NCBI GenBank assembly: GCA_050633645.1
Contig: JBOEGX010000004.1
Span: 282,248-346,247, forward strand
Length of the DNA stretch: 64,000 nucleotides
Direction of reading: 5' to 3'
DNA from: Alphaproteobacteria bacterium
GTDB taxonomy: Bacteria > Pseudomonadota > Alphaproteobacteria > Micavibrionales > Micavibrionaceae
In this document: in pieces, positions 1 to 64,000 of the stretch
Numbering within the stretch: the first letter of the stretch is position 1
Layout of the letters: the number at the start of each line of letters is the position of its first letter
Notes under the pieces: model-generated
Told to the model about the DNA's origin: nothing
The model's input: only the letters and a program-made list of their open reading frames with translations
The model's database searches: none
Position numbers and translations under genes: made by a program

Positions 1-1411
1 AAGGGCTCATACATGGCGCATTTTTTGCCAAAAGATAGATACACTTCTCAACACCAAATCCAATTTTTGCTTTCCCCCTAATTGCCACCCGACAATTATC
101 ATAAAGCCGAAACCAGGTGATCATCTCATTTTGCTGCAAATCTTTAAAACCTAAAGAATGGTCAACAATATTCAGACTCAAAACATCCTTAAATATCCCC
201 ATATCCTTTTCTTGATAACAAAACGAGGCCATCATATTCCCCATCCCGTCATAATTGAAAACTCGCCCTTTATACTTAATCGGCAACATAGGAAAAAACG
301 CCATACGCATCTCCGCCGCCAAAAAATCACGATTAACCGAAACCCCACCCATAGATGCAATACGCTCAACCACTTTCTCATAACGATCAAACGTCAACGG
401 ATCAGACAAGGATTTTTCAACCCATTGCCCCAAAGAGCCATCCTCCACCATAACAGCAAGCTCAGAGACATTTTTATCCAGGTCAAGCGCCAACATATCC
501 GCATAAAGATATTTATGATTGTTAAACACCAATGGACGATTGGCTTTTTTCCGCTTCATCAAAGCAGGCGGATTCATCCGCGTCCCATCAAGCCATAAAA
601 AAAGCTCATCCAAAGTCCATCTTTGCGCAGGGTTATCATGTAAAACACCACGCAAAATCTCAAGAAAAACGGCAGGAAAACGCTCTTTCCCAACAAAGGT
701 CGCATAACTCCCAAACTCTATTTTGCGACGCAAAAGCTCCTCATTGCTAAGCTTCTCAAGCTCATCATTCTTGCGCAAAAACATCGCCAACGTAACACCA
801 AACGCATATAAATCATCGGATACAGAACCATTCCCCCGCCCCATCGGATCACAACAGGCTCGCTGAATCGACATAAATATTTCTGGCTGCGAACTCCCTG
901 ATTGCACAGAAAGACAATCCCCTAAGATAATCTGCCCACGCTTATCCGCAGAGCTATGAAAGATATTTGATGGACGTATAGAACCATGATTGAAATTCTT
1001 ATCCTGCATCTCCCGCAGCAATCGCGCCACAGGCTGCACCAAAAATTCAACAATCTCTGGATGACGCCAGTTCAAATCATTGATTTGCCCTTCTGGCAAT
1101 AAACAATCCCCAACATTACCATCATATAAAAACACGTATTTTTGTTGATTTTCTGGTGCCCAATTCACAATACCATTACCAATCATCCGCATAAAGGATG
1201 TATCAGATAACGCATCATACGCCGTTATCCCTGTCCAACGAGGCAAAGACTCCACCCCCGCCACCAACGCTATATATTTCTTTGCTGCATTGTTTTTATC
1301 AAAAGCTTGATACGCTTTTGATGCGCCATTATCAAAACGATTTAACCGCGCCTGCGTATTAATGGCGATATCCTTACCAAACGATACAAATTGCGCGCCA
1401 GAATCATTCAT
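1..1411 (-). CDS. Protein-kinase-like domain protein, first ~470 codons. The ORF runs off the left edge and is absent from the supplied track because no stop lies in the window.
   Basis: Hand translation of the minus strand from ATG at 1411..1409 (MNDSGAQFVSFGKD...) stays open to position 1. Kinase-like motifs: FNHGSIRPSNIF (cf. HRDLKPxN), IILGDCLS (cf. DFG), SDDLYAFGVTLAMFL, HDNPAQRW. A G-rich SD-like tract lies upstream. Confidence 0.6.
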   Translation of the reverse strand, partial: MNDSGAQFVSFGKDIAINTQARLNRFDNGASKAYQAFDKNNAAKKYIALVAGVESLPRWTGITAYDALSDTSFMRMIGNGIVNWAPENQQKYVFLYDGNVGDCLLPEGQINDLNWRHPEIVEFLVQPVARLLREMQDKNFNHGSIRPSNIFHSSADKRGQIILGDCLSVQSGSSQPEIFMSIQRACCDPMGRGNGSVSDDLYAFGVTLAMFLRKNDELEKLSNEELLRRKIEFGSYATFVGKERFPAVFLEILRGVLHDNPAQRWTLDELFLWLDGTRMNPPALMKRKKANRPLVFNNHKYLYADMLALDLDKNVSELAVMVEDGSLGQWVEKSLSDPLTFDRYEKVVERIASMGGVSVNRDFLAAEMRMAFFPMLPIKYKGRVFNYDGMGNMMASFCYQEKDMGIFKDVLSLNIVDHSLGFKDLQQNEMITWFRLYDNCRVAIRGKAKIGFGVEKCIYLLAKNAPCMSP

Positions 1412-1530
1412 ATGCCACCCCCGAAGGGATGCTTAAAATATATTTTTTAAAATTATAAAAATGGCTAATAAACATTTGAAATCACTCGGCAACATTCTGT
1501 TACATCACCTTGATTCTAAACTGAATCCCA

Positions 1531-1566
1531 AAAAAAGTAAAACGCCATCGCATTAAAATGGCGTTT
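1531..1566 (-). terminator. Rho-independent terminator downstream of purA
   Basis: Stem AACGCCAT (1541-1548) pairs with ATGGCGTT (1558-1565). The A-run 1531-1536 gives a T-tract on the minus strand. Confidence 0.5.
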
Positions 1567-1594
1567 TCTCTGATCATAAAAACATTTCAAATGC

Positions 1595-2887
1595 CTAATC
1601 CACAAAGGGATCGCGCATCAATATCGTATCATCACGCTCTGGACTGGTCGAAAGCATAGAAACAGGCGCACCAATAAGCTCTTCAATATGACGAACATAC
1701 TTCACTGCCGCGGCCGGAAGATCCGCCCAACTGCGCGCACCATAGGTACTCTCGCTCCACCCTTCCATTACCTCATATATCGGCTCAACCGCCGCCTGAT
1801 CAACGGGTGAGGCTGGATAATAATCAATCTCTTCACCATTCAATGTATACCCAACACAAATCTTAAGCTCTTCCATCCCATCAAGAATATCAAGCTTGGT
1901 CAAAGAAATACCATGCATACCATTAACCTTCACGGCTTGACGCACCATAACCGCATCAAACCAACCACAACGGCGCTTCCGCCCTGTATTCGTACCAAAT
2001 TCTTTCCCGCGTTCACCAAGCCCTTGGCCAATCTCATCATCCAACTCTGTCGGAAACGGGCCAGAACCCACACGCGTTGTATATGCCTTTGTAATCCCAA
2101 GCACATATTTAACCGAATCAGGCCCAACACCAGAACCAAGCGCCGCCTGCGCCGAAGCCGTATTAGATGATGTCACATACGGATACGTTCCATGATCAAT
2201 ATCAAGCATCGTCCCTTGCGCACCTTCAAATAAAATCTTTTTACCTTCATTTCGCGCCTGGTCAAGCGCACGCCATACAACACCAGCATATTTCAAAACA
2301 TCTGGTGCGATTTCCATCAACTTCTCATAGGTTTCATTTGCATCTATCGGATCCGCACCCATCCCCGTAAGCAAAATATTATGATGAAACATCATTTTTC
2401 GAATCTTGTCTTTAAGCAATTCAGGATGACGCAAATCGCAAACGCGAACACCTCTGCGCGCTACTTTATCCTCATAACACGGGCCAATACCGCGCTTTGT
2501 CGTCCCAATTTTACCATCACCACGCGTCATCTCCATTGCCGCGTCCAACGCCTGATGCACGGGCAAAATTAAATTAGCAGTTTCCGCGACCATAAAATTA
2601 TTGGGCGAAATTTTTACGCCCTTTTCCTTGATCATTGCAATTTCTTTAATCAACGCCCATGGGCTTACCACAACACCATTGCCAATCATCGACATTTTAT
2701 TCTGGCGCACAACGCCCGATGGCAAAAGATTAAGCTTATATTCAACCCCATCAATCACAAGCGTATGACCAGCATTATGACCACCTTGAAAACGCACCAC
2801 GACATCCGCGCGCGAAGAAAGCCAATCAACAATCTTGCCTTTCCCTTCATCGCCCCATTGTGATCCGATTACTGCTACATTACTCAT
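1595..2887 (-). CDS. purA: Adenylosuccinate synthetase
   Basis: 430-aa ORF. N-terminal [15 protein letters not shown]-loop and GGHNAGHT motif; full-length match to the PurA pattern. Confidence 0.97.
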
Positions 2888-2907
2888 GATAATTATCCTT
2901 TAATCAT

Positions 2908-4053
2908 TTATTGTGATATTTCAATTACTTTACCGTCTTCATATTTATGAGTGCATCCTTTGGGTAAATGCCCCACCTCGGACTCACGCACAACAACCCA
3001 TCCGTCTTTTTGCAAAGACCTAATCACGCTCCACGCAACATCCGCAGTCACAAAAACCTTATCGTCCAAAACAACAGACACATCACACTTAGCAATCGTA
3101 TCCATATAAAGAGTAAAGCCCTTCGCCGTTTCGCCGTTATCACCTTGCCCAAACCGCACATCATAACAACCGCCACGCCCGATCTCGCCGCATATATTAG
3201 ATGAAAATAAAGTAAATCCAAGTTTTTTATGGTACTCAAACCCATCCTGCTCCAAAAGATCCACCGTGATAGACACACCTTCAATTCCTAAATCATCCAA
3301 AGCAGCACGCACCCCATCTGAAACGGCCTTTAACCGTGTTATATCAGCGCGTATCTCTGCATCAAAATCACTTTTTTCAAACGCCGCAAACGCCGTATCC
3401 GCATCACCCGAAGCACGCATAACACGCGCAATAAACGCCGAATGCTCTTCCACACCATCGACATCACGTTGCGATATCATTTTCTCAATCGATCCCCGCA
3501 TATCAGAATCAACATCCGCCAAAAAACCATCCAAAAAACAAGGGATAGTCAGGTCAAGTGTGATATCTTTCAGCCCAACCTCATGCAACCCGATAAGGGC
3601 AACCATACATATCTCAATATCCGTTTGCACGCATCCCGCCTGCCCGATCAATTCACACCCAACCTGCGTAAACTGGCGTTCTGTCCGCATTTGACTGCCG
3701 CGTGTGCGTAAAACATCGTTCACGTAAGACAACCGCAAAGGACGCACTTCATTCATCAATCGTGACGATACAATACGCGAAATCTGCGGCGTAATGTCAG
3801 AGCGCACCCCCATCATACGATGCGTCACAGGATCCATAAGACGAAATGTCTCCGATGCAAGCCGCGCACCAGGTCCTGGCGCAAGAAGGCTTTCTTCAAA
3901 TTCCAATAAAGGCGGCTTAATTCGACAATACCCAAATGACGCAAAAACATCCATTAAACTACGGGTATAATCGGCCTCTTTCTGCGCTTGTGGCGGCAGA
4001 ACATCAACAAACCCATTGGGCAAAAGGCTTAAACTATTGTCTTTTTGGCTCAT
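2908..4053 (-). CDS. hisZ: ATP phosphoribosyltransferase regulatory subunit (HisRS-like paralogue)
   Basis: 381-aa class-II aaRS-like ORF. N-terminus LLPNGFVDVLPPQA...FGY..I.PP.LE is typical of HisZ. It lies 20 nt upstream of purA. Confidence 0.9.
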   Translation of the reverse strand: MSQKDNSLSLLPNGFVDVLPPQAQKEADYTRSLMDVFASFGYCRIKPPLLEFEESLLAPGPGARLASETFRLMDPVTHRMMGVRSDITPQISRIVSSRLMNEVRPLRLSYVNDVLRTRGSQMRTERQFTQVGCELIGQAGCVQTDIEICMVALIGLHEVGLKDITLDLTIPCFLDGFLADVDSDMRGSIEKMISQRDVDGVEEHSAFIARVMRASGDADTAFAAFEKSDFDAEIRADITRLKAVSDGVRAALDDLGIEGVSITVDLLEQDGFEYHKKLGFTLFSSNICGEIGRGGCYDVRFGQGDNGETAKGFTLYMDTIAKCDVSVVLDDKVFVTADVAWSVIRSLQKDGWVVVRESEVGHLPKGCTHKYEDGKVIEISQ

Positions 4054-4177
4054 TCTAATAATTCGCGATCATTATAACGCTTTGCAAACCGCCAGAATTT
4101 ATCGCCTATATCCCAAAAAGTCCAGCACAAACAAAAATTATTGAACGATCCAAATAAAGAAATGACCACCCCTTAAT

Positions 4178-4208
4178 AAAAAAAAGCGGCCACTAATATT
4201 TAGGCTGC
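4178..4208 (-). terminator. Candidate intrinsic terminator overlapping the stop of the NTF2-like gene
   Basis: On the minus strand, GCAGCC (4208-4203) pairs with GGCCGC (4191-4186) with one G.T pair, followed by an 8-nt T-tract (A-run 4178-4185 on +). Confidence 0.4.
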
Positions 4209-4574
4209 CTGCTTTTCCATCTCTTCCTTAAACTCCGCAGGCATAAGTGCCGTATCAAAGAACAAAAGAGATGATTTCACCAAATCCCCCTCAAACCGCA
4301 TAACCTCAACACATGGAATATTGGCCTGAAATGGCGCTGTTACTGCCCAATCAAAGATGTTCACGACCTTATCCCCTTGAATAATCAACTCACTATTCTG
4401 ACAAGAGCTTTCAAATGGACACTCCTCCATTGAACTCAACATCTCATTCAGACTATTCGTTTCCATTATTGGCCCTTTAAAATGAAAATCCGCATGCAAA
4501 TATTTGCGAAAAACATCCGTATCCCCACTAACCCATGCCTGAGCCAATTCTTTTACTATTTCTTCTTTATTCAT
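4200..4574 (-). CDS. SnoaL/NTF2-like small protein
   Basis: ORF on track is 4200..4628. The internal ATG at 4574 (MNKEEIVKELAQAW...) is preceded by GGAGA. Size and the WVSGD...F.GP pattern fit the NTF2-like fold. Confidence 0.6.
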   Translation of the reverse strand: MNKEEIVKELAQAWVSGDTDVFRKYLHADFHFKGPIMETNSLNEMLSSMEECPFESSCQNSELIIQGDKVVNIFDWAVTAPFQANIPCVEVMRFEGDLVKSSLLFFDTALMPAEFKEEMEKQAA

Positions 4575-4700
4575 TACATTCTCCAATAAAAATAACATGA
4601 CATCATTGCCACAAAACAATACTCTCACAACACTACTGACAACGTGCTGTCAGCAATGTTAATGTACAATCAAAGTAATAAGAACAACCAAGGAAACCCT

Positions 4701-5384
4701 ATGCGTAGAGCAGACAGATTATTCCGTATTGTCGAATATTTAAAGGCACGAAGAACCGTTACAACGGCGCAAAAGCTCGCCGAAGTATTAGAGGTCAGCC
4801 CCCGCACAATCTATCGTGACATCGCCGACCTTATGACTTCTGGCATCCCAATTTACGGTGAGGCAGGCGTGGGCTACATCCTAAAACCCGATCACAAAAT
4901 CCAACCCCTCATGTTCGGATTAGAGGAAATCGACGCGCTTATGCTTGGCGCCCAAATGGTAAAAACATGGGGCGATAAAGGCTTGGCACAATCGGCAAGC
5001 CAAGCGATAGACAAACTCACAGCCGTCCTACCCGAATCCATCCGCCAAGAGCTAGACCAAACATTCCTATTCTCGTTCCCGTCAAAAAATGACGTTAAAA
5101 TCAATATCGATTTTACCGCCCTACGCCGCGCCATTCGCAACAAAAACAAACTTGATTTCATATATATCGATGAGAAAAAACAGGAAACAAGCCGCACAGC
5201 CCGCCCCCTCTGCCTTGTATTTTTCAGCCCCGTCTGGCTCCTCCTCGGTTGGTGTGAAAAACGCAACGACTTCCGAAACTTCCGCATAGACCGCATCAAA
5301 GAAGTAACAATTTCAAACGAAAAATTCACCGATGAAAAAGGCAAACGCATGCAAGATTATTGCGAAGACCTTGAATCTTACTAA
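4701..5384 (+). CDS. YafY-family transcriptional regulator (HTH + WYL domain)
   Basis: [41 protein letters not shown] is the classic YafY HTH. C-terminal WYL-type segment ([20 protein letters not shown]). SD AAGGAAA precedes ATG 4701. Confidence 0.8.
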
Positions 5385-6748
5385 CCTGCCGCCTTCTCAA
5401 TCACTTCGCATAAATCATTGACAACCGCCTCAACCAATGCCTCATCATCGCCTTCCGCCATAACACGGATCAACGGCTCCGTACCTGATTCACGCACAAG
5501 AACGCGCCCCTCACCGTTAAAGCGCTCCTGCGCCGCCGCAATTTCGTTACGAACCGCATCGGTTCCCATTGGACTTTCACCGCTAAAGCGCACATTCTTT
5601 AATATCTGCGGACAAGGCGTAAACATATTAAGCGCCTCACTCGCGGGAATACCCTTATGCTTGATATAGTTCAAGATCTGTAACGCCGCGAGCAAACCAT
5701 CACCCGTCGTCGCAAAATCACTCATAACAACATGACCGGATTGCTCCCCGCCAAGGTTAAACCCGTTCGCGCGCATATGCTCAACAACATATCGATCACC
5801 AACGGCGGTGCGCTCCAACGTCAAATCATTGGCCTGCATCAATCGCTCCAACCCTAAATTCGACATCACAGTAGCAACAAGTCCGCCGCCTTTAAGCATC
5901 TCCTGCTCTTTAAACCACAACGCCATCGCACCCATAATCTGGTCACCGTCAACCTTATCGCCATGCTCATTCACCAAAATCAGGCGATCCGCATCCCCAT
6001 CAAGCGCAATCCCGATATCCGCCTTATGATCAACCACCGCCTCTTGCAATCGCCCCGTCGCCGTCGCCCCATATCCATCATTAATATTACGCCCATTGGG
6101 TTGATTACCAATCGCGATAACCTCGCATTCCAATTCCCACAACACCTGCGGGGCAACCTTATACGCCGCGCCATTCGCGCAATCGACAACAACCTTCAAA
6201 CCCTCCAAAGATCCGCGATGCGGAATACTGCGCTTCAACGATTCAATATACCGCCCCAACGCATCATCCAAACGCGCGGCCTTCCCCATATCCTCAGGGG
6301 CCGAAAGCTCCGCGCTTAAATCCTGATCAATCTTCTCTTCAATTCTTACCTCAATATCATCAGCCAATTTAAAGCCATCCGCGCCAAACAACTTGATCCC
6401 GTTATCCTCATACGAATTATGAGACGCTGAAATCATAACGCCCAAATCCGCACGCAAACTCCGCGTCAATTTCGCAATCCCAGGCGTTGGAATCGGCCCT
6501 ATCAAAACAACATCCATCCCCATTGCCAAAAAACCCGCCGTTAAGGCTTGCTCAAACATATAACAAGACAAACGTGTATCTTTACCAATCACCACGCGAT
6601 CCATATGCTTTCCACCGCGTGAATGCCGCAAAACACTCCCCGCCGCCATCGCCACACGCATCGCCATATCTGCCGTCATCGGGTATGTATTGGCACGCCC
6701 GCGAATACCATCTGTGCCAAAATATTTTCTTTTATTTTCTGAGTTCAT
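5381..6748 (-). CDS. glmM: Phosphoglucosamine mutase
   Basis: 455-aa ORF with FGTDGIRG and the phosphoserine loop [13 protein letters not shown]. Confidence 0.97.
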
Positions 6749-6860
6749 AACAAGATTTTATGCAGAGCCGTACATTTTGACAATAGAAGATTAATTAAAT
6801 TATGCTTATATTAAGAAAAGATCATCATAAAGAACACACTGGGTATGGATTAAAAACAAA

Positions 6861-7775
6861 ATGGTATCAGATAACTTCACAATGAGCGTACAAAAAACAA
6901 AGCTGCTAACACAAAATGACCCCGCCCCTGTCACTATAAACAGAGGCAAGAGCAACCTCATTTTCACATTCCCACATAACGCCTTGAACGTCCCTGAAAA
7001 CATCGCCCCCTGCCTTGGCGCGGAAAAAGAATGGTTCGAAAACGCACACGAGGCACATGACCTATACATGGCCGAAACCTATGACCTCATGCGCGAAAAA
7101 TTTCCCGAGGCCACATTCATCCGTGGCAATTATTCACGCCTGGTCGTTGACTTAAACCGCCACCCCGATTACGCCGTACGCCACAATTCATCGGAAAACA
7201 AAGACATCATAATCCCGCACAACACTGCAGATATATGCTGTGCGCTTCAAAAATTAAAACGCATGGAGGAAATCTACCACCCCTACCACGCACAAAAAAA
7301 ACAAATCATCGAAGAAACCCGATACAAACATGACGGCGTTATCGTCATGGATATGCACAGCTTCAGCCCAATTTGGAACGGAAAGCCGCGCGAAGTCGAA
7401 CTCGGCACCATCCGCGCAAGAAAAACCCCCCTATCCAATGCATTAGAAGGCTTTTTCAAACAACATATGGACGCTTATAAATATATATCGGGGGAGCCGT
7501 ATAAAGTCGCAGATATGCCAAGCAACGCTGCCGCCTACATCGCCAATGAATGTGATATCCAGTATCTCGGCATTGAAATCAGAAATGATTTATTGAAAAC
7601 CCAAGAAGACAGAGAGAAATTCACAAATTTCTTAAAACGCGGCATAGATCATATTTTATCGCTTGAGAAAAACGAGCCAGACACACTCAAACAAATCACC
7701 GCAAGGCGCTCTGAAATATTAGGCACCGAACCATCAAAGTCAAACGAAAACATCTACGACAGTTGGATGATTTAA
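6861..7775 (+). CDS. N-formylglutamate amidohydrolase family protein
   Basis: FGase-family landmarks: FTFPHNALNVPE, SRLVVDLNR, VMDMHSFSP. Confidence 0.75.
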   Translation: MVSDNFTMSVQKTKLLTQNDPAPVTINRGKSNLIFTFPHNALNVPENIAPCLGAEKEWFENAHEAHDLYMAETYDLMREKFPEATFIRGNYSRLVVDLNRHPDYAVRHNSSENKDIIIPHNTADICCALQKLKRMEEIYHPYHAQKKQIIEETRYKHDGVIVMDMHSFSPIWNGKPREVELGTIRARKTPLSNALEGFFKQHMDAYKYISGEPYKVADMPSNAAAYIANECDIQYLGIEIRNDLLKTQEDREKFTNFLKRGIDHILSLEKNEPDTLKQITARRSEILGTEPSKSNENIYDSWMI

Positions 7776-8602
7776 TTGAAATTATACTCATTCTGCACAG
7801 ATGGAGAAGACTGCATATTATGCGTGGCATAAGGTGCTAACTCTGCCGCTATATCCTGAACCGCATCAACCTTATTATCTGTCCAAGGCATCCGCATATC
7901 AATAAGAATAGCACTAACATTATCACCAACAAGATGCGGTATTCCCCGTTCTGAAAGCGCCGCAGATACAGCCCCCATTTGGTCTTGCCCTAATTGAATA
8001 ACTGAATATTCATTCGAAGAAGCATGCACAGTGCCCACTCGCAATCCTGTCGCCTCTGACAAATCTCTCGTCAATCCATACGTATCCTCAACTGAATACG
8101 CACCACCTATTCCATGTTGATGACTTGAATGTGCTGAATCATGAGCAATAATACCGACACTATCCTGATTGGAAGATAACGCCTCATCAATAGGCGTAGA
8201 AGGCGCACGCTCTCCAAGCATATGAGAGCGCACCATATCATCAGAAGTATTGCGAAACGAATCCATTCCATTCATAAAACGCTGATACGCTTCACTACGA
8301 TCAGGGAACTCAATAGGATAATCAACACCCAAATCCTGAAAGGCAATACCATCAAGCATAATTGATAACTGTGCCGCAGAGACTTCGGTAATATTATTCT
8401 CTTCCATATAAGATATCGTCAGCCGCTGATCCCCCGCTGAAATACTCGAATGGTTTTCGGCACCATAACCATCTTCAATGATAAGATTTAACGAAGAACT
8501 ATCACCATCCATCATCGCACGAAGGTCATCAATACGAAACACATCATCTGGATTACTCCGAATATCCGGGGGATGAGGGTTCACCTCATTTTCATCGCTC
8601 AC
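7772..8602 (-). CDS. Hypothetical protein (276 aa, acidic, no signal peptide seen)
   Basis: Long ORF with no credible competing frame. No family recognised. Confidence 0.5.
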   Translation of the reverse strand: MSDENEVNPHPPDIRSNPDDVFRIDDLRAMMDGDSSSLNLIIEDGYGAENHSSISAGDQRLTISYMEENNITEVSAAQLSIMLDGIAFQDLGVDYPIEFPDRSEAYQRFMNGMDSFRNTSDDMVRSHMLGERAPSTPIDEALSSNQDSVGIIAHDSAHSSHQHGIGGAYSVEDTYGLTRDLSEATGLRVGTVHASSNEYSVIQLGQDQMGAVSAALSERGIPHLVGDNVSAILIDMRMPWTDNKVDAVQDIAAELAPYATHNMQSSPSVQNEYNFN

Positions 8603-8770
8603 AAAATCACTCCATAACCAATTATATATTTAAGATAAATCATATCATACCCGCCCATTTCAAAACAAGAAAAACGCATGATCCTAAAACGAAGCCCAAA
8701 AATACCACCTTGAACTTCCCCTCCTTCCACATTACCCTCAAATATCAAAAATAAATCTGAAGGAATAAAC

Positions 8771-9415
8771 ATGACGTGTTATAGAAAACTTATGCAAGGC
8801 GCTCTTCTGCTTGCTGCATTCACCGCAATAACAATAGCTCCAACGACGGCAAAAGCACAAGATACAGCCGCTCCATCCGACATCCGAATTTTCGCCCCAC
8901 CCAAAGATCAACGCCCCGAAGCAAGCTGGAGCTTCCAACAAAGAGTAGATGATCTATTGCGAAAAGATAAGCAATGCCAAGAGGACCTAAAAAGCTTTCC
9001 CTTCGCAAACGAAAGAGGGCCAAACGTAACAAGTATGGGATACTGCACAGCAATGTGCCAAGACGCATACCGACTATATATAAGCATGAACGGTTATATC
9101 CCCCCAGAAAAGATCGAAGAACAAATAACTCCTACCATTCAAACTTGTGAGGATTTTTACCACGGCATTCATGGCTATGTAACATCAAACAATCTAAAAC
9201 CTCACGAAGATGGCGTAGAACTAAAAAAACTTGAAAACACAAGCGCTCAATATATCGTTGATGATTTTCTAAAAGAATGTAAAGCCAAGCCAAATTTAAG
9301 AAAACATACATGCCGCTGCTCCGCCAATTATATAATAAACTGCATTAACCAATCAGGATACACGGACAAATGTAAAAGACGGGGATACTTCGCAATCAAG
9401 GCAAGCTGCAGATAA
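8771..9415 (+). CDS. Secreted cysteine-rich hypothetical protein
   Basis: Signal peptide MTCYRKLMQGALLLAAFTAITIAPTTAKAQD. Ten Cys in the mature part. Followed by a strong terminator. Confidence 0.6.
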   Translation: MTCYRKLMQGALLLAAFTAITIAPTTAKAQDTAAPSDIRIFAPPKDQRPEASWSFQQRVDDLLRKDKQCQEDLKSFPFANERGPNVTSMGYCTAMCQDAYRLYISMNGYIPPEKIEEQITPTIQTCEDFYHGIHGYVTSNNLKPHEDGVELKKLENTSAQYIVDDFLKECKAKPNLRKHTCRCSANYIINCINQSGYTDKCKRRGYFAIKASCR

Positions 9416-9420
9416 ACAAC

Positions 9421-9456
9421 AAAAAAGCCACCGTTTCTTTAAGGGTGGCTTTTTTA
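9421..9456. terminator. Bidirectional rho-independent terminator between convergent genes
   Basis: AAAAAA-GCCACC (9427-9432), 11-nt loop, GGTGGC (9444-9449), TTTTTTT. Symmetric A/T tracts serve both the + gene and ftsH. Confidence 0.7.
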
Positions 9457-9481
9457 TACTCTTAAATATATATGACGACAA

Positions 9482-11338
9482 CTACTCCCCGCCACCTGTC
9501 GGCACGGATGAACGCGGTGGCGGCGCGTCTTTCTCATCATCAGGGTCATGACGAATAATCGCCTCTCCACGAAGCAATCCCTTAATCTCATCCCCTGAAA
9601 GCGTCTCATATTCAAGCAACGCCTTCGCCAATTTCTCATAATCTTTGGCATTATCTTTCAAACATTTCATCGCACGTGCATAGGCATCATCAATAAGAGC
9701 CTTAACCTCACCATCAATTTTATTTGACATCTCGCTCGATATACGGCGAGGGCGATAGCTATTTGGATCATCCCCAAAATTCACCATCCCGATCTCGTCA
9801 TTCAACCCCCATTCCATCACCATGGCACGCGCCAAGGATGACGCATATTGAATATCACTCGATGCACCGCTCGTCACTTGATCTCTACCAAATGTAATTT
9901 CTTCGGCCGCACGCCCGCCCATAGTCATCGCCATTTTCGCACGCATTTTTGCCAAGGAAAAGCTATAACGATCCCCCTCGGGCAAACTCATAACCATCCC
10001 AAGCGCACCACCACGCGGCACAATCGTCGCCTTATGGATGGGGTCACATTCTGGCTCATGTAAAGACACAATCGCGTGCCCTGCCTCATGATACGCGGTA
10101 AGCTTCTTCTCTTCATCGCTCATCGCCATTGATCGACGCTCCGCGCCCATCATAACCTTATCTTTGGCATCTTCAAGATCATCCATACCAATCACACGCT
10201 TATTACGACGCGCCGCCAATAACGCCGCCTCATTAATCACATTGGCAAGCTCCGCACCAGAAAATCCGGGCGTACCACGCGCCAACACCGACGCATCCAC
10301 ATTATTCGCCAAAGGCACATTTTTCATATGCACCAGCAAGATTTTCTCACGCCCCTTCACATCGGGCAAAGGCACGGTAATTTGACGGTCAAATCGACCA
10401 GGACGAAGCAAGGCAGGATCAAGAACATCCGCGCGGTTTGTCGCCGCAATAATAATTACACCCTCTGACGCATCAAACCCATCCATTTCCACCAACATCT
10501 GGTTCAATGTCTGCTCGCGCTCATCATTACCACCGCCATGCCCCGCACCACGATGGCGACCAACGGCGTCAATCTCATCAATAAATATAATACATGGGGC
10601 ATTTTTACGCCCCTGCTCGAACATATCACGCACACGGCTCGCACCAACACCAACAAACATTTCAACGAAATCAGAACCCGAAATAGTGAAAAACGGAACT
10701 TCCGCCTCACCCGCAACCGCGCGAGCCACCAAAGTCTTACCTGTACCTGGCGGCCCAACAAGCAACGCCCCTTTCGGAATCTTACCGCCCAAACGCTGGA
10801 ACTTTTGCGGGTCTTTCAAAAACTCGACAACCTCTTCCAAATCCTGCCGCGCTTCATCAATCCCTGCAACATCGGCAAACGTAACTTTGCCCTGCTTTTC
10901 CGTCATCATTTTCGCACGAGATTTACCAAACCCCATCGCGCCGCCGCCCTTGCCATTCATTTGGCGCATAATAAACAGCCAAAAACCGATAATCAAAAGC
11001 ACAGGCAAAAATGAAAAAATAACATTCCAAAAGAAATACGGTTGTTCTGGCTCTTCCGCCTTAATAAGAACCTTTGTCGTTTCCAATCGATCAACAACAT
11101 TCTCAAACGGCGGAACTTTAGATATAAACTGCCCTTTTTCATCGGTAAACTTCCCGACAAGCTGATCACCCTTAATCACAACCTCGGTGATATTGCCCTG
11201 CTGTGATTGAGATATAAATTCACTATAGCTAATCTCTTGCCCCGCCATAAGCGACTGCTTCTGTGCTTCTTGAGCAAAACTCAAAAACACCAAAACCAAA
11301 AAACCAACTGCGACCCAAAATATAATATTACGATTCAT
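9482..11338 (-). CDS. ftsH: ATP-dependent zinc metalloprotease FtsH
   Basis: 618 aa. N-terminal TM segments, Walker A GPPGTGKT, zinc motif HEAGHA. Confidence 0.98.
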
Positions 11339-11470
11339 TATTCACTTGCCATGTTATAAATTTATGCAGATATCCGCTCATGAAAACCCGCTCTCAGCAT
11401 CGAAGAACCTAGCGCATTTAAATCACGAAACAAAGCCTTTTGATCAAAATTCGACGCAAAACATCGAAAG

Positions 11471-12496
11471 TTACTCTTCCGCCGTCAAAATTAATTGCCC
11501 TGCCTTCGGATCAACTTCAAAGATCACCCCACCCAATGTTTGCTTGCGAAACGGTTTTTCATGTATCAAATCATAACAAAGACGCTCGGCTTTTTCCATC
11601 CGCACCGCATAATCACGCCCCACGCAAAACCCGTTTATCGCCCTTAGGATTACGCGCAAAAACACCTCTTCATGCAATAATATCAACAATTTAAAATTAA
11701 ATACAACACGTTTCGATTTTTTATATATTACCGCACCATCAAATTCCTGCGCCGCAATCTCATCCAAGGCCAACCGCGCACGACCAATCCTGCGCGCACT
11801 CACCCCAAGGCGTTTGGCCGTTAATCCCTCACGCGCCAAAACATCCATGCTCCCGCGTAACCGCACCCGCGCATATGCCTCGTCATTATTGGACGGATCA
11901 TTCACATATTCAATTCCATGCTCGGCGCAATATCCAACCATATTCGATTTCGGAATTTCAATCATCGGACGGCATAAGAAAAACCCCGCCCCCATATCCT
12001 GAACAAACGGCATGCAAGCCAACCCATCCAAACCACTCCCCTTCGCAAGCCGAAACAAAAATGTCTCCGCCTGATCATCCAAATGATGCCCAAGGAATAA
12101 ATGCACAATTAAGTGCTCTGCCATAAATTCGCGCATCAAATCATATCGCGCCTTACGTGCCAATTCCTGAACGCGGGCGATGGGCTTTCCACCATGATCC
12201 CATTGCAATATATGATGCACAACATTCGGTAATGCGCTCAAACTACGTGCCACATGCTGCGCCTCATCCGCCGCCTCTGCGCGTAAACCATGATCCACGG
12301 TAATCGCATGAATAACAACGCCCCGCCCCGCAAAATACTCCGCCATCGCAAAGCACAGCGCCATACTATCCGCGCCCCCAGAAACACCAACAGCCACCGC
12401 GCGCACGCCATCAAGAGCCGTAGAAAAATTCCGCTCCATAGATACACAAAACGCATCCATAAAATCTACAGATGCGCCTTTTCCATTATCAATCAT
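11471..12496 (-). CDS. tilS: tRNA(Ile)-lysidine synthetase
   Basis: PP-loop VAVGVSGGADSMAL. Directly upstream of ftsH, a common pairing. The start could be a later Met. Confidence 0.9.
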   Translation of the reverse strand: MIDNGKGASVDFMDAFCVSMERNFSTALDGVRAVAVGVSGGADSMALCFAMAEYFAGRGVVIHAITVDHGLRAEAADEAQHVARSLSALPNVVHHILQWDHGGKPIARVQELARKARYDLMREFMAEHLIVHLFLGHHLDDQAETFLFRLAKGSGLDGLACMPFVQDMGAGFFLCRPMIEIPKSNMVGYCAEHGIEYVNDPSNNDEAYARVRLRGSMDVLAREGLTAKRLGVSARRIGRARLALDEIAAQEFDGAVIYKKSKRVVFNFKLLILLHEEVFLRVILRAINGFCVGRDYAVRMEKAERLCYDLIHEKPFRKQTLGGVIFEVDPKAGQLILTAEE

Positions 12497-12513
12497 TCGT
12501 TCAACTTCTATTT

Positions 12514-12613
12514 ATAATCGTTTGGATTTTTTCTGTGACGAGGCGCAAGCAACGAAGAATAGTTCACCTATTTTAGAAGCGCAGCAACGCATTCACAGGA
12601 TAACGATGCAAGA
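12514..12613 (+). repeat. Intergenic structured palindromic element, copy A
   Basis: Stem CTGTGA (12533-12538) pairs with TCACAG (12593-12598). Apical hairpin AATAG (12558-12562) pairs with CTATT (12568-12572). Conserved loop strings GGCGCAAGCAACGAAG and AAGCGCAGCAACG. The outer arms are weaker than in B-D. Confidence 0.75.
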
Positions 12614-13471
12614 TTAACGGCAATTAATCTTGGCCATCTCAGTATCCGCGCGCTTCAATAACGACACAGCCGAACCCGAATACTCACTCTTTAACTGCTT
12701 ATATGCAATGCACGCATCATCACTTTTCCCCATACCACTAAGCGCCATGCCAAGCTTTAACAAATTGCTCGCTGCCTTTGGACCTTTGGGAAATTGTTGA
12801 TACCCTTCCGCAAAGATACGCGCCGATTTCTCGTAATTCCCACGCACATAAAACGTCTCACCGTACCAGTATTTCGCATTGGATATCAGCGGATCATTCG
12901 GATACTCACCCATAAATTTCCCAAACTCATTCTCTGCGCGACTAAAATCACGCGCCTTAATAAATGAATACGCGTATTCATAGGCCTGCGCCGCCCCTAC
13001 CGAAGGGCGAACCTCTCCCGTATCAGGTGATTTATTCATCGTCCCCAATGTTTGGGTTTCTTTTGGCGGAGTATATTGAAAAGAACCGCTTGGCTTCTCA
13101 TCAACCTCCTCTTCCTCATCATCAAAACTCGACTGAGAGGTATAAGACGAACTCCCCGACTGATTATAAGGCGGCGGAGCAACAGCAGAAGCCCCACCAT
13201 TACCACCCTCAAGATCGCGCACACGCACATCAAGATCCCCCGTCACCTTCGAAAGTTCATTCTTCAAACGACGGATTTCAAAATTTTGTTCTTCAATTTG
13301 CCCTGTAAGGCGGCGGATTTCCTTTTCCATTTGCTGAAACCGAATTTCCATCTGCGCCGCCATAGCAGGATCAGACGATTGAGCCTGCAACATAGCAGGC
13401 TCCGCCAAAACCAGAACTCCAAAAGCACCTGCAAGAAGGCAAAGCTTTGTTTTCGTGTTTTTAATCGTCAT
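12614..13471 (-). CDS. cpoB: Tol-Pal system protein CpoB/YbgF
   Basis: Signal peptide, coiled-coil N-domain, acidic/Ser-rich linker, C-terminal TPR-like domain. Immediately downstream of pal. Confidence 0.9.
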   Translation of the reverse strand: MTIKNTKTKLCLLAGAFGVLVLAEPAMLQAQSSDPAMAAQMEIRFQQMEKEIRRLTGQIEEQNFEIRRLKNELSKVTGDLDVRVRDLEGGNGGASAVAPPPYNQSGSSSYTSQSSFDDEEEEVDEKPSGSFQYTPPKETQTLGTMNKSPDTGEVRPSVGAAQAYEYAYSFIKARDFSRAENEFGKFMGEYPNDPLISNAKYWYGETFYVRGNYEKSARIFAEGYQQFPKGPKAASNLLKLGMALSGMGKSDDACIAYKQLKSEYSGSAVSLLKRADTEMAKINCR

Positions 13472-13502
13472 ATTATTACTACCTTTTTATCTGGCAATTA
13501 AA

Positions 13503-14009
13503 TTACTGAACCTTCGTTACGCCACGGCGGTTTTGTGACCACGCAGAGTCATTAGACCCTGGTACAGCTGGACGTTCCTTACCATAGCTAATCGTGCTCA
13601 CACGCGACGGCGCAACACCAAGAGCAATCAGATAATTACGAACACTTGTTGCACGGCGCTCACCAAGCGCAAGGTTATATTCACGTGTTCCGCGCTCATC
13701 CGCATGCCCTTCAATAGACACACTCAAACTCGGATACTGACGAAGCCACGTCGCTTGATTTTCAAGCGTTGTACGCGCAGAAGATGTCAAATCCGTGCTG
13801 TCCGTTTCAAAAAAAATACGGTCACCGACATTCACAACCAAATCCGCCTGCGTACCTGGTGTTGGCCCCGCATCGGCATACATATCATCGGCTTCAACCA
13901 CAACGGCATCATCCATCATGCCTGTATCAATATCACCCTTATCCGCACCACCTGTACATGCACCAAGCACAAACACAGCAGAAAAAATCATAAAATAACG
14001 CGCAAACAT
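13503..14009 (-). CDS. pal: Peptidoglycan-associated lipoprotein Pal (OmpA family)
   Basis: Start chosen at MFARYFMIFSAVFVLGAC (lipobox LGAC; GAAGGGAA SD). OmpA-like C-domain (GHADERGTREYNLALGERRA). Confidence 0.93.
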   Translation of the reverse strand: MFARYFMIFSAVFVLGACTGGADKGDIDTGMMDDAVVVEADDMYADAGPTPGTQADLVVNVGDRIFFETDSTDLTSSARTTLENQATWLRQYPSLSVSIEGHADERGTREYNLALGERRATSVRNYLIALGVAPSRVSTISYGKERPAVPGSNDSAWSQNRRGVTKVQ

Positions 14010-14163
14010 AAAGCTATTCCCTTCTAAACTCTCAATTTCTCCGAATCGCACAGTTACGATTCGCAATTTTAATCGTCTGATTCATAATCCCTTATTTCAA
14101 TACTTGCAAGATCTTCCAATACCAAACAAAAAAACAAAAACAAAAACCTTAAAAGCAAAGTTA

Positions 14164-14997
14164 TTATGAACGCGGAATATCACGCAATAACAGCTCCGCC
14201 TCGTGACGATCATAAACATCTTCACATTTTTCAATATATTCTTCCAAACACACAACCGCCCGCTCATTTTCATTAAGCCGCATATAAAGAACTCCCGCAT
14301 CCAGCAACAAACGATACTCATCTGGCGCCACAATCCGCATACGCTCAATCATTATAACCGCCTCGCGATACTCACCCATTTCAATGCGACGCGACTTTAG
14401 ATGATTACACAAATGAACAATGCTTCCACGGGCATCCTGTGCATCATAATATCCTGTGGATAATTCCGCCGCCACCCCCAAGGCATCCTTCACCATAGCC
14501 CGCAAATCATGTGCCTCCATCACTTTACAAAGTTCACTCGGATCAAAAATAAGACGCTGCGCCATATGCTCGATACGACATAAATATCGCGACGGAAAAT
14601 CAAGCCCATAAATGCGCCATCCCTGCGCGCGCGCCGCATCCATATATAAAATGCATAAAGCCGTAGAACATCCCTTGCCCTGATCCAGAACGCGCATTAA
14701 ATCCGCACCCTCTAACGGCTCACCATCATCACTATAATATCCATGACGATCATAAATAACATGCTTAAGTGCGGCAATCCGCACCCCCGCATCATCATCC
14801 GCGCCCTCGGTCAATAACTCCCGATACCGCGCACCCACCTGATTTTGAATTTTTTCAAGAATCTGAATATAACGATGCACAGAAACGCCGACATGGTCAT
14901 CCGCAACCATTGCCAAAGCCGTAACCCCGATATTAATATCCTCATCGGGCATCATTGATACTGATTTCAAATGCAACGTGGCATCAAAATCAATCAT
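14164..14997 (-). CDS. SirB1-like transglutaminase-core/TPR protein
   Basis: GKGCSTALCILYMDAARAQGWRIYGLDFPSRYLCRI matches the SirB1 N-terminal family pattern, with a TPR-like C-terminus. Start taken at MIDFDATL (ATG 14997), overlapping the upstream stop by 8 nt. Confidence 0.7.
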   Translation of the reverse strand: MIDFDATLHLKSVSMMPDEDINIGVTALAMVADDHVGVSVHRYIQILEKIQNQVGARYRELLTEGADDDAGVRIAALKHVIYDRHGYYSDDGEPLEGADLMRVLDQGKGCSTALCILYMDAARAQGWRIYGLDFPSRYLCRIEHMAQRLIFDPSELCKVMEAHDLRAMVKDALGVAAELSTGYYDAQDARGSIVHLCNHLKSRRIEMGEYREAVIMIERMRIVAPDEYRLLLDAGVLYMRLNENERAVVCLEEYIEKCEDVYDRHEAELLLRDIPRS

Positions 14998-15718
14998 ATA
15001 TGCTGTCCTGACTCCATTGAATAGGATCCCCACTCGCGGCATCCGGCGCAGGCACGGCTTGTTGCTCTACCACAACACCGTTCACCGCATCACCCTGCCC
15101 ATTATATGGCGGAACATATCCCGCTGTGCGCTGCTCTGGCACACCCGCAAGCTTAACATAACTCACAACCTGCTTCACATTTCCAATAGTGCGCGCCTTT
15201 TCAATCACGTGATTAAGCTCACCCTGATCCTGTGCAAAACCCATCAAATAAACTGTACCCTGCACCGTATCAATCGAATAATTAATCGATTCAACATCAC
15301 GATCCATAATAAGAGCGGTGCGCAAACGCCCAGATATCCAGACATCCTTCGCATAACCAACAATCCCTTCACTATCGGCGACCTTAATCTCATTCATTAC
15401 CTGCAACACGCCCACGGGCTGCCACGCCAAGCGAACCGCTTCCACGCGATGCTGCGGGTCTTGAACAACTCCCGTAATCAAAACGCGCCCCTGATTAATT
15501 GTAAGATCCAACTTGGTAAACATATTAATATCATGCGAAAACCAACGCTCATTAATCTCGGCCTGTATCCGCGCATCACTCATCGCACGCGATAAACCAC
15601 CCTCCTGCACCGAAGCCGTCCCCGCCGCCACACCAACACCAGCCGCAATACCAACCGCCGTACAAGATGAAAGCGCCAAAGCCGCACAAGATAATGTTAA
15701 AACCGTATAATTCTTCAT
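14990..15718 (-). CDS. BON-domain lipoprotein (DolP/YraP-like)
   Basis: Lipobox LALSSC, two BON-like segments. Synteny with yraN/rsmI/LpoA-like as in the E. coli yraL-yraP region. Confidence 0.8.
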   Translation of the reverse strand: MKNYTVLTLSCAALALSSCTAVGIAAGVGVAAGTASVQEGGLSRAMSDARIQAEINERWFSHDINMFTKLDLTINQGRVLITGVVQDPQHRVEAVRLAWQPVGVLQVMNEIKVADSEGIVGYAKDVWISGRLRTALIMDRDVESINYSIDTVQGTVYLMGFAQDQGELNHVIEKARTIGNVKQVVSYVKLAGVPEQRTAGYVPPYNGQGDAVNGVVVEQQAVPAPDAASGDPIQWSQDSIYD

Positions 15719-15793
15719 AGGAAATTCCTATCCGTTTTATGAACAAATAAATAAATGACATCGCATATATACGAATCACTACCAAATTATAAT

Positions 15794-15820
15794 CATTTTG
15801 CTTAATTAGTGACAAGGCGC
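15794..15820 (+). repeat. Solo left-arm fragment of the intergenic element
   Basis: CATTTTGCTTAATTAGTGACAAGGCGC aligns to the consensus left arm CGTTTGGCTTTATTTTGTGACAAGGCGC. No apical hairpin or right arm follows. Confidence 0.55.
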
Positions 15821-15833
15821 TAGTTTAGCACCG

Positions 15834-16226
15834 TTAATACGAAGAACGCGCTTCCCACGCATTTTCCAAATGCGTCACATGAAATGGCGGCGTTATCGTA
15901 ATCACATCAAACTGCATTCCAAAATCTATATATTCCGGGAATTCACTCAAGAAAAACAACGCCGAGCGCTCAATCCTTTTTTGGGAACGAAACGTAACGG
16001 ATTCTAATGCGCTCGCCTTATTGGAACGCGCCTTAACCTCAACAAAACACAAAACATCATCTTGCTTAACAATCAAATCAATCTCACCAAATTTTGTCTT
16101 ATAACGGGTTTTAATAACCGAAAAACCCTTCCCCTCAAGATATTCCTGCGCCAAGGATTCCGCCTCAACCCCGCGTGCGTGATTGGTGCTATTTGCATCT
16201 GCCGCCCTCCCCTTACCAAACATCAC
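15834..16226 (-). CDS. yraN: YraN family endonuclease-like protein (UPF0102)
   Basis: GVEAESLAQEYLEGKGFSVIKTRYKTKFGEIDLI...FVEVKAR is the YraN signature. Confidence 0.85.
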   Translation of the reverse strand: MMFGKGRAADANSTNHARGVEAESLAQEYLEGKGFSVIKTRYKTKFGEIDLIVKQDDVLCFVEVKARSNKASALESVTFRSQKRIERSALFFLSEFPEYIDFGMQFDVITITPPFHVTHLENAWEARSSY

Positions 16227-17137
16227 GCCCCCAACCTTAACGCCATATCATAAATCTCTTTTTTCTTCCTGCCCGTCTGCTCCGCAACAAAGGCTGCCGC
16301 GTCTTTCGTACGCATCGTCTCCAACGCTTTCACCAACATCTCTTCAGCATCTTCATCAGATACAACCTCATCCTCGGGCGGAGCGACAACCAACACAATC
16401 TCCCCCTTTGGCGCACCATTCTCCTCATAATAAATCGCAAGCTCCTGCGCCCGCCCGCGCCTCACCTCTTCATAAAGCTTGGTAATCTCGCGCACAACCG
16501 CAACCTCGCGCCCCGCCATCACCGCATGAATATCATGCAAAGCCGCAATTAACCGATTCGCCGATTCAAACGCCACCAAGCTCGATGGCACATGCGCCCA
16601 CTTTGCCATCAAATCGCGCCGCGCCTTCATTTTATTCGGCAAAAACCCGATAAAGCTAAACGCATCACTGGGCATCGCCGATAACTGAATCGCACTTAAC
16701 GGCGCATTCGCCCCCGGAACAGATGTAATATACTGCCCCGCCTCACGGCACGCCCGCACCAATTTAAACCCCGGATCGGATATAAGTGGCATACCCGCAT
16801 CACTAATCAATGCAACAATCTTCTCCTCCGCCAAATACCCTATAACCTCATCAATCCGCGTAACTTCCGAATGATCATTACACGATATAAGGCGCCCCTT
16901 AATCTGATACGCACTTAACAACTTGCCGCTCACCCGCGTATCTTCGCACAATATAACATCTGCCCCGCGCAAAACATCCAACGCCCGCAATGTTATATCC
17001 CGCAAATTCCCAATCGGCGTCGCAACCAAGTACAGCCCCGCTCTCAATGGGCGAGACTGGGAAAACTGAAATTCATCATCAATCCCCTCTGGCATTTTAC
17101 TGTTTTCTTCTATATCTTCTGAACCCATAATTGACAT
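16223..17137 (-). CDS. rsmI: 16S rRNA (cytidine1402-2'-O)-methyltransferase
   Basis: GLYLVATPIGNLRDITLRALDVLRGADVILCEDTR. 4-nt overlap with yraN. Confidence 0.95.
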   Translation of the reverse strand: MSIMGSEDIEENSKMPEGIDDEFQFSQSRPLRAGLYLVATPIGNLRDITLRALDVLRGADVILCEDTRVSGKLLSAYQIKGRLISCNDHSEVTRIDEVIGYLAEEKIVALISDAGMPLISDPGFKLVRACREAGQYITSVPGANAPLSAIQLSAMPSDAFSFIGFLPNKMKARRDLMAKWAHVPSSLVAFESANRLIAALHDIHAVMAGREVAVVREITKLYEEVRRGRAQELAIYYEENGAPKGEIVLVVAPPEDEVVSDEDAEEMLVKALETMRTKDAAAFVAEQTGRKKKEIYDMALRLGA

Positions 17138-17161
17138 CGCTGTTTCTATTTTAAATATTAT

Positions 17162-17260
17162 AGTCGTTTCGCTTTACTTTAAGACAAGGCGCAAGCGACG
17201 AAATGTAGAAAACTACATAAGAAGTGCAGCAACGATGTCTTAAGGTAAATGGAAACCACT
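17162..17260 (+). repeat. Intergenic structured palindromic element, copy B
   Basis: 17162-17186 pairs with 17236-17260 without bulges (3 mismatches, 1 G.T). Apical hairpin ATGTAG (17203-17208) pairs with CTACAT (17213-17218). Ends 21 nt upstream of ATG 17281. Confidence 0.85.
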
Positions 17261-17280
17261 ATAAAGAGAATAACAGACTC

Positions 17281-18591
17281 ATGCGCGAATTACACATTGG
17301 ATTACGTTTTTCTTCACTTAAATTTGCACTTTTTACTTTAAGTGCGCTTTTCATACTTTCTGGCTGCGTCAGCAACGGCGGCTACAGCAAAACGCCATGG
17401 ACTCCCAAAGAGCACACAAACGTAAAGCCCGCCGAAGAAACACCCAGCGAGCTTTCTGCAAACGCAGTTGATAAATTCGAGCTTGAAAACGCCCAAGCCA
17501 TGGCACAGGGCGATAACATCCCCCCTGTAAAAGTCGCTATTCTTCTACCCATGAGCGGCCAACACATAAAACTCGGGCATTCCATGCTCAACGCCGCGCA
17601 ACTGGCACTCTTTGATTTAGGGTTTGATAATTTCGAACTCCTCCCAAAAGACACCCTTGGAACACCTGACGGCGCGCAAAAGGCCGCCCGCGCCGCTATC
17701 CGCGATGGCGCGCAACTTGTCCTAGGCCCTGTATTCTCCGCTTCCGTAAAATCTGCCCGCCCGATTGTTCAGGGCGCTGGCCTAAACATGGTACCATTCT
17801 CAACCGATTGGACACTGGCCAATAACAAAACATTTATGATCGGGTTTTTGCCCTTCGACCAAATCGAACGCGTCACATCTTACGCATCATCCCACGGCCT
17901 GACCCGCATCGGAGTGCTTAGCCCACAAGACAATTACGGCGACGCCGTTGTTTCCGCCTATTCCAAAATCGCCCGCCACACAGGCACGCAAAACACACAT
18001 GTGCAACGCTTCGCTCCCCAAGGCAACGACCTATCGCTCATGGTCAGAAAATTCTCCGATTACGACCAACGCAAGGCAACTGGCAATATGAACAACGCGC
18101 CATTTGATGCCGTTCTCCTGCCCGTCGGTGGCCCGCTCGCCCGTCAGGTTGGAAGCTTCCTGAACCATTATGACATGCCCCCCTCTCACGTCCGCCGCCT
18201 CGGCACTGGCCTGATGGATGATACCACATTGGCCACGGACAAAACGCTGGATGGTACATGGTTCGCCGCACCAGACCCCGCCCTGCGACGCAAATTCGAA
18301 ACCAAATACAAACAAACATACTTTGAAACGCCGCCCCGCATTGCCTCACTGGCCTATGACGCCACCGCGCTCTCCATCATCCTCGCCCGCATGAGCCTGC
18401 AAAATGGCGGCGCACTGGATTACAGCCACCGCGCAATTACAAACCCCAACGGCTTTGCTGGTGTTGACGGCATCTTCCGCTTCCGCCCTGATGGAATATC
18501 CGAACGTGGCCTTGCTGTTCTGGAATTCAACCGTGGACGCATAAAGGTCATTGACAAACCACCAAGAACATTCCAAAACAGCGCCTACTAA
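17281..18591 (+). CDS. LpoA-like / type-1 periplasmic-binding-fold lipoprotein
   Basis: Start chosen at MRELHIG...LFILSGC (lipobox). Leu/Ile/Val-binding-protein-like fold pattern. Divergent from rsmI, as lpoA is in E. coli. Confidence 0.75.
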   Translation: MRELHIGLRFSSLKFALFTLSALFILSGCVSNGGYSKTPWTPKEHTNVKPAEETPSELSANAVDKFELENAQAMAQGDNIPPVKVAILLPMSGQHIKLGHSMLNAAQLALFDLGFDNFELLPKDTLGTPDGAQKAARAAIRDGAQLVLGPVFSASVKSARPIVQGAGLNMVPFSTDWTLANNKTFMIGFLPFDQIERVTSYASSHGLTRIGVLSPQDNYGDAVVSAYSKIARHTGTQNTHVQRFAPQGNDLSLMVRKFSDYDQRKATGNMNNAPFDAVLLPVGGPLARQVGSFLNHYDMPPSHVRRLGTGLMDDTTLATDKTLDGTWFAAPDPALRRKFETKYKQTYFETPPRIASLAYDATALSIILARMSLQNGGALDYSHRAITNPNGFAGVDGIFRFRPDGISERGLAVLEFNRGRIKVIDKPPRTFQNSAY

Positions 18592-18613
18592 CAAAGAGTA
18601 AAAGCGATTGAAT

Positions 18614-18997
18614 ATGCCGGGTAAAAAGCACCTGTTCAACACATCAACTTGGATTGCATTATTTGCAATCACCTTGTCCCTGCTCGCCCAAACCACGCCT
18701 TTATGGGCAAAATCATCCAACGGCCAAGCCATAGAAATCTGTAGCGCATTCGGCTCACGCATTATCACAATCGATGAAAACGGCAAGGAAATCCCCGCCG
18801 CCCCGCAATCAAAATATCAAAACCATTGCCCCCTATGTTTCGTCAGCACAGCGCACGCAATCACGCCTCCCTTACAAATAATCGCCCTTGCGCGAACACA
18901 AACACATAAAATTGCCTACCCGAATTTCGATGAACAAACCCCATCAAAATCGGCGCATATATCACATAATATCCGCGCCCCACCCGTACATTCCTAA
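18614..18997 (+). CDS. DUF2946-like small exported protein with CxxC (tentative)
   Basis: N-terminal hydrophobic signal-like segment, ICSAFG and HCPLC motifs, ~125 aa. Family assignment is from memory of the DUF2946 pattern. Confidence 0.45.
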   Translation: MPGKKHLFNTSTWIALFAITLSLLAQTTPLWAKSSNGQAIEICSAFGSRIITIDENGKEIPAAPQSKYQNHCPLCFVSTAHAITPPLQIIALARTQTHKIAYPNFDEQTPSKSAHISHNIRAPPVHS

Positions 18998-19040
18998 AAC
19001 AAAAATAATAAATTCAACTAAATTTTTTAGGAGCTCAAAA

Positions 19041-20138
19041 ATGAGTCAATTAACAAAAGCCTGCCTAATGGGCGGAACAATACTATCCCTGTCCACCGCA
19101 AACGCATCCGCGCAAGACGCGCATATAGGGCACACTCACCACAAACACGACCACAGCAAAGCGCCAAGCGCGCCATTGCACATCATGGGCGACCACACCC
19201 ATAACAAGGGCGACTGGATGGTGTCGTACAAGGCAAGCCGCATGAATATGACGGGCAACCGCCAGGGCACAAACAACATATCACCAACCGATATCGTCAC
19301 CACCCTGACCAACCCCAATGCCCCGCCCGCCAATGTGCGCGTTGTCCCGACAAAGATGGACATGGACATGCACATGCTCGGCGCAATGTACGGTGTAACA
19401 GATAAGCTCACCGTCATGGCAATGGCGATGTATATGAAAAACACGATGGAGCACCTCACCTTCGCGGGCATGGCTGGCACAACCGAACTTGGCCGTTTCA
19501 CAACCCGCGCAAACGGTTGGGGCGACTCACATATCGGCGGAATTTATAAACTATACGAAACGCCCACCCATACAATAAACACTGGCCTTTCTATCAGCAT
19601 ACCCACAGGCTCAATCAAGGAAGAGGACACCGTTCTCACCCCCATGAACACAACCCCCACATTGCGCTTGCCTTATGCCATGCAACTGGGTTCAGGCACA
19701 TGGGACGCCATGCCATCGCTCACCTATACAGGCCACGCGGATAAGTGGTCATGGGGGGCGCAGGCACGGGCAACCATCCGCCTCGAAGACGAAAACAGTC
19801 AGGATTACCGCCTCGGCCATAAGGGCGCAATCACCGCATGGGGGGGATATGAAATCAATAACAGCCTCTCCGTAAGCGCCCATATAGAGGGACAAAAAAC
19901 TGGCAAGATCAAGGGTGCAGATGCACAAATCACCGCCCCCGTTCAAACCGCAAACCCCGATAATTACGGCGGCGAGAGCATCGATATCGGCGCAGGTTTT
20001 AGCTACAAACCACAGAACCAAGCCATAAAGGGCTTGGAATTCTCCGCTCAAATCTCCACTCCCATTTATCAGAACGTAAACGGCGTGCAAATGGATCGCG
20101 ATTGGAATATCACAACGGGCCTTACTTATCGGTTCTGA
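19041..20138 (+). CDS. Outer-membrane beta-barrel (MetA-pathway/phenol-degradation-like transporter family, tentative) with a His/Met-rich N-terminus
   Basis: Start at MSQLTKA (TAGGAG SD). Signal peptide ending ANASAQD. HIGHTHHKHDHS and MGDHTHNKGDWMVSYK; MDMDMHM and MAMAMYM tracts. Alternating beta-strand pattern and C-terminal GLTYRF. Confidence 0.65.
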   Translation: MSQLTKACLMGGTILSLSTANASAQDAHIGHTHHKHDHSKAPSAPLHIMGDHTHNKGDWMVSYKASRMNMTGNRQGTNNISPTDIVTTLTNPNAPPANVRVVPTKMDMDMHMLGAMYGVTDKLTVMAMAMYMKNTMEHLTFAGMAGTTELGRFTTRANGWGDSHIGGIYKLYETPTHTINTGLSISIPTGSIKEEDTVLTPMNTTPTLRLPYAMQLGSGTWDAMPSLTYTGHADKWSWGAQARATIRLEDENSQDYRLGHKGAITAWGGYEINNSLSVSAHIEGQKTGKIKGADAQITAPVQTANPDNYGGESIDIGAGFSYKPQNQAIKGLEFSAQISTPIYQNVNGVQMDRDWNITTGLTYRF

Positions 20139-20184
20139 TGGCTTTCAAGACACACCGATTCGCAATTCAGCCAAGAATCACCAT

Positions 20185-20214
20185 ACGCACTCCCCTACGG
20201 GGGGGTGCGTTTTG
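20185..20214 (+). terminator. Rho-independent terminator after the OM barrel gene
   Basis: ACGCAC-TCCCC-tac-GGGGG-GTGCGT followed by TTTT. Confidence 0.75.
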
Positions 20215-20437
20215 ATTTAAAAAACCCTATAAATGAAATGATCCATGCACTATAAGATATTAAAAATAAACAATATTATAAATATGATACGAACCATCCA
20301 AAAAAGAATCCTCGCCCCCTTGTCAAACACAAAAAAATAGGTCATATATTTTATATCCAAATACGACACGATAAGTTTCATACGCAATTATCTGGTGCCG
20401 CAAATCCTTTGCATGCATCAAATAGAGGAGAGAATAA

Positions 20438-21034
20438 ATGTCCGAAGCCGCCGCAAAAAAAGGCCGTCCCCGCAGCGAAAAATCTCGCAAAGCGATCCTG
20501 AATGCAACGAATAAGCTATTGCTCCAAACCTCGGTTCAAGAGCTCAGCATCGAATCCATCGCGAAAAAGGCAAAAGTCGGAAAAACAACAATTTACCGTT
20601 GGTGGCCAAACAAAACCGCCGTGGTTATGGATGCCCTCGCAAGCCAACCAGGCATGCAAACACCGCTCCCCACCGCGAGCAGCCATAAAGACGCCATCAC
20701 AATGCAACTTGATAAACTCATCCGCCTCGTAGACAGCAATAATGGCCAAACCATCGCCCAACTCTTCAGTGAGGCACAAGCCAGCGAAGTCTCATTGGCA
20801 ATCTTCAAAGACAATCTTCTTGAGCCCCTCATGGATGCCATCCGCTACAGTATCGAAGAAGGCCAGAAAAACGGTGAATTCCGCGATGATATAGAGGTCG
20901 CACTCGCCGCCGACATCATGTGCGGGCCAATATTCTTCCGCCTCATGGCGCATTCCGCCGATCTAACGGAAGACTTCCGCAAGGCATATCCTGACGAGGC
21001 CATCAAAATCCTCGCCAGATCAAACGCAAATTAA
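20438..21034 (+). CDS. TetR/AcrR family transcriptional regulator
   Basis: N-terminal HTH SIESIAKKAKVGKTTIYRWWPNK. AGAGGAGAG SD. Confidence 0.9.
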   Translation: MSEAAAKKGRPRSEKSRKAILNATNKLLLQTSVQELSIESIAKKAKVGKTTIYRWWPNKTAVVMDALASQPGMQTPLPTASSHKDAITMQLDKLIRLVDSNNGQTIAQLFSEAQASEVSLAIFKDNLLEPLMDAIRYSIEEGQKNGEFRDDIEVALAADIMCGPIFFRLMAHSADLTEDFRKAYPDEAIKILARSNAN

Positions 21035-21140
21035 AGTAAAAGTAGAAAAGTAGATGAGTAAAGGGAAGCCATAAAGGTTTCCCTTTATTTCTTGCACCCC
21101 CCCATAAAACACTGATACAATACGCCCAATGAATAAATAA

Positions 21141-21241
21141 AGTCGTTTGGCTTTATTTTGTGACAAGGCACAAGCGACGAAGCGTAGAATCCTACGTAAG
21201 AAGCGAAGTAACGATGTCACAGAATAAGTGCAAATAACTAT
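21141..21241 (+). repeat. Intergenic structured palindromic element, copy C (closest to consensus)
   Basis: 21141-21165 pairs with 21215-21239 (19 WC, 3 G.T, 3 mismatches). TGTGACA pairs with TGTCACA. Apical CGTAG (21183-21187) pairs with CTACG (21192-21196). Ends 22 nt upstream of ATG 21263. Confidence 0.85.
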
Positions 21242-21262
21242 AATAATTTTTTGGTGATAAAT

Positions 21263-22594
21263 ATGGGTGAGACCCCAGATAAAATGGATAGCTTTGAAAG
21301 AGCCTATGCGGAATTAAAACGCAATGAGCAAATCCCTTTGGCCGAGTCCAGTATAGCACAAAAAAATGAAATTATTGCCGACTTTCTTAGCCGGCGCTTC
21401 AATCAAAACGCCACCATTCCTGCCGATCACTATGGCCGTGAAACAATGTTCGGCGCCTATAAAAAAATAGACATAGATGAGTCCATCATAAGAAAAAACA
21501 ACGAAAACCTTGATGATCACAACCCAAAGGAAGCCTTAGAAAACAAGACCGATAAACCCTATGTGCTCAACAAAGCCATTGAAAACTCAACATCCCTAAA
21601 AGGCTTAGACCGAGCCACAGCCAAAGCCATAGAAAATCAAACAATAAGCGAAACAGAACTAAAAGAAAAATTCCCCCTCGCCGATTCCAATATCGTAAAG
21701 GCCGCCGCATATACGTTACTCAACACACAAAATGCCGCCGCAAATGATGGGGAAATAGACACAAATCTTCGGGACATGGCCATTACTCACCTACAATACG
21801 CCCATAAAGACAACCCATCATATGACCAATGGATTGCGTCCAAACAAGATGAAATAACAAAAACAATCACACAATCGCCCGAAATAATGCGCGATTTAAA
21901 ATCTCTAAAATGCCCACAAGACATTGAAACAACAGAACAATTAGAAGATCAATTCACAATCCGCCAACGCCTCGCAGAAAACCTCACCAATGTTTACGGC
22001 AAGGCCTATGGCGTGAACGATACATTCAACCAAAACGACAGCCACATTGTTTTCAAATCAAGAGAAGACCTGTTAAAAGATCCAACAAATGCCTATCTAT
22101 CATCAAATATCCCCGGCACACAAAACGATGAAACACTCATATACAGATACAACCCCGCATTTCAGATGAGCACAAAAAACGTTGCATCATATGCACAAAC
22201 AGACCAGGAAGAAGCACAACTTTTCCTAAACAGTATGAATGAAGAACTGCAACATGGCATTGACAATATTCTTGCTGATAAACTCGTTCTCGGCACGCTC
22301 AACCAACCCGAAGCAGAGCAACACGCCCTATCATACACCCTCAACAAACTATTCTACATAGACCCCAAAATAGAGCTACCAACCCATTCCGCAGACCGAA
22401 AGCACTATAACCAATCCATCGAAAAATACGCAGACCAATATGTAGAGAAAACCGCAAAAGACACTGCCGAAAAAGTGACGAGCGCCGTAATGGCAAACTA
22501 TGATAAGGACATCCCCGAAACCACAGTCAGCGTGAATGACACACTCCCTCCTACGGAACAACCAAGCCTCTTGGATAGAATTTTCAAACTCTAA
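21263..22594 (+). CDS. Hypothetical protein (~443 aa, acidic, no TM)
   Basis: Long uninterrupted ORF. First ATG at 21263 (the track start 21251 is TTG). No family recognised. Confidence 0.55.
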   Translation: MGETPDKMDSFERAYAELKRNEQIPLAESSIAQKNEIIADFLSRRFNQNATIPADHYGRETMFGAYKKIDIDESIIRKNNENLDDHNPKEALENKTDKPYVLNKAIENSTSLKGLDRATAKAIENQTISETELKEKFPLADSNIVKAAAYTLLNTQNAAANDGEIDTNLRDMAITHLQYAHKDNPSYDQWIASKQDEITKTITQSPEIMRDLKSLKCPQDIETTEQLEDQFTIRQRLAENLTNVYGKAYGVNDTFNQNDSHIVFKSREDLLKDPTNAYLSSNIPGTQNDETLIYRYNPAFQMSTKNVASYAQTDQEEAQLFLNSMNEELQHGIDNILADKLVLGTLNQPEAEQHALSYTLNKLFYIDPKIELPTHSADRKHYNQSIEKYADQYVEKTAKDTAEKVTSAVMANYDKDIPETTVSVNDTLPPTEQPSLLDRIFKL

Positions 22595-22659
22595 CACCCA
22601 CAAAAATAAACCCGCTCATCCTATTGGCGCAGGCATCAAAATAAAGTACCCTTACCACC

Positions 22660-23970
22660 ATGGATGAAACACTACCCCACAATCTGAATTTCGCGAATTT
22701 AGAACTCCTCTGGAGCTCAAGCCTCCTATGGCTGTTCGAAAACCTGCTCAACCAAAACTCGCTCTACCAAATCATCATCCTGATCGCGGCATTATTCTTC
22801 ACATCCGTGGTCACGCGGCTTTTCCGCCCGACCATCCGCAAAAAAATCGAAAAATCTGCACTCCCATTCCGGTATAAACGCATCGCCTTTAACGTATTAA
22901 AGCTCCTCTTCCCAACCATCGCGCTTATCACGATTTTCGTCATGTCAAAAATCATCGCGACAAAAGCTCCTGACATTAACCTATGGCTCACCACGGGCGT
23001 AACAAAAGTTCTATTCGCATGGGTTGGTATCCGCCTTATGGCGCAACTCATCAACAACAACGCCGTGCGCAACATAATGTCCATGACAATATGGGTCGTC
23101 GCCGCGCTCAGCATCTTCGGCCTGCTCAGCCAAACCATCGAACTCCTCAACGGCATAGGGTTCAGCATTGGCGACTTTAACCTCTCCCTCTTCGTTGTGT
23201 TAAAGGGCGCGTTCTACCTCTTCGTACTGGTTTATTTTGCAACCTTCGTATCCAGCATTGCCGACCGCCAAGTCGCAAAGTCCGGCGCCCTCACCCGCGC
23301 ATCAAAGGTGCTCATCTCCAAAATAATGCGGATTGTATTAATTGGAATCGCGCTAATCCTTGGCCTAACTGCTTCGGGAATCGACCTCTCCCTATTCGCC
23401 GTATTCGGTGGTGCCATTGGTCTTGGGGTTGGTTTCGGTCTGCAACGTGGCGTTTCGAATTTGTTCAGCGGTATGATGCTCCTCCTCGACCGCTCCATCG
23501 AACCTGGCGACGTGATAGAGCTAGAGGGCGGCACATTTGGTTGGGTCGAAAAAATGGGCGCGCGCTACACCGAAATCGTCAGCCGCGATAACAAAACCTA
23601 CCTCATCCCCAACGAAGAACTCGTCACCCAACGCGTGGTAAATTGGAGCCACGGCGACGATGAAATCCGCATCCACGTTGATTTCGGCGTTCACTATAAA
23701 TCAGATGTCCATAAGGTTATTGAAATCGCAAAGGCCGCCGCCATTACCCCCAAACGCGTACTGGATAATCACGAACCTGTCTGCTGGATCACCGAATTCG
23801 GCGACAGCTCGGTCAACTTCTCACTACGCTTTTGGATCAAAGACGCACAAAACGGCCTGACAAATGTAAAGGGTGAGGTTTTCCTCGCGCTCTGGGATGC
23901 GTTTAAGGAACACGGCATCGAAATCCCCTACCCGCACCGCGAAGTCTATATGCATACTGTCAAAGATTAG
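22660..23970 (+). CDS. Mechanosensitive ion channel family protein (MscS-like)
   Basis: Multiple TM helices, then GLQRGVSNLFSGMMLLLDRSIEPGDVIE...V.NWS, the MscS core pattern. Confidence 0.92.
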   Translation: MDETLPHNLNFANLELLWSSSLLWLFENLLNQNSLYQIIILIAALFFTSVVTRLFRPTIRKKIEKSALPFRYKRIAFNVLKLLFPTIALITIFVMSKIIATKAPDINLWLTTGVTKVLFAWVGIRLMAQLINNNAVRNIMSMTIWVVAALSIFGLLSQTIELLNGIGFSIGDFNLSLFVVLKGAFYLFVLVYFATFVSSIADRQVAKSGALTRASKVLISKIMRIVLIGIALILGLTASGIDLSLFAVFGGAIGLGVGFGLQRGVSNLFSGMMLLLDRSIEPGDVIELEGGTFGWVEKMGARYTEIVSRDNKTYLIPNEELVTQRVVNWSHGDDEIRIHVDFGVHYKSDVHKVIEIAKAAAITPKRVLDNHEPVCWITEFGDSSVNFSLRFWIKDAQNGLTNVKGEVFLALWDAFKEHGIEIPYPHREVYMHTVKD

Positions 23971-24008
23971 CTTAAAGCTTCATCATTGCGCCCGCCATGA
24001 ATTGAAAA

Positions 24009-24572
24009 TCAAAGCTCGGGCGAACCACCCTGCGGCGGCTCATCATCCCCATCAGATCGAATACGCGCCAACACTTCTCTGAATTTTGGATACATTGGCT
24101 GCTTTTCATACTCGAATTCCAAATGCCTATCTGACGCACCAAGTTTAACAAATAATTTATTAACGCCATTCTCTATACTGTTCCAGTCCGCCAGAACCTT
24201 ATCCGTCACACGCATCATCGCATCATTGGTCGCCATAACCGTTCCCGCCATAACCATCATGGACGATGCCATCCCCGAATCTTTGTCTAATAACGGAATA
24301 CCAGCAACCATAGACATAACCAACTGCACATAACCAACATGTAACTGCGCCAAATAAGGTAAAACCTTTGAAAAGCCAGCATTAATCTTCTCATCGCCCT
24401 TCAACTGATCTTCCGTAAGGGAAAATTGTTTCCATTCACGCTCAACTTCATTCTTCTTTTGTGTTCTGCTTGAAAAATACGAAGACAAATTCCGATGAAA
24501 TCGTACCGTCGATGTCAAGAAATCCTCACCAAGCGCCTTACTCAAATCAAATGTATTTTGAACCTTACCCAT
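24009..24572 (-). CDS. Hypothetical protein (~187 aa)
   Basis: ORF with start taken at MGKVQNTF. No family recognised. Confidence 0.5.
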   Translation of the reverse strand: MGKVQNTFDLSKALGEDFLTSTVRFHRNLSSYFSSRTQKKNEVEREWKQFSLTEDQLKGDEKINAGFSKVLPYLAQLHVGYVQLVMSMVAGIPLLDKDSGMASSMMVMAGTVMATNDAMMRVTDKVLADWNSIENGVNKLFVKLGASDRHLEFEYEKQPMYPKFREVLARIRSDGDDEPPQGGSPEL

Positions 24573-24640
24573 AAAAAAAACCACCCTGATATTTATTTAT
24601 TAAGATGGTTTATAGTATAAAAATTCTAAAAAAGCAAATT

Positions 24641-25198
24641 CTACGCCGCTTGCGAAAGCGCACCGCCTTTAAGCGCGGCCTCACCGGCCAAAACCGCGGC
24701 CACCGCCGCAACCGTTGACGCAATCCGCACAGCCGTTTGAATCTCAGACGCGCCCAACCCCTCGGCCTTCAACGCCGCCTCATGGGCATCAATACACATA
24801 CCACATCCATTAATCGCAGACACCGCGAGCGACCATAACTCAAAATCTGCCTTATCAACACCGGGGTTCGCAATAATGTTCATGCGTAATTTCGCGGGCA
24901 TCGTGGCGTATTCCTTATTCTTCGCAAGATGCACAAAGCGGTAATACACATTGTTCATCCCCATAATCGCCGCCGCCGACTTTGCCCCGTTTTGCGCGGC
25001 CTCATCCAAATGCGCGGACGCTTCGGCCGATATCGCCGCAATCACTTCTACATTTCCTGTGGCAAGCGCAGACGCCAAAAACGTCCCCCAATGGGTTTGC
25101 GCGGCAAATGTTTCATCCCCCGCCAATGACGACAGATTCAATTTTATATCCTTCGCATAATCAGGAATACGGTTTTTCAAATCAGATATAGACATCAT
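24641..25198 (-). CDS. ahpD: Alkyl hydroperoxide reductase AhpD (carboxymuconolactone decarboxylase family)
   Basis: Start [22 protein letters not shown] with AAGGAG SD. Active-site GCGMCIDAH. Downstream of ahpC. Confidence 0.9.
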
Positions 25199-25373
25199 TT
25201 TTCTCCTTAAATAAAATTTAGATACAAAACGGGCGGCATCAGCCAACAAACACAACGCCGCCCGAAAAATATTTTAAGCTAACATATTCTAATCAAAGAA
25301 TTTTCTGGCGAAACCTCACTAAAGCAAACAGATCCTCGACGAAAACTCACTTCAAAGAGAAATGTCACGAAAG

Positions 25374-25446
25374 CCAAGCGTTTCAAGAACCGGAAGCGTA
25401 AATGTAGTCACCCTACATGCGAACCGGAAGCACACAAACGCTTGGT
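25374..25446 (+). repeat. Palindromic element in the ahpC-ahpD spacer, same architecture as copies A-D but different sequence
   Basis: Outer inverted repeat CCAAGCGTTT (25374-25383) pairs with AAACGCTTGG (25437-25446). Direct repeat AACCGGAAGC (25388-25397 and 25422-25431) flanks apical hairpin ATGTAG (25402-25407) paired with CTACAT (25413-25418). Confidence 0.7.
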
Positions 25447-25470
25447 TTGCAGTGCATTTATCGCAGAAGA

Positions 25471-26055
25471 TTATGCTGCTATCTTTTGTGCTTCGGCTGA
25501 GGCGTCGATTGTCTCGCCACCAACTGCGCGGTTACATGGGCATAGCTCGTCTGACTGCAACGCATCAAGAATACGCAATGTTTCCTTTGGGTTACGACCA
25601 ACATTCAAACCATTTACCGCAACATGTTGAATAACATTATGCGGATCAACGATGAATGTCGCACGAAGAGCAACACCCGCTTCTTGATGACGCACACCAA
25701 GCTGATCAATCAACGAACCATTTGTATCCGCGAATGACCACTGATCCAATTTGTTAAGATCCGCATGCTCACGTCTCCACGCCAATTTACAGAACTCATT
25801 ATCTGTTGATCCACCAAGAACAATCGCATCACGATCCGCAAATTCTTCATTCAATTTTGCAAACTCAACGATTTCTGTCGGGCAAACAAATGTGAAATCT
25901 TTCGGGTAAAAGAAAATAACCTTCCACTTCCCTTCAAAACTTTTCTCATTAATCGTTTCAAACGCGCTCTCGCCGTTTTCTTCATGCTTATTAAATCCGG
26001 GCTTTACACCTGTGATTTCAAATTCTTCAATTACGTCACCAATGCCGAGCATCAT
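25471..26055 (-). CDS. ahpC: Peroxiredoxin AhpC (AhpC/TSA family)
   Basis: KVIFFYPKDFTFVCPTEI peroxidatic Cys motif. Paired with ahpD and divergent from oxyR. Confidence 0.95.
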   Translation of the reverse strand: MMLGIGDVIEEFEITGVKPGFNKHEENGESAFETINEKSFEGKWKVIFFYPKDFTFVCPTEIVEFAKLNEEFADRDAIVLGGSTDNEFCKLAWRREHADLNKLDQWSFADTNGSLIDQLGVRHQEAGVALRATFIVDPHNVIQHVAVNGLNVGRNPKETLRILDALQSDELCPCNRAVGGETIDASAEAQKIAA

Positions 26056-26144
26056 AATAATTCTCCATTTAATTTTATATATTGTGTGGTTTATTTATGT
26101 GTGCAGCATGCACAGATTCACATCTCAAATCCAATGAAAATTTC

Positions 26145-26201
26145 CGATATTTAATATCGAAAAAATCGATACTAATTTAAATTAACTATGATAAAATCGA
26201 T
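26145..26201. promoter_or_regulatory. Candidate OxyR/LysR operator in the ahpC-oxyR divergent region
   Basis: Perfect palindrome CGATAT-tta-ATATCG (26145-26159), plus ATCGAT at 26165-26170 and 26196-26201. Half-sites at roughly 11-nt phasing for the first three. Only a loose fit to the ATAG-N7-CTAT consensus. Confidence 0.3.
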
Positions 26202-26239
26202 ATTAAGGCTATTTTTGAGGACAAAGACGAAAGACGATC

Positions 26240-27145
26240 ATGATTAGGCCAACCATAAGACAGATGGAATATATCGTCGCATTGGATGATAAAAAGTCAT
26301 TTATCGATGCCGCAGAGCGCTGCAACGTCACCCAATCCACCATAAGCGCAGGGATAAAAGAGCTGGAAACCATACTGGAACAGCCACTTTTCATCCGTGG
26401 ACGCAAAAATATAACCCTTACCGCTCTGGGGGAGGAAACCGCCGAACGCGCCCGCCAAATCCTAAACGCGACAGACCGCATAATATCCCGCGCACAAGAG
26501 AGCAAATCCCCACTGAGCAGCACTTTGCGCCTTGGAATCATCCCTACAATCGCCCCCTATTTCCTGCCTGAAATCCTGCCACGCCTGCAAAAAGACTTTC
26601 CAAAACTCGAACTCGAAATTTACGAAGATTTCAGCGACAGAATAGGTGAAAAACTCCGTCAGGGCACAATAGACGTCGCCATCATGGCCTTCCCCTATGA
26701 CATGGAAGATATTGAAATAATTGAATTTTTCGAAGAACCATTCTTCCTCGCTTGCCCAAAGGGAAAAGAGCCCGCAGGCATGGTCATGGACGCAAAAAAC
26801 CTGGATTTCGGCGCGCTCCTCCTCCTCGAAGACGGGCATTGCCTCACCGACCACGCCCTATCCGCCTGTGATTTACAAAAATCCTCCCGCCGCAAAGCCT
26901 ACAGCGCAAGCAGCCTGCCAACATTAATCGAAATGGTAAATCACGGACTGGGAATCACCCTCCTCCCCGACATGGCGGTGAAGGCCGGAAATCTGCCGAA
27001 AAACATAGACATCCACCCCTTCAGATCACCAACCCCCGGCCGCAAAATCGGTCTAGCTCGCAAAGAAAACTCCCCCAAATATCAGGACACGCAGATGCTC
27101 TACCACACCATTATGGACTACTTAAAATCCACATCAACCACCTAA
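26240..27145 (+). CDS. oxyR: Hydrogen peroxide-inducible LysR-type activator OxyR
   Basis: N-terminal LysR HTH (IRQMEYIVALDDKKSFIDAAERCNVTQSTIS). Redox Cys pair in EDGHCLTDHALSAC. Confidence 0.9.
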   Translation: MIRPTIRQMEYIVALDDKKSFIDAAERCNVTQSTISAGIKELETILEQPLFIRGRKNITLTALGEETAERARQILNATDRIISRAQESKSPLSSTLRLGIIPTIAPYFLPEILPRLQKDFPKLELEIYEDFSDRIGEKLRQGTIDVAIMAFPYDMEDIEIIEFFEEPFFLACPKGKEPAGMVMDAKNLDFGALLLLEDGHCLTDHALSACDLQKSSRRKAYSASSLPTLIEMVNHGLGITLLPDMAVKAGNLPKNIDIHPFRSPTPGRKIGLARKENSPKYQDTQMLYHTIMDYLKSTSTT

Positions 27146-27215
27146 ATCCTCACAATTTTGCATTCCACAAATTTCTATGATAGAAATTAAGAAACATAGA
27201 AATAAGGAAAACATA

Positions 27216-27425
27216 ATGGGTGACGACAATAAAAATGTAACCGATATTTTCAAAAACGAAAATCCACGGATATCAACCGAGGGACTTGAGGTTTCAGAAA
27301 CAGAAATAAGCGCCGATGAGTTTGCCCAACTATTCCCTGATGCAGGAAAAGACAACTCTACCAAGGAACTCAATACACCTGAAACAATAAATCCCGACGA
27401 TCCTTGGAAATTTGTCCCAGGCTAA
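27216..27425 (+). CDS. Small acidic hypothetical protein (~69 aa)
   Basis: ATG 27216 preceded by AAGGAAA. Followed by a 10-bp hairpin. No family recognised, so coding status is uncertain. Confidence 0.4.
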   Translation: MGDDNKNVTDIFKNENPRISTEGLEVSETEISADEFAQLFPDAGKDNSTKELNTPETINPDDPWKFVPG

Positions 27426-27439
27426 TAGCCCTTAGTTTA

Positions 27440-27468
27440 CCTTGCAAAACCACATAGTTTTTGCAAGG
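27440..27468 (+). terminator. Perfect 10-bp hairpin after the small ORF (terminator-like, no clear U-tract)
   Basis: CCTTGCAAAA (27440-27449) pairs with TTTTGCAAGG (27459-27468), 9-nt loop. Confidence 0.35.
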
Positions 27469-27521
27469 ACACGAAATAAAATGATACAATTATAAAAATG
27501 AATTTTTACGGGTGAAGATTG

Positions 27522-28265
27522 ATGAGCAAAAATACATACATACCAACCACAACAGCGCCGAATTCCTTAGGTTATAGAGTGGGAAAACTAGAAATTCCCC
27601 GCGATAAAAACGCGCCCACTGACGGCTCTGTGATCTCTGTCTCTCAAAGTGATTTGAACAATATCCTCGGCACACGAACAAATAATGACGATGCCAAAAT
27701 TTACAGTGACACACCCATATTTGAAACAGATATTCACAACAATCCACTACACACGTCTGCAGAAATGGTCGGTAACCATAGCCTAAGAAAGGGCGCGTCT
27801 TATGAAACGGGTATACCAACCTTCTATGATGGCAAACCATCAGGCGCACCCCCTACGCCAAAAAGTAGATTCGCCGACGGTGTAGAGAACCATTTCGCAC
27901 AATCTGCAAAACCTACACCTGTAAAATCAAGCCCCCTGATTGAAGGGGACGGACGAATAATCGCGCAAGCCACACCGCAACCAAAAATTTCAACCACCGT
28001 TGTCATACCTAAATTACCCGTAACAACAACGGCACAAGAAATAAATTACGATCAAACCATGCTGCCATCAGAAGATATAGCCCCTGCATCATCATTGATT
28101 CAAGATAATCCTTTTGAGGATTACACCAATCAGCTCAGCAAACAATTCGAAACACAAACTGAGCCCCCCCTTCTAACAGAGACAGCAGAAGGCGAAGCGG
28201 AAATTAGTCACAAAACATTGATCAAAAATCTAAAAACACTCGATGAAATACACGACCCATCATAA
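27522..28265 (+). CDS. Hypothetical Pro/Thr-rich protein (~247 aa)
   Basis: Long ORF; ATG 27522 (the track start 27519 is TTG). No family recognised. Confidence 0.5.
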   Translation: MSKNTYIPTTTAPNSLGYRVGKLEIPRDKNAPTDGSVISVSQSDLNNILGTRTNNDDAKIYSDTPIFETDIHNNPLHTSAEMVGNHSLRKGASYETGIPTFYDGKPSGAPPTPKSRFADGVENHFAQSAKPTPVKSSPLIEGDGRIIAQATPQPKISTTVVIPKLPVTTTAQEINYDQTMLPSEDIAPASSLIQDNPFEDYTNQLSKQFETQTEPPLLTETAEGEAEISHKTLIKNLKTLDEIHDPS

Positions 28266-28304
28266 TTATTGCAACACACACAAAAAAACGTTATAAATCC
28301 GCGC

Positions 28305-29219
28305 ATGAGCAATACAGAATTCAAAGTCGCGGCGCTATACCGCTTTACCCCGATTAACGATATCCCGCAATTACGCGCGGAAATATACGCATTTTCGGAA
28401 AAAAATGTGCCAAGCATTTGCGGCACACTCCTCCTCGCGCCCGAAGGGATTAACGGCACAATCGCTGCACACCCATCCGAAATGGGCGCAATGATCGAAT
28501 TTCTGCACGACAAACTCGGCGTATCCGAAGACAGCATCGCGAGCGAACTTAAATACTCCCACGCCAGCGCGCAGCCCTTTAACCGCTTTAAAGTCCGCCC
28601 GAAAAAAGAGCTTATCACCCTGCGAAAACCAGAGGCCAACCCGTATAAACAAGTCGGCACCTATGTGGAAGCCCAAGACTGGAACGACCTCATCAATGAT
28701 CCCGACGTGATTTTGGTGGATACCCGCAATGATTACGAAACCAAGGTCGGCATATTCGAGGGCGCGATTGACCCCGACATGAAAATATTCACCGAATTCC
28801 CCGACTGGGTCGAAAAAAACCTTGATGCAACGAAAGACAAAAAGGTCGCGATGTTCTGCACTGGCGGCATTCGATGTGAGAAGGCAAGCTCTTACATGCT
28901 CGCCCATGGGTTTGAAAATGTTTACCACCTAAAGGGCGGCATTTTAAAATACCTTGAAACCATCCCTGCCGATGAGAGCAAATGGAAAGGCGATTGTTTC
29001 GTCTTTGACCAACGCGTCGCCGTTGGCCATGGCCTGAAAGAAGGCGATTGGAGCGTTTGCCACGCCTGCCGTGAGCCATTATCCCACGAAGATACACTGC
29101 GCGCAGAATACGAAAACGGAATCTCCTGCCATCACTGCAAGGGCAGCCTAACCCCCGAAAAGGAAAAAGCCTTCCGCGCCCGCCAAAAACATTACGCAGA
29201 TAAATACAGCGACGCATAA
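28305..29219 (+). CDS. trhO: Rhodanese-domain tRNA uridine(34) hydroxylase TrhO (YceA/UPF0176)
   Basis: FKVAALYRF....I..LR, LLAPEGINGTIA, active-site loop FCTGGIRCEKAS, C-terminal Cys cluster. Confidence 0.9.
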   Translation: MSNTEFKVAALYRFTPINDIPQLRAEIYAFSEKNVPSICGTLLLAPEGINGTIAAHPSEMGAMIEFLHDKLGVSEDSIASELKYSHASAQPFNRFKVRPKKELITLRKPEANPYKQVGTYVEAQDWNDLINDPDVILVDTRNDYETKVGIFEGAIDPDMKIFTEFPDWVEKNLDATKDKKVAMFCTGGIRCEKASSYMLAHGFENVYHLKGGILKYLETIPADESKWKGDCFVFDQRVAVGHGLKEGDWSVCHACREPLSHEDTLRAEYENGISCHHCKGSLTPEKEKAFRARQKHYADKYSDA

Positions 29220-29284
29220 AAATTGATTTTTACCATAAAGTTATATAAGCTGCCCTAAATTATAAACAACGGGTAAATTGGGTT

Positions 29285-29926
29285 ATGACCGAAAAAGACG
29301 ACGATAAATTACGCGCGATGTTCAAAAGCGCTGAGGGCTTAAAAGCCCTCACAGAAAACGCCAATAAAGTTTTAACAGAAAAAACCCGCATCGATTTTTA
29401 CACCAACGATACAATGCAAACATACCAAATCGATAAAGAAATGGCAGAACAGCTTGTCTCTGACGCCTTTGATTATATCAATGGAAATATAGAGAATTTT
29501 GATGAAAACACAGATGTTGAACACGAAATATTTAAATCAATAGACAATATTTACCAACAAAATCAAAACCATTTAGAAAACACAGAGCATTACAAACAAT
29601 CAATAATTCAAGACGACGTCGTTACGCTTGACGATATCGAAAGAGTATCCGCTCTCCTCAGAAAACTCCACGCCCGCACAGAAGAGCTAACCAGAAAAGG
29701 GCATTTAGATGTTTTTGAAGGCGTGCTCATCAAGGAAAGTCTAGGCTTTCCATATGAACAGTTCACATCCAAAGCCGCACTCCCCAACACCCCCAAAATA
29801 AAACTGGATGGTTTTGAAATCGCAATTCGGCCAATCATCAGCACCACCCCCGAACAAAAAGAACGAGCCTTCAAAAAGCTTATTATAGCCCTTGGCAACG
29901 ATATTTCTAAACCAGAAAATGACTAA
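29285..29926 (+). CDS. Hypothetical acidic protein (213 aa)
   Basis: Long ORF. Its stop overlaps the GST start (ATGA-type coupling). No family recognised. Confidence 0.55.
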   Translation: MTEKDDDKLRAMFKSAEGLKALTENANKVLTEKTRIDFYTNDTMQTYQIDKEMAEQLVSDAFDYINGNIENFDENTDVEHEIFKSIDNIYQQNQNHLENTEHYKQSIIQDDVVTLDDIERVSALLRKLHARTEELTRKGHLDVFEGVLIKESLGFPYEQFTSKAALPNTPKIKLDGFEIAIRPIISTTPEQKERAFKKLIIALGNDISKPEND

Positions 29927-30566
29927 ACCAAACCACATTCTCTATTCCTTCCGCCGCTGCCCCTATGCCATGCGTGCGCGAATGGGGCTTTATCAGGCAA
30001 AAATCCCGCATGAGCATCGCGAGGTTGTTTTAAAAGACAAACCACCGGAAATGCTAGACGCATCGCCAAAGGGAACCGTACCCGTCTTAATAACCAATAC
30101 TGGACAAATTATAGATGAAAGCCTTGATATCATGCTCTGGGCGCTATCACAAAATGACCCCAATGGATGGATTCCCGATCTGCACCGCACGGATATCTAT
30201 CACCTCATCGAACGCAATGACGGGGCGTTTAAGCGCGCTCTTGATCGGTATAAATATCCCAACCGATACCCTGATGAAGATTGCACCAACACCCGCGAAG
30301 ACGGCGTTAAAATATTAAAGGATTTAGAATTACGCATTGCCCGCAACGGAGCACTATCAGGAGCAAAAACCACCATCGCCGATATCGCAATTTTTCCGTT
30401 CATCAGGCAGTTCGCGCATGTAGATCGGAACTGGTTTTACGCGCTTCCCTTGCCCCATCTTCATAAATGGCTTGAAGAAAATCTCGCAAGCGAAGCTTTT
30501 GAGAGCGCAATGAAAAAACACGAAAAATGGACACCAAAAACAGAACCAGCATACATTAATTATTAA
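29919..30566 (+). CDS. Glutathione S-transferase family protein
   Basis: Start MTKPNHILYSFRRCPYAMRARM (GST/Grx2-like N-domain with CPY). GTVPVL motif. Confidence 0.85.
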   Translation: MTKPNHILYSFRRCPYAMRARMGLYQAKIPHEHREVVLKDKPPEMLDASPKGTVPVLITNTGQIIDESLDIMLWALSQNDPNGWIPDLHRTDIYHLIERNDGAFKRALDRYKYPNRYPDEDCTNTREDGVKILKDLELRIARNGALSGAKTTIADIAIFPFIRQFAHVDRNWFYALPLPHLHKWLEENLASEAFESAMKKHEKWTPKTEPAYINY

Positions 30567-30645
30567 AATAAAAACAAGGGCTTAAATCAAACACCAAACA
30601 AAAACACGCAGCGTATCGAATGAGCCATTTTCAGCCGATAAATAT

Positions 30646-31140
30646 CTATTTACCTTGCGATTCTCTGCCATCATCCGCCATCACAGCGCCCTGAAACTTA
30701 CGATACTTAGACAGCCCCCCCTTATGACCATGATCACCCGTCAATACCGCAACAAATCGTTTCGAAAGAACGACACGTTCATCTTGAGATAACTTCGATG
30801 CAACACTCGACATCGTCTCAAACTTACTATCAATCACCCCCGCATTAAACGCCTTCCAATCATCCACGGCAGATCTAAATTTCCCCTCATCAAATTCAGG
30901 GGAACTAAAAATATAAGCCAAATTTTGCTTCTTCTCTGCCGCCAATTTCATATTAACCTTAATCACAGATCGCTTTTCCTTATACACATCACGCATAAGC
31001 TCACGCGTTTCAGGGGACAAATCGGCATGCACCTCCGACCACCGATTCATCTTCTTAACGCTATGCCCCGCGATCAATCCCGCAAAGGCTATATTCAATA
31101 AAATCGACAACGTAAATATAAGCTTCAACGCCTTACTCAT
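30646..31140 (-). CDS. Periplasmic Spy/CpxP-like (heavy-metal-sensor-like) protein, tentative
   Basis: Start MSKALKLIFTLSILLNIAFAG (signal/anchor). Helical with LSPETRELM and LSQDERVVL (LTxxQ-like) motifs. Start overlaps the anti-sigma stop by 8 nt. Confidence 0.45.
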   Translation of the reverse strand: MSKALKLIFTLSILLNIAFAGLIAGHSVKKMNRWSEVHADLSPETRELMRDVYKEKRSVIKVNMKLAAEKKQNLAYIFSSPEFDEGKFRSAVDDWKAFNAGVIDSKFETMSSVASKLSQDERVVLSKRFVAVLTGDHGHKGGLSKYRKFQGAVMADDGRESQGK

Positions 31141-31474
31141 AACTGCCTCCATATCCCGCAACTTGCTCAAAATCCATATAAACCGCCATGTTATTGGCCT
31201 CCTCTAAATCTGGGACAAACGCATTATCACTATAAACCCCTGTCATAATCGCCAGAACAAGGACAACAGACATAGATATCGCCGGCTTCGGCAAAGCCAA
31301 CCCACAAAAAAACTCATCTATCGCGGCATTAAGCCCCGCGAAAAAGCCCTTTTCTTTTTGCACCTGCCGCCCCGCCTTTGCCGCCTGAATAATGCGGTAT
31401 TCAAGATTGCTCCGCATTTCAGGAACACTGCGCCGCCCTAATACGGCGTCAAGTTTTTTACTATCCTCTTCCAT
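31133..31474 (-). CDS. Putative membrane anti-sigma factor
   Basis: Small protein with one TM (ISMSVVLVLAIMTGV) immediately after, and overlapping, the ECF sigma gene. Assignment is by position only. Confidence 0.5.
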   Translation of the reverse strand: MEEDSKKLDAVLGRRSVPEMRSNLEYRIIQAAKAGRQVQKEKGFFAGLNAAIDEFFCGLALPKPAISMSVVLVLAIMTGVYSDNAFVPDLEEANNMAVYMDFEQVAGYGGSYE

Positions 31475-32075
31475 TTGAAACCTCTTTATAATCGTCTTCA
31501 TTATCCAACATACCACTTCGTTTCAGCGTATCCTTTAACCCAGTCTTCGCTCGCATCAGCAGCGACTCCAGCCCTTTAACACTCACGCCCATAATGCCCG
31601 CCGCATCTTTATTGCTAAGCCCCTCATAAAAACAAAGGTTAAGCGCAGTTTTTTGGCGCTCGGGCAAATCTTGAATAGCGCCCTCTAGCATACTCTCCCT
31701 CTCGCCGCGCTCCATACCGTCTTGCGCACTCTCTTTATCATCACTAATACGTTCAAGTGCGTCAGAACCCTTCGTATTTTTCTGTTTTCGCATATAATCA
31801 ATCGCCTGATTGGTTACAACACGATAGAACCACGTGCTAAATTTCGCGCCGCGCGAAGAATCCCAAATACCTGGCCTGTTCCAAAGCTTTAAAAACGCGT
31901 CTTGCACAATATCTTCCGCCGCATCCTGATCCCCGCATGACCGGTACGCCGCCGCATAAAACATTTTCGTATAACGCGTCACAAGCACAGAAAAAGCCTC
32001 ATGGTCTTCTTTAACAACAAGATCCATAAGGCTTTCATCTGAATAATCAGTATAATTTATCGGCGAAACGCCCAT
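31461..32075 (-). CDS. RNA polymerase ECF-type sigma factor
   Basis: Region 2 (DIVQDAFLKLW, FSTWFYRVVTNQAIDYMR) and region 4 HTH (LSNKDAAGIMGVSVKGLESLLMRAK). Confidence 0.92.
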   Translation of the reverse strand: MGVSPINYTDYSDESLMDLVVKEDHEAFSVLVTRYTKMFYAAAYRSCGDQDAAEDIVQDAFLKLWNRPGIWDSSRGAKFSTWFYRVVTNQAIDYMRKQKNTKGSDALERISDDKESAQDGMERGERESMLEGAIQDLPERQKTALNLCFYEGLSNKDAAGIMGVSVKGLESLLMRAKTGLKDTLKRSGMLDNEDDYKEVSNGRG

Positions 32076-32077
32076 AT

Positions 32078-32437
32078 TTATTCCTCAGCAGCAGGCGCCT
32101 CTTTCATCGCCTCAATCGCTTCCTGACGCGCTTTCTCTGCTTTCATTTTCTTCCACTTGGTGCGCATTGCATCATGGTGAGCTTTCGCTTCTTCCTTAGT
32201 CACCTCACCATTACCATCACCGTCCATTTTATTAAAACGCTCTTCTGCATTGGCAAGAAACTCTGCTTTCGTGATAATGCCGTCACCATTGGCATCACCC
32301 TTATCAAACATTTTTTCCATCATTTTCCCACCGCCCTTATGGTCTTTTCCTTCATGATGCTCAGCCATAGCAAAACCAGACATCGCAATCAAAGACGAAC
32401 CAACAACACCAAGCGTTAGATATTTTTTAAAAGACAT
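32078..32437 (-). CDS. Exported EF-hand calcium-binding protein
   Basis: Start MSFKKYLTLGVVGSSLIAMSGFAMA (signal peptide). Two canonical loops DANGDGIITKAE and DGDGNGEVTKEE. His-rich HHEGKDHKGGG. Ends 2 nt before the sigma gene start. Confidence 0.8.
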   Translation of the reverse strand: MSFKKYLTLGVVGSSLIAMSGFAMAEHHEGKDHKGGGKMMEKMFDKGDANGDGIITKAEFLANAEERFNKMDGDGNGEVTKEEAKAHHDAMRTKWKKMKAEKARQEAIEAMKEAPAAEE

Positions 32438-32511
32438 AACTAAATTCCTTTTTTCATTGAATTGAATACAAGTACTACGCATAAGAAATATTAAAACCTT
32501 CGATAATATTT

Positions 32512-33714
32512 TTACTTCTTCAAATCAATAACAATGCGGTGATGCGGCGACACATTCGGACGCAAAATCATCGTATCAACAATTTGAGCTTTCCTCTTCA
32601 AGCGTATCTCAAGCATAACACTACCATCACTTTGCTCTTTAGCAACATATGAACCAAACAAACCATTTGATTTCGATAAGCTTCCCTGTGGATTAATATT
32701 CCATCGAGCTTTATCAAGTTTTATACGCAACACATTACGCAAATGATCAACCGCAGTTTTATAGCGCGTCGCATTTTTAACCTCTACAACCAACCGCACC
32801 TTACCATCATGTACCGCCGCACGAATTCCATTTACAATAGAAAAACCATCGGGCAAAACCCCATTCTCAATCACTGGATTCTTATCACTACGTTTTGAGG
32901 CAACAGGCTTTATCGGAGGTACTGGCACAGAATCCCCTTCACTTTGCTCCCCCGTAACCACAAGCTGCCTTTTCTTTTTCCAATCTGGCAAGGCTGGTGG
33001 TTTAACAACACCAGAAACATCAACACCCGCACCATTAAAGGCGGAATCTTTAGACTCCTCGCTTTGACGTAAAGGCTTACGCAACGGAACAATATCATGT
33101 TCAAGCAAAGGCATTTGCTCACCAAATATAGATGTGATTTTCTCTAAAACCTCATGCCCAACCACCGTATTCGATGGCTTAACAACAGAGCTTTCCGCAA
33201 CTTCAACATCCTTATAGATATCATGATACCCCCCCTTGCCACTGTCAAGGCGCAAAACACGAAGCTTCCCATCTTGCCCACTTTTAGCATCTGGCTTAAA
33301 ATGCGCCGCAAGCTTATCATCATACTGACGGCGCTTAATATCCACGTTCTGACGTGCCTCCAGATGCGCCTGCGCGGGATCATAAGACTTGCTCTGCTCA
33401 ACAAGATTCCAAACACCCTCTTCCTGAAGAAGCTTTTCACTTTTGATTTTTTTATAAATTATTTTCCCATCAGGAACGTCTCGTCCGTATTCTTTTGACG
33501 CCTTTATTTTATCCTCAGACAAATCAGGCGGAACAGATGAATTCCATTCCGAATTCTCTTGAGAAACAGGCTTGAAAACATCCATATTTGGAAATTCAAA
33601 TGTTTCAACACAAGACGACAGGAAGAGCAACGACCCACCGCATACACCAAGAAAGAGTTTTTTACTAAAAACCCCAGAAATACAATTACGGAGAGCTATT
33701 TTATGAATACACAT
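32512..33714 (-). CDS. AMIN-domain lipoprotein (tentative)
   Basis: Start chosen at MCIHKIAL...LLFLSSC (lipobox). The C-terminal ~100 aa (VRLVVEV...HRIVIDL) resembles the AMIN domain. Confidence 0.55.
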   Translation of the reverse strand: MCIHKIALRNCISGVFSKKLFLGVCGGSLLFLSSCVETFEFPNMDVFKPVSQENSEWNSSVPPDLSEDKIKASKEYGRDVPDGKIIYKKIKSEKLLQEEGVWNLVEQSKSYDPAQAHLEARQNVDIKRRQYDDKLAAHFKPDAKSGQDGKLRVLRLDSGKGGYHDIYKDVEVAESSVVKPSNTVVGHEVLEKITSIFGEQMPLLEHDIVPLRKPLRQSEESKDSAFNGAGVDVSGVVKPPALPDWKKKRQLVVTGEQSEGDSVPVPPIKPVASKRSDKNPVIENGVLPDGFSIVNGIRAAVHDGKVRLVVEVKNATRYKTAVDHLRNVLRIKLDKARWNINPQGSLSKSNGLFGSYVAKEQSDGSVMLEIRLKRKAQIVDTMILRPNVSPHHRIVIDLKK

Positions 33715-33793
33715 ATCAACCGAAAACCTTAAAGTATCAACGCACTCTATGCGTTCACATTGCCTTCTGTCAAACCTTGAATACAGACAAAAG

Positions 33794-34918
33794 CTAATCA
33801 TGCTCACCCAATGAACTCTTCGCCTCACTACCACATTGACATTTCTGCACAATCGCACGAATAATACACACATATCTTTGCGGGTTTTTAGACATCGCTA
33901 TATGCGCCAACAACAACAATATCCACCCAATCGTAAGGATAAACGGTGGTAGACCTAACGCAATGCCGCCATACCCGATTGCTCCCATCACCGCGACAAT
34001 CGCAATGATAATCACGCTCGCCCATCGCACAGGAACACCCGCATCAATAAAATGGTGATGGAAATGCCCGCGATCCGGTGAAAAAGGGTCGCGCCCCTCA
34101 CACACACGGCGAAAAAACTGCGCGCATGTATCAAATATTGGAAACCCAATAATCCACGCCACCGCAATCGGCTCAATCGGGCTTTCTGGCCCACGCGCAA
34201 GCAACACCGAAAACCACGCAATCGTCAACCCCAATGACATGCTACCCGCATCCCCCAAAAACAAACTCGCCTTACGCCGCCAGGGATTACGCATATTAAA
34301 AACAAGAAATCCGCATAGACATGCAATTAAAAGAACCAAGACCTGTGCGCCAGAGTAGAACCCAGCAACCACACAAGCAACGCCAAACCAAGCAAACATC
34401 ACGACAGAGACACCGCCCGCAAGCCCGTCCATTCCATCCATCAAATTCATCGCATTAATCAAAAGAACAATCGCAATGATGGTAAAGGGGTAAGACATAA
34501 AACCTGTCCAGACAACGCCAAAACCGAATAAATCCCCCAAATATGCCGCCTGCACATTGCCCATAAAGGCAATAAGCGCCGCCACCCCGATATGAATAAC
34601 AAACTTTAATCGTGCGTGAATAGGAAATTGGTCATCCAACGCCCCCGATACAAGAAGCACAACCAAAGACAAATAAAGCGGCCAATATTTTTGAAGATCA
34701 ACGACCCCACTAACCACGCCCAAAACCAAAAACACACTGAATATAACAAGTCCACCAATCGGCGGGATCGCTTTATCGTGCTGCTTTCGCCCTCCAGGGG
34801 CATCTACGATACCCACAATTCGCGCAAATTTACGAAACGGCATCACAAGCAAAACAACGAGAACAAACGCGATGACGGGTACGATGGCAGCAGATAGAAA
34901 TCCTAAATTCTCAAGCAT
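33794..34918 (-). CDS. Undecaprenyl-phosphate sugar-1-phosphate transferase (WecA/MraY, glycosyltransferase family 4)
   Basis: Polytopic protein. VDAPGGRKQH, GALDDQFP, NAMNLMDGMDGLAGG motifs. Confidence 0.9.
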   Translation of the reverse strand: MLENLGFLSAAIVPVIAFVLVVLLVMPFRKFARIVGIVDAPGGRKQHDKAIPPIGGLVIFSVFLVLGVVSGVVDLQKYWPLYLSLVVLLVSGALDDQFPIHARLKFVIHIGVAALIAFMGNVQAAYLGDLFGFGVVWTGFMSYPFTIIAIVLLINAMNLMDGMDGLAGGVSVVMFAWFGVACVVAGFYSGAQVLVLLIACLCGFLVFNMRNPWRRKASLFLGDAGSMSLGLTIAWFSVLLARGPESPIEPIAVAWIIGFPIFDTCAQFFRRVCEGRDPFSPDRGHFHHHFIDAGVPVRWASVIIIAIVAVMGAIGYGGIALGLPPFILTIGWILLLLAHIAMSKNPQRYVCIIRAIVQKCQCGSEAKSSLGEHD

Positions 34919-35028
34919 TAAGCGCGCATATTTATGTTATTTCAGAAGATACCAACAAACCTACACGCGCGCGCACGACAAAACCAGATCAAATGACCTG
35001 ATTTAACATTCCATCCATAAGAAAACTT

Positions 35029-35214
35029 TTAGAATATAGCGATGACAGAATTAAATAAGCCTAGAACAGACTCCCCCAACAAAACAACCGTAACCGCAAT
35101 CGCAACGGCAATGCCACTGGCAATCAGGGCATACTCAATCGCAGTCGCAGCATCATCCTGAATTAAATAATGTTTAATATGTTTTACCATGTGCATCTTT
35201 CTATAATAACGCAT
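35029..35214 (-). CDS. flp: Flp-family type IVb pilin
   Basis: DDAATAIEYALIASGIAVAIAV is the Flp motif plus hydrophobic stem. ~55-60 aa. Start uncertain among Met 1, 7 and 9. Confidence 0.8.
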   Translation of the reverse strand: MRYYRKMHMVKHIKHYLIQDDAATAIEYALIASGIAVAIAVTVVLLGESVLGLFNSVIAIF

Positions 35215-35257
35215 CTCTTTTATAGTGACCGAGAAACCTATAATATTTCGTTAAGTT

Positions 35258-36286
35258 TTAAGAAAACCGTTGCGGGGACAATGCCTCCAATACCCCATCA
35301 GAGACAGCCACCTTCTGCCCCCCCACCATATCGGATAAAATAATAGCCGATAATAGGCTGCTCAATATCCCGTGTGACCCATGCGCCGTGGAAATATAAA
35401 CCCCTTCGTCTAACACTCCTGTAACTGGGAAATGGTCACGCGATGCCGTACGCACCGCCGCCCTGTTTTTTACCACCTCATAATCGCCACGCATTGACGG
35501 CATCGCCTCAAACAACCGATCAAGATTCACCTGATCGTCCTCAGGCAATATCTCACTATGGCTAAGCCATGGCTGAAACGTCGCCCCCACGCAATGAACA
35601 CCATCAACCGCAGGCGCAATATATCCGCTATAGCTCAGGATAGATTTCAAGTGTTTTGAAACCTCATTGCTCCGCACATAAGACACCTGCCCTCGCACGG
35701 ATTTCAGTGGCAATCCCGCCGCCTCAGAAAAATTCAAACACGCAGCCGCGCAAGCCAATATGCTCACATCCCCATCCAACGCATTCAAATCTGTGACAGG
35801 ATGATTAAGATGAACCTCCACCCCACGCGCATATTCATGACATAGCTTTTTGGGCGAAACGCTGCCCGATTTCGGCAAATACAATGCAGGGCAAGGGGTT
35901 TCAACACCAGATACATCAGAGGCCCCCGCCGCATCCACAACGCGCATCTCCTCTTCCGACCACCCCCAGCTTCTGGCTGTTTTGGTAAACCGCACCATTT
36001 TACGCTCATCATTCATCAAAGCGAGAATCCCGCATGGGTTCCAATCAATCGCTTCACCAAATTTTTCAAAGACCTTAAGAGCCTCAAAAAAAGCGGTAGA
36101 ATAATATTCCGATGGTGCATCCATTTGCGCGGCGAATCGTGGATTATACAACCCAACATCATTCCCAGATGCCCCGCTCGCAAGCACCCCCGACGCTTCA
36201 TAAATCACGGGCTCATGCCCACGCTCCTTCAAAACATAAGCCAGAGCGCACCCAGCAAGCCCACCACCAATAATATTTACGCGCAT
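35258..36286 (-). CDS. mnmC: FAD-dependent oxidoreductase corresponding to the C-terminal (oxidase) domain of MnmC
   Basis: MRVNIIGGGLAGCALAYVLKERG dinucleotide fold. DAO-family length. Same strand and order as the methyltransferase half at 36912..37586. Confidence 0.8.
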   Translation of the reverse strand: MRVNIIGGGLAGCALAYVLKERGHEPVIYEASGVLASGASGNDVGLYNPRFAAQMDAPSEYYSTAFFEALKVFEKFGEAIDWNPCGILALMNDERKMVRFTKTARSWGWSEEEMRVVDAAGASDVSGVETPCPALYLPKSGSVSPKKLCHEYARGVEVHLNHPVTDLNALDGDVSILACAAACLNFSEAAGLPLKSVRGQVSYVRSNEVSKHLKSILSYSGYIAPAVDGVHCVGATFQPWLSHSEILPEDDQVNLDRLFEAMPSMRGDYEVVKNRAAVRTASRDHFPVTGVLDEGVYISTAHGSHGILSSLLSAIILSDMVGGQKVAVSDGVLEALSPQRFS

Positions 36287-36302
36287 AGCACAGCCTCAAA
36301 AT

Positions 36303-36329
36303 TTGACATAGCAAAAAACATAATATACA
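36303..36329 (+). promoter_or_regulatory. Candidate sigma70-like promoter for the inserted ORF
   Basis: TTGACA (36303-36308), 15-nt spacer, TATACA (36324-36329). The spacer is short, so this is weak. Confidence 0.25.
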
Positions 36330-36353
36330 GATAAGAAAAAATTAAGGGGAATA

Positions 36354-36935
36354 ATGATGACGGAAGAATTAGAAAACAAAGAAAAACAATATAACTTCTT
36401 CGAGCTAAAAGAAAAATGCTATAATTCATTTCGTATCGTTTCAAGACACTCTGGACTACGAGCAAATTCAAATGATTTTAACCAGTCCGCCCTCCCCGAA
36501 GATATTGACGAAATATCAATCCGCCTATTCTTAATAGATGATTTACTCATGAAAAAAGCATGTGGATCAGAATACGGCTTCCCAACCCCAGATCAAAAAC
36601 TAACAAAAGACGACGTAAAGGAATGTTTTGCAGGCCTGTCGTGGCACATAAATACGACAGAAAATATGTTCGGCGATGAAAAGGTGAAAAATGACCCTAC
36701 ACTAGGGGTTAAGACTTTGGAAAGAGCCATCGAAATCGTAAACGACCCGGCGCTACGAAGCACACAACGTATAACAAGACAACAAGCAGAAAGCCTGAAT
36801 GAGGGCGAATCCCCGAAGGTTATCGATGATAACAATGAGTTTAATTTAGAACACAGCGAGCACACAACAGACAATAATTTAGATGTTGCCGCAGCAAATC
36901 TTCAGGAAATTTTAGACTTCATCTCCTTGGATTAA
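36354..36935 (+). CDS. Hypothetical acidic protein (193 aa) lying between the two mnmC halves on the opposite strand
   Basis: ATG preceded by AAGGGGA. Long ORF whose 3' end overlaps the convergent methyltransferase ORF by 24 nt. No family recognised. Confidence 0.5.
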   Translation: MMTEELENKEKQYNFFELKEKCYNSFRIVSRHSGLRANSNDFNQSALPEDIDEISIRLFLIDDLLMKKACGSEYGFPTPDQKLTKDDVKECFAGLSWHINTTENMFGDEKVKNDPTLGVKTLERAIEIVNDPALRSTQRITRQQAESLNEGESPKVIDDNNEFNLEHSEHTTDNNLDVAAANLQEILDFISLD

Positions 36936-37586
36936 ATATCCCACGCACATCTCACGTTTGCGGCCAAACCCGCGAATCTTCTGAATGTCAAACCCCGCCG
37001 CCTGTAAACCACGGCGCACAAACCCTGCGGACGTAAACGTTGCCAAACTTGCACCCTGACAACTTAGTCGAGCCATATTCGCAAACACCGTCTCGCTCCA
37101 CATATCAGGGTTAGAGCTTGGCTTGAACCCATCTAAAAACCAACAATCAACGCTCTCCTGCAATTTCGGAATCTCATCATTCACATCCCCAAATATCAGA
37201 GTAAGGCGTACACCATTCATAACCTCAAGAACATGTGTTCCACCTGATATATCAACTGGATAAACGGACAATAATTCACCCAATTCATTTTTAAGCTCAC
37301 CCCAATGCGCCAGACAGGCCGCGATATACTCACCAGTTAAGGGATATTTTTCAAAGGATATAAAATGCAAATTATCTGGACGCACCCCTTGCGCCAATAA
37401 CTGCAAAACAGCCAAAAAATTCAGCCCCGTCCCAAATCCCGTTTCACAAATGGTAAAAACCTCACGCCCTGCCCACGCATCAGGCAACCCGTTCCCCGCC
37501 AAGAACACATGGCGCGTTTCTTCCAATCCATCTTGTGCAGAGAAATATACATCATCAAACTGTTCTGACCTTGGCACGACGCTCAT
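36912..37586 (-). CDS. mnmD: SAM-dependent methyltransferase corresponding to the N-terminal domain of MnmC (MnmD-like, DUF752)
   Basis: FDDVYFSAQDGLEETRHVFLAGNGLP and ICETGFGTGLNFL match the MnmC N-domain. Start uncertain: ATG 37586 or TTG 37625. Confidence 0.85.
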   Translation of the reverse strand: MSVVPRSEQFDDVYFSAQDGLEETRHVFLAGNGLPDAWAGREVFTICETGFGTGLNFLAVLQLLAQGVRPDNLHFISFEKYPLTGEYIAACLAHWGELKNELGELLSVYPVDISGGTHVLEVMNGVRLTLIFGDVNDEIPKLQESVDCWFLDGFKPSSNPDMWSETVFANMARLSCQGASLATFTSAGFVRRGLQAAGFDIQKIRGFGRKREMCVGYLIQGDEV

Positions 37587-37637
37587 TTTGTTCTTATATA
37601 GGATATAGTATTCGTGTTTCAACAAAAGGTTCGATTA

Positions 37638-39689
37638 ATGTCTAATAATCCACTTCTTCAAAAATCCACATTGCCCAATCAAGCGCCGCATTTTGATCTG
37701 ATCAAGACAGAGCATTATTTGCCCGCGATTGAGACCGCGATAGAAGAAGCGCGCGGCAATATCGACAAAATCAAGGCCAATAAAGACGCGCCGACTTTTG
37801 AAAACACCATTATCGCCCTTGAAACCGCCAGCGAAACATTAGGAACAGCCGCAAGCGTGTTCTACAATCAACTCTCTGCAATGGGCGGCGATGCCCTGCA
37901 CGCTCTTGCAACTGAAATCGGCCCCATCAATTCAAACTTCTCAAGCGATGTGATGTTAGACGCAGGTTTATTCGCCCGCGTCAAAACCGTTTACGATGCC
38001 CAAGACACGTTAAACTTAAACACCGAGGAAAAAACCATCCTCGAAGACACCTATAAAGGCTTCGTCCGCAGTGGCGCGCTGCTTGATGACACGAAAAAAT
38101 CCCGCCTGCGTGAGATTAGCCAAGAGCTTTCCACCCTCAACCCCGCCTTCATGCAAAATACCGTTAAATCCGCGGAAAGCTTTGAGATGGTAATAGAGGA
38201 CAAAGCCAACCTCGCCGGTCTGCCCGATGGCGCAATCGATGCCGCCGCACACTCCGCCGAGGAAAAAGGCTATGACGGCAAATGGTTGATTACACTCGAC
38301 TACCCAAGCTACGGCCCATTCATGCAATATGCCGATAACCGCGATTTACGTGAAAAGCTCTGGCGTGCATTTTCCAACCGCGCATGGAAAGATGAATATG
38401 ATAACTCCGATAATATTAAAAAAATCATCGCCCTGAAAAAGGAACGCGCAAATATCTTGGGATACGAAACGCATGCACATTTCGTGCTGGAAGAGCGCAT
38501 GACAAAATCCCCCGAAACCGTTTTTGGCTTCCTTGATAAATTAAAATCCGCCTATAAACCCGCCGCAGAAAAAGATTTGGAAATGCTCAAAAACTTTGCC
38601 GAAAAGGAAAACGGCCTTGATGAGATCAAGCCATGGGATGTTGGCTATTATGGCGAAAAGCTCAAACAAAAACTGTTTAACTTCACAAGCGAAGACTTCC
38701 GCCCCTATTACCAACTTGATAAAGTTCTAGACGGTTGTTTCAATCATTTCAGCAAGTTATTCGGCTTAAAATTTAGCCAATCAGACAAATATGCGACATG
38801 GCATAAGGACGTAAAGGCCTTTGACGTAACCGATGAAAAGGACGGTACGTTTATCGGCACGCTGTTCGGTGACTTCCACCCACGCACAGGAAAAAACCAA
38901 GGCGCATGGAAAACAAGCTACCGCGATCAGGGGCTTTTCCATGGGAAAATTGAGCGCCCCGTTGTGGCGATTGTCTGTAACTTCACCAAACCAACAAAAG
39001 AACGCCCGTCCCTGCTCACCCATGGTGAGGTCACCACGCTCTACCATGAAATGGGACACGCCGTTCACGCTCTGCTCTCCGATGTCACATACCGCTCCCA
39101 CGCGGGCACATCCGTGCTTTGGGACTTTGTAGAGCTTCCCTCACAGCTTCAGGAAAACTGGTGCTATGAGAAAGAAGCCCTCGACACCTTCGCCGCTCAT
39201 TATAAAACGGGCGAAAAAATCCCCGCCGAACTTATCGACAAACTGCGCGCCTCTATGCATTTCATGGTGGGATTTGGCGGCTTACGTCAAGTATCCCTCG
39301 GCACACTCGATATGGCTTGGCACACTTGCGATCCATCCAAGGTCAATGATATCGATGCATTCGAGGACGAGGCAACAAAAGGACTGCGCCTCTTCCCACG
39401 CCTTGGCGGACCAACCTCCACAAGCTTCGGTCACATCTTCGCAGGCGGTTACAGCGCAGGATATTACAGCTATAAATGGGCGGAAGTCCTTGACGCCGAT
39501 ACGTTTGAGCTTTTCCTTGAAAAAGGCCTATACGACCAACAAACCGCACAAAGCTATCGCGATAATATCCTCTCTCGCGGCGGGAGTGAAAAGCCAGATA
39601 TCTTGTATAAACGCTTCCGTGGACGTGACGCCGACCCGGATGCACTTCTACGCCGCGAAGGTTTACTAAGTGATAAAAAGGCTGCATAA
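37638..39689 (+). CDS. dcp: M3-family peptidyl-dipeptidase Dcp / oligopeptidase
   Basis: Start MSNNPLLQKSTLPNQAPHFDLI. Zinc motif YHEMGHAVH. ~680 aa. Confidence 0.9.
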   Translation: MSNNPLLQKSTLPNQAPHFDLIKTEHYLPAIETAIEEARGNIDKIKANKDAPTFENTIIALETASETLGTAASVFYNQLSAMGGDALHALATEIGPINSNFSSDVMLDAGLFARVKTVYDAQDTLNLNTEEKTILEDTYKGFVRSGALLDDTKKSRLREISQELSTLNPAFMQNTVKSAESFEMVIEDKANLAGLPDGAIDAAAHSAEEKGYDGKWLITLDYPSYGPFMQYADNRDLREKLWRAFSNRAWKDEYDNSDNIKKIIALKKERANILGYETHAHFVLEERMTKSPETVFGFLDKLKSAYKPAAEKDLEMLKNFAEKENGLDEIKPWDVGYYGEKLKQKLFNFTSEDFRPYYQLDKVLDGCFNHFSKLFGLKFSQSDKYATWHKDVKAFDVTDEKDGTFIGTLFGDFHPRTGKNQGAWKTSYRDQGLFHGKIERPVVAIVCNFTKPTKERPSLLTHGEVTTLYHEMGHAVHALLSDVTYRSHAGTSVLWDFVELPSQLQENWCYEKEALDTFAAHYKTGEKIPAELIDKLRASMHFMVGFGGLRQVSLGTLDMAWHTCDPSKVNDIDAFEDEATKGLRLFPRLGGPTSTSFGHIFAGGYSAGYYSYKWAEVLDADTFELFLEKGLYDQQTAQSYRDNILSRGGSEKPDILYKRFRGRDADPDALLRREGLLSDKKAA

Positions 39690-39695
39690 CCAACC

Positions 39696-40295
39696 ATGAC
39701 AAAAGAAAAACAGGAAAAGTCAAAACAACCTAAAAAGGGCATAAGCCTCTGGCAAGGATTTTGGCTTATTGCCTTCGTGGCGTTCCTGTTTTTTGTAACA
39801 CCATTATTTAGTTTTCTTGTCTCATTAATCCCGCCCACAATCGTCAAAGACATCATGTCACCATATTATCAAGATGTCATACTAGATGAGCGCGCATCAC
39901 GCCTGTCTGAGCCATTAAAATACGATAAAAATGCCCCTTACGATGTATTAGGACGGGACAGCGGTGTTTGTTTTAAATTCCACTCCACCCGCAAACACCC
40001 AACCCCAGATAACATCGATCAATACCGCCTTGATAAGGCATTCCACGGCAAGAAAATCGCAGAAATAATTATTGTTGATGAAAATAAAAAACAATACGAG
40101 CTAAAAGAAACAAGCCTGACCGAAGGCATCGAATACCCCGATGGAGCGCCAGAGCGCCGCTATTCCATTATTTGCCAGCGCATAGGCAAAACTCATATCT
40201 ATATCCCCGATAAAGTGACAGGAATATTCATCCGCCCGCTTGAACCCTTCACCCCCGCCGCAATCATATGGGCCACGCGTAAGGAATGGCATTAA
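39696..40295 (+). CDS. Hypothetical membrane-anchored protein (199 aa)
   Basis: Lys-rich N-terminus, then two hydrophobic segments. Starts 7 nt after the dcp stop. Confidence 0.55.
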   Translation: MTKEKQEKSKQPKKGISLWQGFWLIAFVAFLFFVTPLFSFLVSLIPPTIVKDIMSPYYQDVILDERASRLSEPLKYDKNAPYDVLGRDSGVCFKFHSTRKHPTPDNIDQYRLDKAFHGKKIAEIIIVDENKKQYELKETSLTEGIEYPDGAPERRYSIICQRIGKTHIYIPDKVTGIFIRPLEPFTPAAIIWATRKEWH

Positions 40296-40296
40296 C

Positions 40297-40917
40297 ATGC
40301 TAACATTTTCAACAATCCTCGCCTTTATGGGCACATGCGCGATCATCGAGTCCACCCCCGGCCCCAATATGGGCTACCTCGCCATACTGAGCCTATCAAA
40401 CGGCCGGCGCGCAGGCTTCGCCGCAACCATCGGCATCGCATTAGGGCTTCTCATCGTCGGCCTAGCCGCCGCGCTCGGAATCGCCGCAATAATATCAAGC
40501 TCGCCCGTCCTTTATCAATCACTGCGATGGGGCGGCGTTGGGTATATGCTCTACCTCGCTTGGGAAGGGTGGCGCGGCGAAGAGGAAACCTCCGCAAGTG
40601 CCACAAAAACTGATACACATGCAAAGTTTTTCAAACGCGGTTTAATTGTAAACCTCCTAAACCCAAAAGCCGCAGTTTTCTACGTCGCCATTTTACCAAG
40701 CTTTGTTGAAGTAAGCACCGCCATTCTTCCACAAACCATAATCCTAACACTCATTTTTGTTGCCATCGCCACCACAATCCACGGCCTGGTTGTCATGTTG
40801 GCGGGGTCATTGCGCCCCTATCTCGAAAATCCGCGCTATAACATGATTGCCCGCCGCGTGTTATCCATCCTCCTCGCCCTCGTCGCCATTTGGTTTGGAT
40901 TTGATACGGCAAGATAG
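40297..40917 (+). CDS. LysE/RhtB family amino-acid exporter
   Basis: Start MLTFSTILAFMGTCAIIESTPGPNMGYL (PGPN motif). ~6 TM, ~206 aa. Confidence 0.9.
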   Translation: MLTFSTILAFMGTCAIIESTPGPNMGYLAILSLSNGRRAGFAATIGIALGLLIVGLAAALGIAAIISSSPVLYQSLRWGGVGYMLYLAWEGWRGEEETSASATKTDTHAKFFKRGLIVNLLNPKAAVFYVAILPSFVEVSTAILPQTIILTLIFVAIATTIHGLVVMLAGSLRPYLENPRYNMIARRVLSILLALVAIWFGFDTAR

Positions 40918-41005
40918 AAATTTGGCGAAACCTGTAGGTCAAGTTAAAAACCAGTATTTGCCTTTTCTAACAGTCCTATGCTAAAATCATCGGCATGAGG
41001 GTGAT

Positions 41006-42289
41006 ATGAAAAACAATAAAAATAATGAGAACATAGCAACTCATTTACAAAAAGAACCTGCTGCAAACCCAGCAGACATCGCGGATGAAAAAAAGAGTAC
41101 ATGGTTCTCTTTTACCAATAATATCCCAAAATCAAAAACGGAGCTTAAAGAAGCTGCGAACAATGTCTTTGAAACCACTAAGCGCTATTTTACTGAATCC
41201 TCACAAAATGACAACCGATCAGCACCTGGGAAAATGCGCGATGCCGCCATATCACTCGCAACCAGTCCGACCGTCGCTTTCAATCTCGCAAATATATTTT
41301 TCTGCGCCGCCACAAATAACCCAGTTGGAACAGCAATATCATCGACAATGACAGCCGTATCATCAGGCATGACCGTAATAGATAGCTGGAAAAACCGCCC
41401 TGAAAGCAGTTCTTACAAAGCGAATGCTATTTACCAAGGAAGCCTTGGCCTAAGCTATCTTCCAAAATTAGCGTCAGCAGACCCAACTGTGTTAATTGAC
41501 GCCGCAAAAGGCATTGGTATGTATTCCTTTGCTACCGCGGGGCATTGGCTTCGCGCCTCTGAGGAAAAAGAGGCCGAAGAGGCAGGCCTTTCCATGGATG
41601 AATATTATCAGGCCTTTTCTAAAGGCCCCGGAAAATATAGCCAAACATATTATGGCGTAACTGAATTTATAGCGGTAAATTCCGCTCATGACCCCAGTGC
41701 AGTTGCATCTGTATTGGCTTTGGCGGGAATAGGTCGTGCCCTCAACGATCAAAAATTTTGGGATCTTGAAGGTACAAAATTACAAGCTCTTCGGCAAGCG
41801 ACGGCACCCCGAATTTTCGGTGCAGGCTACGCAATTTCTGCTACAACTGCCGCTCTCCAAGGGGACTTTATGTTCGCCGCTTCTCAGGTCGGCTGGGGTT
41901 GGGGAAATCTGAACTTTGACTTAATTGGCCCAAAGGTGAAAAAGGCCATAAAAAATAAATACGCAAATGAACCTGAGCTTGCCCAAAATGCCTTGGATAA
42001 CTTAAAAACCGTAAAAGAAGAGCTTAAAGAAATAAAAGAAGAAACTACATTTTTGGCTGATGCTATTCAAAATCAAAACTGGGACGGAGCAGCACAAGAG
42101 GCCATAGATTTATATGAAGATGCGCAAACACATAGCCGAAGAAACCTTTACTCAGAATATATAAAAGCTATATCACCAGCCTCGCATTTTGCTCGTAAAT
42201 ACCTAGATTCAGAGAATATATCGTGGAAAGACCTGCGTAGCATAAGTGAAAAAGAGACAGAAATAGATTTAACTCCCGAAGTATCTTAA
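41006..42289 (+). CDS. Hypothetical protein (427 aa)
   Basis: GAGGGTGA SD. Polar N-terminus, central hydrophobic/Gly-Ala segments, Lys/Glu-rich helical C-terminus. No family recognised. Confidence 0.55.
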   Translation: MKNNKNNENIATHLQKEPAANPADIADEKKSTWFSFTNNIPKSKTELKEAANNVFETTKRYFTESSQNDNRSAPGKMRDAAISLATSPTVAFNLANIFFCAATNNPVGTAISSTMTAVSSGMTVIDSWKNRPESSSYKANAIYQGSLGLSYLPKLASADPTVLIDAAKGIGMYSFATAGHWLRASEEKEAEEAGLSMDEYYQAFSKGPGKYSQTYYGVTEFIAVNSAHDPSAVASVLALAGIGRALNDQKFWDLEGTKLQALRQATAPRIFGAGYAISATTAALQGDFMFAASQVGWGWGNLNFDLIGPKVKKAIKNKYANEPELAQNALDNLKTVKEELKEIKEETTFLADAIQNQNWDGAAQEAIDLYEDAQTHSRRNLYSEYIKAISPASHFARKYLDSENISWKDLRSISEKETEIDLTPEVS

Positions 42290-42324
42290 TGAACATTTGA
42301 CATTAACGCACCAAAAAACCACAG

Positions 42325-42363
42325 ACGCAGCAACGATGCCACAAAATAAATCCAAGCGACTAC
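42325..42363 (+). repeat. Solo right-arm fragment of the intergenic element
   Basis: ACGCAGCAACGATGCCACAAAATAAATCCAAGCGACTAC aligns to the right arm of copy C (GCGAAGTAACGATGTCACAGAATAAGTGCAAATAACTAT). No left arm or apical hairpin. Confidence 0.6.
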
Positions 42364-42365
42364 AC

Positions 42366-43262
42366 CTAAAACATCTCCATCAACATACACCGCGCAGAGC
42401 CACCACCGTATTTTTCGAGTGTCGTCAGATCAGGTGTAATAATGGTGTTATAATGCTTCCGAATGACTGAGATCTGCGCGTCGTCCAACGCCTCAAGCGC
42501 CGCATTTGAAAAGGTGAGCATCCGCTCCCCGCCTGCGCCGATAACCTCAAGCGCATTCCCGCAATTCGCACGCAGCTGCGCCATAGACAGCTCAACCACC
42601 TCATGTGTTTCGCGCAATCGCGCAACAACCGCGCTTCGCACCGCCTCATCCGTAATACATTCCGCGCAAATCGCCGCCATATCACTGCCGATATACATCA
42701 AAAAATCGGTATGATAAACGGGAATCCCCGCATGCGAGGCCGTATCAAACGCCATCACGTCATAGCCCATGAAATCCGCCCATTTTTCAACCAGCTCAGG
42801 CGCCGTCCGCCGCGACAACCCCGAATAAGCGCGCTTATTCACATGATCCGACACAATACTCGCGGTGCTTTCAAGGGCGATGCCTTGCGCTTCATACCCG
42901 CTCCAATCCTCCACCTTGGGGTAATAGCGTTTCAAGAAGGATATAATTTCAGGCGTACGCTCGGCCTGTCGATTCTGATTAAGCATAGGATAAAGGATCA
43001 TCCGCCCGTCATCATATACCGACGCCCAGTTTGGAAACACCATATCGGGACAATCGGGGTGACCATTGACGGTGGTGATAATCACGCCCTTCTCCACCAA
43101 CATCTCACGATAGGCGTTAAACTCCGCCATCGCCCCCGCCAAAATAACATCCTTCGGCTGGGCCACGCCCTCAATTTGATACGCATTCGTATCCATCGTT
43201 TGCGGATTGGCAAAAAACACCTCCGGCCGCACCATTAAAATATGATTTGTAGATTGCTTCAT
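42366..43262 (-). CDS. Amidinotransferase/arginine-deiminase-superfamily hydrolase (CtlX-like)
   Basis: ~298 aa. ILMVRPEVF N-terminus. C-terminal catalytic GGGSARCM. Confidence 0.75.
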   Translation of the reverse strand: MKQSTNHILMVRPEVFFANPQTMDTNAYQIEGVAQPKDVILAGAMAEFNAYREMLVEKGVIITTVNGHPDCPDMVFPNWASVYDDGRMILYPMLNQNRQAERTPEIISFLKRYYPKVEDWSGYEAQGIALESTASIVSDHVNKRAYSGLSRRTAPELVEKWADFMGYDVMAFDTASHAGIPVYHTDFLMYIGSDMAAICAECITDEAVRSAVVARLRETHEVVELSMAQLRANCGNALEVIGAGGERMLTFSNAALEALDDAQISVIRKHYNTIITPDLTTLEKYGGGSARCMLMEMF

Positions 43263-43344
43263 TATTTCCCCGATTAATATGATATGAACAAACGAATGCC
43301 TTAAGCATTTATCCTATCATAAACCAGTGATAGTTCAGAAGGGG

Positions 43345-43641
43345 TTAAACTGTTCTTTTAAAAACCTTGAGGCGTTTTTGATCGATGATGTTAATGGCCT
43401 TTTGCGTCATGGGGGCATCAAACCCCGCCCGCGAAAGTTTTTTCAGGCGATCACGCAAATATGACGCGCCCACGCTGTAATCATCTTCACTATCTTTGTA
43501 ATAAATCACACGAAAACCCATCGGGTCTTCATTCATCTCACAAGACTCAACACTTACATCACGAATATCACATTCCCAATTTGCAAGCCTTAAATTTGAT
43601 GACACTCCGCCAGAGGCGTTATTATACGCTGGATTAAACAT
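43345..43641 (-). CDS. Hypothetical small protein (~98 aa)
   Basis: ATG 43641 preceded by GGGAGGG. No family recognised. Confidence 0.5.
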   Translation of the reverse strand: MFNPAYNNASGGVSSNLRLANWECDIRDVSVESCEMNEDPMGFRVIYYKDSEDDYSVGASYLRDRLKKLSRAGFDAPMTQKAINIIDQKRLKVFKRTV

Positions 43642-43777
43642 ATTTTTCCCTCCCACAAGAAAAATTGGTACATTCACACTTAATGATTAATCGGATCATA
43701 GCAAAAATATTCCATTTTTCCTAAGGAAAACGAAATATGTGAAAAGACTTATTCACATAACGCTCAAAAATGCCCGT

Positions 43778-44416
43778 TCATGTATTCAGAAAAGCAGATT
43801 CCTGACGCGTGACAAAATCAAAATCGCTTTGGCGCTTGAGGAAAAACCGCGTCACCGCACCATTATCTGGTAAAAAATGAATACGGCGAAGGCTTTTACC
43901 GCCCAAGTCTTCTCCCATCAGGCCAAGCTCCTTACGGGATAGGTATTCCTTCACAAAAACACTTGTTTTCATTCCGGCATCATCTTGACCATCAATTTCC
44001 GCGCCACCAAATAGACGGATACGGATACGGTTTTTCGCAGCGCCATGCTTTTTCATCTCTGCAATCGCCTCTTCAATAGGTGATAATGCACGCGCAACAT
44101 CTTCAGGCGGAGCTTTATCCAAATTCGGAAACACTTGCAATAAGCTTCTTGGCAAAACAACATAGGCCATCACACCGACATGAAGTTTTTCATCATAAAT
44201 CGTAAGAGCGACCCCGCTCCCCACTGTGGAAACAAGCATCCCATGCGGCTCATCCAGAAAGCCAATCTCGCCAGGTTTCAAATCCAAAGCAGCCCGTTCA
44301 AATTTCGAGTTAAACGAGGCATCCGCAGAGTCCTTACGCCGACACTGATCCACGGAAAAGCTATAGACCTGCCCCTTAGGCTTCTGATCATTATCGCCAT
44401 TGGTATTCTCTATCAT
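43778..44416 (-). CDS. CheD-like protein with substituted catalytic residues
   Basis: LKPGEIGFLDEPHGMLVSTVGSGVALTIYDEKLHVGVMAYVVLP aligns to the CheD core (..GE......L.T.LGSCV.V...D......G..H..LP), with Cys to Gly and His to Tyr. Confidence 0.65.
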   Translation of the reverse strand: MIENTNGDNDQKPKGQVYSFSVDQCRRKDSADASFNSKFERAALDLKPGEIGFLDEPHGMLVSTVGSGVALTIYDEKLHVGVMAYVVLPRSLLQVFPNLDKAPPEDVARALSPIEEAIAEMKKHGAAKNRIRIRLFGGAEIDGQDDAGMKTSVFVKEYLSRKELGLMGEDLGGKSLRRIHFLPDNGAVTRFFLKRQSDFDFVTRQESAFLNT

Positions 44417-44511
44417 GAAATCAAACCTTATTTATGTAATCTATATACATGACCTAAAGTCAGGTCATATCCCGTGACATACTACATCCATAATATTAAC
44501 AAAACCCTATC

Positions 44512-45477
44512 TCATAAGGATTTTAATCTCTTATAATCTTGATAGCATTGTACCAATCCATCGCCAAGGCATGTTTTAGGATGCCATCCAGCATCCAATA
44601 ACCGCTGACAATCAAGAACTTTACGCGGCATCCCGTCAGGTTTGGAAGGATCAAAAACGATACCCCCCTTCCCCTTATATCCAACAACATCGCGGACTTT
44701 CTCCGCTAAGCTTTTAATCGAAACCTCTTCCCCTGATCCCACGTTAATATGTTGCGCCCCATTATACCGCCGTAGCAACAATATCAGGGCATCCGCCAGA
44801 TCATCTACATATAAGAATTCGCGCAAAGGCGTTCCGCTCCCCCATAATGTAACCGAGGGCGCGCGCTCTTCTAATGCCTTATCTATTTTCATGATCATCG
44901 CAGGAATAACATGTGATTGCTCGGCATCATATGTATCGCCAACACCATAAAGGTTGCACGGCATCGCCGAAATAAAATCACACCCATATTGCGCACGGTA
45001 ATATTCTGCCATCTTCAACCCCGCAATTTTTGCCAACGCATACCCCTCATTCGTCGGCTCCAACGCCCCTGATAACAAAGAGTCTTCTTTAATTGGCTGC
45101 TCTGAGTTTCTAGGGTAAATACATGACGACCCCAAGAATAACAAACGACTCGTTTTGTTTTTATGCGCCGCATGCATAATATTCGCGACAATCATCATAT
45201 TATCATAGAAAAATGCGGCAGGCTGCATGGAATTAGCCATAATCCCACCAACCTTCGCCGCTGCAATAACAATGACATCGGGCTTGTTTTCCGCCATCCA
45301 ATTATTAACTGCGCCTTGATCCCGTAAATCAAGATCATCATGAGATATGGTTAAAACCTCACGGCAATCACCCGCCAATCGGCGGCACAACGCCGCACCG
45401 ACCATCCCTGCATGCCCTGCAACCCATATACGCTTTGTACTTAAATCATATGGTTGATCAAGCCAAGCCGTGCCCAT
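44512..45477 (-). CDS. fcl: GDP-L-fucose synthase
   Basis: IWVAGHAGMVGAAL Rossmann motif, AAAKVGGIMAN, LLFLGSSCIYP, YALAK. Confidence 0.93.
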   Translation of the reverse strand: MGTAWLDQPYDLSTKRIWVAGHAGMVGAALCRRLAGDCREVLTISHDDLDLRDQGAVNNWMAENKPDVIVIAAAKVGGIMANSMQPAAFFYDNMMIVANIMHAAHKNKTSRLLFLGSSCIYPRNSEQPIKEDSLLSGALEPTNEGYALAKIAGLKMAEYYRAQYGCDFISAMPCNLYGVGDTYDAEQSHVIPAMIMKIDKALEERAPSVTLWGSGTPLREFLYVDDLADALILLLRRYNGAQHINVGSGEEVSIKSLAEKVRDVVGYKGKGGIVFDPSKPDGMPRKVLDCQRLLDAGWHPKTCLGDGLVQCYQDYKRLKSL

Positions 45478-45479
45478 CT

Positions 45480-46472
45480 CTACTCTGCCGCCTGCATGAC
45501 ATCTTGCGCCGTGGCCCCATCACGCTTGGCTTGCAGAGCCTCTTTCTTCTCCGCACTCAAAAACGGCCAAAGAAGCTGATCAGAAAACTTCACGGGCATA
45601 TAATCCGTAATCCCAATATTAACAGGCGGGCGACGATCTTCATGGAAAAATGTGCCAAAAACCATATCCCAAATCATAACATTCTCGCCGTAATTGGTGT
45701 TCCCCTCACGAAGCTTTTTACTATGGTGCCAACGATGAAGCTCTGGCGTGTTAAAAATATAAGATAACGGGCCAAAGCGCATTTCAACATTACAATGGGT
45801 CAACATCCCAATAAACGCCGTCACCGCCGCCAACCACATAATAACATCCATCGATGCGCCCAAAATAACAAACGGTATCATCCCCAAAACAATGCTATAC
45901 AGCGCATCAATAAAATGAAAACGCCCTGTATTTACAATCCAAAGTTTTTGAACGCTGTGGTGAATAGCATGAAACCGCCAGATAAAGGGAACTTCATGCG
46001 CACTTCTATGTGCCCAATACAACGCAAATTCCGATGCAACCACCGCCAACACGACTTGTGCGTATAACGGCCAATCCGACGGCCACAGATCAAAACCAAA
46101 TAAGCCACTTTCCCCGCCAGTAAAAATCTTCGCACCAATATAACCATTCACAACCAAAAGGATTTGCGTTGTCCCCTTGCTCGTCAGTGTATGCGCGATG
46201 TTTGAAAATGTCTGCCCGTCCGACTTATGCCATTGACGCTCATGCGGCATCACGCGCTCTAGCCAGAGCAACGACACAATCAAAAACACATACGCCCCAT
46301 TAAAGCATAAAAAGGGCATAATCTTATCATCTTGCGAGAAACCAAAGGCCGTAACACTCATACATGCAATAAAAAGAAAAGGCCAAAGAACCCAAGACGC
46401 CAAATATTTTATTGTCCCACCATCCCCGGTTCCTGTATTTTGACGTTGTCTTTTCATTCTAAAACCTTCCAT
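45480..46472 (-). CDS. Fatty acid hydroxylase / sterol desaturase family membrane protein
   Basis: His boxes HRSAHE, HAIHHS, HRWHHS. N-terminal TM helices. Ends 2 nt before the fcl start. Confidence 0.85.
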   Translation of the reverse strand: MEGFRMKRQRQNTGTGDGGTIKYLASWVLWPFLFIACMSVTAFGFSQDDKIMPFLCFNGAYVFLIVSLLWLERVMPHERQWHKSDGQTFSNIAHTLTSKGTTQILLVVNGYIGAKIFTGGESGLFGFDLWPSDWPLYAQVVLAVVASEFALYWAHRSAHEVPFIWRFHAIHHSVQKLWIVNTGRFHFIDALYSIVLGMIPFVILGASMDVIMWLAAVTAFIGMLTHCNVEMRFGPLSYIFNTPELHRWHHSKKLREGNTNYGENVMIWDMVFGTFFHEDRRPPVNIGITDYMPVKFSDQLLWPFLSAEKKEALQAKRDGATAQDVMQAAE

Positions 46473-46511
46473 AAAAAATGGATATTAAACAAACTATATT
46501 AAATCACAAGA

Positions 46512-46976
46512 CTACAATTCAGTGGATGGTAATTGCGAAATAGGCTCACTTCTCGGCGGAAGCAATGTTTCCAAATCAGGCATCGTATCAGGTGGCAAAG
46601 TCGCGGGATCAACGCCGTTTAAAAGATAAGATACATCTTTAAGTTCTCGCATAACCTGAAGCCGCGACAACATAAATTCAACATCACTGCATGCCTTACC
46701 ACCCTCTTTTAATTTACGGGCCGTATCGATTTTATTTTTATCCCGCAAAGTCACTAACGCCGCATATTCATTCTCTGAAAGATCCTTCATATCCTTAAAC
46801 TTACTCAAGAATTTCTCGGCAATATCGCTATCTTTTTCACAAAACAGATTATAAGAATCGGCTTGCGTCGCATAAATCACCGCCCGCGCCATCATCTCAA
46901 ATTCGGGCTTTTCCGCCGCCATTAAGGAAAACGGAAAACACGTACACACCAAAATAGATACAAATCTTTTCATCAT
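46512..46976 (-). CDS. Hypothetical exported protein (~154 aa)
   Basis: Start MMKRFVSILVCTCFPFSLMAAE (signal peptide). No family recognised. Confidence 0.5.
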   Translation of the reverse strand: MMKRFVSILVCTCFPFSLMAAEKPEFEMMARAVIYATQADSYNLFCEKDSDIAEKFLSKFKDMKDLSENEYAALVTLRDKNKIDTARKLKEGGKACSDVEFMLSRLQVMRELKDVSYLLNGVDPATLPPDTMPDLETLLPPRSEPISQLPSTEL

Positions 46977-47013
46977 AAAACAGAGCTTATAATATAATAA
47001 GACTTTTGAAAAG

Positions 47014-48003
47014 CTATGCATTTGCCGCTCGTTTCAGTCGGTCATTAATCGCAACGCCCACACCAATATCAGGGATATTCATCACCGCAATTCCCGTGAA
47101 TTCTGGGCGATCAAGATCACGTAAATAAGCAAATAAATTTGCCGCCGCCTCGTATAAGTCACCCTCTTTTGACAAATGACGAATTTGATTGGCGGGCAGA
47201 TCAGCCGCAGAAACACCGGTTTTAACGCCCATAAATTTTATTCCACCAAAGGATAAGAGCGCCTCCCCCTCCTCCAGATCGATCGCATTAAGTCGCACAG
47301 GAATAGACGGCGCATAATGCTTCAAAAGCTGCCCCGGAGATTTTATCGCCCCGCCCGCATCGCCCAAATCATATGCGACATCAATTCCCAATGCCTCTGA
47401 AATTTGCTCCACCGTAATCCCGCCGGGGCGCAAGATAACGGGCACATCGCCACTACAATCTACCACCGTAGATTCAAGACCAACCGCGCTCACCCCATCG
47501 GCCAAAATCAAATCCACGCTCGCGCCCAAGCTTTGCGCGACATGCGCGGGCGCAGTGGGCGATATCGAACCCGATTTATTCGCACTCGGCGCCGCCAATG
47601 GAAAACCACACGCCTTAATCAACGCCCTTGCACATTTATGCGACGGTACGCGCACCGCCACCGTATCCAAACCCGCCGTAACAAGATCAGATAAGCCGCT
47701 CTCCGCCTTACGCGGCAAGATTACCGTCAATGCTCCTGGCCAAAATACATCCGCCAAGCTCCGCGCATATGCGTTCATATCGGCGATTTCCAATACGGCA
47801 TCAACATCATTCACATGGGTAATAAGAGGATTAAAACTCGGGCGGCCTTTGGCCTCAAATATCCGCGCCACCGCCACGCCATTACGCGCATCCGCCGCCA
47901 AACCATACACCGTCTCGGTCGGCATACCAACAAGCCCACCATTTTTCAAAATCTCGGCGGCTTGCTCAATCGATTGGGGGTTTGCAGAAATAATTTTCGT
48001 CAT
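47014..48003 (-). CDS. tsaC: L-threonylcarbamoyladenylate synthase (YrdC + Sua5 domains)
   Basis: GGLVGMPTETVYGLAADA and the SANKSG motif. Long form with a C-terminal Sua5 domain. Confidence 0.93.
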   Translation of the reverse strand: MTKIISANPQSIEQAAEILKNGGLVGMPTETVYGLAADARNGVAVARIFEAKGRPSFNPLITHVNDVDAVLEIADMNAYARSLADVFWPGALTVILPRKAESGLSDLVTAGLDTVAVRVPSHKCARALIKACGFPLAAPSANKSGSISPTAPAHVAQSLGASVDLILADGVSAVGLESTVVDCSGDVPVILRPGGITVEQISEALGIDVAYDLGDAGGAIKSPGQLLKHYAPSIPVRLNAIDLEEGEALLSFGGIKFMGVKTGVSAADLPANQIRHLSKEGDLYEAAANLFAYLRDLDRPEFTGIAVMNIPDIGVGVAINDRLKRAANA

Positions 48004-48057
48004 AAAAACCTAAAAAACATTAAACACGCAGACAGGCAAGGATATTTTAAAAAGGCA

Positions 48058-48696
48058 TTAAAAAGACGGAGATAAATCAATCTCAGGCTTAGATTGATGC
48101 TCTTGCTCTTTTATTTTATACAAATTCAAATAAAATCGCATCCATTGTAACGCATCATCCCCCGCGCGGTGCTTCGCATCGGAACCAAATCCTGATTGCT
48201 CATACGCCTCATCAACATCAACGTCATTTTCAAAATCTATGAAATCGGCAAAGCAATTAACTTCAAATTCCTGTTCAATTCCGGCGGCTTCATATAAACG
48301 CCCCAACCAGAACCGATCACTATACGCACCGTTTGGACCGCGACATAATACAACTTTATCCTTACAAAAATCATTCAAAAATGCGGCAGCAAATTCTACA
48401 TCTTTACCATCTTTTTCTAACTCATCCAAAGATATCCCATGAATATACCCTTTGGTTTCATCACCTTCCTGACCGTGCCAGTCAACCCAACCATCCGCCC
48501 TTTTAATTAAATATGAAATATCATGACATTGATGGTCAACAACCCCAATTTCAACAGGATAGCTTTGAGGACCTTGGGCAGCTATATATTCAATCGCACC
48601 ATTTAAAGAAGACGCCTCAATATCCAAGACAATCAAATCTTCAGGGTTGGGCAAACCAAAAGGGTAGCCCCCTGCATTTTCAGTATAATAAGTCAT
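48058..48696 (-). CDS. DEDDh-type 3'-5' exonuclease-like protein (tentative)
   Basis: LDIEASSL (ExoI-like D-x-E) and HRAGDDA (ExoIII-like H-x-A-x-x-D). Confidence 0.55.
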   Translation of the reverse strand: MTYYTENAGGYPFGLPNPEDLIVLDIEASSLNGAIEYIAAQGPQSYPVEIGVVDHQCHDISYLIKRADGWVDWHGQEGDETKGYIHGISLDELEKDGKDVEFAAAFLNDFCKDKVVLCRGPNGAYSDRFWLGRLYEAAGIEQEFEVNCFADFIDFENDVDVDEAYEQSGFGSDAKHRAGDDALQWMRFYLNLYKIKEQEHQSKPEIDLSPSF

Positions 48697-48734
48697 TAAA
48701 CATACTTAATAGGTTTTTTAGAAAAAAGTCAAAA

Positions 48735-49805
48735 TCAAACAGCCTTATATAAAACGCCGCCCGTCAACAGATTGGGCACACCTGTCGTTGATGGCAAGGT
48801 CAACGCCTCCCCCAACATGGAACGCACCGCCAGATACGCAAACCCTTCGGCCTCTGTCGCATCACCATTCCAATCAATCGCATCAATCGGCAACACCTCT
48901 GCATCCAACTGCTGGCGCAAGCATCCAAGCATATAAGTATTTTTACGCCCGCCCCCTGCAACATAAACGGCGTTGGGCGCTTTCGGAAAATGATCAAGCG
49001 CACGCGCAACGCCCTCAATCGTCATTTCCATCAATGTCGCCATTCCATCCTCTGTGGACGCATAGCGCACACAATCAAGATTCCAATGATTTCGATCCAA
49101 TGATTTCGGCGGAACAACTTTAAAATAATCATCCTTAACAAAACGATCAATAATATTGCTTTGCACCGTCCCTTGCGCAGCAATAATCCCGCCCTCATCA
49201 AAATCCAAATCACGCCGCGTCTTTATAAAATCATCCATCAACGCATTGGCTGGCCCACAATCAAATGCGATTAATTCACCTTCCGCGCCGATATAGGTAA
49301 TATTGGCAACGCCTCCCAAATTTAAAATCATCACGGGTTTTTGAGCATCCACCATCATCGCCCGATGATAAATCGGTAATAATGGCGCGCCCTGCCCGCC
49401 GTTTTTAATATCATTCTGGCGCATATCGCCGATAACATCTATGCCTATCTCCCGCGCAAAACGTTCACCATCACCAATTTGCCACGTAAATTGATTCTGC
49501 GGGTTATGAGTGATTGTCTGCCCGTGAAAACCAATCACATCGGCGCTCTCACCCATCGCCTTGACCGCCGCAATATGAATATCAGTGACCAGTTTTTCGG
49601 CCTCATCCACCTCCCCATCACGCGCCGTCTTACCAAAGCATTTGCGCACCTTATTGCGAATCTCCACATCATATGGGTGTTCATAATATTTAATCGGATG
49701 CACATAATCATGCCCGTCCGTTTCAATCAACGCCACGTCAATCACACCATCCAACGACGTGCCAGACATCAAACCGATCGCCCTATAGACTTTTCTCTCA
49801 CTCAT
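48735..49805 (-). CDS. anmK: Anhydro-N-acetylmuramic acid kinase
   Basis: AIGLMSGTSLDGVIDVALIE N-terminus. ~356 aa. NLGGVAN motif. Confidence 0.95.
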   Translation of the reverse strand: MSERKVYRAIGLMSGTSLDGVIDVALIETDGHDYVHPIKYYEHPYDVEIRNKVRKCFGKTARDGEVDEAEKLVTDIHIAAVKAMGESADVIGFHGQTITHNPQNQFTWQIGDGERFAREIGIDVIGDMRQNDIKNGGQGAPLLPIYHRAMMVDAQKPVMILNLGGVANITYIGAEGELIAFDCGPANALMDDFIKTRRDLDFDEGGIIAAQGTVQSNIIDRFVKDDYFKVVPPKSLDRNHWNLDCVRYASTEDGMATLMEMTIEGVARALDHFPKAPNAVYVAGGGRKNTYMLGCLRQQLDAEVLPIDAIDWNGDATEAEGFAYLAVRSMLGEALTLPSTTGVPNLLTGGVLYKAV

Positions 49806-49896
49806 GATATATAACTGTCTTTCCGATAAGCCGTTCCGTTTTCACAAACAAAGCAACAATGGCAGAGTATAATACGATAAAGAAAAGACAATACCA

Positions 49897-51150
49897 ATGG
49901 GCAGTTATAAATCAGATTTTTTAAACATCATGGAAGAGCGCGGGTTTATAAATCAGTGTTCAGATTTCGGGGCTTTAGACGCAAAACTATGCGAAGGCAC
50001 ACAAAGCGCCTATATCGGTTTCGATGCCACGGCGAAATCCCTGCATATCGGTAATTTAACAGGCATTATGATGCTGCATTGGTTTCAAAAATGCGGACAT
50101 AAACCCATCACCCTTATGGGCGGTGGCACATCAAAAATCGGCGACCCTTCATTTAAGGACGAACAACGCAAATTGCTCGACGATGTCACGATTGAAGACA
50201 ACATCAAAAACATCCAATCCACATGTTTCAAACAATTCCTAAGCTACGGCGATAATCATAGCGATGCAAAAATGGTCAATAATAATGATTGGCTAGATGA
50301 GCTGTCATATCTGGCTTTCCTGCGTGATTACGGGCGATTTTTCACCATTAACCGCATGATCGGCTTCGAAAGCGTAAAGCAACGCCTAGACCGCGAAAGC
50401 CCGCTCACACTTCTCGAATTCAACTACATGGTCATGCAGGGCTATGACTTCCTCGAACTTAACCGCCGCCATGGCACAATCTTGCAAATGGGCGGATCGG
50501 ATCAATGGGGTAACATCATTAACGGCGTTGATTTAGGGCATAAGGCCGACCGCGTGCAACTTTTCGCACTCACCGCGCCCCTGCTCACCACGCCGGATGG
50601 CCGCAAAATGGGTAAAACCGAAAACGGCGCGGTATGGCTCAACGCGGATATGCTATCCCCTTATGATTATTACCAATATTGGCGCAACGCCGATGATATG
50701 ATGGTGGGCACGCTTCTTCGCCGCTTTACCACGCTTGATATGATGGAAATCCGTAAACTGGAATCCCTGCAAGGTGCAGACATCAACGAAGCCAAGAAAA
50801 TCTTGGCCTTCGAAGCCACCACCCTGTGCCACGGCCAAACCGCCGCCGCAGAGGCCGCCGCCACCGCGCAAAAAGTCTTCGAAAGCGGAGGAGTTGGTGA
50901 TGACCTGCCAAGCATCGATATCGGCGCGGACTATCTAAAAAATGGCATAGAGGTCATTGAAATGCTCGTTGAAACGGGGCTTTGTTCATCAAAGGGCGAA
51001 GCCAAACGTCTCATCATCGGCGGCGGCGCACGCGTCAACGACACCCCCGTCGGCGACATTGACCAAAAGCTCAGCATCTCTGACCTAACCAAAGACGGCT
51101 ACATCAAACTCTCTTCGGGTAAAAAAAGACACGCGCTTATCAAGGTCTAA
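49897..51150 (+). CDS. tyrS: Tyrosine--tRNA ligase
   Basis: HIGH-type LHIGNL, KMSKS-type KMGKT, C-terminal S4-like domain. Confidence 0.97.
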   Translation: MGSYKSDFLNIMEERGFINQCSDFGALDAKLCEGTQSAYIGFDATAKSLHIGNLTGIMMLHWFQKCGHKPITLMGGGTSKIGDPSFKDEQRKLLDDVTIEDNIKNIQSTCFKQFLSYGDNHSDAKMVNNNDWLDELSYLAFLRDYGRFFTINRMIGFESVKQRLDRESPLTLLEFNYMVMQGYDFLELNRRHGTILQMGGSDQWGNIINGVDLGHKADRVQLFALTAPLLTTPDGRKMGKTENGAVWLNADMLSPYDYYQYWRNADDMMVGTLLRRFTTLDMMEIRKLESLQGADINEAKKILAFEATTLCHGQTAAAEAAATAQKVFESGGVGDDLPSIDIGADYLKNGIEVIEMLVETGLCSSKGEAKRLIIGGGARVNDTPVGDIDQKLSISDLTKDGYIKLSSGKKRHALIKV

Positions 51151-51157
51151 AAAATAC

Positions 51158-52066
51158 ATGAACAATATAAGTCTTTATTTTTTGACCGTCATAATCTGGG
51201 GGTCAACATGGTTCGCCATAACCTTCCAAACAGGTATGGTTCCGCCTATCCTATCCGTTGGATATCGTTTTATTCTGGCGGCGATATGCCTCGCTTTATT
51301 CCTAATACTCACAAAGAAAAAAGACGCTTTTAAATTCACTCGCAGGCAACATGGCCTTCTATTGGCTCTCGGGCTTTTATTCTTCTGCCTCAATTATATA
51401 CTGATCTATTACGGTTCAATAAACCTGACATCAGGGCTTGTCGCCATTTTATTCTCAACCATCACATTAATGAATATTTTTAATCAACGGCTATTCTTTA
51501 AAACCCCTGTGAATAAACAAGTCTTGATGGGCTCCCTCATCGGATTGATAGGAATCATAACCGTTTTCTGGCCAGAGGTCACAACACTGCAAAATACCAA
51601 CGGGATTTCAGATAACATTATACTTTGCGTAGCAGCAACCTACATCGCATCTCTAGGCAACATGATGTCGATCAAATTATCACGCGAAAACATCTCTATA
51701 ATGGGAGGAAATACTCTTGGTATGGCCTATGGCGGAGTCTCTGCCATTCTGATTGGCCTAGCATTAGGTTTTCCACTGTCAGTTGAACCCACCATGGCAT
51801 ACGCACTATCTCTGCTCTATCTCGCTGTGTTCGGTTCCGCCATAGCATTCGGAGCATATCTAAAACTCTTAAGAAATATCGGAGCCGACAAAGCAGCATA
51901 CGCCGCGGTATTATTCCCAATAGTCGCCCTGCTAATTTCTACCATATTTGAAGGATACATTTGGACATTCACGGCGTTGTTAGGGCTAGTAATAACTGTC
52001 ACAGGCAACGTCATCGCAATGATAAACCGTCAAAAAATTAAACCGCTCCCCAAAACAACAATTTAG
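51158..52066 (+). CDS. DMT-superfamily (EamA) transporter
   Basis: ~10 TM helices. IWGSTWFAI N-terminal EamA pattern. Confidence 0.85.
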   Translation: MNNISLYFLTVIIWGSTWFAITFQTGMVPPILSVGYRFILAAICLALFLILTKKKDAFKFTRRQHGLLLALGLLFFCLNYILIYYGSINLTSGLVAILFSTITLMNIFNQRLFFKTPVNKQVLMGSLIGLIGIITVFWPEVTTLQNTNGISDNIILCVAATYIASLGNMMSIKLSRENISIMGGNTLGMAYGGVSAILIGLALGFPLSVEPTMAYALSLLYLAVFGSAIAFGAYLKLLRNIGADKAAYAAVLFPIVALLISTIFEGYIWTFTALLGLVITVTGNVIAMINRQKIKPLPKTTI

Positions 52067-52127
52067 CGACAACGCATATACATCAGCATTATTATGCGTT
52101 AAAAAGAACATCCAATCATGAAAAAGA

Positions 52128-53060
52128 ATGACAATGACAACAGCAATCTCCATTCAAAGCCTATCCAAAACCTATGACAATGGGTTTATCGCATTGGATG
52201 ATATCAATTTGAATATCGCCAAAGGTGAGATTTTCGCCCTGCTCGGCCCTAATGGCGCGGGAAAAACAACCCTCATCAGCTCCGTTTGCGGCATTGTACA
52301 AAACACCGGCGGCACTGTCACCGTTATGGGACACGACCACGCAAAAGACTACCGCAAGGCACGCGCCCTTATCGGCCTCGTCCCGCAAGAGCTCACCACC
52401 GACGCCTTCGAAACAGTATTCAACGCGGTCTCATTCAGTCGTGGCCTGTTCGGAAAATCAAAAAACGCGGCCTATATCGAAGAAACCCTCAAAGACTTAT
52501 CCCTATGGGACAAAAAAGACTCGCAAATCCGCAAACTTTCAGGCGGAATGAAACGCCGCGTGATGATTGGTAAGGCTCTATCCCATGAACCAGACATCCT
52601 ATTTCTTGATGAGCCTAGCGCAGGCGTAGATGTAGAGCTCCGCAAATCCATGTGGAAACAAATCCGTAAATTACGTGATAACGGAACCACCATTATTCTA
52701 ACCACACATTATATCGAAGAAGCCGAAGAAATGGCCGACCGCATCGGCATCATCAACAAGGGCAAGCTCATCCTGATTGAAGAAAAGAAAACCCTGATGA
52801 AAAAACTTGGCAAAAAAGAACTGGTTTTGGAACTGCGCCAATCAATTGACGCCCTCCCCACCACTTTGAAAAAATACAATCTCGTCCTTTCTGATAATGG
52901 CGACACCATCACCTATATTTACGACCCCGCGCAAGACCATAATGGTATCGCGGAATTGCTCGACACCCTCAAAGACCACGGCATCAGATGCAGAGATTTA
53001 CACACAAAACAAAGCTCTCTCGAAGACATCTTCGTGAATCTAGTAGGAGCGGCAGCATGA
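52128..53060 (+). CDS. ABC transporter ATP-binding protein (ABC-2 exporter type)
   Basis: Walker [10 protein letters not shown], signature LSGGMKRR, Walker B ILFLDEPS. Confidence 0.93.
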
Positions 53061-53818
53061 ATCTACACGGTATACGCGCAATCTATAAATTTGAAATGTC
53101 GCGCACCAAACGCACAATCGGGCAGAGCATCGCCTCCCCCGTCATTTCCACCATCCTGTATTTCATCGTGTTCGGCTCGGCCATCGGCTCACGGATGAGC
53201 GCAATTGATGGCGTAGAATATGGCGCGTTTATCGTACCAGGCCTGATCATGCTCACGGTTTTAAGCCAAAGCATTTCCAATGCTTCCTTCGGCATATACT
53301 TTCCCCGCTTCACGGGCACGATATATGAAATCCTCTCCGCCCCGCTATCCTTCTGGGAGGTCGCCATTGGCTATGTCGGCGCGGCCGCAACCAAGGCTCT
53401 CATGATTGCCGCCATCGTTCTGATCACCGCTGGCTTCTTCGTGCCCTTAGAAATACAACACCCGATTTGGATGCTGTTCTTTTTGGTCATGACCTGCGTC
53501 ACCTTCTCGCTCCTCGGCTTTATCATTGGCATTTGGGCGGATGGGTTTGAAAAACTGCAAATCATCCCCCTGCTCGTAATTACCCCGCTTACATTTCTGG
53601 GCGGAAGTTTTTACTCCATCAATATGTTACCGCCATTTTGGCAGGGCGTATCCATGCTCAACCCCGTGGTCTATCTGATCAGCGGTTTCCGGTGGAGCTT
53701 CTACGAAAGCTCGGACGTATCCTTAAGGATTAGCGTAACAATGATTTTCGTCTTCCTAAGCGTTTGCATCGCCATCATCGCATGGATGTTCAAAACGGGA
53801 TACAGGTTGAAGAATTAA
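53057..53818 (+). CDS. ABC-2 type transporter permease
   Basis: ATGA overlap with the ATPase gene. Start [19 protein letters not shown]. 6 TM pattern. Confidence 0.9.
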
Positions 53819-53820
53819 CC

Positions 53821-56800
53821 CTACTCAAACAACACCCGCCGCACAATGCCAGGCGTTAAAACAGAGAGCGGGTTCACAAATATTTCGGGGGCATCGGCCT
53901 CCCCCTTCACACTATAGGTCGCGGCAAAAACTCCGCCCGACCCACCTGTTAAAATATCCCCGATCAACGGTATAGAGCCAATAATCTCATTCACCAAAGA
54001 CATCGGAACAACCGTCCCCGAAACATCAATATAACGCCGCGCATTATCAAATTCACCCGCAAATAAAATACCCAAAGAATTCCCCGATGTACGCCCATCT
54101 TTAATCTTAAGCAAACTCCCACCCGCGCGATAAATCCACGTATAATTCGCTTCTAACTTCTCAAACGCAAGCCCATCACTAGTGAGCGCTTCCCCAATTC
54201 CCGTAAGCGATAATATGCTCAGGATTTTTGTCAAAGACGGCGCTTTTACAACTTTGAAGTCCTTAATCTCCGCCTTACCACGAATATTATAATCACCATC
54301 CCCATCCGCAGGCGCGCCATTAATTTCCATCACACCACCACGAATATTATTATAAACCTGAAACGCCTTGAGCACCGCCCCCGCATCTCCCGCCTTAAGG
54401 CTAAAGTTACGCCGCCCCTGCGCGTCAGGTTTAAATCGCGCAGAAATCAAGCCCTTGCCAACCGCACCATCCATTTCCATCACATTGAACCGCCCCTGCC
54501 CATCAACATCAAAATACAGCCGAACATCGCGCACGCTTTCCTCTGGCGCGGTAAGCATATTCGTCGCACTTACCGTAATTTTCATCGGCGGTTCATTATA
54601 TACGCCCTTATTTTCATCTTCCGCCATAAAGGGTTGCGCGTCTAAAACACTGGCCTTTATATTGATACTAGCCGTCCCGTTTTTATCAAAGGAAAAACCG
54701 ATACCCCCCTTCGTATCCCCCACAACAAATGCCTTAGCCGAACCGCTTAAAAGCTCAGTCTTGCCTTTTATCTGCTGGAATTTAATATTCGCTTTGGATA
54801 AAGAAAAACGCTCCGCATCCCCATCAAGGTCCATAATTTTTTGCAAAACACCCTTTTTAAAATGCGCCGTAAAATTCGCACTGCCCTTTGCTCCCGATTT
54901 TTTTTCATACCCAAATGGCTCAACAAAAAACACCGACGGCGTAAGATCTGCCTTCACTTGCGCCTTTGCGGTTTTATCGCGGTACGATGTATAAACAAGA
55001 TCAATCCCTGCCGACCCTTCTAAAAACTCGCTCAAATCAATGCCAAGCTGCGACCTTATATTTGGATCAGCCGTGATTTTTGCCTTAATTTTTTCTTTGA
55101 ACGCCTTGCCCTCACTATTCAAAAAAGTCTGCCACTCAAAATCCATTGCACGCTTATCAAGGCTCGCAGCACCCTTCATCACAACAACGCCGTCTTTAAT
55201 CGAAAACGCCAAAGCCTCACCGCCCAAATCCAGCGTCTCCACAACATCAGGCAAAACAACCTTCTTTAATGTGCCTTCAACACCAATCTTAAAATCTTTA
55301 ATCTTCACATCTTTTTGTGTCGGGAAATTAAGCCACAACGCCAAATCCGCGCTCCCCTTAACCTGCTTTAAATCCATATCAATGCGATCACCCAAATTAA
55401 TCGGATCTTTCGAGATGAATTTAAGAATGTCGACAACATCACCGCCCAAATCAATATTCATATCCACGCCGCCCTCACCCACGGCGACAACCTTATCAAA
55501 AACCAGTTTCGCCTTGGATACGGGCATTTTGCCAATCTTACCTTTGGTAATATCAATCGATAGCTCATCCGTTTTCAGATCAAACGTCCCCACGCCCGAA
55601 ACCCCCGTCGCAGGGTCAAGGGGGCTACGATAGTCAACATCCATACCCTCCGCAGCGAACCCCGCCAGAACATTCTGCACATCAAAATCCCACCCACCAT
55701 CATCAGGTATTTTCTGCGCCACAAGGTCAAGGCTCGCCGTAATATCTTTAAAAACGCCCTTGGACATTTTTTGAACGATCCATTCCTCACTCCCATCTCC
55801 GCGCAACGCTTTCGGCCATAACGGATCAATAAGCGATTGCCGCGCCTCATCAATCCAAAGCTTAACAGGACCACGGACAAGCATATCAGGCTTACCAAAA
55901 TCTTCATGCGTGATATCACCCTGAACATTCACACGAATACCACCAAGCGTCACCGCCGTATCATAAAGGCGCAATGCTTTGGCAACATAGCTATAACTCG
56001 CATGAATCGAGAACGCCTCATAAGGCACGGGATTATCCCAAACATCCGAATGTACCAAACTCCCCTCTGCGGATGTCACCGACAAACGAATATCAGACGG
56101 CATAAATGTCTCATCCAAAATAGTCTCAACATGCGCGTCTATAATAATATCATTCTGCCCAAGCGCAGCCAGCTCAGGAATATTACCCGCAAAACCTTGT
56201 AAAGCCACATTCTGCAAATCCGCACTAAGCATGACATTCTTATCATCCCAGATATAATTCACATCCGCATTCAAATAAGATTCATCTAACCCAACATCAG
56301 GCAGGCGCGCACGCACCTCCCCCTTCATGCCCTCATTGGTACTATAGAATCCTACATTAAATTCGGGCAAAGACCATGACCTCTTCGTCACATGATCATC
56401 AATTCGCAATTTCGCATTTGCTATTTCAAACGCCCTAAGCCGCGAAATAATTGACTCATGCGCGGATTCATACCCTGGGCGCGCAAGATACCCAAACAAA
56501 CGCGTTGTAAATTCAATTTTGTCATCTTCCTTAACGGGACCATATGGACGCTCGCCCAGATCCAATGAAAACCCCTGCGCACTGCGTGTAATTTGTAATG
56601 TCGGCTGCTTTAAAACAATCGCTTTTGGCATGACCTTGCCAATCAACAACCCATAACGTGAAAAACTAATCGCGACCTCATCAACTGATAAAATCACCGC
56701 ATGATTTTTATTCAGGAGTTGCCCGCCCCTTAATTGTAAATACAGCGCATCGGTTAAATCAGGCCAATACAGGACGGCACGCTCCATCCGCGCATAATTC

Positions 56801-57096
56801 CCTGATTCATTATCACGCATCGCATCTTGGATATAATCCTTGGCAAAACTAATATCGAGCGGAGAGCTATGCACACGCCAAACAAAACCTGCCACGGCCA
56901 TAACCCCGACAAGCGCCACAAGAAGCGAGATCTTGACGCTAAACGCACTAAAATGCCACGCAAAATGGAAAAGTCTGTTTTTCAAAATAAAGGCAACCCA
57001 TGCAAAGGAATTAAGACGAAACAATTCTATAACACGGCAACAGATTTGACCACACACGGAATATGCATTACGGATAAAACCCACGATATAATTCAT
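53821..57096 (-). CDS. AsmA-family / YhdP-like giant envelope protein (DUF3971-type)
   Basis: >1000 aa. N-terminal TM ([18 protein letters not shown]). C-terminus [37 protein letters not shown] resembles YhdP/AsmA C-termini. Start uncertain: the track start 57180 would overlap bcp; ATG 57096 or TTG 56985 are alternatives. Confidence 0.75.
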
Positions 57097-57109
57097 CAGG
57101 AGACAAAAA

Positions 57110-57577
57110 ATGACCGCATTAAAAATCGGCGACGCCGCGCCAGACTTTACCCTCCCCACAGATGGAGGCGGCGAACTCACGCTTTCTGAGCTGCGCGGGA
57201 AAAACGTGGTGCTGTATTTTTACCCCAAAGACAACACCCCCGGATGCACGACAGAATCTTGTGACTTCCGCGACGCGATGCCGGATTTTGAAAAGCTGGA
57301 CGCCGAAATAATCGGAGTATCAAAATGCAGCGTTAAAAAACACGATAATTTCAAAGCAAAATATAATTTCAACTTCCCCCTCGCTTCTGACGAAAACGGA
57401 AATATGTGTGAGGACTATGGCGTATGGCAGGAAAAAACCATGATGGGTAAAAAATACATGGGCATCGTCCGCTCCACCTTCCTCATCAACAAAGACGGTA
57501 AAATCACAAACATCTGGTCACCCGTTAAGGTCAAAGGCCATGTTGATGATGTGAAAACAATATTATCCAACCAATAA
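57110..57577 (+). CDS. bcp: Thioredoxin-dependent peroxiredoxin Bcp
   Basis: [28 protein letters not shown] motif. Confidence 0.93.
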
Positions 57578-57583
57578 AAAAAA

Positions 57584-57606
57584 GCGGGGCGATAAACCCC
57601 ACTTTT
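57584..57606 (+). terminator. Modest intrinsic terminator after bcp
   Basis: GGGG (57586-57589) pairs with CCCC (57597-57600) plus flanking pairs, followed by TTTT (57603-57606). Confidence 0.4.
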
Positions 57607-57617
57607 CAATTCACTTT

Positions 57618-57722
57618 AAAAGTGATTTGGCTTTGTCTTCTGGCTAGGCGCAAGCAACGCAGTATAGAAACCTATATAAGTTGCGCAGCAACAACACCAG
57701 AAGGCAAATGCGAATTACTTTT
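57618..57722 (+). repeat. Intergenic structured palindromic element, copy D
   Basis: 57618-57643 pairs with 57697-57722 without bulges. Inner stem CTTCTGG (57637-57643) pairs with CCAGAAG (57697-57703). Apical TATAG (57663-57667) pairs with CTATA (57672-57676). Ends 3 nt before the convergent hydrolase stop. Confidence 0.85.
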
Positions 57723-57724
57723 CC

Positions 57725-58393
57725 TTACGCCGCCGCCTTAACGGGAACGGTCAATCCACTATTCGCCTTGTTCATATGATCATGAACATGATCAATCATT
57801 AGATCTATATTGTTATGGAAGAAATGATTGGCGCTTGGAAGAACACGAAAATCAAGATCAATCCCCTTTTGCAAATGCAAACGCTCAACCAGATCCGCGA
57901 CATCCTGCTCTGGCACAACGTCATCACGTCCACCATGCAAAATCAGACCAGAAGTCGGGCACGGCGCCAAAAACGCGAAATCATCAGTATGCGCAGGTGG
58001 AGCAACAGAAACAAATCCTGCAATCTCTGGACGGCGCATCAAAAGCTGCATCCCGATCCACGCGCCAAATGAAAACCCGGCAATCCATACATATGGCGCA
58101 TTCGGGTTAATTTCTTGCATCCAATCAAGCGCAGAAGCCGCATCGCTCAACTCCCCCTCACCATCGTCAAAGACACCTTGCGAACGGCCTACACCGCGAA
58201 AGTTAAAACGAAGCACGGAAAATCCACGCGCAACATACGCTTGAAATAAGGCATGCGTAATCTTATTATTCATTGTTCCGCCATGTTGCGGGTTCGGGTG
58301 AAGAACCAACGCCAACGGGGCATCTTTTACTTTTGAGTGATGGTAACGACCTTCAAGGCGGCCGCATGGACCATTTAGGATAACTTCGGGCAT
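57725..58393 (-). CDS. Alpha/beta hydrolase
   Basis: Start MPEVILNGPCGRLEGRY (AGAGG SD). Nucleophile elbow AGFSFGAW. The upstream 75 codons of the track ORF were rejected. Confidence 0.8.
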   Translation of the reverse strand: MPEVILNGPCGRLEGRYHHSKVKDAPLALVLHPNPQHGGTMNNKITHALFQAYVARGFSVLRFNFRGVGRSQGVFDDGEGELSDAASALDWMQEINPNAPYVWIAGFSFGAWIGMQLLMRRPEIAGFVSVAPPAHTDDFAFLAPCPTSGLILHGGRDDVVPEQDVADLVERLHLQKGIDLDFRVLPSANHFFHNNIDLMIDHVHDHMNKANSGLTVPVKAAA

Positions 58394-58564
58394 TCGATAA
58401 CCTCTATTATTATTTCGTTTCGGTACAATTTCGTATATAAATACGGCACATAACATAAAACTGCTTCTGTGCATGACCCAGATGTATATTAGAGTATTAC
58501 AAAGAAGTCTACAAATTTCTAATAAGCCATTGAAATATAATGTGGATAATACGATTGTGAGATA

Positions 58565-59695
58565 ATGAAAAAACAAATTTACCTTGATTACAACGCAAGC
58601 GCACCCCTGCGCCCCCATGCAAAAGAGGCAATGCTCGGCGTTTTATCGGTTAAAAACGGAGCATTAAACGCGTCATCCGTCCACAGCTTCGGCCGCGAAG
58701 GCCGCAAAATCATCGAGCACGCTCGCGAAAACGTCGCAAAACTCGTAAGTGCCGATACCAACCAAGTCCTCTTCAACAGCAGCGCAACCGAGGGCAACAA
58801 CACGGTTATCCGTCATTTTGCAGAAAACTTTCCCGATGACATCATTTTAATTTCTGCCGCCGAACACCCTTCAATTTTGGAACTGGCGCAAATTTACAAA
58901 AACATTAAAATCATTCCCGTCGATGAAAACGGATTGGTCGAAACCACCACTCTGGAATCCGCACTCAAAGACAACAAAACATCTTTGGTTTCCTGCATTT
59001 GGGTGAACAACGAAACAGGTTCAATACAAAACGTATCGGATTTATGCAAAAAAGCGCATGAAAACGGCGCATTTTTCCACACTGACGCCACACAAGCCGT
59101 CGGCCGCATTACCACAAACACAAAAGAAAACGCCATCGATTTCATGACAATTTCATCCCATAAAATTGGTGGACCACAAGGCGCAGGTGCGCTCATCCTT
59201 GGGCTATGCGGGCCAACGCCAACCCTGCTCCATGGCGGCGGTCAGGAAAAATCCGCCCGCGCAGGCACGGAAAACATCGCCGCCATAGCGGGCTTTGGCG
59301 CGGCGGCAAAAGAGGCGCTTGAACACCTCAATCATTATCAGGCTCTAGGCCAGTGGCGCGACGAATTAGAATGCAAAATCAAAAACATATCTCCCGAAGC
59401 TGTCATCCATTGTGAAAACGCGAACCGCGTGTCCAACACATGCTTTTTCAGCCTCCCCAATGCAAACGCCCAAACCATGCTCATGGCCTTTGACCTCGAA
59501 GGAATAGCCATCAGCAACGGCTCGGCTTGCTCCAGCGGCACAGTCAAGCCAAGCACAACATTAAAAGCCATGGGAACCTCTGAAACAATATCAAATAGCG
59601 CCCTGAGAATCTCTTTAGGATGGGCAAGCGAGAAAAGTGATATTGACGCATTCATAAAAGCATGGGAAAAGATATATATGCGCGTCAAAATATAA
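58565..59695 (+). CDS. Cysteine desulfurase (NifS/IscS-like, class V aminotransferase)
   Basis: PLP-Lys motif SSHKIGGPQG. Catalytic loop GSACSSG. Confidence 0.93.
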   Translation: MKKQIYLDYNASAPLRPHAKEAMLGVLSVKNGALNASSVHSFGREGRKIIEHARENVAKLVSADTNQVLFNSSATEGNNTVIRHFAENFPDDIILISAAEHPSILELAQIYKNIKIIPVDENGLVETTTLESALKDNKTSLVSCIWVNNETGSIQNVSDLCKKAHENGAFFHTDATQAVGRITTNTKENAIDFMTISSHKIGGPQGAGALILGLCGPTPTLLHGGGQEKSARAGTENIAAIAGFGAAAKEALEHLNHYQALGQWRDELECKIKNISPEAVIHCENANRVSNTCFFSLPNANAQTMLMAFDLEGIAISNGSACSSGTVKPSTTLKAMGTSETISNSALRISLGWASEKSDIDAFIKAWEKIYMRVKI

Positions 59696-59717
59696 TTTTT
59701 AAGGACCACAGAAAAAC

Positions 59718-60056
59718 ATGCCCACAATTAACGTGATAAAAAAAGACGGATCAACCAAACAAATCACCGCCGAAAATGGCTGGTCACTCATGGAAGTCTT
59801 GCGCGATGCTGGCTTTGACGCGATTGAAGGCGCATGCGGCGGCTCCATGGCTTGCGCGACATGCCATATGTATATCCACCCTGATTGGACCGATAAAGTC
59901 GAAGCAGAAGATAATTCACAATGCGAGGAAGAAGAAGACATGCTCGATCTTGCCTTTGATATCACCGAATATTCGCGCCTCGGCTGCCAAATCCGTATGA
60001 GCGATACACTCGATGGCATTATCGTCGCCATCCCTGGCGCAAAAACAGATTGGTAA
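59718..60056 (+). CDS. fdx: 2Fe-2S ferredoxin, adrenodoxin type
   Basis: ACGGSMACATCH plus a distal Cys (LGCQI). 112 aa. Confidence 0.92.
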   Translation: MPTINVIKKDGSTKQITAENGWSLMEVLRDAGFDAIEGACGGSMACATCHMYIHPDWTDKVEAEDNSQCEEEEDMLDLAFDITEYSRLGCQIRMSDTLDGIIVAIPGAKTDW

Positions 60057-60068
60057 GGGTCTAAAAAA

Positions 60069-60353
60069 ATGATCCGTCATATCGTATTATTCACCGCAAA
60101 AACTCCCGAAAACTTAGACTCCGTCTATAATGGACTCAAAACTCTTGAAACAATACAAGGAAACTGGGTTTTAACCGTCACAAAAAACGATAAAATCGAC
60201 CAAATTGCCAATGATATAGACGTTGTGGTCTATGGCGAATTCCCGGACCAAAATGCACTAACGGAATATAAATCACACCAAACCTATAATGATGCCATTA
60301 AAATGGTTCGCCCCTTACGCGACAAACGCATAGCCGTTGACATTCCCGCCTGA
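60069..60353 (+). CDS. Dabb (stress-responsive alpha/beta barrel) domain protein
   Basis: MIRHIVLFTAK... ~94 aa; pattern typical of Dabb. Confidence 0.7.
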   Translation: MIRHIVLFTAKTPENLDSVYNGLKTLETIQGNWVLTVTKNDKIDQIANDIDVVVYGEFPDQNALTEYKSHQTYNDAIKMVRPLRDKRIAVDIPA

Positions 60354-60975
60354 TCAGGGAACAATAACCACAGAAATAGAAATACGAACAATCAAAGGTA
60401 GAATATCTTTGTCCTCATCAATACATAATAAGCCACCACCCTATGACCTTTCAAACTTCACCATTTTGGTGGTTGAAGACTCCCCCTATATGCAAGGGCT
60501 TGTCACCTCAATGCTCAAGATTTTCGGCGTTGGAGATATACTAAATTGCAACGATGCCCGAGAAGCCATGGACTTGCTCACCATCACCCAAGCCCGTACA
60601 AAAAGCCGCTATGTCAATAATATCGACATCGTTTTAACAGATTGGCTTATGCCAAATGGCTCTGGCAAAGAACTTCTACAATGGATCAGATATAATGATA
60701 AAGACGCCATCCGCTTCCTCCCCGTGATTGTCGTAAGTGGTTTCACAACTGAAACAGTGACCAACAAAACGCGCGATTTGGGCGCGCATGAAATTCTGGT
60801 AAAGCCCATTTCCGCAAATGGCCTCGCCTCAAGAGTTTGCAACGTCATTAATCGCCCCCGTAAGTTTATCAACGCCCCGGCATATTTCGGCCCTGACCGC
60901 CGCCGCCAACAAATACCTTACGAAGGAAATAACAAACGCATAACCAATCCCACAATCGTGGAGCGTGAGATATGA
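60337..60975 (+). CDS. Single-domain response regulator (CheY-like receiver) with an N-terminal extension
   Basis: ILVVEDS, phospho-acceptor IVLTDWLMP, VIVVSG, ILVKP. There is no ATG in the N-terminal region, so the start is TTG 60337 or TTG 60409 (AAAGG upstream). Confidence 0.85.
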   Translation: MTFPPDQGTITTEIEIRTIKGRISLSSSIHNKPPPYDLSNFTILVVEDSPYMQGLVTSMLKIFGVGDILNCNDAREAMDLLTITQARTKSRYVNNIDIVLTDWLMPNGSGKELLQWIRYNDKDAIRFLPVIVVSGFTTETVTNKTRDLGAHEILVKPISANGLASRVCNVINRPRKFINAPAYFGPDRRRQQIPYEGNNKRITNPTIVEREI

Positions 60976-61484
60976 ACGAAGAAGACGACTACAATGTTGA
61001 AATCATTAAAATCCGTGGCTCGTTAAAAAATAAACTCGGCGCGTTGCGCGTCCCCACAAATGAAGACGGATATCTGGCAGAAGAAAACATAGAAGAAGCG
61101 GATTCCTTAATCAACGAGATGTGCAAAACCTGCCTCGACGATATTGGCCGGAATTTGGATCTCCTCTCTCAAAGCTGGAAAGCAATGCAAGACCTCCCTG
61201 ATGGTGAGGCGCGCTCATCCCGAGCTCAAGAAATTTTCACATATTCCCATGAAATAAAAGACATAGGCTCTCTTTGCGGTTATACCCTCGCCGCCCATTT
61301 CGCGGAATCTTTACGCGATTACATCGCCGAAACCGCACTGAACCTTAAAAATCAACGCATCATCATTCAGGCACACGTGGATGCCATGACCGTCGTTTAT
61401 AAAAATGACCTAAAAGACGATGGCGGCCCCGCCGCAGATGAACTCAAAAAAATGGTCAAAGTCGCTATTAATAAATATCATTAA
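60972..61484 (+). CDS. Hpt-like phosphotransfer protein (tentative)
   Basis: ATGA overlap with the receiver gene. YSHEIKDIGSLCGYTLAAHFAESL resembles the Hpt H-x-x-K-G-x-x-x-x-x-G helix. Confidence 0.45.
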   Translation: MNEEDDYNVEIIKIRGSLKNKLGALRVPTNEDGYLAEENIEEADSLINEMCKTCLDDIGRNLDLLSQSWKAMQDLPDGEARSSRAQEIFTYSHEIKDIGSLCGYTLAAHFAESLRDYIAETALNLKNQRIIIQAHVDAMTVVYKNDLKDDGGPAADELKKMVKVAINKYH

Positions 61485-61547
61485 AAAATATTTGCATCGC
61501 GCACCAATTATATGAATAATATCCTATAAACGCGCTTCCACGCCTAT

Positions 61548-61612
61548 AGTCGTTTGACTTTACTTTGTGACAAGCCGCAAGCAACAACAATCAGAAACAA
61601 ACTGATAAACCG
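61548..61612 (+). repeat. Intergenic element, copy E (left arm + apical hairpin, right arm degenerate)
   Basis: AGTCGTTTGACTTTACTTTGTGACAAGCCGCAAGCAACAACA, then hairpin ATCAG-aaacaaa-CTGAT. The expected right arm is not recognisable. Confidence 0.65.
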
Positions 61613-61727
61613 CATTTTACACCAAAAACGAACTGATAAAAAACCGTATAAAATCAATCACTTAAAAAGCCACCTAAAAGGACACACACAACGAACTGAA
61701 AGATGGAACTGATAAAACGAACTGAAG
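61597..61727 (+). repeat. Cluster of five AACTGA(T/A)A motifs, the last three as 13-nt tandem units
   Basis: AACTGA cores start at 61600, 61631, 61694, 61707 and 61720. 61691-61729 reads ACGAACTGAAAGA|TGGAACTGATAAA|ACGAACTGAAGCC. Confidence 0.6.
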
Positions 61728-61730
61728 CCA

Positions 61731-62522
61731 TTACAATTCAAAAGCCAAACCGTCATAGGCGGGATAAAAGCCAACAGGCAACTCATCGCACAATGTTTTA
61801 TAATCCATCGCCGAAGACAAACAGGTGACATAGACACTCTTCGCGCCAATATAATCATTATACTCGTACAACGCCTTCAAATTCGCATGAACCGCATTGT
61901 CGTCCGCATGGTAGCCCGCGCCATCAACAACCCAAATATCAGAGCCTTTAATAACATCAAGCGCTTTTTGATCAAGAGTCTTCATGTCCACGCTATACGC
62001 CAAAGAACCAAAACGATACCCAACGGACATGCAAGACCCGTGATCCATCTCATAAGGAATAAATTCTATATCTTTAAAGTTTTGAACCCGCCCATATTGC
62101 GCCGCATCAAAGACATGCGCATCCAACATCGGCGGATAATAGCGTTCATTATTCCCGCCCTTAAACAAATAATGAAATTTCAAAAGAATTTCCTCAAGGC
62201 TTTCTTTATGCCCAAAGCAAGGAATAGATTTCCGCTCATTTCTGAAAAACATAGAGCGCAAATCATCAATCCCGTGGCAATGATCACTGTGGTGATGCGT
62301 ATAAAAAACACCATCCAACGCACTAATATCAAACGCATTCATCTGATGACGAAAATCTGCGCCCGTATCAATAATCACCGTGGCATCATCAGACTGCACC
62401 GCCAGACACGCACGATTACGCCTGTTTTTCGGCTCGCTCGGATCACACATCCCCCAGTAATTTCCAACCGAAGGCGTACCCGATGAATTTCCGCATCCTA
62501 AAACTGTGATTTTAAGGCTCAT
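61731..62522 (-). CDS. MBL-fold metallo-hydrolase
   Basis: YTHHHSDHCHGIDDL motif. 4-nt overlap with tatD. Confidence 0.9.
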   Translation of the reverse strand: MSLKITVLGCGNSSGTPSVGNYWGMCDPSEPKNRRNRACLAVQSDDATVIIDTGADFRHQMNAFDISALDGVFYTHHHSDHCHGIDDLRSMFFRNERKSIPCFGHKESLEEILLKFHYLFKGGNNERYYPPMLDAHVFDAAQYGRVQNFKDIEFIPYEMDHGSCMSVGYRFGSLAYSVDMKTLDQKALDVIKGSDIWVVDGAGYHADDNAVHANLKALYEYNDYIGAKSVYVTCLSSAMDYKTLCDELPVGFYPAYDGLAFEL

Positions 62523-63313
62523 ACCAACTTTGCTTTGTTAAACAGCCTGAAAAAATTATCAGATGTTATTTTAGCAAATTCTTGCGGGGTTACACCATAA
62601 AGTTCCGCCAAAAACTCACCCGTCTTGGCAACATAGGCCGGTTCATTGACCTTCCCGCGATAAGGCATCGGCGCAAGGAACGGCGCATCCGTTTCCACCA
62701 AAACACGATTCAAAGGCACAATTTTCGCAGTTTGGCGTAGCTCATCCGCCTTTTTAAACGTCACAATCCCTGAAAAGGAGATATAAAACCCAAGCTCTAA
62801 TGACTTCTCGGCTAAGCTTTGCGCAGAGCTAAAACAATGCATCACGCCGCGCAATTTGCCCTGATGCTCTTCCGACATAATTTTATATGTGTCGTCCTCT
62901 GCATCGCGGGTGTGAACAACCATCGGCAAATCGGTTTCAATACATGCGCGAATATGTTTGCGAAAGGATTCGGCCTGATCCGCGCGCGGTGAATTATCAT
63001 AAAAATAATCCAATCCCGTTTCACCAAGCGCGATAATCTTGTCATGCTTATTAGCAATTTGAACAATTTGATCTTGCGAAAAACCCTTCTCCGCGTCCAA
63101 TCCCGCATCATGCGGATGCGTACCAATCGAACACCAAACATTGTCATTAGAATTGGCGATAGAAAGTAGCTCATCAATTTCCTCCGACATACGGCAACAA
63201 ATCGTAACCATGCCAGAAACGCCGCCCGCCTGCGCCGCCGCGATAATCTCAGACGGAGAACCTTTCTCATCAATACCCTTATGATTTAAATGACAATGGG
63301 AGTCGATCCACAT
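62519..63313 (-). CDS. tatD: TatD-family metal-dependent hydrolase
   Basis: MWIDSHCHL N-terminus. ETDAPFLAP motif. Confidence 0.93.
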   Translation of the reverse strand: MWIDSHCHLNHKGIDEKGSPSEIIAAAQAGGVSGMVTICCRMSEEIDELLSIANSNDNVWCSIGTHPHDAGLDAEKGFSQDQIVQIANKHDKIIALGETGLDYFYDNSPRADQAESFRKHIRACIETDLPMVVHTRDAEDDTYKIMSEEHQGKLRGVMHCFSSAQSLAEKSLELGFYISFSGIVTFKKADELRQTAKIVPLNRVLVETDAPFLAPMPYRGKVNEPAYVAKTGEFLAELYGVTPQEFAKITSDNFFRLFNKAKLV

Positions 63314-63316
63314 AAC

Positions 63317-64000
63317 CTACGCCGCCTCTTCTTCTACAATACGCGGGAACACACCTTCGGGCTTCTCAATCCCGACAGCAAATTTCAAGGCATGATCGGC
63401 CGATATATGCGCAAAATCGCGCTCATCTTCAGATATCTTAAGCTGATCAAGGATTTTCGGCGCGGATGTAGGAACGACGGGCTGAACGATTATGCCCAAA
63501 CAACGAATAACCTCCGCCAACACATAAAGAACAGTTTCCATACGACCTGTATCGGTTTTCTTCAGTGCCCACGGCGCTTGCACATCAATATAGGCATCGC
63601 ATGCACCAACCACACTCCAGATATGCTCTAATCCACGATGGATTTTAAATGCATCAAACGCCCCGCGTACAGGCTCTATCATGTGATACGCCTTGTGAAG
63701 AAGCTCCTCGTCTTCCTCGGTAAAGGCTTGAGGCGCAGGAATTTTCGCATCGCAATTTTTATAAATCATCGACAAGGTGCGCTGCGCCAAATTGCCAAGG
63801 CCATTCGCCAAATCTGCATTAATGCGCGAAATCGCCTGTTCATGAGAAAAATTACCATCCTGCCCATGCGACACTTCACGCATCAGGAAATAGCGGATCT
63901 GATCAAGTCCATACGTCGCCACCAAATCATCGGGTGATAAAACATTCCCGACAGATTTCGACATTTTCGCTCCACCAACATTAATAAACCCATGCGCGAA
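63317..64000 (-). CDS. metG: Methionine--tRNA ligase, C-terminal part (ORF continues past the right edge)
   Basis: The frame stays open upstream of the track Met: ...FAHGFINVGGAKMSKSVGN (KMSKS motif). Anticodon-binding helical domain follows. Confidence 0.95.
   Translation of the reverse strand, partial: FAHGFINVGGAKMSKSVGNVLSPDDLVATYGLDQIRYFLMREVSHGQDGNFSHEQAISRINADLANGLGNLAQRTLSMIYKNCDAKIPAPQAFTEEDEELLHKAYHMIEPVRGAFDAFKIHRGLEHIWSVVGACDAYIDVQAPWALKKTDTGRMETVLYVLAEVIRCLGIIVQPVVPTSAPKILDQLKISEDERDFAHISADHALKFAVGIEKPEGVFPRIVEEEAA

Follow-up and report, generated by a model that had tools for sequence, protein, structure and literature searches.

A hairpin repeat family of Micavibrio-like alphaproteobacteria is probably a Correia/ERIC-type miniature transposon

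Correia, ERIC and RUP elements have been grouped as TA-flanked MITEs with target-site duplications, among which RUP alone has an inferred mobiliser, IS630-Spn1 (Delihas 2008). Correia elements (CREE or NEMIS) are defined by a length class of 104-108 bp (or 153-157 bp), a target duplication and a directional core (PMC2649163; PMC5039591), and the mechanism that mobilises them is not determined (PMC2649163). As further CREE traits, RNase III binds or cuts the transcript hairpin, long forms carry an IHF site and the ends can form promoters. Reviews present these elements as a feature of Neisseria. For ERIC, orientation-dependent effects on mRNA have been reported (Delihas 2008).

Here we analyzed a hairpin element in a 64-kb stretch of alphaproteobacterial DNA (the window). 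All of its occurrences there are on the + strand: four full copies (A-D), a decayed one (E), two halves and a variant. The copy positions given in the original prediction were recovered by a repeat finder at 17159-17264, 21138-21243, 57618-57723, 12513-12565 and 61545-61597. A covariance model (R1) also retrieved the predicted truncated copy and, at ~15 bits, the architectural variant, and the two predicted solo arms were seen in the sequence. The features are listed below, with copy C divided into its parts.

12513-12619, + strand: copy A, full element with weaker stems (R1 87.7 bits; fold z -2.35)
15794-15826 (approximate), + strand: remnant G, 5′ arm as far as the start of the left core (sequence)
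17159-17264, + strand: copy B, full element (R1 108.3 bits)
21138-21243, + strand: copy C, full element and the subject of this study (R1 100.5 bits; fold -33.7 kcal/mol, z -5.5)
21140-21164, + strand: left terminal inverted repeat of copy C, pairing with 21215-21241
21165-21182, + strand: left core of copy C, AAGGCACAAGCGACGAAG; family consensus AAGGCGCAAGCGACGAAG
21183-21196, + strand: apical hairpin of copy C, CGTAG-AATC-CTACG
21197-21214, + strand: right core of copy C, TAAGAAGCGAAGTAACGA; family consensus TAAGGAGCGCAGCAACGA
21215-21241, + strand: right terminal inverted repeat of copy C, making GTCACA-17-TATAAT with the flank
25358-25462, + strand: variant H (R1 15.2 bits, E 0.43; motif scan)
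42325-42363, + strand: remnant F, 3′ half only, right core and right arm (sequence)
57618-57723, + strand: copy D, full element (R1 92.7 bits)
61545-61641, + strand: copy E, 5′ half intact and 3′ half decayed (R1 22.5 bits)

The left terminal inverted repeat of copy C comprises the 5′ arm of the outer helix P1, a 2x2 internal loop and the middle helix P2; this arm aligns with the TCAGGAC end of the Correia repeat, and the left-core motif that follows is also found in Correia (AAGGCGACGAAGCC) and ERIC (AAGGCGACAAGCGAG). Covariation in the apical hairpin is seen at pairs 51/67 and 52/66, with the TAG/CTA part almost invariant. The right core reads AGGAG-N10-ATG in many copies. Variant H keeps this layout around ATGTAG...CTACAT with a different direct repeat (GAACCGGAAGC, twice), and a motif scan of the sequence data examined found no second copy of it. 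Copy C lies in the 5′ leader of a gene of 447 aa, between the promoter-like TTGCAC-18-TACAAT and the ATG at 21264. Copy B occupies the divergent rsmI/lppC spacer ~20 nt upstream of the lppC-like start codon, copy A lies antisense between cpoB and tilS, and copy D has a bidirectional terminator (57583-57606) on one side and a hydrolase gene's stop codon on the other.

Sequence scans and the covariance model revealed ~35 further copies in ~16 species-level MAGs; this multi-copy family is restricted to MAGs of Micavibrio-like alphaproteobacteria. Full copies span 105-109 bp with the termini TATAGTCG…CGACTATA and contain the motif AAGCGAC three times in direct and once in inverted orientation. The end patterns read TATAGTCG...GACAAGGCG on the left and GCAACG.TGT...CGACTATA on the right. 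The distribution is patchy and the density differs among genomes; no intact copy was found in the 11-21 kb loci of four relatives (L082, L084, L085 and L086), and the representative of M. aeruginosavorus has no exact match to the core. Scanning genome contigs with the core pattern gave 81 loci, 52 of which are chance matches in high-GC DNA, with no match to R1; the remaining 29 show no synteny with the window. BLASTN of the copies against plasmid and phage collections returned no match. At the gathering threshold, Rfam models matched nothing in the window and only a tRNA in eight loci, and in E-value mode they gave only chance matches of generic hairpins (miRNA precursors). A literature search for the core strings returned only unrelated papers. 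The hairpin family is real and apparently undescribed.

The fold proposed for the element was reproduced: a 2x2 internal loop separates the outer helix from a long middle helix, and a large internal loop rich in purines lies between the latter and an apical hairpin of 5-6 bp. Folding z-scores were -2.4 for copy A and -5.5 to -6.9 for the other three full copies (B, C and D). We likewise confirmed that the RTAG...CTAY hairpin is flanked by the direct repeat GCGCAAGCRACGA / GCGCAGCAACGA. Across 33 copies, the 28 stem pairs are 89.9% paired, compared with 40-48% when partners are slid, and 22 of them show double changes, a covariation matched by none of 500 shuffles. The pair-type table of the + strand contains ~54 G.T cells against ~9 A.C cells, and the + strand is more stable than the - strand in 30 of the 33 copies with RNA parameters and in 29 with DNA parameters. 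In 25 of the 33, the apical stem keeps a G.U pair at its base. Two statements of the original prediction went too far. The loops, described as the most conserved residues, exceed the stems only mildly (majority fractions of 0.85 for core 1 and 0.79 for core 2 versus 0.70-0.76 for the stems, from nine copies outside the search-pattern selection). The two cores were said to be unable to pair with each other, which is too strong because a few pairs are predicted between the loop strands, including a tandem G.A motif.

Covariation alone does not prove selection on an RNA, because MITE subfamilies start with complementary arms. Some constraint on the fold or the sequence of the element is nevertheless real. 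This is supported by the excess of G.T over A.C, which by reasoning opposes the direction of mutational skew, by compensatory changes in the orthologous copies of L070 and L012, and by copy D. The latter is 93% identical to its ortholog in L087, where third-codon positions of the neighbouring genes are 56-58% identical, and this conservation suggests that copy D is under selection. For the discovery of RNA motifs, the family is a caution that a MITE can give strong covariation and conserved loops.

Comparison of syntenic relatives uncovered filled, empty, decayed and nested sites. The B site holds an intact copy in the window and a decayed one in L082, and it is empty in L083-L086, where the spacer is 43-55 nt. 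Relatives lack copies A, C and E: L084 and L086 have an empty A site and L085 an overlap of its two genes, the C site is empty in L086 and L083, and the genes flanking E abut or overlap in L087 and L089. Copy D is mostly deleted in L088, and in L087 a further copy is nested in it with a single TA on each side. Two genes that overlap one another in the window, L082, L084 and L086 are separated by a copy in L083, and this insertion site has 24 extra nucleotides with a possible 5-bp repeat. At codon 6 of iscS, the element lies inside the gene in L087 and L088, while the site is empty in the window (CAAATTTACCTTGAT) and in L089 (CAAATTTATCTCGAT). The filled site of L088, CAAATT-TA-[TAGTGGG...GCCGATA]-TA-TCTCGAT, makes one clean filled/empty pair with a TA target-site duplication. 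The consensus flanks are TA on both sides; the iscS pair is the only one in which the duplication is unambiguous, other sites being AT-rich or rearranged, and it is ambiguous at B, at C, at the L083 site and at the nested L087 copy. We found no transposase or full-length parent element in the window, no transposase among the genes with a Pfam annotation at the eight loci of syntenic relatives, and no IS element in the window or these loci.

We consider it likely that this is a MITE, a non-autonomous DNA transposon, of the Correia/ERIC type. Its assignment to a new family of this type rests on the TA duplication, an end-to-end match to Correia and a core shared with ERIC, which are described below. 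The element had been proposed to be either a new structured RNA or a REP/RIME-like repeat. It does belong to the multi-copy, intergenic, palindromic REP/MITE kind, and the original prediction had even named an IS630-like gene as a possible mobiliser. A new stand-alone RNA is not supported, since copies are gained, lost, decayed and nested, TA is duplicated at one insertion, the neighbouring genes are unrelated and some copies are antisense. The copies listed in the window are thus best read as MITE insertions.

Element copies supply translation signals at gene edges, namely stop and start codons as well as ribosome-binding sites. In L087 and L088, the right core serves as the ribosome-binding site and start codon of iscS, whose product begins with MSENKRKPIYLDY in place of MKKQIYLDY, and a BON-domain gene takes its TAG stop from the element. 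In about 13 copies of subfamily 2, AAAGGAAG precedes the ATG of unrelated genes by ~9 nt. Judged from translated N-termini, the downstream genes include coxC, thrC, hisA, gpsA, kdsB, gor, ileS, hflK, hsp20 and tal among others; a riboswitch or regulon leader was rejected because these genes are unrelated. Copies often abut the neighbouring ORF and therefore leave no room for a promoter there. A consensus scan detected an outward promoter-like site at 3 of 41 junctions per end versus 1% in controls. The family thereby shows transposon life in a very compact genome, bringing its own stop, ribosome-binding and start signals and replacing even the first codons of iscS.

Some of these properties could also be expected of a cis-acting structured RNA family spread by duplication, in which the folded + strand RNA is the selected product, mobility is incidental and the symmetric purine-rich loop is bound by a protein, so that the element acts as an mRNA stabiliser, a processing site or a translational coupler. 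Besides the covarying stems, the compensatory changes in orthologous copies, the retained apical G.U pair and the conservation of copy D, such a function would fit the 15 sense versus 6 antisense copies at tandem gene pairs and the architecture of subfamily 2, where the downstream ribosome-binding site lies within the outer helix right after the upstream stop codon. We nevertheless regard it as quite improbable: Rfam gives no match, the neighbouring genes are functionally unrelated, copies turn over between close relatives, and intact copies lie antisense to both neighbours in L074, L056, L040 and L083. In addition, copy D is conserved though positioned for transcription as the weaker bottom strand, and a simple account based on top-strand RNA fails there. 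The TA duplication and the similarity to Correia offer a simpler origin.

As a MITE, the element would insert at a TA dinucleotide and duplicate it, presumably moved in trans by a transposase encoded outside the window. Co-transcription with a neighbouring gene, which we infer to be usual after insertion, would produce a long irregular hairpin of ~22-25 bp plus the apical stem. This hairpin may change the stability or translation of flanking genes, as an analogy to Correia (RNase III) and ERIC (RNase E, ribosome access) suggests. TAG or TAA at the entry end could close an ORF, and AGGAG-N10-ATG of the right core, or AAAGGAAG in the 3′ arm of one subfamily, could restart translation; arm and junction may sometimes form a sigma-70-like promoter. 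Useful copies would then be kept by selection and the rest would decay.

The insertions are strongly oriented with respect to replication. In 42 of ~46 insertions (~90%), the better-folding strand is on the C-rich strand, i.e. the element takes one orientation relative to GC skew whichever strand the genes are on, and by reasoning the C-rich strand is the leading-strand template. A symmetric-ended cut-and-paste transposon predicts no 90% bias by itself, and so strong a bias is unusual for a TA-duplicating MITE. It may be a property of the insertion step or result from orientation-dependent loss of palindromes, between which the evidence does not choose; the idea of loss has no direct support because strand stability is not reversed in the four copies of opposite orientation.

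A REP/REPIN-like process, in which an HUH nuclease (Y1, RAYT or IS200/IS605-type) handles single-stranded DNA at the fork through the RTAG hairpin and the identical loop strands, would accommodate the strand-specific folding, with G.T far above A.C and a more stable top strand, as well as the GTAG-like tetranucleotide conserved in the apical stem. We give this process only a slight chance, because the cores are direct repeats rather than two inverted REP units and a TA target duplication is present. To our knowledge, HUH single-strand transposition produces no target duplication, and we know of none for REP units. The Y1 transposase domain was found in none of the 20 window proteins scanned. 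Orientation that follows the replication strand is known for IS200/IS605 (PMC3971601; PMC3333891), and the related Correia and ERIC families lack a known transposase (PMC2649163; Delihas 2008); however, the better-folding strand of the element lies on the C-rich strand, by reasoning the leading-strand template, whereas IS200/IS605 use the lagging-strand template (PMC3333891). The CGTC-1 REP of Micavibrio aeruginosavorus (Di Nocera 2013) is a different, unrelated repeat; judged by its encoded peptide, it looks like a ATTCCCGC...GCGGGAAT-type repeat.

The shared orientation of the insertions might instead mark a DNA site of the host chromosome, a polar site for protein binding or secondary structure tied to replication or segregation. 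The three direct and one inverted AAGCGAC of each copy are compatible with such a site, as is the conservation of copy D where use as RNA looks unlikely. This is very improbable in view of the patchy distribution, the four relative loci that are devoid of an intact copy, the decay of copies, the insertions inside genes and the varying density. The element resembles attC sites in co-orientation only. Identity with attC was rejected because the ends run GT...AC, in the opposite order to RYYYAAC...GTTRRRY, and the genes are housekeeping genes on both strands.

There is a small but appreciable chance that insertion or retention of Correia, ERIC and this family depends not on a cut-and-paste transposase but on a strand-specific process that is coupled to the replication fork and recognises the folded core. 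This suggestion is based on the shared non-terminal cores, the 90% strand bias and the preference for the better-folding strand. If it is true, Micavibrio-like genomes would be a third independent lineage in which the missing mobilising enzyme could be sought by phylogenetic profiling.

Among described repeats, REP/REPIN-RAYT systems share high copy number, intergenic location, hairpins, a GTAG-like motif and strand-specific folding with the element, but REP units are palindromes of 20-40 nt in inverted doublets. Two further families were compared by description only. CIR (Caulobacter and Brucella; CcrM-associated) is alphaproteobacterial, ~110 bp, intergenic and bounded by TA termini; it differs in having two arms with a linker and a conserved GANTC in the loop, whereas the element is one end-to-end hairpin and only copy C contains GANTC. 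RUP of Streptococcus pneumoniae has 107 bp, TA insertion, terminal inverted repeats and a hairpin. An IS630-type origin as for RUP agrees with the TA duplication, but no IS630-type parent was found in the window or the eight relative loci.

The similarity to ERIC extends to the sequence. The core AAGGCG(A)CAAGCGA also occurs in E. coli ERIC (z 3.9-4.6), which R1 scores at 16.3 bits forward versus 1.3 reverse. ERIC (IRU) has TA at both termini (TATACTC...GAGTATA, compared with TATAGTC...GACTATA in the element), there is little difference between the left cores AAGGCGACAAGCGA and AAGGCGCAAGCGA, the right core is rich in GAGCG..GCAGCA, and both form a single long intergenic hairpin. ERIC is longer (~127 bp) and has another, highly conserved central inverted repeat, CCCCAG...CTGGGG. 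The central part of the element differs from this repeat, the one used for ERIC-PCR primers; only the termini and the flanking cores are common, and with z ~4 and 16 bits the similarity is weaker than that to Correia.

The closest match is Correia, for which we used real sequences from IMG/VR. R1, built only from Micavibrio-like copies, matches the 106-nt Neisseria Correia element end to end. Across the whole model it scores short Correia copies at 42.2, 34.1, 29.5 and 28.9 bits (E 1.6e-7 to 3.5e-4) and lists only one strand of each. In global alignments, 66-71 of ~105 positions are identical (63-67%), with z 6.5-7.5 and no equal among 2000 shuffles; z is 6.6 against a hairpin-preserving null, and the score is 55 forward versus 9.5 for the reverse complement. 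Sequence-only similarity is marginal (nhmmer best E 0.012), and part of the R1 score is therefore due to shared hairpin geometry. Common descent with Correia is likely, and the original prediction, which recognised no named family, has to be revised to a match to Correia and a weaker one to ERIC.

The two elements agree in size (104-108 bp for the short Correia class and 105-109 bp here), duplicate TA, begin with TATAGT(C/G)G and form one long hairpin from the 5′ to the 3′ end. Their arms of ~26 nt end in ...CAG(G)AC and are followed by AAGGCG...ACGAAGC, a small central palindrome (GTAC..GTAC in Correia, GTAG..CTAC in the element) and the right core AAGG.G..GCAACG.TGT, so that the order and direction of the cores match. 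Insertions of both are found inside ORFs, with ORF fusions, as well as at gene starts, and both place a -35-like hexamer 16-17 nt from the terminal TATA. They differ in host, Neisseria versus an alphaproteobacterial MAG lineage, and the 26-bp terminal Correia repeat (TATAGTGGATTAA[CAAAAA/ATTTAA]...) is not present in the element, whose arms match only its first 8 nt (TATAGTCG or TATAGTGG) and its inner end (..CAGAC/GTGAC). Moreover, the left core of the element has an extra CAAGCG, and no form of 153-157 bp with an IHF site was seen. The replication-strand orientation bias was observed for the Micavibrio-like family. Because the 26-bp arms otherwise differ, we refer to the element as Correia-like and not as a strict CREE. 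A relative of Correia in distant, uncultured alphaproteobacteria, taken with the core that ERIC has in common, is indicative of a wider superfamily and provides a comparative handle on which parts of these elements matter and which gene co-occurs with them.

The repeat is real. Rather than a new structured RNA gene, it is a MITE of the Correia/ERIC type, carried by a Micavibrio-like lineage of Alphaproteobacteria. The copies and the fold of the original prediction were both recovered by a repeat finder, by folding and by R1, a covariance model built from copies of the element. The repeat finder placed family starts at 12513, 17159, 21138, 57618 and 61545 (copies A to D and the decayed copy E) and a 3′ arm at 42327, and half copies were visible by eye at 42325-42363 and about 15794-15826. 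Every window copy lies on the + strand. R1 scored B at 108 bits, C at 100, D at 93, A at 88 and E at 22.5. In each full copy the hairpin runs from an outer helix through a 2x2 internal loop, a long middle helix and a large internal loop rich in purines to an apical stem of 5-6 bp, with folding z-scores down to -6.9. The gene content is that of an ordinary chromosome, with purA, glmM, ftsH, tilS, cpoB, rsmI, an lppC-like gene, tyrS and iscS in the window. A variant was also found:

25358-25462, + strand: variant element, single copy, R1 15 bits

The variant is laid out like the family, with an outer helix, the loop strand GAACCGGAAGC present twice and a hairpin ATGTAG...CTACAT at the apex, but differs in loop and arm sequences and may represent a second, rare family.

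Scanning one genome per species with the pattern GGCGCAAGCRACG-N20-32-GCAGCAAC returned 81 loci, comprising 29 true copies and 52 chance matches in high-GC DNA; R1 had no match on the 52 chance loci. The true copies come from about 16 MAGs labeled Micavibrio, Rhodospirillales, Alphaproteobacteria or, in two MAGs, Bdellovibrionales. Within the true loci R1 detected six further copies, all on the strand of the first copy of their locus. At the compared locus L013, a tRNA gene (6068-6141) begins 8 nt past an element copy.

Among 33 aligned copies, the 28 pairs were 89.9% paired, compared with 40-48% when partners were slid, and 22 of them showed double changes; the observed values were reached by none of 500 shuffles, which bears out the covarying stems proposed from the sequence. 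The argument that G.T pairs favor the + strand also held, as the pair-type table of this strand contained about 54 G.T cells versus about 9 A.C cells and the + strand was the better folder in 29-30 of the 33 copies. Mutational skew would, by our reasoning, work against such a surplus of G.T over A.C, which makes some selection on the fold likely; several G.T positions, however, were inherited from master copies and are not independent events. The cores, the purine-rich loop strands on either side of the apical hairpin, had been called the most conserved residues. They were more conserved than the arms (the terminal inverted repeats), but only slightly, with majority fractions of 0.85 and 0.79 versus 0.70-0.76 in nine copies outside the pattern selection.

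Selection acts on some copies but not on others. The window and the syntenic relative L087 have copies of D that are 93% identical, against 56-58% identity at third-codon positions of its neighbors. In the relative L082, B has decayed and its identity is 75%. Three element sites are common to genomes that have only 61-83% identity in the flanking proteins, and three compensatory changes are seen in the arms of the L070/L012 pair of loci.

The original prediction had offered either a new structured RNA or a REP/RIME-like multi-copy element. The latter stands in that the element is multi-copy; the former does not, as the element is mobile and Correia/ERIC-like. The proposed comparison with Rfam returned no family matching the element. 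A riboswitch of one regulon was rejected since the genes downstream are functionally unrelated. Many copies abut a neighboring ORF, and often only a few nucleotides separate them from the preceding stop or following start, leaving no room there for a promoter of their own; intact copies also occur antisense to both neighbors. An attC site was dismissed for its wrong end polarity and the housekeeping neighbors, and a REPIN because the two cores are direct, not inverted, repeats. Nor is the element the CGTC-1 REP reported in M. aeruginosavorus.

Mobility was evident from syntenic relatives (L082-L089) obtained via RsmI and IscS homologs. The window has an intact element at site B; L082 (RsmI 84% identical) has a decayed one with arms that no longer pair, and in L083-L086, which have a 43-55 nt spacer, the site is empty. 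Empty versions of sites A, C and E also occur in relatives. One copy is common to L087 and L088 and absent from the window and L089; a second L087 copy is nested within the 3′ arm of D, and D is mostly deleted in L088. Coordinates of two insertions:

L083, 7877-7981, antisense: element copy between the BON-domain gene and the next gene
L087, 9923-10030, and L088, 9925-10030: clean iscS insertion; empty site at window 58565-58590

An ATGA overlap joins the BON-domain gene to the next gene in the window and in L082, L084 and L086; in L083, the TAG stop of the BON-domain gene comes from the element, and the junctions carry 24 extra nucleotides and a repeated TATGA. The empty iscS sites of the window and L089 read ATGAAAAAACAAATTTA(C/T)CT(T/C)GAT, whereas the filled site reads CAAATT-TA-[TAGTGGG...GCCGATA]-TA-TCTCGAT, a TA duplication. 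The insertion point is codon 6, and iscS survives because the right core AAGGAG and the ATG of the 3′ arm restart translation in frame, so that MSENKRKPIYLDYNAS replaces MKKQIYLDYNAS at the N-terminus (also given as MSENKRKPIYLDY for MKKQIYLDY). The element is non-coding, inserts at TA, and has been gained and lost between relatives.

A promoter-like TTGCAC-18-TACAAT at window 21084-21118, with a counterpart at the same place in L086, lies upstream of copy C and places it in the 5′ leader of a 447-aa gene that has no Pfam match. At window 57583-57606 lies an intrinsic terminator, GCGGGGCGATAAACCCCAC, flanked on either side by A and T runs and conserved in L087 and L088; copy D sits between it and the hydrolase stop codon. 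Short CGAACTGA(T/A)AAA repeats at 61640-61730 adjoin copy E, and the 246-nt spacer is missing from L087 and L089, the two genes there being contiguous or overlapping.

Also of interest is the replication-strand bias of the element. The window + strand is strongly C-rich (GC skew -0.10 to -0.35, GC3 skew -0.47, AT skew up to +0.29). Skew is likewise pronounced in L082-L089 (GC skew -0.16 to -0.29) and in some Micavibrio-like MAG loci such as L007, L040 and L056 (GC3 skew -0.5 to -0.67); that of the window and relatives is far above expectation for an alphaproteobacterium. The better-folding strand of all seven window copies is on the C-rich strand, as is the top strand of the element in 26 of 30 loci, window included. 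The six extra R1 copies orient as the rest of their locus and the four new insertions in relatives orient alike, giving about 42 of 46 insertion events with the top strand on the C-rich strand. Coding sequence is split 50:50 between strands, so gene strand does not explain the bias. Several IS families are known to show an orientation bias with respect to replication, and IS630 is classed as 'mixed' (PMC3971601). That of the element can be read in two ways. Insertion may be coupled to the replication fork. Alternatively, copies may be lost faster when the stabler hairpin can form on the lagging-strand template, an idea that reportedly goes back to Trinh and Sinden in 1991. The direction fits such loss, since by our reasoning the G-rich lagging-strand template carries the weaker strand, but the two strands differ little in stability (1.9 kcal/mol with DNA parameters) and the four exceptions lack reversed stability.

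The ends of the element carry gene-boundary signals. In the subfamily with the 3′ arm AAAGGAAGTGACTA, about 13 copies precede, by ~9 nt, the start codons (ATG) of genes unrelated to one another. Here the 2x2 loop of the outer helix holds the two G's of the ribosome-binding site, and the stop codon of the upstream gene immediately precedes the 5′ arm, an arrangement that would couple translation of both genes. A -35-like hexamer occurs 16-17 nt from the terminal TATA, and an outward promoter-like site was found at 3 of 41 junctions per end versus 1% in controls, resembling the Correia 'Black' promoter (PMC2649163). When co-transcribed, the element would fold into a long hairpin and probably be an RNase III substrate by analogy with the Correia transcript hairpin, for which this has been shown; effects of ERIC via RNase E and ribosome access have been reported. 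In a compact genome, the element can be seen as a source of signals for stop, ribosome binding and start.

The TATAGT.G termini, the TA duplication and the size led us to the Correia elements of Neisseria, of which repeat variants have been published (PMC5039591). Reviews list Correia for Neisseria sp. only, and its mobilizing mechanism is not determined according to one (PMC2649163). R1, built only from alphaproteobacterial copies, was run on real Correia copies from IMG/VR (L090-L108) and on an E. coli ERIC copy (L109). Along the whole model it matched the 106-nt Correia form with 42, 34, 29.5 and 29 bits (E 1.6e-7 to 3.5e-4 in 145 kb, one strand listed per copy); the element, earlier not recognized as a named family, therefore resembles a described repeat. 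In global alignments, 66-71 of about 105 positions were identical (z 6.5-7.5; 6.6 under a hairpin-keeping null); none of 2000 dinucleotide shuffles reached the score, which was 55 forward versus 9.5 for the reverse complement. Common to both are the terminus, a small central palindrome, GCAACG.TGT on the right and, leading into AAGGCG...ACGAAGC, the inner end of the arm. With an HMM based on sequence alone the match was marginal (E 0.012), so geometry common to both accounts for part of the signal; common descent is likely but unproven. The E. coli ERIC copy has the ends TATACTC...GAGTATA and the left core AAGGCGACAAGCGA; it aligned to the element with z 3.9-4.6, and R1 scored it at 16.3 bits forward versus 1.3 reverse. 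Correia and ERIC themselves align globally in one orientation only (z 4.4), with the core AAGGCGAC... in both. By similarity, the element belongs with the Correia/ERIC group, a cross-class link to two orphan MITE families.
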